From: an uncultured Methanosarcinales archaeon | Lineage (GTDB): Archaea > Nanobdellota > Nanobdellia > Woesearchaeales > CAZOXR01 | Length of the DNA: 27,152 nt | Reading direction: 5' to 3' | Assembly (NCBI GenBank): GCA_964566535.1 | Contig: CAZMIO010000003.1 | Span: 62,001-89,152, forward strand | Translations under genes and position numbers: made by a program | Shown here: in pieces, positions 1 to 27,152 of the stretch | How positions within the stretch are numbered: the stretch's first letter is position 1 | How the letters are laid out: every line of letters starts with the position of its first letter | Notes under the pieces: model-generated | Database searches by the model: none | What the model was told of the DNA's origin: nothing | Seen by the model: the letters and a program-made list of their open reading frames with translations, nothing else

Positions 1-93
1 AAGAATCATTCATTACCACATGTAATCAGAATTAAGAATAAAAAATCAATAAAGATTAAAGAAAAAAATCACGCACCTTAAAAATTAATAAGT

Positions 94-678
94 TCACCTG
101 GGTATCTCTAACGCTTCAATTTCTCTTGTCATCCTTTCCGTGTTTGCTATCATCCTTCTAAGGGATATACTATCTTCTGCTGTTGCAATACCTTTATGGC
201 ATCTTTGATGAGTTTCGGGATCTTCAACTGCAAAGGCAAGCCCTCGTTCAAAATAGCAGATTGCTTGTTCAGGTCTACCAGATAAAAGGTATATCTCGCC
301 AATAAAATAACTTCCCATACCTGGATGACCAAACCCTAATATCTGTTTAATTTCTGAGATAACATCATCAGATATATCATTTCTTAAATCTGGGCCAGAA
401 ATAGTTGAGCGACCACTTATACTATCTAAATATATATCAAATGCAGCATATGCTTGTTTTAGTGAATCAACCTCTGGAGGATTTGGATCTGCTCCATATG
501 CTGGTGCCACATCAGGTCCATTACTACTAGCTACCACACCATCAATTGACCTTGCCTCAGCAACCACCGAATCTGGGTTTAACTGCTGTTCAATAGGTCT
601 AGCTGAAGCACATCCTAAATATGATATTGCTACTGCTCCTAATAAAGCTAATCCAGCTTCTCGAATATATCTTGCCAT
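94..678 (-). CDS. Hypothetical lipoprotein with one TPR-like motif
   Basis: Basic N-terminus, hydrophobic stretch and lipobox-like YLGC. TPR-like YFIGEIYLLSGRPEQAICYFERGL. SD-like TGAGGT overlaps the upstream stop codon. Confidence 0.6.
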   Translation of the reverse strand: MARYIREAGLALLGAVAISYLGCASARPIEQQLNPDSVVAEARSIDGVVASSNGPDVAPAYGADPNPPEVDSLKQAYAAFDIYLDSISGRSTISGPDLRNDISDDVISEIKQILGFGHPGMGSYFIGEIYLLSGRPEQAICYFERGLAFAVEDPETHQRCHKGIATAEDSISLRRMIANTERMTREIEALEIPR

Positions 679-687
679 TTTTAAACC

Positions 688-1449
688 TCACTTCCCACTA
701 ACATGCCCTTCAACTAAACCAACCAAAGCATTAGAAAAAAACTCACTCTTAACCAAAATCGCAGTATCTTTAGTTTTATCGGTACTATCAGCCAACATAA
801 ACAACGTTTCATTACCATCAAAAACAATAAATCTTGAATTCAAATCAGTCCTAACAACTTTAAGATCATTAACTGGCTCATCAATAGGAGCATAAATATC
901 CAATTTAACCTTCTTCTTCTCTAAACTAGGTAAAAAGTTCTTAAACAATTTCATTTTACTATTAAAATTCTCTTTTGTTGTAGCAACAACAATTGAACTA
1001 GAAGCCCTATCAATACTCTTCTTAATAAATGAATAAATAGCACTCTTACCGTTTAATATGTTTGATAAACTCTCAGAATCAATTTTCTCAATTCCAGTCT
1101 TATGCAATAACTCCAACTCCTTAAAAACACTAGTTGATCTTATACCTTCAAGCATATTCAGGTTAATCTCTTGATCATGCTTAATATCTTTCTTAACTCT
1201 TTCAACAATCTCTTCAGGCTTAACAGCAATATACTTGATTGGCCTTCCAATCTTCATTATAATATATCCCTTCTTCTCTAAACTCTCAAGAACATCATAG
1301 CATCTTGATCTTGGAACACCAGATAGGTCAGCAAGCTCACCAGCAGCTGCAATCCCTTTAGAAAGTAATGAAGCCCAAATCTTTACTTCATAGATATTAA
1401 GCTTAAAATCGCCCTTTAATTTAGTTAAAAATTCTTTTTGTATGATCAT
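688..1449 (-). CDS. TrmB-family transcriptional regulator
   Basis: N-terminal wHTH LNIYEVKIW..LL...AGELADLSGVPRSRCYDVLESLEKKG..GRP.KY.AV.P, followed by a TrmB-type effector-binding (PLD-like) domain. Confidence 0.9.
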   Translation of the reverse strand: MIIQKEFLTKLKGDFKLNIYEVKIWASLLSKGIAAAGELADLSGVPRSRCYDVLESLEKKGYIIMKIGRPIKYIAVKPEEIVERVKKDIKHDQEINLNMLEGIRSTSVFKELELLHKTGIEKIDSESLSNILNGKSAIYSFIKKSIDRASSSIVVATTKENFNSKMKLFKNFLPSLEKKKVKLDIYAPIDEPVNDLKVVRTDLNSRFIVFDGNETLFMLADSTDKTKDTAILVKSEFFSNALVGLVEGHVSGK

Positions 1450-1507
1450 TTTTAGTATACTGCCAATCCTTAAGAACCACAGTTTAACGTACTTTTAACA
1501 AAAGCTA

Positions 1508-1538
1508 CAAAAACAAAAAAGTAAAAAAAAAGAAAAAA
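1508..1538 (-). terminator. Oligo-T archaeal-type terminator
   Basis: Several T-runs on the minus strand (TTTTTTCTTTTTTTTACTTTTTTGTTTTTG) directly after the stop codon at 1539. Confidence 0.6.
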
Positions 1539-3117
1539 TTATTTTTTCTTAACGAAGCTTACTATGATTATAGCACCTACTAAAAGTAATAGGATATCTA
1601 CACCCACAATCAAAGCAATCAGACCAGGTCCTTCAAGCAATCCGCCTATAGAAGCTGTTCCTTCACCGTCGTCTCCACCGTCAGCAGTTGTTGCACCAGT
1701 AAGGTCTATACCGTCACCAGTTAGATCAGTACCTTCATCTCCAGTTCCTTCGTCACCAGTACCTTCATCTCCTGTACCTTCATNNNNNNNNNNNNNNNNN
1801 NNNNNNNNNNNNNNNNNNNNNNNNNNNNNNNNNNNNNNNNNNNNNNNNNNNNNNNNNNNNNNNNNNNNNNNNNNNNNNNNNNNTACCTTCATCTCCAGTT
1901 CCTTCGTCACCAGTACCTTCATCTCCTGTACCTTCATCTCCAGTTCCTTCGTCACCAGTACCTTCATCTCCTGTACCTTCATCGTCTACAGGTGCGTCAA
2001 CAACACATTCTTCAACTGACAATGATACTGTATCACTAGCACTTGTTTTTGCAGATTCAACTTTTACATCAAGTCTGTAGTTACCAGCGTCAGTTCCTTC
2101 TGAAACGAAAAGAGCTACTCTTTTGCTCCATTCAGCATCTGAATCATCTCCTTGGTCAAGTGTTCCTAGTTCGAATTTCTCGTTTATTTCAAGAGCAGTG
2201 TTCTTTATAGTAACAACAACATCGTCTTCTTCCTCTTCTCCGATGTTTAGAGCAGTTACGCTAACTTCTGCATCTCCACTACACTCAACCTCAGTAGGTC
2301 CAAGTGATAGCTTTGTAAAGATTAATTCGTGTGTTTCTTTGTCCCATGCAAAATCAAAGTCAGTTCCAAAATCAAAGTCTAGCTTTTCTTTGCTTTCTTT
2401 GTCTTCAGCCTCTAATTTGATATCTAATGTTACATCATCTTCACTGTCTATCATATAAGGAATTTCGATTTCAATATCTAATTCATCGTCATCCCCAGGT
2501 TCAAGATCACTAAGATCAAACTCTTCATCATAGTCAATATCACTTATCTCTAACGTGAATTTAACGTCTTTAATTTCCCTATTTTCTAAAACATCTTCGC
2601 CGCTTTTGAAAAGGTTTTCAACTTCAATATTAACCTTGATTACAGTTCCAGGTTTTGGATCACTCAATGAATCTCCGGTAATATCTGCTTTTTCATCATC
2701 GCCGTTTATATCAAAGTCAATCTCAGCTTCATCACCAATTCTTAACATGAATGGTTTTCCACCGTATTTATCTCCTCTAACTAAAACGAATATGTTGTCT
2801 TCAACTGGTATAATTCCCATATCAGTTGTAGCAGTCCACTTTTCTCCCTCTAATGACTGGTATACTGTCCAATCTCCAGCAACACCAACATCATCAACAC
2901 TTACAATCTCAGTTTCAGTTACATCTAACTCAACTGTTAATGAACTTTCTTTCAAATAGTCTGTTAAATTTTGTCCTTCAACTACATCACTACAATCTGT
3001 TTCAACTACCAATTCAAAATCACTTTGGTCGTTGGCTATAATACAAAATTCTTCTGTTGCTCCATAAGCTATTGAAGCGAACATAATGCTTAACATCAAT
3101 CCTATTAATATTTTCAT
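1539..3117 (-). CDS. Membrane-anchored S-layer-like surface protein with a degenerate N-terminal DUF4430-like domain, Ig/CARDB-like domains and a DEGTG repeat stalk (spans the N gap)
   Basis: ORFs 1780..3210 and 1539..1982 both read DEGTG repeats on either side of a 100-N gap, so they are one gene. Start taken at ATG 3117 (signal peptide MKILIGLMLSIMFASIAYG, SD GGGGTGG). C-terminal TM helix plus KKK. Paralogous to 3220..4632. Confidence 0.8.
1730..1983 (-). repeat. 15-bp tandem repeat (DEGTG) arranged as a 45-bp higher-order unit; copy number unresolved
   Basis: Plus-strand units accttcatctccagt / tccttcgtcaccagt / accttcatctcctgt recur in fixed order on both sides of the gap. Confidence 0.95.
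1784..1883. other. Assembly gap (100 N)
   Basis: Run of N inside the tandem repeat; the length is probably a placeholder. Confidence 0.98.
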
Positions 3118-3219
3118 TGTTTTTATTTTAACCACCCCGAATGGTTTATTATAGTTTATTATTACCTGTGTAGACAACATCTGGTATTTAAAGTTTTTGC
3201 TATTTTCCAATAGTAACCC

Positions 3220-4632
3220 TCAGCCTTTAAATACTCTCATTATTAGCACAATACCGAGTATTGCCACCAATATATACACAAAAGCATTAATTCCAATCAC
3301 CAATCCTTTGTTGCTAATCCATTTTGATAACTCTCCACCATCTTTAGCAACATTACCAGTAACTCCACTTAGTCCTGAATCATGGTCATGCTCATCAGTC
3401 CCTTCATCATCTGTTAGTCCACTATCAGTTGCATCATCAGTACAGTCCCTAACTCTCAGATTAACAGTTGCATCTTGGCTATATCTGTCAAATCCAGCAT
3501 TAACTAATATGGGGTATATTCCTTCATCTACATCAGAGTCAACATTAATCCTTATAGATGTAGAATATTCACTATCGTCATCAAACGGGTCATCCTCAAG
3601 CTCAAATTCTTTCTTTTCGCTAATCCCTAAATCCTCACTATTAACTTCTAAAACAACCTGTTCTTTTTCTCTTCCCATATTCACTACGTTAATACTAAGA
3701 GAAGTACTTCCAGAACACACAATTTCTTCATCACTTAATTTAACATTTTCAATCCTAACATCATGTTTCTCTTTTTCAACTTCTACTTTATATTTTAGTG
3801 TTTTCTTAAATTCCTTATTGTTTCCGTCCTTCCACTCAATATCTAGAACTAAGTTAAATTCTTTATCTTCAACTTCAATAGGAATCTCAAACTCAACACT
3901 CTGACTTTCATCATCACCAGGCTCTAGATCATCGTAGTCATTATTATTCTCTTCTAGGTCCTCACCATCCTCAATATCCCTTATTGTAGCTGTAATTTCA
4001 ATATCTTCCAAATTTAGGTCATATGCTTCAGCATCATATCTATTCTTTAGCCCAACTTCAAGCTTTAGGCTATCTCCAGGTTTTACATATATAGTATCGC
4101 CTTCACTAAGATCATCACTATCCCCCTCAACCCTAACTTCGATCTCTTCAATGCCTAATGGCTCTGGCTTAACGCCCCATTCACCAAATGCTAATCCAAT
4201 AACATCACCATCTTTAGCACAATAATGTGTAGAACAGGAATCTCCACCATCATAAGCAACCATCATATGGTCCCACTTATCAGTTCCCAATATGTTAAAA
4301 TTCCAAGAGAATTTATCATATTTTTTATTCCATTCACAAGACATTCCTTCTTTCTCAGGTGCATAATCCACATCTTCACCAAGACCATTTATCTTACATA
4401 TTCCATGACCATAATCAGAAGTAATACCGAGAAGAGTCTTCAAGTAATACTCAGACCATGTTATGTCAAGATCCAATTCATTCATTAACTCATACCCATC
4501 TATACCTTCAGGAACATCAACACACTCCGTATCCATATCACCATTCTTATAATCAACAACTACACAAACATTTGCTGCACTAACAGCACTCATCAACATT
4601 AAACCCATTATTATATATACTATTTTTTTCAT
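3220..4632 (-). CDS. Membrane-anchored S-layer-like protein with an N-terminal DUF4430 (transcobalamin C-terminal-like) domain
   Basis: Signal peptide. VCVVVDY..G....ECV....DGYELM...YGHGICKINGLG...WNF...W...KDGDVIGLAFG fits the DUF4430 beta-grasp pattern. Acidic Ig-like domains, then a C-terminal TM helix. Confidence 0.8.
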   Translation of the reverse strand: MKKIVYIIMGLMLMSAVSAANVCVVVDYKNGDMDTECVDVPEGIDGYELMNELDLDITWSEYYLKTLLGITSDYGHGICKINGLGEDVDYAPEKEGMSCEWNKKYDKFSWNFNILGTDKWDHMMVAYDGGDSCSTHYCAKDGDVIGLAFGEWGVKPEPLGIEEIEVRVEGDSDDLSEGDTIYVKPGDSLKLEVGLKNRYDAEAYDLNLEDIEITATIRDIEDGEDLEENNNDYDDLEPGDDESQSVEFEIPIEVEDKEFNLVLDIEWKDGNNKEFKKTLKYKVEVEKEKHDVRIENVKLSDEEIVCSGSTSLSINVVNMGREKEQVVLEVNSEDLGISEKKEFELEDDPFDDDSEYSTSIRINVDSDVDEGIYPILVNAGFDRYSQDATVNLRVRDCTDDATDSGLTDDEGTDEHDHDSGLSGVTGNVAKDGGELSKWISNKGLVIGINAFVYILVAILGIVLIMRVFKG

Positions 4633-4642
4633 TTTTTATACC

Positions 4643-5014
4643 TCATCTTTTCGCAAATCTAAATTCAATCTCATCTCCCCCTTTAACATGATAATTATTT
4701 ACTCCATAAGTTGACATCTTACCATTAACATACATAGGCCACCAATAGCCTGATTCTGCACACACTCCATCAATACACTCAATAGCATTACCGCCCAAAT
4801 GCAACTTAATCTCGTGCTTCACATCCAACACCTGAAAAGCACTAACATCAGGACTTTTCACACTATATTTCTCTTCTGTGCTGTTACCAATAGATACTAT
4901 CGTAAGTTTAACATACTCATTTTGGCTCTTCAGCTGACTTTCCGTCTGGCACCCACTGCTTAAGAGGACCATTCCTAGCACGATCAAGCACATTATCGCA
5001 TATCTCTTTCTCAT
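4643..5014 (-). CDS. DUF4430-domain lipoprotein (putative cobalamin-binding protein)
   Basis: Lipobox LSSGC. SAFQVL...IECIDGV....YWWPMYVNGKMSTYGVNNYHVKGGDEIEFRF is a typical DUF4430 signature. SD GGGAGG. Confidence 0.88.
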   Translation of the reverse strand: MRKRYAIMCLIVLGMVLLSSGCQTESQLKSQNEYVKLTIVSIGNSTEEKYSVKSPDVSAFQVLDVKHEIKLHLGGNAIECIDGVCAESGYWWPMYVNGKMSTYGVNNYHVKGGDEIEFRFAKR

Positions 5015-5633
5015 TAAACCTCCCTACCTTATCTACAAGCTTCTTTCCTAGTGGCAAAAATAATCCGAAAACACTATTGGATATAACATGAGGTATCAAA
5101 AACGGAATTCCAGTAACAAATGCAAGTAAAATATTCCCTCCAACACTGAGGGCAAACCCTATATTAAAGATAGTCTGCAAAATCACCGTAGCAACTAGCA
5201 TAAATCCAACTGTTTCAAACACACTAGCTTTCTTCCGGAGGAATCCTCCTAAAAACCCAGCAATACCATAAGCAATTGCCTGATATATAGTCCATGGACC
5301 TTGTCCACCAAAAACCAAAAAATTTGAAAAATACAATGAACTAATCCCAACCAAAGCCCCTTTCCTCTTTCCAAAAAGCCATCCAGACAGCAAAGCAAAA
5401 AACGTCAATGGTTCAACATTAGGCCAAAACTGCATCCCTACCCTCAAAGCAGAAGCACCACCAACAAACCCGGCCATAACTAACCATTCCTTAAGCTTGA
5501 TTATCTGCAGCTGTTGTAATAATGATCTTAGAGCAAGCCTTTGAGAAGCTTTTGATTTCGTTTCAACTACAACAACCTCTTTTTCTTTCTGTTCTTCTGT
5601 TTCTTTTTCCTTAAGTTTTGTTTCTTGGCTCAT
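4917..5633 (-). CDS. ECF transporter S-component, CbrT-like (cobalamin)
   Basis: About 6 TM segments. LR....PNVEP.......G..FG...G.......SNF....QGPWT.YQ..AYG..G and HVISN motifs. Start taken at ATG 5633 rather than TTG 5642. Context: riboswitch upstream and DUF4430 genes downstream. Confidence 0.88.
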   Translation of the reverse strand: MSQETKLKEKETEEQKEKEVVVVETKSKASQRLALRSLLQQLQIIKLKEWLVMAGFVGGASALRVGMQFWPNVEPLTFFALLSGWLFGKRKGALVGISSLYFSNFLVFGGQGPWTIYQAIAYGIAGFLGGFLRKKASVFETVGFMLVATVILQTIFNIGFALSVGGNILLAFVTGIPFLIPHVISNSVFGLFLPLGKKLVDKVGRFNEKEICDNVLDRARNGPLKQWVPDGKSAEEPK

Positions 5634-5662
5634 ATAACTCAACCTTAATAATAAATTTCAGA

Positions 5663-5774
5663 GAAGTCTTGTTGACAACTCCACGATCACTTTACACTAG
5701 ATAAGTATTCCGGCTTTACGGCTGCGGGTCAGCGACGGATTTGCACCATCCTTTCCTTAACTAATAGAACTAGT
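5663..5774 (-). promoter_or_regulatory. Cobalamin riboswitch, compact form lacking the P6 extension (aptamer about 5696-5774)
   Basis: Minus strand reads ACUAG..AGU UAAGGAAAG GAUGG-UGCAAAU-CCGUC GC-UGACCC-GC AG CCG-UAAAGC-CGG AAU ACU..CUAGU. This gives J3/4, P4 with T-loop, P5 with CCC loop, a short P6 and the B12 box. Candidate P13 at 5673-5689. Confidence 0.85.
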
Positions 5775-5784
5775 ATTCATTATG

Positions 5785-5828
5785 TTATATAAAAATATTA
5801 CTATTAACATTAGAAACTTTTATATAGA
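5785..5828. promoter_or_regulatory. Divergent TATA-box region
   Basis: TTTTTATATAA on the minus strand (5785-5795) and TTTTATATA on the plus strand (5818-5826), the latter about 25 nt before ATG 5851. Confidence 0.6.
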
Positions 5829-5850
5829 TAATTAACAATCCATACTTAAA

Positions 5851-6405
5851 ATGGCTGAAGATAACGTTTATTTTCTCAAATTTTTGGATGTAGAGCCACC
5901 AGATCATACTGCAGTTCTAGAATTAATGCCAAGAGAAGACGCAGAAACTAAAAGCGGACTTGCAGCAAGAGTTAAAGAACTTAATGGGGCGTGGATGGAT
6001 TTAGGGGTAGTAGTAAACAAAACAGATTCTTATAATGGTCAAATTGATGAGTTATCAGATTCAGCTATTAGGGCAAAAGCAGTAGAATTATATCATGAAG
6101 CTTACGCAATTGTAGACAGATTAGGAATGGGCTGGACCCCAGACCAAACAAAACCTGATTGGGTAAGAAGAGACGAATCATACAACCCTGTTTTAGAGGG
6201 GGTTTTAGACAGAGTTTATGGTATGATTGCTGCTATCCATCAGGCAGAATCAGCAAATCACCAAGTATTAGATGCAATAACTGGCGAAGAATTTAGATAC
6301 AAACCAGAACCTGGTTTCTACACGCCATCAGGAACTATCCATAAACAAGTTCCAGCTGGTCTAACTCCAGTTAGAGATAATTCTTTAAATCCGCAACATA
6401 TTTAA
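5851..6405 (+). CDS. Hypothetical protein
   Basis: 184-aa ORF filling the intergenic space, with its own TATA box. No recognised motif. Confidence 0.75.
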   Translation: MAEDNVYFLKFLDVEPPDHTAVLELMPREDAETKSGLAARVKELNGAWMDLGVVVNKTDSYNGQIDELSDSAIRAKAVELYHEAYAIVDRLGMGWTPDQTKPDWVRRDESYNPVLEGVLDRVYGMIAAIHQAESANHQVLDAITGEEFRYKPEPGFYTPSGTIHKQVPAGLTPVRDNSLNPQHI

Positions 6406-6428
6406 ATATCCCTTCTAATAAATCAGCT

Positions 6429-7301
6429 ATGATAATAATAGGCTGCTCCCACGGTAATCACTTAGCAAGTAGCATTGCAAACAGATTAAAAAAACCATAT
6501 TCAAAATTAGAAGTAACTCATTTCCCTGATTCTGAGATAAAACTAAAGTTCAATAAAAACATCAAAAACAAAACAGTAGTTCTAGTCCAATCATTCTACC
6601 AAAACATAAACGATAATATAATAGAAACTCTTTTCGCAGCAGAAACAGCAAAAGACTTAGGTGCAAAAAAAGTAATCTTAGTAGCACCCTACTTCCCTTA
6701 CTTAAGACAGGACAAAAGATTCAACAAAGGAGAATGCATATCACTAAGAACAATAGCAAAAAACATAGATGAAGACCTTGATAAAATAATAATCATAGAC
6801 CCTCACTTACATCGAGAAAAAACACTAAAGCATATTTTCAAAATCAGCTCAAAAAAACTAACAGCAAACCCACTTGTAGAAAAATACATAAAAAATAATA
6901 TCAAAAATCCAGTAATCATAGGGCCTGATTGGGAATCCTACAAGTGGGCACAAAAAGTAGCAGAAGGCATAGGCTGCGACTTCGCAATCATGGAAAAGAA
7001 AAGATTCTCAGCAAGAAAAGTAAAAGTAACACTAAACAAAAAAATAAATATCAACTCAAAAAACCTAGTTTTCATAGATGACATGATCTCAACTGGTCAC
7101 ACCCTACTAGAAGCAATAAAAGGAATGAAAAAACTAGGAGCAAAAAAAGTAACTTGCTTTGCCGTCCATGGAATCTTAGTAGAAAACGCACTGCAGAAAC
7201 TAAAAAAAGCAGGGGCAACAGTAATAACCACAAACACAATCCCAAACAAAGCAGCAAAGATAAACGTAGCAGAATTAATCAGCAACAGTCTCAGGAAATA
7301 A
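6429..7301 (+). CDS. prs: Ribose-phosphate pyrophosphokinase
   Basis: FPDSE, PYFPYLRQDKRF..GE, DPHLH, GPD and the PRT motif FIDDMISTGHTL. Confidence 0.97.
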   Translation: MIIIGCSHGNHLASSIANRLKKPYSKLEVTHFPDSEIKLKFNKNIKNKTVVLVQSFYQNINDNIIETLFAAETAKDLGAKKVILVAPYFPYLRQDKRFNKGECISLRTIAKNIDEDLDKIIIIDPHLHREKTLKHIFKISSKKLTANPLVEKYIKNNIKNPVIIGPDWESYKWAQKVAEGIGCDFAIMEKKRFSARKVKVTLNKKININSKNLVFIDDMISTGHTLLEAIKGMKKLGAKKVTCFAVHGILVENALQKLKKAGATVITTNTIPNKAAKINVAELISNSLRK

Positions 7302-8099
7302 TTCTCTTTGAGCATCTGAACCAATTTTAGCCAAAAGAGCAGTAGATTCTAAATCAGTTATATCACCAACCTCTACTGTCACAAAATCAGCAAATTCTTC
7401 CCTTATTTCAGTTGATGTACCTACAACACCAGAATAGAACATTGTCAATTCAGGGATAATTACAACGTCTTTCCGAGGAAGCCTACCTCTTAACTGAGAT
7501 AAAGACTGTTTAAGACATTTATCGGCATAAGCCCCTCCAACAAAAATCCTACTCGCCCCAATCAGATCATAGTACTGGTCAGGAACCAACAAAAGACCAT
7601 TATTGAATTCTGTGAAGAATACATCTTGAGCAAGACCTTCTTCAACTAATCTACTAGTCCCAGCTGCATAATGCTCAGGAGATTCTATAAGTAGTACCTG
7701 AATTCCATCTTCTTTAATGTCCCCTAGTGTGCCAAAAAACCTATCCAAATACCTAATCGCACTTTCAACCTCATGATCTCCAACTTCATTCCACTGTGAC
7801 ATAAACCTATAAAGGGGGTGCGTCAGTACCAAAACAGTCTCTGCCTCCTCAACACCTCTTGCAAACCTATTTCTATGTTCGTATGACCCTTGAAGTAACT
7901 CTCTAAACCCTGGACCAGAATAATGCTTAGCAGCTGAATAAAGGGCTGGATCTGTATGATATTTTTCTCTACTCCCAACCAAATCTGTAACAACATCTTC
8001 AACTGATGCAAAACGCGGATTAATAGGGGGGCTATCCACTCTTTGGTACCCTAGCCTTTCATTTAATCCACTAAAGTGATGAGGCCCCTTATCATTCAT
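7275..8099 (-). CDS. Hypothetical protein, possibly a divergent cysteine-hydrolase (isochorismatase-like) fold
   Basis: Long ORF; ATG 8099 is preceded by GGTGA. IFVGGAYADKCL resembles the catalytic-Cys segment of isochorismatase-like enzymes (weak). Confidence 0.65.
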   Translation of the reverse strand: MNDKGPHHFSGLNERLGYQRVDSPPINPRFASVEDVVTDLVGSREKYHTDPALYSAAKHYSGPGFRELLQGSYEHRNRFARGVEEAETVLVLTHPLYRFMSQWNEVGDHEVESAIRYLDRFFGTLGDIKEDGIQVLLIESPEHYAAGTSRLVEEGLAQDVFFTEFNNGLLLVPDQYYDLIGASRIFVGGAYADKCLKQSLSQLRGRLPRKDVVIIPELTMFYSGVVGTSTEIREEFADFVTVEVGDITDLESTALLAKIGSDAQRELFPETVAD

Positions 8100-8195
8100 T
8101 TTCACCAATACACCAATTTATTAATTAATATCTTTTTCTTAATTTAAGTATATAATTAAATCCTACATATAAAAAGTATGTTATTAAACTAACAA

Positions 8196-8774
8196 CTACT
8201 CAGTCTCTAAACCTGCTAACATCTCAACAACTCTAACATCTAATCTATCTTTTGCATAAGCAATAGCTTCTAAAGCATCACCAGAAAAATAACTAGGATT
8301 AGCTAGCATACCACGAACAGAATCAATAAAAGGAGAACCTTCTAATTTAGCACCTAATCCAGGAGTATGTGTCAAAACATGAATAGCAAGATCAACTTGC
8401 TCTTTAATACCAGGATCAACAGAAATACTTCTAAAATGTTCAGCAGTCTCGACATACTTACCACTCCCCCTATCAGCACCTTGCCCAGCAGCTAAACTAC
8501 ATTCATAAGGAAGATTTTCTTGAACTTGACAACCTCTTTCAACAGAATAAGGACACGGAAAAGCTAGCATTGGCATCCATGCACCAGCACCTTCATCATC
8601 ATGCAACATCCAATCAATAGTTCTCTCAACAAAAGCTTCAGGAGTAACACCCTCCCTTCTATTCTGATGTTCATACAATTGAGTAATATCACCAAGAGTT
8701 AGCCCAACAACAGGACCCTCTCCAGGATTAGGACAATCATTCACAAACAAAGGAGACTGTTCAAAATATCTCAT
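8196..8774 (-). CDS. Diverged paralog of the YkgJ/CxxCxxCC-family protein at 8830..9495
   Basis: Shares L.L.DI..LY, G.TPE.FV.R.ID, G.W.P.L..PCPY...C......PY.C, VDP.I and RLD.RV..L.G with the neighbour. Lacks most N-terminal cysteines. Confidence 0.75.
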   Translation of the reverse strand: MRYFEQSPLFVNDCPNPGEGPVVGLTLGDITQLYEHQNRREGVTPEAFVERTIDWMLHDDEGAGAWMPMLAFPCPYSVERGCQVQENLPYECSLAAGQGADRGSGKYVETAEHFRSISVDPGIKEQVDLAIHVLTHTPGLGAKLEGSPFIDSVRGMLANPSYFSGDALEAIAYAKDRLDVRVVEMLAGLETE

Positions 8775-8783
8775 TTTAATTAA

Positions 8784-8812
8784 AAGAAATCCAATCCAAT
8801 ATATAAAAAAGA
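8784..8812. repeat. 29-bp direct repeat containing a TATA box, copy 1 (copy 2 at 9502-9530)
   Basis: aagaaatccaatccaatatataaaaaaga is identical in both copies, each just upstream of a paralog start on the minus strand. Confidence 0.9.
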
Positions 8813-8829
8813 TGTTATTAAACTAACAA

Positions 8830-9495
8830 TTACTCACCATCTATTCCTTCTAAAAGCGCAAAAACTCTTTCATCCAATCTCACCCTAACCTCAACAATGG
8901 CGCCTGCCGTCCTCTCTTCAAATTCGCCAATATTTGCTAACAATTCACTAATCCTATGGATCTCTTGAGGATTATCTTGTGGTACAACTCCTTCTGCCAA
9001 ATAATCAAAAGCATCCATAATTCTTGGATCAACTATAATCCCTCCAAAATACTTAACAGTATCAGATATTAACTCCCTTTTCATACTTAACAATTCATTA
9101 ATCTCTCTTTTTCTTGATCCAGTTAGTCTTGTACCTTGATAACAACTTATTGGAATAGAAGAAACACCAGGAGGATCAGTTGAGAGAAGAACCTCTGGAA
9201 AAGTCCTACATACATATGGTCTATCCTCATAGGCATCACATTTTATATCAGTTAAATAAGGACAAGGTGAATTCAAAACAGGAAGCCACGATCCAAAATA
9301 CATTCCATCATCACTCACCCTAAAATCTATTACTCTTCTAACAAATTCTTCAGGAGTAGCACCTCCATTAGATCTAGAAAGCCTGTAAAGACCTATAATA
9401 TCGGGCAAGGCTAAATCAGCAGTTGCCCCTTCTTTAGTTCCATCAGGACAACACTCACCACAACCTTCATAACATCCAAATATCGGTAGCTCCAT
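8830..9495 (-). CDS. YkgJ-family cysteine-cluster (CxxCxxCC, putative Zn/Fe-S) protein
   Basis: CYEGCGECC ... PCPYLTDIKCDAYEDRPYVCRTFP. Start taken at ATG 9495, about 25 nt after a TATA box; the longer ORF would overlap proS. Confidence 0.85.
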   Translation of the reverse strand: MELPIFGCYEGCGECCPDGTKEGATADLALPDIIGLYRLSRSNGGATPEEFVRRVIDFRVSDDGMYFGSWLPVLNSPCPYLTDIKCDAYEDRPYVCRTFPEVLLSTDPPGVSSIPISCYQGTRLTGSRKREINELLSMKRELISDTVKYFGGIIVDPRIMDAFDYLAEGVVPQDNPQEIHRISELLANIGEFEERTAGAIVEVRVRLDERVFALLEGIDGE

Positions 9496-9501
9496 AAAAA
9501 G

Positions 9502-9530
9502 AAGAAATCCAATCCAATATATAAAAAAGA
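9502..9530. repeat. 29-bp direct repeat containing a TATA box, copy 2
   Basis: Identical to 8784-8812. Confidence 0.9.
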
Positions 9531-9538
9531 GTGTTATC

Positions 9539-10981
9539 CTAATAACTCTTAGCAAACAAAGGTTCTATCTCAGCATCCTTTCCACAATGTACACACTTAC
9601 CTTTCCTCTTCTCATGATCAAACGGAATATTCCTAGAACTAGCACCACCCGTCTTCTCTTTTATGTGGTCTTCACACGCCCCCTCACCACAAAACAAAGC
9701 CTTAGCCATCCTTTTGTCATCAATAGCCTTCTTCAACTCTTCCATATCCGAAACTTCAACAACATTATCTTCTAACAATTTCTTTGACTTCCTGTACAAA
9801 CTATCGTGCATATCAATTAACTCAGACTTAACCTTCTCACCAACTTTAGAAAACTGAACAAAACTCTTCTCAAGATTATCTCTACGAACTAAAACCACTT
9901 GATTCTTCTCAATATCCTTTGGCCCAATCTCAATTCTAATTGGAACACCTTTCATTTCCCATTCGTTAAACTTCCATCCAGGCCTGTACTCATCCCTATC
10001 ATCCAGCTTAACAGAATGACCTTTTAATTTATCCTTAATCTCGTGGGCTTTCTTCAAAACTCCTTCTTTACTCTCATCATTATATATAGGAACAATAACA
10101 ACTTGGGTTGGAGCCAATTTAGGAGGTAAAACTAACCCTTTATCATCACCATGAACCATAATCATTACTCCAATCATCCTGGTAGTAATAGCCCATGTGT
10201 TCTGCCATGCATACTGCTCCTTCTCATTCTTATCCAAAAACTTAATATCAAAGGCTTTTGCAAAATTCTGACCGTCATGATGAGCATCAGGTCCTTGTAT
10301 TGCCCGACCATTAGGCAAAAACAACTCAATTGACTGGGTATATTCCGCACCTGCAAACTTCTCACTCTCAGTCTTCCTGCCCTTTACTCCATAAAGTGCA
10401 AAATACTCCTTCAATACATCATCATACATATTCAGAATATCATCACATTCCGCTTCAGCTTCTTTCTTAGTAGCAAAAACAGTATGCCCCTCATTCCACA
10501 AAAACTCCCTTGTCCGTAAAAAAGGAACAGGATGCTTAAACTCCCATCTAACTACATTATTCCACTGATTAAGCTTCAAAGGCAAATCTCTCCAACTCCT
10601 AATCCATTTACTATAGCTTTCATACATTATAGTCTCAGAAGTAGGTCTGATAGCTAACCGCTCATCTAATTTAGTATCTCCAGCATGTGTAACCCAAGCA
10701 ACTTCAGGACTAAAACCCTCAACATGCGCTTCCTCTTTCTTCAAAAGTTTCTCAGGAATAAATAAAGGAAAATAACAATTCGAAACACCCATCCGTTTTA
10801 GCCTATCATCAACAGCCTTTACAATCTTCTCCCAAATAGCATAAGAATAAGGCCTAAACACCATACATCCAGAAACATCAGTATAATCAATCAGCTCAGA
10901 CTTAGTTATAACCTGAGTATACCACTCAGACATATCATCATCTTTCTTTACACTAACACCCTGCTTCTTTTCCTTTGCCAT
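9539..10981 (-). CDS. proS: Proline--tRNA ligase, archaeal/eukaryotic type
   Basis: RPTSET, RWEFKHPVPFLRTREFLW.EGHT, EKFAGA, GQNFAKAF, GDDKGLVLPP, a C-terminal Zn-binding domain and a terminal Tyr. Confidence 0.99.
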   Translation of the reverse strand: MAKEKKQGVSVKKDDDMSEWYTQVITKSELIDYTDVSGCMVFRPYSYAIWEKIVKAVDDRLKRMGVSNCYFPLFIPEKLLKKEEAHVEGFSPEVAWVTHAGDTKLDERLAIRPTSETIMYESYSKWIRSWRDLPLKLNQWNNVVRWEFKHPVPFLRTREFLWNEGHTVFATKKEAEAECDDILNMYDDVLKEYFALYGVKGRKTESEKFAGAEYTQSIELFLPNGRAIQGPDAHHDGQNFAKAFDIKFLDKNEKEQYAWQNTWAITTRMIGVMIMVHGDDKGLVLPPKLAPTQVVIVPIYNDESKEGVLKKAHEIKDKLKGHSVKLDDRDEYRPGWKFNEWEMKGVPIRIEIGPKDIEKNQVVLVRRDNLEKSFVQFSKVGEKVKSELIDMHDSLYRKSKKLLEDNVVEVSDMEELKKAIDDKRMAKALFCGEGACEDHIKEKTGGASSRNIPFDHEKRKGKCVHCGKDAEIEPLFAKSY

Positions 10982-11074
10982 AACCTCTTTGTTTTACACC
11001 ATATTATATAAACTTTTTTATCATTGTTTAGAATAAAAATATTTTTATATTAATTCAAATACTTTATTGATAAA

Positions 11075-11439
11075 ATGGCAGAAATAAACTATGAAGCACC
11101 AGATTGCATTGCTGGAAGGGATCTGGCAGCAATAGCTGGTGGAGTAGCAACAGTATTGGGATAGGCCACCCAATTGAAGTACACCCATGTACTGTAGATG
11201 GGGTCCCTGGGGTAATGGTTTATGATCCCAGCCAAAAAGATAGCCCACCTAATGGTGACCTGCCCTATGCGGCTTTAGTAAAACATACCGAGGGTTTAGC
11301 TTACACTATTGCTGTTGGAGAAGACAGAGATTCTACTGGCTTAACTCGAGAAGCCATTGATCAAGCTGTTTTAGATGTCATTGCAGGGCGCTCTCTAACA
11401 GAATGGGAAGCAGCAGTAGCTAATAGACCACAACCTTAA
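11075..11439 (+). pseudogene. Frameshifted hypothetical gene (about 121 aa if repaired)
   Basis: ATG 11075, about 25 nt after TTTTATAT, reads MAEINYEAPDCIAGRDLAAIAGGVATVLG to TAG at 11162. The -1 frame continues IGHPIEVHP... to 11439. Confidence 0.65.
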
Positions 11440-11497
11440 TTCTTATTTTTTCTACCCAAACCTTTATAAATCTCCCTACCCTAATATTATCCATAAA

Positions 11498-12253
11498 ATG
11501 AACAATAAACAAGTAGCCATTCTCGCAGCAAAAAAAGCAGACAAGATAATTCTAACTAACTACAACAAAATAAAAAAAGTAACCAAAAAAGCAACAAATA
11601 ACTTCGTAACAGATGTTGACTTAGCAGCAGAAAAAGCAATCATAAACACAATAAAGAAACATACCAATCATAGCATTCTCTCAGAAGAAATAGGCAAGAT
11701 AGACAACAACTCAGACTACAGATGGATAATAGATCCAATTGACGGTACCCATAACTACATGCACGGATTCCCTATCTTTGGAGTAAACATAGCCCTAGAG
11801 TACAAAAAAGAACTCATCCTAGGATTAATCACTCTCCCAACCCTTAACCAAGTCTACATAGCAGAAAAAGGAAAAGGAGCATACCTAAACAACAAAAAGA
11901 TCACCGTCTCAAACATAACTAACCTAAAAGACGCATTAATCATAGGAGCTAGTAAGCTATACAAAAAATCCTCATTAAATTATATGAAGAAAATCTCAAA
12001 AAAAATCTTCAAGATCAGAACAGTAGAATGTGCTGTTTTCGGTTTAGCAGTAGTTGCAGCTGGAAACGCAGATGCCTATGTCATGCTCCAAACAAATCCT
12101 TGGGATGTTGCAGCAGGAATCATATTAATCAACGAAGCAGGGGGCAAAATAACCGATCTAAAAGGGAACAAAGCAGACCAGTACTCCAAAAAATTAGTCC
12201 TTTCAAACAAAAAACTTCATACTAAACTTATCAACATAACAAAGACATTATAA
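11498..12253 (+). CDS. suhB: Inositol monophosphatase family protein (SuhB/IMPase-FBPase)
   Basis: VTDVD..AE, ILSEE, WIIDPIDGTHNY.HG.P and PWDVAAG..L..EAGG. Confidence 0.93.
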   Translation: MNNKQVAILAAKKADKIILTNYNKIKKVTKKATNNFVTDVDLAAEKAIINTIKKHTNHSILSEEIGKIDNNSDYRWIIDPIDGTHNYMHGFPIFGVNIALEYKKELILGLITLPTLNQVYIAEKGKGAYLNNKKITVSNITNLKDALIIGASKLYKKSSLNYMKKISKKIFKIRTVECAVFGLAVVAAGNADAYVMLQTNPWDVAAGIILINEAGGKITDLKGNKADQYSKKLVLSNKKLHTKLINITKTL

Positions 12254-12290
12254 GTGTTTACTAAAAACAAACAATATATTCTAAATCATA

Positions 12291-12304
12291 GAAAAGTTTA
12301 TAAA
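12291..12304 (+). promoter_or_regulatory. BRE/TATA promoter upstream of the purB leader
   Basis: GAAAAG followed by TTTATAAA. Confidence 0.65.
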
Positions 12305-12325
12305 TACCGAACAATCCCTATTACT

Positions 12326-12383
12326 CGTTGGGATTTTACCCTCAACGCAATTCCTCCCCCATTCATTTGGGGGACGGAATTTG
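12326..12383 (+). ncRNA. Two-hairpin structured leader of unknown family
   Basis: CGTTG-GG...CC-T-CAACG and AATTCC-TCCCCCA...TGGGGGA-C-GGAATT: GC-rich stems in an AT-rich background, starting at the expected TSS. Confidence 0.5.
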
Positions 12384-12399
12384 TTATATTAATAAAAAA

Positions 12400-14064
12400 A
12401 TGGAAATAACCGAAATATTCACAAAGAAGAACATAGAAATCCTAGAACTCCTAAAAAAAGGAGGACTTCACCTTAGAGATATTGCTGCTCAGTTAAAATG
12501 TTCGCCAGCAAAAGTCCACGACACAATAAAGCTATTCGTAAAAAACGACCTAATAAGAATTACTGAAGTAAAGAACAGAAAAATAATCACATTAAACAAA
12601 AAAAGCCAGCTCCTAAAAGAAATCCAAAACATTACCTCGACAGAAAAACAACCAGAAAAGCAAGAAACAGAAAACACTATCTCAATCTACGACTCAATTT
12701 CACCAATAGACTTCAGATACTACGGAAGAAATCCTGAATTAATCAAGAAACTTTCCCCTTACCTATCAGAAGAAGGATTCACAAAATACTTAGCAAAAGT
12801 AGAAGCAGCATTAACAAGAACACTAGCAAAAAAAGGAGTCTGCTCAAAAGAAATAGCAGACGAAGTTGAAAATGCAACAAAACAAGTAACAGCAGACGAA
12901 GTGTACAAAGAAGAAGACAGAATCAAACATAACATAAGAGCATTAGCAAACTCAATAAGAAAAAAAGTCTCTGACAAAGCAAAACCCTACGTTCACTTTA
13001 CAACAACTTCCCACGATATAATCTGCACCGCAGACTCTTTAAGATACAAAGATTTCACAAACAATGTATTATTACAATCATTACTAAATTTAGAAAATAC
13101 TTTAATAAATTTAGCCCTAAGAGAAAAAGCAACTCTCCAGATAGGCAGAACTCATGGACAGCATGCAGAACCAATTACATTCGGCTTTACAATAGCAAAT
13201 TACATTTCAAGATTAGGCTCAAGAATACAAAAAATAAAGTCCGGAGCAAACAATTTAAGAGGAAAGATAGCAGGAGCAGTTGGAGCTTACAATGCATCTT
13301 CATTATTCTTCAAAAACCCAGTAGAATTCGAAAGACAAGTTTTAGCAGAACTTGACCTAAAACCATCTCCAATATCAACTCAGGTAATAGAGGCAGAATT
13401 CATGACAGATTATATTCACGCAATAACTTCATGTTTCGGAGTATTAGCAAACATTGCAGATGACATGAGACAATTACAAAGATCAGAGATAGCAGAAGTT
13501 GGAGAACACTTCGAAGAAAAACAAGTTGGCTCCTCCACTATGCCTCAAAAGCGAAACCCGATTAATTTTGAAAACATTAAATCAATGTGGAAAGAGTTCA
13601 TGCCAAGAATACAAACTCTGTACATGGACCAAATCTCTGAACACCAAAGGGACCTAACAAACTCAGCCTCCTCAAGATTCATACCAGAACTTTTAGCAGC
13701 TTTATACATATCAATAGAGCGTCTAAACAAAGTAATGTCAAAGTTAGTTGTAGACAAAACTAATCTAGACAAAAACTTCGACCAAAACAAAGAGATGATT
13801 GCAGCAGAACCTATTTACATCTTACTTGCAGCACAAAACCATCCAGATGCACACGAAGCTGTAAGGGAACTTACAATAAAATCGCAAAAAGAAAAAGTTC
13901 CTTTATCTAAATTGTTAAGAGAATCAAAAGAACTAAAGCCGTATCTTGCAAAACTATCGATAAAACAAAAAGAGATGCTTGCAAACCCTGAAAAATATAC
14001 TGGCATCTCAATCCAGAAAACTGAAGCTGTTTGTAAGTTTTGGAAAAAAGAATTGAAGATTTAG
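12400..14064 (+). CDS. purB: Adenylosuccinate lyase with an N-terminal winged-HTH fusion
   Basis: ISPIDFRY, GRTHGQHAEP.TFG, GAVG.Y and the signature GSSTMPQKRNP. The first ~90 aa form an ArsR-like wHTH (LHLRDIAAQLKCSPAKVHDTIKLF). Start taken at ATG 12400. Confidence 0.95.
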   Translation: MEITEIFTKKNIEILELLKKGGLHLRDIAAQLKCSPAKVHDTIKLFVKNDLIRITEVKNRKIITLNKKSQLLKEIQNITSTEKQPEKQETENTISIYDSISPIDFRYYGRNPELIKKLSPYLSEEGFTKYLAKVEAALTRTLAKKGVCSKEIADEVENATKQVTADEVYKEEDRIKHNIRALANSIRKKVSDKAKPYVHFTTTSHDIICTADSLRYKDFTNNVLLQSLLNLENTLINLALREKATLQIGRTHGQHAEPITFGFTIANYISRLGSRIQKIKSGANNLRGKIAGAVGAYNASSLFFKNPVEFERQVLAELDLKPSPISTQVIEAEFMTDYIHAITSCFGVLANIADDMRQLQRSEIAEVGEHFEEKQVGSSTMPQKRNPINFENIKSMWKEFMPRIQTLYMDQISEHQRDLTNSASSRFIPELLAALYISIERLNKVMSKLVVDKTNLDKNFDQNKEMIAAEPIYILLAAQNHPDAHEAVRELTIKSQKEKVPLSKLLRESKELKPYLAKLSIKQKEMLANPEKYTGISIQKTEAVCKFWKKELKI

Positions 14065-14117
14065 ATTATTTCTCTATACTAGGAACACTTATAAGTTAAT
14101 TTATACTCTCTTTTTCT

Positions 14118-14753
14118 ATGGAAAATACATTAGTAGATATAGCAAAAGAACTATCCGAGAGATGGCACAGAGGTCACAAAAGACGTAGTGGTGATTCAGA
14201 CTATGTAGAACATTCAAGAAGAGTTGCAAAAAAACTTTCAGAACATGGTTATGGTGACACAGTTACTCAATGCATAGCACACCTACATGATACCATTGAA
14301 ATGACCGAGGATATAGAACTTGTAAGGGAACTTTACCACTATAAAGGGGACGATGATTATTCTGCACGTCTCCGTGACGCAATTGCTTTTAACGAAAGAC
14401 TAGCATTATGGCGAATGGGTATTGTTTACGCAACATTTGGTTCTGAAATCGGTGATGGCCTCTTTGTTTTATCTGAAAATATGGGCGATGTTGGAGAAGC
14501 TGGTGCAGTAAAAACTGATGCTTACAAAGAAAGACTTGTAAATTCACCTGATTTCGTTCAAAGAGTAAAGGTAGTAGATTTTTTAGATAATTCTACCGAT
14601 ATGGGAGTATACGGTTTTTTTTCTAGGCTAGATAGAATCCGTGAAGGAGATGGCTTTTACATCCCCATGGCAAGAAGAGTTGGTCCTCTAAAACTTGCAG
14701 AAGAACTTGAATTAGTAATTGGGAATGCACGTGATGAATTTGTAGATCTTTAG
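14118..14753 (+). CDS. HD-domain protein, RelA/SpoT hydrolase (Mesh1/SAH)-like, degenerate
   Basis: H.G..R.SG..Y..H...VA, AHLHDTIE and VK..D.LDN motifs. Confidence 0.8.
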   Translation: MENTLVDIAKELSERWHRGHKRRSGDSDYVEHSRRVAKKLSEHGYGDTVTQCIAHLHDTIEMTEDIELVRELYHYKGDDDYSARLRDAIAFNERLALWRMGIVYATFGSEIGDGLFVLSENMGDVGEAGAVKTDAYKERLVNSPDFVQRVKVVDFLDNSTDMGVYGFFSRLDRIREGDGFYIPMARRVGPLKLAEELELVIGNARDEFVDL

Positions 14754-14808
14754 ATAAGACTTTCAGTAAAACAAAAATATTATAAACTCTCTATCTATTA
14801 CATCACCT

Positions 14809-15909
14809 ATGACTAATCCAGATTACCAAAAAAGAGAGTCAGTTGCTGTTTCTGAGATAAAAAAAGCAATACCTAAAAAACTAAAAGCAGATATGATACC
14901 AGAATCAAATGGTCTCTTCACTGAACTTTACCAAAACAAAGTCTTCCCAAACCATTACTTAGCATGCGCAATCGACGGTGTAGGAACAAAACTTCTACTA
15001 GCAGACGCATTAGAAATCTACAACACAGTTGGAATTGACTTAGTTGCAATGTCAGCTAACGACCTAATAACTCTGCCAGGAACAACACCTTTCCTTTTCC
15101 TAAACTACTTAGCAATCCAAGAAAAGATATCTTCAAAGTCAGGAGAAATCCTAAAAGGAATAGTAAAAGGCCTAGAACAATGCGAAGCAGGAGATATTCT
15201 AAACAACAACATTAACATAAACCTAGGAAAAGGAGAAACAGCTTCTGTTGACGAATTAATATCAAGTTTCAAACCAGGATTTGGCTTCGATTTAGCAGGA
15301 GCAATGATAGGATTCATAGAAAAATCAAAGCTAAACATAAAAGTAAACGAAGGAGACAAAATAATAGCCCTAAAATCATCCGGTCCTCACTCAAACGGCT
15401 ATACAGACTTAAGACTAAACCTACTAAAAGGAGACTTCGAAACAAGACCAGAGTTCAAGAAAAACTACAAAGGTAAATTCAAGCTAGACGACCCATTCGA
15501 AAACTCAACAATTGGAAAAACATTATTAGAACCAACAAAAATATACGTAAAAACAATATCTCAAATTGCAAAAAAGTTCAACATAGTAGGAATAAACAAC
15601 ACAGGCTATGGATTAAAGAACTTAAACAGACTAAAAGGAAACTTCGAGTTCTTAATAGACAACCCAATTCCCCCACAACAAATCTTCAACCTAGTCCAAG
15701 AAGAATCAAACTTCACAGACGAACAAATGTACAAAAAGTTCAACATGGGAATGGGCTTCTTCATTATAGCAAACCCAGAAGATTCAGAAGAAATCCTAAA
15801 GATAGCAAAACAAGATTCACCTCAAATTGTAGGCGAAGTCCGTAAATCAAACAAACTAAAAACAACCCTAGTAAAAGACAACAAAAACATCGTTTTCGAA
15901 GGGTACTAA
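14809..15909 (+). CDS. purM: Phosphoribosylformylglycinamidine cyclo-ligase (AIR synthetase)
   Basis: DGVGTKL, GIDLVAMSANDL, GETA, FDLAG, SSGPHSNGY, LLEPTKIY and FNMGMGF. Confidence 0.96.
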   Translation: MTNPDYQKRESVAVSEIKKAIPKKLKADMIPESNGLFTELYQNKVFPNHYLACAIDGVGTKLLLADALEIYNTVGIDLVAMSANDLITLPGTTPFLFLNYLAIQEKISSKSGEILKGIVKGLEQCEAGDILNNNININLGKGETASVDELISSFKPGFGFDLAGAMIGFIEKSKLNIKVNEGDKIIALKSSGPHSNGYTDLRLNLLKGDFETRPEFKKNYKGKFKLDDPFENSTIGKTLLEPTKIYVKTISQIAKKFNIVGINNTGYGLKNLNRLKGNFEFLIDNPIPPQQIFNLVQEESNFTDEQMYKKFNMGMGFFIIANPEDSEEILKIAKQDSPQIVGEVRKSNKLKTTLVKDNKNIVFEGY

Positions 15910-16170
15910 TCCTCGTCAACCTCTTAAATTCTCCACTTACAGCCTCTCTAAGCCCAAAATCCAACCAAAAGATTTATATATCCTGCCCCATTGTTTTTCT
16001 TTAGGATTTGCCAAAAACAAGCCCTAAATCTCATCGATAAAATTTATTATTAGCTCACAATACAAACAACGATTTAGTAAAAAAACCATTAAAAAATTAA
16101 CCAATAAAAACTTTCCATCGTCTTTATTTAAAATTAAAAAATTTCAAACCATTGGAATTAAAAAATTTAA

Positions 16171-19007
<2,837 letters not shown>

Positions 19008-19123
19008 AATTTGTTATAAAAAATATTACATTTTGCAAAATATTAATGACTATCACGTAAAAACAAATAAGCATAATAAAAAACACAAAAAAACTATCAA
19101 TTTAAACATTTCAACCTAAAAAA

Positions 19124-19140
19124 GCGAAAGGTTTATAAAT
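19124..19140 (+). promoter_or_regulatory. BRE/TATA promoter upstream of the tRNA cluster
   Basis: GCGAAAGG followed by TTTATAAAT. Confidence 0.65.
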
Positions 19141-19239
19141 AAAATCAAAATATCTCAAAGGATGCAAAATAATCTTTCTTTTAGGGGGAACACTACAGTA
19201 CACCTTTTCCTAAGACAGATAGATTGTTATGCTTTTAAT

Positions 19240-19365
19240 GCCCTGGTAGTGTAGTGGCCATCATGAAGCCCTGTCGTGGATTACCATGGAAAGGCTTCGA
19301 CCCGGGTTCAACAAATGTTCATCCAATTCAAAAAGATTAACAGTTTGAAAGTCCCGGCCAGGGCG
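19240..19365 (+). tRNA. tRNA-Asp(GTC) with two introns (37/38: 19277-19291; 59/60: 19313-19351)
   Basis: Acceptor GCCCTGG/CCAGGGC, anticodon stem AAGCC/GGCTT, T stem CCGGG/CCCGG. Both insertions form bulge-helix-bulge motifs. Confidence 0.95.
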
Positions 19366-19389
19366 TTTTTTATCAACGCCATAAATTAA

Positions 19390-19485
19390 GGGCCGGTAGC
19401 TCAGCCTGGAAATCAAAACAGATTGGGGCAATAGAGCACTGCACTTTTAATGCAGTGGTCGCGAGTTCGAATCTCGTCCGGCCCA
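19390..19485 (+). tRNA. tRNA-Lys(TTT) with a D-loop intron (about 19410-19431)
   Basis: Acceptor GGGCCGG/CCGGCCC, anticodon arm CTGCA-CTTTTAA-TGCAG, T arm GCGAG-TTCGAAT-CTCGT. Removing 22 nt restores GCTCAGCCTGGTAGAGC. Confidence 0.95.
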
Positions 19486-19499
19486 TTACGATCAAAACA

Positions 19500-19590
19500 G
19501 GCCAGTTCATCCCATTGAACGAAGTGAAATGGGATTAATTGTCCACAGGGGTCTTTCGGGTGAAGCCCATAGGTGGGAATCACTCCGGCC
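19500..19590. ncRNA. Unidentified structured element between tRNA-Lys and rpoH
   Basis: GGCC ends, hairpin ATCCCATT/AATGGGAT, and nested CCAC/GTGG and GGG/CCC stems. Confidence 0.45.
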
Positions 19591-19623
19591 AATTTACATT
19601 CATAATACGCAAAATCCATAAAA

Positions 19624-19872
19624 ATGAAGAAAAAGAAATTACCAGTAATCAGCAAGCACGTTTTGATTCCAAAGCACTCAAAGCTAAGTGACAAGGAAAA
19701 AAAGGAGCTATTAGAGAAATACAACATAACTCTAAATGAGCTTCCAAGAATATCTAAAGAGGACCCAGCAATTATTTCTTTAAGCACAAAACCCGGGGAC
19801 ATAATAAAGATTACAAGAGCCAGCAAGACTGCAGGAACTTCAGCATTCTATAGGGGAATCGTAAATGTATAA
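19624..19872 (+). CDS. rpoH: DNA-directed RNA polymerase subunit H (Rpo5)
   Basis: HVLIPKH, LPRI...DPA, PGDIIKITR.S.TAG...YR. Confidence 0.98.
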   Translation: MKKKKLPVISKHVLIPKHSKLSDKEKKELLEKYNITLNELPRISKEDPAIISLSTKPGDIIKITRASKTAGTSAFYRGIVNV

Positions 19873-21349
19873 ATATTCAAAAACATTAATCCAGAAATAC
19901 TTTGAAGAACAAAGTTTTGTAAATTCAAATATATTATCATTCAACAATTTTATTGAAAACGAACTAAACAAAATTATCGAAGAAAACAAAGAAGTTGTTC
20001 CAACAATAATTCCCCATAACATTGAGTCATTCAAGATACAATTCGATAAAATCTGGGTAACAAAGCCGGAGATAACAGAAGCAGACGGAAGTAAACGGGC
20101 TATCTATCCAATCGAAGCAAGACTAAGAAAACTAACTTATTCTGCGCCTGTCTTCATTGAAGTTAGCGCGCACGTAAATGATGTTCAAAGAGAATCACTA
20201 ACAACTCAAATTGGAAACATTCCTATCATGTTAAAGGGCAACAACTGTCACTTAAATAAACTTGACAAAGATGCTTTAGTAGAGAAAGGGGAAGACCCTG
20301 ATGACCCTGGCGGTTATTTCATAATTAACGGAACAGAAAAAGTTCTAATCAGCGTTGAAGATTTAGCAGCAAATAAACTTCTAGTAGAAAAAAACAAAAC
20401 AGGACCTTCAAAATTTGTCGGAAAACTATTCTCAGAAAGAGGATCATTTAAGATTCCCCATACCATGGAAAAATTAAAGGATGGAATCTTCTACCTAACA
20501 TTTACAAGAGTAAAAAAAATACCTATCCTAGTAATCATAAAAGCACTAGGGATGTTAAAAGATGAAGAAATCACAAAATTCATCTCTTCAGAAAAACATT
20601 ACGATGAAGTTCTGGTTAACTTATATGAATTTGTAAGTATAAAGACAGAAGAAGAAGCACTAGATTATATTGCAAGGAGAGTAGGAATTACTCAGGCAAA
20701 AGAAATCAGAGTTGAAAGGATGAAAGAAATCCTTGATAAATACCTATTGCCAAGATTAGGTATCGAACCAGAAGATAGGATGAATAAAGCTCATAACTTA
20801 TGTAAGATGATCAAGAAATATATCGGCGTAGAAAATGGAGAATTAAATCTTGATGATAAAGATCACTACATGAATAAAAGATTAAAACTAAGTGGAGACC
20901 TTCTAGCTGACTTACTAAGAGTTAATATGAAAGTACTGATAGGAGACCTTCTCTACAATTTCCAAAGAATAGTAAAACGAGGAAAATTCCCATCAATCAA
21001 AGTAATAATCAGAGATAAATTGTTAACATCAAGAATCTACTCATCTATGGCAACAGGTTCATGGGTTGGAGGAAGAAAGGGAATCTCACAAAGAATCCAA
21101 AGATTAAACTTCCTAGAAACATTATCTCACTTACAAAGAGTTGTTAGCCCATTAAGCGCATCTCAGGAAAATTTCGAAGCTAGGGAATTACATTCAACTC
21201 ATCTTGGAAGACTATGTCCGATTGAAACACCAGAAGGAACAAACATTGGTTTAAGAAAAAATCTTTCAATCTTATGTAGCATTTCAAACGACACACCAGA
21301 AGAAGAAATATTAAAATCACTAAAAAATATGAATTTAAAACCGATCTAA
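19865..21349 (+). CDS. rpoB2: DNA-directed RNA polymerase subunit B'' (Rpo2N)
   Basis: P.EARLR.LTYSAP, DPGGYFIINGTEKV, DDKDHY.NKRL and GRLCPIETPEG.NIGL.KNL. Confidence 0.98.
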   Translation: MYKYSKTLIQKYFEEQSFVNSNILSFNNFIENELNKIIEENKEVVPTIIPHNIESFKIQFDKIWVTKPEITEADGSKRAIYPIEARLRKLTYSAPVFIEVSAHVNDVQRESLTTQIGNIPIMLKGNNCHLNKLDKDALVEKGEDPDDPGGYFIINGTEKVLISVEDLAANKLLVEKNKTGPSKFVGKLFSERGSFKIPHTMEKLKDGIFYLTFTRVKKIPILVIIKALGMLKDEEITKFISSEKHYDEVLVNLYEFVSIKTEEEALDYIARRVGITQAKEIRVERMKEILDKYLLPRLGIEPEDRMNKAHNLCKMIKKYIGVENGELNLDDKDHYMNKRLKLSGDLLADLLRVNMKVLIGDLLYNFQRIVKRGKFPSIKVIIRDKLLTSRIYSSMATGSWVGGRKGISQRIQRLNFLETLSHLQRVVSPLSASQENFEARELHSTHLGRLCPIETPEGTNIGLRKNLSILCSISNDTPEEEILKSLKNMNLKPI

Positions 21350-21350
21350 A

Positions 21351-23153
21351 ATGGCAGAAGTATACTTAAATAGCAGATTTGTAGGAACCATTGACAATCC
21401 CGGAGAGTTTGTACAACAGATCAGAGATGAACGTAGAACTAACAAGCTACCTAACAATATTAATGTACATCATGACGTGGAAAGCAATACTGTTCAAATC
21501 GAAACATTAAAGGGAAGGGCAAGAAGACCGTTAATACTTATAAAAAACGGACAACCACTTTTAACAGAAAAACACATTAAACAATTAGAGAAAAATGAAA
21601 TCTCTTGGTCAGACCTAGTAAATGAGGGAGCTATTGAATATCTTGATGCAGCCGAAGAAGAAAATGCTTACGTTGCTTTCTTTGAAAAAGACCTAACTCC
21701 TGAACATACTCACCTTGAAATAACTCCACTAGCAATGACTGGACTAGCAACATCACTAGTACCTTTCGCAAACTTCAACCAGTCAACAAGGTTAAATGCA
21801 GGAAGTAAAAACCAAAAACAAGCTCTAGGATTCTACATTTCAAATTATTCAGTTAGGATGGATATGGATGTAAATATTCTTTATGAACCTCACATTCCGA
21901 TTGTCAGTTCAATAATGCATGGTATATCTGACTATGATAAACACCCTTCTGGTCAAAACCTTGTTGTTGCAATAATGAGTTTCAAAGGATACAACATGGA
22001 AGATTCAATTATTTTAAACAAAGGCGCTATTGATAGAGGGCTTGCAAGAAGCACTTACTACAGGCCAAGTATTTCTGAAGAACTAAGATACTCTGGCGGA
22101 TTAATCGATGAAATTAGCGTTCCTGATAAAGATGTTAAAGGGTATAAAACAGAAAAAGATTACAGATTATTAGATGGAGATGGAATAATCTCTCCGGAAT
22201 CAAAAGTTAAAGAAGGAGATGTTATCATAGGAAAAACATCACCTCCAAGATTCTTATCTTCATTAGATGAATATTCACTAGCATCTTCAACTAGAAGGGA
22301 ATCTTCAGTTTCACTAAAACATGGAGAGAAAGGAATCGTTGACTTTATTTTATTAACTGAAAACGAAGAAGGTAACAAACTAGTCCAAGTAAGGCTAAGA
22401 GACCAAAGAATCCCTGAGATTGGGGACAAATTTACAAGTAGACACGGACAAAAAGGAGTTATTGGGTTAATCGTACCTCAAGCAGACATGCCTTTCTCAG
22501 CTTCTGGAATCCAACCGGATTTAATTTTTTCTCCACACGGAATTCCATCAAGAATGACTATTTCTCACCTAATTGAGCTTATAGCAGGTAAAGTGGGATC
22601 ATTATCATCTAGATACATAGACGGAACAACTTTTGATGCTGAACCAGAAGAAAAACTAAGAGAAGAACTTCTTAGCTTAGGTTTCAGAGAAAACGGAGTA
22701 GAAACACTTTACAATGGACAGACAGGAGAACCGTTCCAAGCTAAAATCTACATCGGAAACATGTACTATTTAAAATTAAAACACATGGTATCTAACAAGA
22801 TTCACAGTAGAGCTCGTGGTCCAATCCAGTTATTAACAAGACAGCCAACAGAAGGACGTGCAAAAGAAGGAGGTCTAAGGTTGGGAGAGATGGAGAAGGA
22901 CACATTCGTAGCCCATGGAGCATCATTATTACTAAAAGAAAGATTCGATTCAGACAAAACAATAGTTCCAGTTTGTGAAAACTGTGGAATCATTGCAATC
23001 AAAGACGAATTCAAGAATAAGGCATATTGTCCAATTTGTGGAGACAATGTTGAGATATCAGATATCGAAATATCTTACGCATTTAAGCTTATACTTGATG
23101 AATTCAAGTCATTATGCATACATTCAAAACTAGTACTTGAAAAACAATACTAA
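21351..23153 (+). CDS. rpoB1: DNA-directed RNA polymerase subunit B' (Rpo2C)
   Basis: GYNMEDS, GDKFTSRHGQKG, PHGIPSRMT, KLKHMV, RQPTEGRAKEGGLRLGEME and a Zn ribbon. Confidence 0.98.
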   Translation: MAEVYLNSRFVGTIDNPGEFVQQIRDERRTNKLPNNINVHHDVESNTVQIETLKGRARRPLILIKNGQPLLTEKHIKQLEKNEISWSDLVNEGAIEYLDAAEEENAYVAFFEKDLTPEHTHLEITPLAMTGLATSLVPFANFNQSTRLNAGSKNQKQALGFYISNYSVRMDMDVNILYEPHIPIVSSIMHGISDYDKHPSGQNLVVAIMSFKGYNMEDSIILNKGAIDRGLARSTYYRPSISEELRYSGGLIDEISVPDKDVKGYKTEKDYRLLDGDGIISPESKVKEGDVIIGKTSPPRFLSSLDEYSLASSTRRESSVSLKHGEKGIVDFILLTENEEGNKLVQVRLRDQRIPEIGDKFTSRHGQKGVIGLIVPQADMPFSASGIQPDLIFSPHGIPSRMTISHLIELIAGKVGSLSSRYIDGTTFDAEPEEKLREELLSLGFRENGVETLYNGQTGEPFQAKIYIGNMYYLKLKHMVSNKIHSRARGPIQLLTRQPTEGRAKEGGLRLGEMEKDTFVAHGASLLLKERFDSDKTIVPVCENCGIIAIKDEFKNKAYCPICGDNVEISDIEISYAFKLILDEFKSLCIHSKLVLEKQY

Positions 23154-23154
23154 T

Positions 23155-23209
23155 AAAACCAAAAAAATCGAAGATTTTTAGGGTACCAAAAATCCGGAGG
23201 ATTTTTAAG
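23155..23209 (+). repeat. 55-bp double-hairpin dispersed repeat, copy 2 (between rpoB' and rpoA')
   Basis: 53/55 identical to 16196-16250; fills almost the whole intergenic gap. Confidence 0.92.
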
Positions 23210-23210
23210 T

Positions 23211-25952
23211 ATGGCAGAAGAAAAACTAACTGAAGAGAAAAAAGTTGAAGAAGTTAAGGAAGAAGTAAAGGAATCTCCTAAAACAGAAACTAAAGAAGAG
23301 ACCAAAGAAACAACAACTGAAGAAAAAGAAATTGAACGTGTAGAACCAGTTGAGAGATATGTTTCAAAGAAAGTAAGTAGTATTACATTCTCAATTTTTT
23401 CACCAAAGATGATAAAGAAGATGACTTCTGCAAAGATAGTCACTCCAGAACTTTATGACAAAGAAGGATACCCAGTTGACGGTGGCCTAATGGACATAAG
23501 ATTAGGGGTTATTGATCCTGGTTTAAAATGTAAAACCTGTGGTTCAAAGCTAAAAGAATGCATCGGTCACTTTGGTTATATTGAATTAGCAAGGCCAATC
23601 GTCCATATCAAATTCGCAAGTATACTCCTAAACATATTAAGATGTACATGTAGGGAATGTGGAAAAGTCTTAGTTCCAAGTAATAAAGTCGAGGAAATTA
23701 ACGAAAAGTTAGATTCAATCGAGAAAGAAAAAGGGCTAGAAGACAGAAGAAAAGCAATCAAACCAATTATTGCAAAGATGAAAACAGTAAATAAATGCCC
23801 CCACTGTAAAGCAAGACAATATAAAGTTACAATTGACAAACCAACAACATTCGTTGAAAATGAAAAAAGATTAAGTCCTATTGAAGTTAGGGCAAGAATG
23901 GAGAGAGTCCCAGATGAAGATGTTGAACTCTTTGGGCTTAAATCACAATTTGCAAGACCTGAGTGGATGATTCTTACAATAATGTTAATCCCTCCAGTTA
24001 CAATGAGGCCTTCTATCACTCTAGAATCAGGGGAAAGAAGCGAAGACGACTTGACTCATAAACTTGGAGATATCGTAAGAATAAACCAAAGACTGTTCGA
24101 AAACATAAATGCAGGAGCACCAGAAATAATCATAGAGGACTTATGGGATCTTTTACAGTATCACATTACAACATTCTTCGATAATGCAGTTTCACAGCTT
24201 CCTCCAGCTAGACACAGATCAGGACAGCCGTTAAAGACGATTACCGAAAGAATCAAGAGTAAGGAAGGAAGAATCAGGCACAATTTAGCAGGTAAAAGGA
24301 CAAATTTCAGTGCAAGAACAGTTATTAGTCCAGACCCAATGCTTGATCTAAATGAAGTAGGAGTCCCCGAAATCATCGCATCAAAATTATCAGTTCCGGA
24401 GAGAGTTAACGAATGGAACATGAATTACTTAAAGGAGTTCATCAAAAACGGACCTTCAAAATACCCTGGAGCAAACTATGTAGTGCGACCAGACGGAAAA
24501 AAGAAAAAGATTACAGACGAAACAAAAGAAGCAACCATTGAAGAAATTCAGCCAGGATACATGATTGAAAGACACCTCTTAGATGGAGACATTGCAATCT
24601 TTAACAGGCAGCCTAGCCTACACAGAATGTCAATGATGTGTCATAGAATTAGAGTTCTACCTGGAAAAACCTTAAGGCTAAACCCTGGAGTTTGTCACCC
24701 TTACAACGCTGATTTCGATGGAGACGAAATGAATCTTCACATTCCACAAACAGAAGAAGCAAGAGCAGAAGCAGAAATTCTGATGGAAGTCCAAACCCAA
24801 CTTATCTCTCCAAAGTATGGATTAAGTGTTATTGGATGTGTACAGGATGCTATCTCTGGTAATTACCTTTTAACAAAAGAACTAAGTTTCTCAAGACCAG
24901 ATGCAATATCTGTACTAAATGCAATTGGCGTTACTGAGTTTTCAAAATTACCTAAAAAAGAAACAATAACTGGAAAAGAAGTATTCTCAACACTAATCCC
25001 TGATGATTTTAACTTCACAGGTAAAGCAAGACATTACGAACAGGAGTTAAGCAGAGAAGAAAACGTTAAACTAGATACTTATGTACAGATTAAAGACGGA
25101 CAGCTTATTAGTGGAGTAATGGATAGAGCAAACTTAGGTGAAGGGTCAGGATTATTACTAAGAAACATTCACAAAAAATATGGAAAAGAGTTTACGTTAG
25201 ACATGTTAAGTAAATTATTCAGATTAGGAATAGAAGTTCTTCTAAGAACTGGGTTCACAACAGCAATATCAGACACTGACCTTCCAGAAGACGCAAAACT
25301 AAAAGTTAGCGAAACACTTGATGATGCAAGAAAAGATGTAAATAATCTTATTGACTCATACAAAAACAATAAACTAGAAGCATTCCCCGGAAAAACATTA
25401 AGGGAAACATTAGAACTAAAGATTTTAGAAGCCCTAAACAAAGCAAGAAACGAAACAGGAGCTTTAGTTGCAAAACATTCCGATAAAAAGACTCATACAA
25501 TGGTCATGGCTAACAGCGGAGCAAGAGGAAATCTATTAAACCTAGCTCAGATGGCAGCTTGTGTAGGACAGCAAGCAATGAGGGGTAAAAGAATCGAGAA
25601 AGGGTACAAAGGCAGAACATTATCATGTTTCAAGAAAGACGATTTCAGTCCAGAAGCACACGGATTCATCAGTAACGGGTTCAAAACAGGTCTTGACCCA
25701 CATGAATTCTTTTTTTCAGCAATAACTGGACGAGACTCACTGATGGATACTGCATTAAGAACTCCTAAGTCAGGTTACTTATATAGGCGTCTTGCAAATG
25801 CAATGCAAGATCTTAAAGTTGAATATGATCACACAGTAAGGGATACAGCATCAAAAATCATCCAGTTTAAATACGGAGAAGACGGAATGGATGTTTCAAA
25901 ATCAGAAGACGGAATATTAAATATAAAGAGAATAATTAAAACTATTACTTAG
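23211..25952 (+). CDS. rpoA1: DNA-directed RNA polymerase subunit A' (Rpo1N)
   Basis: C..C......C.GHFG.IELA, FNRQPSLHR and the catalytic YNADFDGDEMN; also has a ~45-aa E/K/T-rich N-terminal extension. Confidence 0.99.
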   Translation: MAEEKLTEEKKVEEVKEEVKESPKTETKEETKETTTEEKEIERVEPVERYVSKKVSSITFSIFSPKMIKKMTSAKIVTPELYDKEGYPVDGGLMDIRLGVIDPGLKCKTCGSKLKECIGHFGYIELARPIVHIKFASILLNILRCTCRECGKVLVPSNKVEEINEKLDSIEKEKGLEDRRKAIKPIIAKMKTVNKCPHCKARQYKVTIDKPTTFVENEKRLSPIEVRARMERVPDEDVELFGLKSQFARPEWMILTIMLIPPVTMRPSITLESGERSEDDLTHKLGDIVRINQRLFENINAGAPEIIIEDLWDLLQYHITTFFDNAVSQLPPARHRSGQPLKTITERIKSKEGRIRHNLAGKRTNFSARTVISPDPMLDLNEVGVPEIIASKLSVPERVNEWNMNYLKEFIKNGPSKYPGANYVVRPDGKKKKITDETKEATIEEIQPGYMIERHLLDGDIAIFNRQPSLHRMSMMCHRIRVLPGKTLRLNPGVCHPYNADFDGDEMNLHIPQTEEARAEAEILMEVQTQLISPKYGLSVIGCVQDAISGNYLLTKELSFSRPDAISVLNAIGVTEFSKLPKKETITGKEVFSTLIPDDFNFTGKARHYEQELSREENVKLDTYVQIKDGQLISGVMDRANLGEGSGLLLRNIHKKYGKEFTLDMLSKLFRLGIEVLLRTGFTTAISDTDLPEDAKLKVSETLDDARKDVNNLIDSYKNNKLEAFPGKTLRETLELKILEALNKARNETGALVAKHSDKKTHTMVMANSGARGNLLNLAQMAACVGQQAMRGKRIEKGYKGRTLSCFKKDDFSPEAHGFISNGFKTGLDPHEFFFSAITGRDSLMDTALRTPKSGYLYRRLANAMQDLKVEYDHTVRDTASKIIQFKYGEDGMDVSKSEDGILNIKRIIKTIT

Positions 25953-27095
<1,143 letters not shown>

Positions 27096-27099
27096 TAAA

Positions 27100-27152
27100 A
27101 TGGCAAAAAAACAAATTGTTGATAGCGAAGTAAAAGAGATTAAAACTCTAAT
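27100..27152 (+). CDS. 5' fragment of the next gene, probably ribosomal protein eL30 (by synteny only)
   Basis: ATG 4 nt after the rpoA'' stop, open to the window end. rpl30e usually follows rpoA'' in archaea. Confidence 0.5.
   Translation, partial: MAKKQIVDSEVKEIKTL

Follow-up and report, generated by a model that had tools for sequence, protein, structure and literature searches.

A riboswitch-headed operon of a Woesearchaeota-type archaeon predicted to scavenge cobamides with a stalked transcobalamin-like surface protein

Genes 1 to 4 of the locus (1539..5633) lie in the same orientation on the minus strand of the window, the 27,152-nt stretch of contig CAZMIO010000003.1 that was analysed, with an AdoCbl-II riboswitch ahead of them (Table 1). 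What do these genes do with B12, and do they work as one unit? The original prediction saw a surface-displayed scavenging system made of an S-component and three DUF4430 proteins. The cobalamin riboswitch ahead of the four co-oriented genes was confirmed by a full-length match to its Rfam family. Close spacing held for genes 1 to 3 (genes 1 and 2 overlap by 98 nt, genes 2 and 3 are separated by 10 nt) but not for genes 3 and 4, which are 102 nt apart, with a conserved archaeal promoter-like site in between. We think it quite likely that genes 1 to 3 form an operon that is repressed by B12 and scavenges cobamides: a stalked surface protein would make the catch, and an S-component would import it. 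This view is built on the observed riboswitch match and covariation, on the gene order and its conservation across the order, and, for the head and stalk of gene 3, on folds taken from a predicted structure.

Table 1. Features of the locus, with window coordinates
Feature	Position	Strand	Evidence
TrmB-family regulator, after gene 4	688..1449	-	TrmB 62.3 bits
Gene 4, second stalked surface protein, 459-474 aa	1539..3117	-	degenerate ~100-aa head, two-Ig stalk, EGTGD repeat linker, TM anchor
Predicted gene 4 promoter: palindrome TTACTATT-N4-AATAGCAA, A-rich BRE-like stretch, TTTAAATA	3185..3216	-	TATA-plus-palindrome
Gene 3, stalked receptor, 470 aa	3220..4632	-	AlphaFold2 pLDDT 87
Gene 2, small DUF4430 (transcobalamin-beta-like) lipoprotein, 123 aa	4643..5014	-	DUF4430 43.4 bits, E 4.9e-11
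Gene 1, S-component-like membrane protein, 238 aa, DUF6580, CbrT/FolT-like	4917..5633	-	DUF6580 42.1 bits
Conserved post-aptamer segment (GATCGTGGAG... hairpin)	5655..5694	-	in 5/5 aligned leaders; hairpin fold in window
AdoCbl-II (Rfam RF01689), class-II cobalamin riboswitch aptamer	5695..5775	-	full length, 39.8 bits vs gathering 36.5

The RF01689 riboswitch occurs as a single copy in the genome. Homologues were found in 12 of 151 genomes, and the third P4 pair covaried (AT, GC, TA, TG) across 14 of 15 sequences, one sequence being mis-anchored by one base and the outer P3 pairs not being resolved by the script. The conserved segment that follows the aptamer is likely to be the read-out half of the switch. 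A sequence-only model found 14 positions, all of which scored on RF01689, ten of them above the cut-off. Most of these positions head the same operon; one heads a gene which, from its sequence, we take to be cob(I)alamin adenosyltransferase-like. Only 11 of 67 S-component loci have a riboswitch within 3 kb. In other lineages control may fall to an alternative DNA-binding regulator, which was never seen together with the riboswitch among the 67 loci.

Gene 1 scored above the DUF6580 cut-off of 27 bits (first 207 aa scanned) and also matched two ECF S-component families weakly. With a profile of 25 S-component sequences two weak matches were obtained, to 5d0y (E 3.9e-4), which we take to be a folate-type S-component, and to CbrT 6fnp (E 0.0084), and the motifs P-x-V-[EQ]-P, G-x-W-T and H-x-x-x-N are shared. 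The EcfA/EcfT module of this genome adjoins bioY. Among the 39 other carriers of the system EcfT was found in five and was absent from the search results in 34. Lactobacillus CbrT on its own, deprived of its ECF module, failed to sustain growth (PMC5997447), and this failure, set against the rarity of EcfT among carriers, counts against our best explanation. Import of B12 by a solitary S-component is possible, according to the available text on BtuM (PMC6072759).

Gene 3 encodes, in this order, a signal peptide, a head (about aa 19-152), two Ig-like domains (about aa 157-398), an acidic linker and a C-terminal TM anchor. The suggestion that its N-terminal domain resembles transcobalamin was upheld by the AlphaFold2 model. 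The modelled head matched the beta domain of transcobalamin (2bb6) with Z 11.7 and 1.8 A over 94 residues, and also 2pmv, 5no0, 4kkj and 3u7z, with Z between 10.8 and 11.7 over the five solved beta domains. In the model, helix 28-33 is followed by strands 39-47 and 53-63, the arrangement of a beta-grasp with a post-helix beta-hairpin insert. The head family matched the family of small DUF4430 proteins with a probability of 92.5%. Neither gene 3 nor its head alone matched Pfam DUF4430, which was matched by 8 of 17 head-family members with E values of 0.1 or lower, the lowest being 8.2e-6. Foldseek with the whole of gene 3 returned results filled by Ig matches, and PDB sequence searches with gene 3 or the head profile gave nothing useful. 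There is no alpha/alpha toroid partner within the operon; such domains occur at other loci of some relatives. Giant leader ORFs of relatives, considered as ending in a DUF4430 domain, were set aside at a probability of just 50%.

The score of gene 2 exceeds the Pfam DUF4430 cut-off (23.8 bits), its family profile matched haptocorrin 4kki (E 6.1e-6), and it bears a lipobox-like SSGC; a lipobox-type Cys is present in only 11 of 26 relatives. CbrS of Lactobacillus delbrueckii is presumably a DUF4430 lipoprotein as well. Of the three DUF4430 proteins first proposed, gene 2 is supported by Pfam and gene 3 by family profile and model, whereas gene 4 has only a weak likeness in its head. The lipoprotein is dispensable, since 18 of the 47 full-flank loci possess a head gene and lack it, and the idea of an obligatory relay through it is not supported.

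A 100-N scaffold gap at 1784-1883 lies inside the EGTGD repeat of gene 4. In other assemblies the gene is uninterrupted, with the same start, 459 or 474 aa and 3 or 6 copies of the repeat. The idea of a broken gene was rejected, the gap being an artefact of assembly. The proposed pair of paralogous surface proteins of ~500 aa proved correct for the stalked part: both gene products have a hydrophobic segment at the N-terminus, are rich in acidic residues (24-26% Asp+Glu) and carry a TM segment at the C-terminus, and their stalks are 32% identical over 286 columns. For the head of gene 4, a weak and degenerate homologue, it was not confirmed. This head has no Pfam DUF4430 match, its matches in the ESM Atlas were all under 0.8, and its AlphaFold2 model, for which the head was covered by just two sequences, had a pLDDT of about 30 and gave stalk matches alone in the fold search. 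Searching the two genomes of its family by profile brought up no further copies.

In the full version of the original prediction, genes 1 to 4 would make up a single unit under the riboswitch, cobamides, perhaps different ones, would be bound by both heads, and the lipoprotein would act as obligatory relay. The likeness of the gene 4 head to the head family is detectable: hhalign gave a probability of 55-73%, the score of 32.1 exceeded the maximum of 150 column shuffles (18.4), and the head was the second-best match of the family profile among the genome's 4355 ORFs, though at E 0.38. It is 62% identical to one close homologue, which indicates that it is still conserved, but it was otherwise not found in relatives, and it lacks both the hairpin-tip G-x-x-L motif and the later G-x-x-x-Y motif, which speaks against binding by both heads. 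Relatives carry a headless stalk gene at the gene 4 position, preceded in 7/7 relatives examined by the same arrangement of palindrome, BRE-like stretch and TATA. With a matrix made from relatives only, no site in the genome scored higher than that of gene 4. This predicted separate promoter speaks against co-transcription of all four genes; the interval between genes 3 and 4 yielded no terminator-like site, so read-through is possible. The lipoprotein is also missing from many loci, and we regard this full version as unlikely.

Gene 4 is likely to be a separately transcribed surface protein with an acquired, since decayed copy of the head, and it has probably lost B12 binding. The TrmB protein is a candidate binder of the palindrome, and several relatives (loci L043, L053, L060, L061, L069, L071) have a similar protein after the cluster. 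A wider regulon was considered, but just five genome sites score at least 15 and a shuffled control gives three per 400 kb; such sites being no commoner than in the control, no regulon is claimed. A sigma-70 promoter scan is unsuited to archaea.

The synteny survey bore out the pairing of S-component and head. Of 301 genomes of the order, 45 carry the head family. A head gene lies within 3 kb in 54 of the 67 S-component loci, and among full-flank loci the head accompanies the S-component more often (40/47) than the lipoprotein does (27/47). In one genome a single frame of 684 aa fuses S-component, head and stalk (one sequence). These partnerships weigh against the view that B12 is handled by the S-component alone or together with the lipoprotein and that the stalked protein is structural or adhesive and merely sits in the operon, as does the modelled head itself, which appears to retain the full beta-grasp fold, the hairpin and the invariant Trp. 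The two-Ig stalk, on the other hand, is the generic surface anchor of the order: 38 of 39 non-carriers have it, giant surface proteins of this genome contain it, and it matched NF033506 (PACE-CTERM-PROT, 'putative S-layer protein') at model positions ~225-454 with E 2e-13. Genes 3 and 4 scored 49.9 and 49.7 bits on that family, below the cut-off of 110, and have only its anchor-proximal module in common. For ten of 37 tabulated head-stalk genes the retrieved locus contained no S-component (four of the ten at contig edges), and the gene 3 head has additional Cys-rich loops of lower model confidence. On balance a bystander role of the stalked protein seems quite unlikely.

The archaeon has no detectable route to make B12. 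Neither CobS nor CbiC nor a BtuF-type protein (Peripla_BP_2) turned up in its genome, which is 91% complete. Demand for B12 was compared in 39 carriers and 39 non-carriers. B12-dependent methionine synthase, recognised as homocysteine-methyltransferase and B12-binding domains in one frame, occurred in 13/39 carriers vs 1/39 non-carriers (Fisher p 0.0006; the carriers are kin from 10 families and not independent), and the median number of B12-binding domains per genome was 5 in carriers vs 1 in non-carriers. Three of the carriers have no such domain, and 28 of the non-carriers have some without this system. Class II ribonucleotide reductase, envisaged as a client, had to be discarded: the sole reductase found is class I (the alpha subunit scoring 1176 bits against a cut-off of 965 and the adjacent beta subunit 330 bits against 309), and NrdJ_Z scored just 399-401 bits (cut-off 399.95). 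Since methionine synthase, class II reductase, BtuR and PduO were not found in the 91%-complete genome, the need for B12 falls on radical-SAM enzymes that are taken to use cobalamin because of a Pfam domain. Six with a B12-binding domain are visible here, mostly in surface-glycan clusters. The core of the proposal, surface capture of cobamides feeding the S-component, draws support from the riboswitch, the predicted gene 3 head fold, the synteny and the co-occurrence with B12 enzymes.

Capture of a different ligand, such as heme or some other tetrapyrrole or a metal chelate, is very improbable, since a cobalamin-class riboswitch heads the operon here and at 11 other loci and B12 enzymes are enriched in carriers, even if the S-component resembles CbrT weakly, an ECF operon with transcobalamin alpha-/beta-like proteins (Lactobacillus sakei lsa1836-1840) is assigned to heme uptake in the available text of 10.1101/864751, and PMC1796856, as far as available, cautions that archaeal members may scavenge a different metabolite, a caution concerning archaea that make B12; neither CobS nor CbiC was found in the present genome.

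In the preferred reading, the B12-repressed operon of genes 1 to 3, low B12 would turn the genes on via the riboswitch. The gene 3 head, held out on its two-Ig stalk, would catch cobamides and would need no alpha-domain partner to bind the corrinoid, an ability that the isolated human beta domain has. Crystals of the isolated beta domain contained bound cobalamin and cobinamide, and affinity drops when the domains of transcobalamin are split (PMC5599065). The cobamide would be handed to the S-component, the DUF4430 lipoprotein serving as an optional second, membrane-proximal binder. The S-component may mostly run without an ECF ATPase module, like BtuM; the biotin-transporter ECF module of this genome could be lent to it. 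Presumable clients are the six radical-SAM enzymes here and methionine synthase in many relatives. As a tentative extension, which we hold to be possible but somewhat doubtful, the system may be an ATP-independent B12 antenna: a lone beta domain, brought to the outside of the cell by an S-layer-type anchor, would take cobamides from a host or neighbour and pass them to a solitary S-component, under control of a bacterial-type riboswitch or, in other lineages, of a DNA-binding regulator, with the gene 4 head re-aimed at a new ligand under TrmB.

The locus offers small soluble proteins for asking whether prokaryotic transcobalamin-like domains bind B12 and whether a beta domain alone suffices. 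It bears on B12 import by a CbrT-like S-component without an ATPase module and on cobalamin riboswitch function in archaea. It also hints at the B12 uses of reduced archaea (methionine synthase in about one third of carriers, radical-SAM enzymes within surface-glycan clusters here) and thereby at a specific cofactor dependence on neighbours.

No published account of this operon was among the matches listed for DUF4430, CbrT, DUF6580 and archaeal, DPANN and Woesearchaeota cobalamin riboswitch topics, in the literature outside subscription journals and supplements. The original prediction knew of no described example of the architecture, but the class was already predicted in print: in the available text of Burroughs et al. 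2007, prokaryotic transcobalamin-like SLBB proteins are predicted B12 scavengers, secreted beta-grasp proteins with a hairpin insert, fused to Ig folds (Archaeoglobus and Moorella examples), with a second paralogue in the operon and in organisms without B12 synthesis (PMC1796856). Compared with the systems in that text, the operon here has an S-component instead of an alpha/alpha toroid and CbiO/CbiQ genes, a riboswitch in an archaeon, and a two-Ig/TM anchor found throughout the lineage. ECF-CbrT and the nrdJ-cbrS-cbrT-pduO cluster of L. delbrueckii, as described in the available text, share the S-component motifs and the neighbouring small gene; CbrT needs EcfAA'T (PMC5997447), whereas no EcfT was seen in 34/39 carriers, and this genome has no NrdJ/PduO and an extra stalked receptor. 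BtuM of Thiobacillus denitrificans, a solitary B12 S-component, is likened to gene 1 by function rather than by a direct comparison of families: in the available text it has the S-component fold for B12 without an ECF module (PMC6072759), whereas the gene 1 family has no invariant Cys and is accompanied by predicted extracellular beta-domain binders. L. sakei lsa1836-1840 likewise pairs an S-component with a secreted transcobalamin-beta-like protein but, in the text available, has its own EcfT and ATPase, an alpha-like partner, heme as reported ligand and no stalk (10.1101/864751). What is new is the Woesearchaeota-type version, with a riboswitch, without an alpha domain in the operon and mostly without an ATPase module.

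The four genes behind the riboswitch are co-oriented, as originally noted; all are on the minus strand, downstream of an AdoCbl-II element that is the sole copy in the source genome (G000; 1.45 Mb, completeness 91%; window at C3:62001-89152). Genes 3 and 4 encode 24-26% D+E and both ends are hydrophobic; their stalks (two Ig-like domains, an acidic linker and a TM anchor) share 32% identity, and BLAST gives no head-to-head alignment. From the record titles of the 67 S-component relatives (Woesearchaeota 24, Nanoarchaeota/Nanoarchaeia/Nanobdellati 17, Pacearchaeota 3, the depositor label 'uncultured Methanosarcinales' 18, unspecified archaeon 5) we infer a Woesearchaeota-type lineage. A DNA gyrase B gene also lies within the window.

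Coordinates of features in the window, in the source genome (G000; C, contig) and in individual loci of that genome or of relatives (L)
Feature	Position	Strand	Remarks
AdoCbl-II riboswitch	window 5695-5775		39.8 bits, cut-off 36.5
Gene 1	window 4917-5633	minus	DUF6580; weak ECF S-component matches
Gene 2	window 4643-5014	minus	DUF4430
Adenylosuccinate lyase gene	window 12328-14064		fused N-terminally to HVO_A0114-like helix-turn-helix
tRNA-like match	window 19425-19485		61 nt, very short D-arm, 34.1 bits; immediately precedes split RNA polymerase B genes
Large acidic surface proteins	G000:C6:30632-46465 (L004)		703, 1464, 491 and 2159 aa
Surface-glycan cluster	G000:C12:4500-26400		four B12-binding radical-SAM genes
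Ribonucleotide reductase genes	L001:73-4312		class I, alpha + beta
1000-1300-aa ORFs	L060:191-3145, L069:1635-5480, L055:2548-5628, L054:3-1688, L061:2875-6030, L097:1610-5449
Alpha-toroid/DUF4430 and PKD/cohesin/beta-propeller loci	L048:2531-4462, L050:2-1885, L043:4896-11884
S-component-head-stalk frame	L089:4995-7046 (G042)		684 aa
Regulator-like gene	L044:4478-5050		~190 aa; also at 22 other loci
Riboswitch ahead of adenosyltransferase gene	L087 (G074:C70, about 469630)

The transcobalamin-like fold predicted for the gene 3 head was borne out by an AlphaFold2 model made on a 20-sequence alignment (pLDDT 87). In a structure search, residues 1-134 of the model matched the solved beta domains of bovine transcobalamin (Z 11.7, 1.8 A, 94 residues), intrinsic factor (Z 11.2), the isolated human domain (Z 11.1), haptocorrin (Z 10.9) and Ruminococcus protein 3u7z (Z 10.8), and residues 139-269 and 270-380 matched Ig-like folds. 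The head family aligned to the small DUF4430 family with a probability of 92.5%. Among 301 genomes of the order, the head family occurs in 45 (a few marginal; G132, G207 and G209 flagged unpublished), DUF4430 in 35 (four flagged) and DUF6580 in 37 (two flagged). When architectures were counted over the 150 top-ranking clusters from a search of the whole library, together with six further proteins, 64 rows were head-plus-stalk. Tandem heads, three or four per protein, were seen in library proteins P0013, P0014, P0108, P0109, P0152 and P0159.

The stalk is not B12-specific, since it also ends two further surface proteins of the source genome (703 aa and 2159 aa), matches part of NF033506 below the cut-off and is present in 38 of 39 genomes without the head. 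Both proteins belong to a group of large acidic surface proteins on contig C6, and the two-Ig and TM module may serve for sorting or anchoring across the lineage.

Of the two DUF4430-like heads originally predicted, that of gene 3 holds by its modelled fold, but that of gene 4 is doubtful. Its probability of matching the head family is 55-73%, depending on the profile; the score of 32.1 compares with a maximum of 18.4 in 150 column shuffles, and genome-wide it ranks second or third (E about 0.4-1.2, not significant alone). One homologue was found beyond its own cluster (62% identity). Alignment to the head family shows the C-x-x-V-x-E-G start, the helix and one Trp retained, and the hairpin tip and late G-x-x-x-Y motif, which we take to be B12 contacts, lost. 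According to PMC1796856, the hairpin insert of transcobalamin-like domains participates in binding.

Gene 4 spans a 100-N gap inside an EGTGD repeat (window 1784-1915 and 1735-1783). In other assemblies its frame is single and uninterrupted and the pentapeptide occurs 3 or 6 times, the number differing through either strain variation or assembly collapse. Seven relatives have a headless stalk gene at a comparable place, immediately after the head-stalk gene in six and farther downstream in L043. The window shares with all seven a palindrome that precedes an A-run and a TATA box, and a TrmB regulator gene comes next after gene 4. We read gene 4 as a putative separately expressed surface gene carrying a decayed head copy.

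Within 3 kb of the 67 S-component loci, a head gene was found at 54 and a small DUF4430 gene at 40 (40 and 27, respectively, of the 47 loci with full flanks). The small gene occurred without the head at five of these 47, and neither at two. The lipoprotein had been predicted to relay the vitamin to the S-component; with the small gene absent beside the head at 18 of the 47, it is kept as an optional route. In one genome S-component, head and stalk form one frame, possibly an assembly error because it is a single sequence. In six relatives a 1000-1300-aa ORF (one incomplete) lies immediately before the S-component, after the riboswitch, or in both positions; the five scanned gave no Pfam or NCBIfam match, and no counterpart was found in G000. 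Some of these ORFs carry Cys/His repeats (C-x-G-x-R-Y-x-E-F-H) together with an end that weakly resembles DUF4430. Proteins combining a full alpha-toroid with DUF4430, and PKD/cohesin/beta-propeller DUF4430 clusters (Methanosarcina/Clostridia type), occur in some relatives.

A riboswitch search model made from five leaders matched 12 of 151 genomes; RF01689 scored all 14 riboswitch positions, 10 above cut-off. In 3-kb flanks of the 67 loci, the riboswitch was present at 11, a regulator-like neighbour gene at 23 and both at none. This regulator, whose mostly divergent gene adjoins the operon and was not found in G000, may be a protein that stands in for the riboswitch. The gene headed by one riboswitch copy presumably encodes a BtuR/CobO-like adenosyltransferase; two more copies lead genes that have no relation to the operon.

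Class II ribonucleotide reductase, the B12 client originally suggested, was not borne out: the G000 enzyme belongs to class I and has a beta subunit. Its genes, unusual for an archaeon, follow a regulator that we take to be Fur/PerR-like. The genome encodes six B12-binding-domain proteins (450-535 aa, CxxxCxxC motif; C2, C5, C12), five of them among what we take to be glycosyltransferase and sugar-nucleotide genes. The C12 cluster is a possible cobalamin-dependent glycan methylation pathway. Searches of the 91%-complete genome found no homocysteine methyltransferase, BtuR, PduO, BtuF-type protein, CobS or CbiC; ecfA and ecfT adjoin bioY.

We compared 39 genomes carrying the head (leaving out G000, three unpublished genomes and two marginal matches) with 39 of the same order that lacked a match to the head, DUF4430 and DUF6580 alike, selected by going through the handles in sequence. 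Carriers had a median of 5 B12-binding domains versus 1, a difference also seen per megabase (p about 0.001, which overstates because kin are not independent). Methionine-synthase-type frames with both domains occurred in 13 carriers versus one non-carrier, the methyltransferase domain only in two further carriers and one further non-carrier, and EcfT in five versus three.

The observed parts, linkage and B12-enzyme enrichment, together with the modelled folds, form the basis of the following scheme. Upon B12 shortage the switch would open, the stalked beta domain would capture cobamide, possibly of host origin, at the outer surface, and the vitamin would pass to the S-component, directly or via the optional lipoprotein, for a mostly ATPase-independent import. 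The isolated beta domain binds cobalamin and cobinamide with affinity below that of the whole protein (PMC5599065), and a solitary S-component imports B12 (PMC6072759), whereas the opposite is reported for Lactobacillus CbrT, whose solitary S-component does not (PMC5997447). The architecture was originally noted as not known from a described example; the class is already in print, because secreted transcobalamin-like domains with Ig-fold fusions, located in operons that include a second paralogue, were predicted as B12 scavengers in PMC1796856. Literature searches in openly accessible sources, judged mostly from the records listed, yielded no description of the archaeal operon or DUF6580, and none of a cobalamin riboswitch in Woesearchaeota. 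The operon is a real, conserved form of the predicted system, undescribed in these sources.

Follow-up and report, generated by a model that had tools for sequence, protein, structure and literature searches.

Riboswitches are common in bacteria, and a handful of classes have been reported in Archaea; to our knowledge, the way in which ligand binding is turned into a change of expression is poorly understood for any archaeal riboswitch. The class-II cobalamin aptamer is well studied, with solved structures and known ligands, and in the studied bacterial members the hairpin P13 sequesters the ribosome-binding site. For the cobalamin clan as a whole, the available part of Polaski et al. (2016, PMC5028336) describes a loop L13 that is presented by a hairpin and contains an ever-present unpaired base. 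The Rfam AdoCbl-variant family was described, in the accessible portion of Weinberg et al. (2010, PMC2864571), from ‘Marine’ sequences with no named host. According to the parts of Procknow et al. (2023, PMC10327014) at hand, the cobT riboswitch of Alkalihalobacillus halodurans is the sole known activating corrinoid riboswitch. As archaeal classes, the available text of McCown et al. (2017, PMC5473149) lists TPP and fluoride together with rare FMN, Mg2+-I and guanidine-II riboswitches; cobalamin is not among the classes listed there, supplementary tables aside. Our search of the full-text literature, mostly outside subscription journals, found no published cobalamin riboswitch in Archaea or DPANN, and automated genome annotation may already flag such archaeal matches.

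Here we describe a locus from a Woesearchaeales (DPANN) archaeon, analysed within a 27,152-nt stretch of DNA that is referred to as the window. On sequence evidence we consider it likely that this locus carries a genuine class-II cobalamin riboswitch, native to its archaeal host, presumably cobalamin-binding and placed before a B12-scavenging operon. By the Rfam threshold, the aptamer belongs to RF01689. Its expression platform retains the kissing loop as sensor contact and drops the bacterial device of a ribosome-binding site within P13, which makes the locus a compact system for the read-out of a riboswitch with archaeal transcription and translation machinery.

The likeness to described systems is extensive. 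As in the env8 hydroxocobalamin (class II) riboswitch covered in the available part of Polaski et al. (2016, PMC5028336), there is a P3-P6 four-way junction with J3/4 GGAAA, a T-loop-like L4 and a B12 box; as in the class-II riboswitches treated there, the P6 extension is absent and a hairpin-borne L13 kisses L5 with at least one unpaired base. The combination of a bacterial-type aptamer with an archaeal 5′ leader is shared with the riboswitch classes reported from Archaea, as far as these are covered in the accessible text of McCown et al. (2017, PMC5473149). Unlike the bacterial class-II members, however, the present one has an archaeal host and a TATA-type promoter, the 3′ strand of its P13 is GUCA (GUCC in relatives) instead of a ribosome-binding site, and an extra competing hairpin ends in UUCUCU. 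Compared with the RF01689 model, the outer part of P1 is missing, the transcript probably starting at the closing helix. The features of the locus are as follows:

5786..5793, minus strand: TATA box TTTATATA, overlapping TTTTTATA at 5788-5795, with an A-rich BRE-like stretch before the box
5761..5765, minus strand: predicted transcription start, ~5763, from the TATA 3′ end at 5786 plus the 22-nt calibrated spacing
5695..5775, minus strand: aptamer (RF01689 match), of which ~5766 down to 5695 is the portion likely transcribed
5756..5766, minus strand: 5′ strand of the closing helix, UAUUAGUUAAG, paired with CUUAUCUAGUG at 5695-5705 in the minimum-energy fold
5758-5751, minus strand: J3/4 AAGGAAAG, from the alignment to RF01689
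5734..5750, minus strand: P4 GAUGG/CCGUC with the T-loop-like L4 UGCAAAU, from the alignment to RF01689
5721..5733, minus strand: P5 GCUG/CAGC with loop L5 ACCCG (5725-5729), from the RF01689 alignment and the minimum-energy fold
5721-5710, minus strand: P6 CCG/CGG, 3 bp with a 6-nt loop and without extension, from the RF01689 alignment
5715-5705, minus strand: B12-box-like AGCCGGAAUAC, from the RF01689 alignment
5673..5689, minus strand: P13 hairpin (fold A), UGAU[CGUGGAGUU]GUCA, from leader comparison; its loop L13 pairs with L5
5660..5682, minus strand: competing hairpin (fold B), GGAG-UU-GUC[AACAA]GAC-UU-CUCU, the minimum-energy fold of the platform
5631..5646, minus strand: Shine-Dalgarno-like AAGGU (5642-5646), 12 nt before the likely start AUG (5631-5633)
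4917..5642 (or from AUG 5633), minus strand: DUF6580 membrane protein, CbrT-like and predicted to fold as an ECF S-component, Pfam PF20221, E 2.1e-10
4643..5014, minus strand: DUF4430 protein with a lipobox-like N-terminus (LSSGC), Pfam PF14478, E 4.9e-11
3220..4632, minus strand: acidic surface protein of 470 aa that carries a signal peptide and, at its C-terminus, a membrane anchor; third gene of the operon

The aptamer and its relatives

When the whole window was compared with 4227 families using Infernal and Rfam, RF01689 (AdoCbl-II, formerly AdoCbl-variant) matched the minus strand at 5695-5775 and was covered end to end (model positions 1-81; E 2.2e-6). The score of 39.8 bits exceeds the gathering score of 36.5 by a margin of 3.3 bits, and in the whole 1.45-Mb genome this is the sole match of the family (E 2.8e-8). 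Of the two Rfam models that the initial annotation had put forward, only this one gave a hit above threshold; RF00174 Cobalamin, the classical AdoCbl riboswitch, remained below its gathering score (29.4 vs 31.5 bits).

All parts of the conserved RF01689 core are present, namely J3/4 GGAAA, P4 with its T-loop-like L4, P5, a short P6, the B12 box and the closing helix. The alignment thereby recovers the elements that the initial annotation had read from the letters (J3/4, P4 with its UGCAAAU loop, P5, the 3-bp P6 and the B12 box), and its proposal of a class-II architecture agrees with the above-threshold match, the missing P6 extension and the covariation among relatives. Its placement of the closing stems fared less well. 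An ‘AGU/ACU’ stem has no counterpart in the RF01689 alignment, in which the closing helix consists of UAAG/CUUA plus an outer part, UACUAG/CUAGUG; the outermost stem, given as ACUAG/CUAGU, does occur in that alignment but probably lies upstream of the predicted transcription start; and the proposed interval, 5663-5774, covers the aptamer but also takes in part of the expression platform.

In the minimum-energy fold (RNAfold) the closing helix is one continuous UAUUAG.UUAAG/CUUA.UCUAGUG, and its U.U mismatch is replaced by U-A in the close relative L108. Against its shuffled versions the aptamer shows no excess stability (z +0.55, with 137 of 200 shuffles equalling or exceeding it); this is often so for junction RNAs that rely on tertiary contacts, but it lends the aptamer no support. 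An insertion in the P6 loop, a small hairpin, was seen in one relative only (L006, from genome G018).

Matches to RF01689 at E <=0.001 were found in 5 of 61 genomes when one was sampled per family, in 12 of 151 genomes of the order (8 of these above the cut-off) and in 4 of 151 genomes of a phylum-wide sample, all 4 belonging to the same order. An archaeal covariance model, built from ten archaeal aptamer copies, detected the aptamer in 12 of 60 Woesearchaeal DUF6580 loci. Presence in just 12 of 60 loci and 12 of 151 genomes suggests that regulation by the aptamer is dispensable, or that the aptamer is often lost or transferred. An RNA pattern scan of metagenome contigs returned 63 loci, many of them chance matches within coding sequence and 15 of them archaeal-type leaders. 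The Rfam threshold was reached by 17 of 20 related archaeal-type leaders; two scored below it (33.6 and 32.3 bits) and one, L060, was not found. Bacterial-type leaders were recovered by the same scan, so that two domain-specific versions of the aptamer stand side by side in metagenomes and bear on the question of transfer between domains.

The initial annotation had proposed a search for covariation among homologous leaders, and this search came out in favour of the structure. For 15 distinct archaeal sequences, the proportion of cells that pair is 86.9%, vs 76.2% in shuffled alignments, and the covariation score of 0.265 (0.080 in the shuffles) was attained in 0 of 500 shuffles. The alignments, here and in the larger set below, were made by fitting to the model and are biased in its favour; controls with slid partners fall to 22-48% paired. 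All 5 pairs of P4 are changed on both sides in these 15 sequences and likewise in a set of 41 distinct sequences; in the latter, which includes the bacterial-type ones, both-side changes occur at 10 of 15 pairs. The inner 4 pairs of the closing helix covary in relatives, and its outer pair is found as UA, CG, UG, AU or GC. P6 does not vary in any of the 41 distinct sequences and provides no covariation evidence.

Promoter and expression platform

The initial annotation placed the leader under an archaeal TATA promoter, and a box is indeed found at the spacing expected from the genome. For this, we determined the distance from box to ATG for 1175 long ORFs, which peaks sharply at 22 nt (123 cases), 23 nt (58) and 24 nt (50). 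A peak of this kind is the signature of leaderless mRNAs and therefore calibrates the spacing between box and transcription start. Applied to the riboswitch locus, it predicts that transcription begins near 5763, at the 5′ end of the aptamer. With such a start, the outer P1 strand of the Rfam model (5775-5770) is probably not transcribed, and the closing helix would then be the continuous one that RNAfold prefers. The position of the box is kept among relatives: in 24 of 26 archaeal-type leaders, 22-32 nt separate AAGGAAA from the end of a perfect match to [CT]TT[AT][AT]A[AT]A, the exceptions being L103, with boxes at 35-37 nt, and L004, with none. Bacterial-type leaders from the same scan have TTGACA and -10 boxes upstream, as judged by eye. 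A separate AGAAAC-TTTTATATA, positioned for a leaderless start, belongs to the divergent gene at 5851.

Downstream of the aptamer, archaeal-type leaders share the consensus ...GGAUCG(U/A)GGAG-NN-GUCC(G)-loop-(C)GGAY-UU-CUCU, followed by AUG 7-28 nt on. Two mutually exclusive structures can be drawn in this region, fold A (P13 with L13) and fold B (the competing hairpin). P13 has the general form GGAU[CG.GGAGNN]GUCC and is GGAU/GUCC in most relatives. Compensatory changes against the common G-C and U.G pairs were observed, with U-A in the window, A-U in L123, and U-A in L004 and L092.

Results of the leader comparison also revealed a conserved kissing contact between L5 and L13, with 4-5 Watson-Crick pairs and a bulge of 1-2 nt in 24 of 24 archaeal-type leaders analysed. 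In the window, CG-(U)-GG of L13 faces CCCG of L5. The combination CCCG with CG.GG occurs in 22 of the 24 leaders and GCCG with CG.GC in the other two, L006 and L059 (L5 UGCCG, loop CGAGCA), which are related, so that this compensatory change within archaea counts as approximately one event. Among bacterial-type leaders, UCCG pairs with CG.GA (L5 GUCCG, loop CGAGAC) in 4 of 5, the misfit being L074 with 2 pairs, and two further leaders combine ACCG with CGG...UC (L5 GACCG, loop CGGAAAUC). Position 2 of L5 covaries with L13 through all four Watson-Crick combinations, and the mean number of L5-L13 Watson-Crick pairs is 4.03 vs 3.05 when loops are swapped between leaders.

Fold B has a predicted energy of -9.4 kcal/mol in the window (z -1.52; equalled or bettered by 12 of 200 shuffles), and for most of 22 leaders it is the platform structure of lowest predicted energy, at roughly -8 to -17 kcal/mol. 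In three of them (L060, L092, L104) CUC pairs with an inner GAG and not with GGAG, UUCUC itself being kept. In one leader, L082, fold B is missing and AUG comes 3 nt after P13. The distance from fold B to AUG is 7-12 nt in many leaders, with a pyrimidine run after the hairpin, and 23-28 nt in the window, L108, L103 and L025. No T-run or U-tract follows the platform in the leader sequences.

P13 of the window does not contain the ribosome-binding site: its 3′ strand is GUCA, AAGGU comes 27 nt further on and AUG is 39 nt away. In bacterial-type leaders of the same scan, AGGAG lies in the 3′ strand of P13 and is followed by a U-run and AUG. Shine-Dalgarno-like words peak 9-13 nt before ATG across the genome, whose 16S rRNA ends in GGAUCACCUCCU; many of the related leaders are without such a site. 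The open-reading-frame list begins the DUF6580 ORF at TTG 5642 instead of the AUG. Two further candidate elements were considered and rejected. Pairing of UUUCU with J3/4 GGAAA is a misfit in the window (ACUUCUCU), and a small upstream ORF starting from GUG or UUG in or after L13 was seen by eye in some leaders only, the U/A variation removing the GUG and several spacers having no start codon.

Read-out and sign of the response

Combining these elements, we propose the following course of events. Transcription from the archaeal TATA promoter would start the mRNA within a few bases of the closing helix, and the P3-P6 four-way junction, which has no P6 extension, would bind a cobalamin. By analogy with the bacterial relatives, bound ligand would stabilise the kissing contact of L5 with L13 of the short downstream hairpin P13. 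P13, once locked, should keep its own 3′ strand and the GGAG of L13 out of the more stable hairpin that ends in UUCUCU. In this manner the switch would control the putative B12-scavenging operon of the S-component-like DUF6580 membrane protein, the DUF4430 lipoprotein and the surface protein.

With regard to the sign of the response, B12 probably lowers operon expression. Feedback repression is usual for vitamin uptake genes, and the leader without fold B, in which AUG follows P13 by 3 nt, fits repression by a locked P13. As for the read-out, ribosome access or translation is our tentative choice, at somewhat less than even chances, and we favour it without strong grounds over termination or decay. 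Modelling of 20 leaders showed mean accessibilities of 0.56 vs 0.51 between the two folds for the start region (-15..+5 around AUG), with no consistent direction. These values lend no support to a simple sequestration of the start site by the released strand, the direction at the AUG being inconsistent.

The next reading retains repression and places the read-out in the exposed UUCUCU strand, which would be recognised by a termination or cleavage factor of the aCPSF1/FttA type or by an RNase, ribosome access playing no part; we regard it as rather doubtful. UUCUC is kept although its partner varies (GGAG mostly, inner GAG in the three leaders named above), and most leaders lack a consistent sequestration of a Shine-Dalgarno site or AUG. 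Yet no more than 2-3 U stand in a row in the tract, TTTCTC shows hardly any enrichment downstream of genes of this genome (19 of 578 regions vs 8 on the opposite strand), and a preference of an aCPSF1/FttA-type factor for such a sequence is presumed. A more specific version holds that Archaea rewired a bacterial-type sensor, so that a ligand-locked P13 and its kissing loop free the UUCUCU strand, otherwise buried in a hairpin, for factor-dependent termination or cleavage of the aCPSF1/FttA type, no hidden ribosome-binding site being involved. We consider this version unlikely; if true, no earlier case of factor-dependent termination under riboswitch control would be known from Archaea, nor any earlier mechanistic model of an archaeal expression platform.

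Equally unlikely in our judgement is an ON switch, in which the competing hairpin is inhibitory, either terminator-like or blocking upstream of AUG, and a P13 locked by B12 acts as an anti-hairpin, so that B12 induces the operon. The sign could be opposite to the one we favour, as the topology in which P13 excludes a downstream hairpin is shared with an activating corrinoid riboswitch: in cobT of A. halodurans, as described in the available part of Procknow et al. (2023, PMC10327014), a kissing loop likewise stabilises P13, and P13 and the downstream hairpin are mutually exclusive. That hairpin, however, is a bacterial intrinsic terminator before a biosynthetic gene in the portion of the paper accessible to us (PMC10327014), whereas the platform described here has no U-tract and precedes uptake genes. 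The many leaders in which the competing hairpin ends 7-12 nt before AUG, with a pyrimidine run after it, would suit inhibition by the hairpin, but in the window, L108, L103 and L025 it ends 23-28 nt before AUG. Induction by B12 would also run against the feedback repression that is usual for genes of vitamin uptake, UUCUCU makes a poor U-tract for archaea and has no T-run after it, and L082, which has no competing hairpin and an AUG 3 nt after P13, fits repression. We thus retain repression by B12 as the likelier sign.

Host and operon genes

The initial annotation had assigned the DNA to a DPANN-type archaeon, and both parts of this assignment are borne out. Split RNA polymerase genes lie in the same window, with two Rpb2-type ORFs at 19865-23153 and two Rpb1-type ORFs at 23211-27095; these archaeal B''/B' and A'/A'' genes stand ~14 kb from the aptamer on the same contig, and because split B and A genes are found in the window the contig is taken as archaeal. 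A TrmB regulator and an archaeal-type prolyl-tRNA synthetase (ProRS) are also encoded there. Both SSU and LSU rRNA of archaeal type are present in the genome (37 contigs; completeness 91%, contamination 0.09%). Of the 60 loci with DUF6580 relatives, almost all come from Woesearchaeota, Nanoarchaeota or Nanoarchaeia entries, in agreement with a DPANN lineage. Some of these loci are auto-labelled ‘Methanosarcinales’, and one is labelled Peribacteria. Housekeeping neighbours are retained beside the riboswitch locus in other genomes, prs in G050 and proS in G018, and this synteny argues against mis-assembly. The alternative that the match arose by chance, represents a decayed remnant or stems from bacterial DNA wrongly assembled into an archaeal bin is already disfavoured and appears very improbable to us: the RF01689 score lies just 3.3 bits over the cut-off, the genome is a metagenome assembly and the aptamer is patchily distributed among relatives, but the E-value of 2.2e-6, the conservation of structure and platform with covariation in 26 archaeal-type leaders, the archaeal RNA polymerase genes ~14 kb off on the same contig, the archaeal promoter at calibrated spacing and the prs and proS synteny kept in other genomes all speak against it.

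The gene next to the riboswitch had been described in the initial annotation as CbrT-like, and our comparisons are consistent with this description. In addition to PF20221, the DUF6580 protein gave weak matches to ECF S-component families in Pfam. A profile built from 43 relatives and compared with the PDB had its best match in 6fnp_A (E 1.4e-4, 148 profile positions). The 6FNP entry is the ECF-CbrT vitamin B12 transporter of Lactobacillus delbrueckii, as stated in the available part of Santos et al. (2018, PMC5997447), and from the chain length we infer that chain A is CbrT. The AlphaFold2 model of the protein has a mean pLDDT of 89.2 and a long basic N-terminal helix. When this predicted structure was used as a Foldseek query, 16 of the 16 top-ranked matches were ECF S-components (TM up to 0.77 by target length, E of at least 0.013), suggestive of an S-component fold.

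The similarity to ECF-CbrT, as that transporter appears in the accessible text of Santos et al. (2018, PMC5997447), is remote. The DUF6580 protein differs from it in its long basic N-terminal helix, and its partners here are a DUF4430 lipoprotein and a surface protein, EcfT being encoded ~80 kb away beside bioY. That bioY-ecfA-ecfT cluster holds the sole EcfT found in the genome and one EcfA-EcfT pair. For the DUF4430 protein the best PDB match is weak, to the C-terminal part of transcobalamin-1 (E 0.029). A DUF4430 homologue stands beside DUF6580 in 35 of 64 related loci, and a homologue of the N-terminal 170 residues of the surface protein does so in 41 of 64; in L004 this N-domain and the DUF6580 domain share one ORF. 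A kinship of the surface protein with DUF4430 was considered and rejected (best BLASTP E 4.9, no Pfam match).

Taken from gene content, the operon would serve B12 scavenging, with cobalamin transport by the CbrT-like protein as its putative function, and the riboswitch marks such an operon (DUF6580, DUF4430, surface protein) in genome-reduced DPANN archaea reliant on others for B12. The organism would itself use the vitamin, in B12-dependent enzymes: six matches to B12-binding domains were found in the genome, and 3 of 3 ORFs checked are also radical SAM. A ribonucleotide reductase matches NrdJ_Z just at threshold (401.1 bits vs a cut-off of 399.95). The search for a PduO-type adenosyltransferase was negative, in a genome that is 91% complete.

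When archaeal-type leaders were collected by RNA pattern alone, DUF6580 came next in 11 of 15. The other four precede a 175-aa acidic protein, a relative of the 496-aa protein of L007, and two unidentified ORFs. A basic N-terminal peptide shared by the controlled proteins was rejected by eye, as it is absent from L007, L103 and L095. A Lys-rich start was seen by eye in DUF6580, in the 175-aa and 156-aa proteins and in L082.

Promoters, leaderless genes and the divergent gene

In the genome that contains the window, the spacing between TATA box and ATG shows a very sharp peak at 22-24 nt. Counted upstream of 1175 long ORFs, 231 TATA box occurrences lie at spacings of 22, 23 or 24 nt, and 244 ORFs have a TATA box 21-25 nt before the ATG. 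From this peak we conclude that leaderless genes make up a large share of the genes of this genome; the remaining genes have SD-like words 9-13 nt upstream. Beside the promoter of the riboswitch operon, the following features were found:

5851-6405 (+), divergent gene encoding 184 aa, with no match in Pfam
5812-5826 (+), its promoter, AGAAAC-TTTTATATA

As this promoter is placed as expected for a leaderless start of the 184-aa gene, the gene and the riboswitch operon have two archaeal promoters arranged back to back, about 45 bp or less apart.

Gene boundaries and the downstream surface protein

Within the operon, the called ORFs for the S-component-like membrane protein DUF6580 and the lipoprotein DUF4430 share 98 nt (window 4917-5014) in different frames. 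The DUF6580 tail is poorly conserved and of low confidence (pLDDT < 50 at residues 234-239), suggesting that either one boundary is mis-called or the two genes are translationally coupled. A second surface protein is encoded downstream of the 470-aa one:

1780-3210 (-), acidic surface protein with GTGDE repeats, 476 aa as called

Its start looks like a paralogue, and its ORF enters a scaffold gap of 100 N at window 1784-1883.

Riboswitch arrangements in related loci

Variant arrangements were observed in two related loci with archaeal-type leaders:

L005 (G050:C3) 712-804 and 1492-1584 (-), tandem promoter and riboswitch, two copies
L006 (G018:C1) 1501-1588 (+), small extra P6-loop hairpin, AUCCC AUUUA GGGAA

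The L005 copies, about 780 bp apart, precede a 175-aa acidic protein (first copy) and DUF6580 (second copy). Near-identity of their promoters and 5′ parts suggests that the tandem arose through local duplication. The extra hairpin of L006 is a miniature P6 extension. L006 and L059 have in common a variant pair of L5 (the P5 loop) and L13 (the loop of the downstream hairpin P13), and their P13, CCU[CGAGCA]AGG, resembles that of bacterial-type leaders. In three metagenome contigs with bacterial-type leaders (L073, L076, L089), a further aptamer match lies on the other strand at a distance of about 50-60 nt; these paired matches are divergent cobalamin riboswitches.

We also found a second, unannotated protein family directly 3′ of archaeal-type cobalamin riboswitches, with no match in Pfam:

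L007 191-1678, unannotated protein, 496 aa

An ORF in L103 shares 39% identity with it over 72 aa.

An interrupted tRNA gene

Elsewhere in the window lies a tRNA gene:

19390-19485 (+), interrupted tRNA-Lys(UUU) gene, GGGCCGGTAGCTCAGCCTGG ... AATAGAGCAC...CCGGCCCA

ARAGORN called zero tRNAs across the window, this gene included, and the Rfam tRNA model covers its 3′ part alone (19425-19485, 34.1 bits). The D-loop holds an insert of about 20 nt, for which a non-canonical archaeal tRNA intron is the probable explanation.
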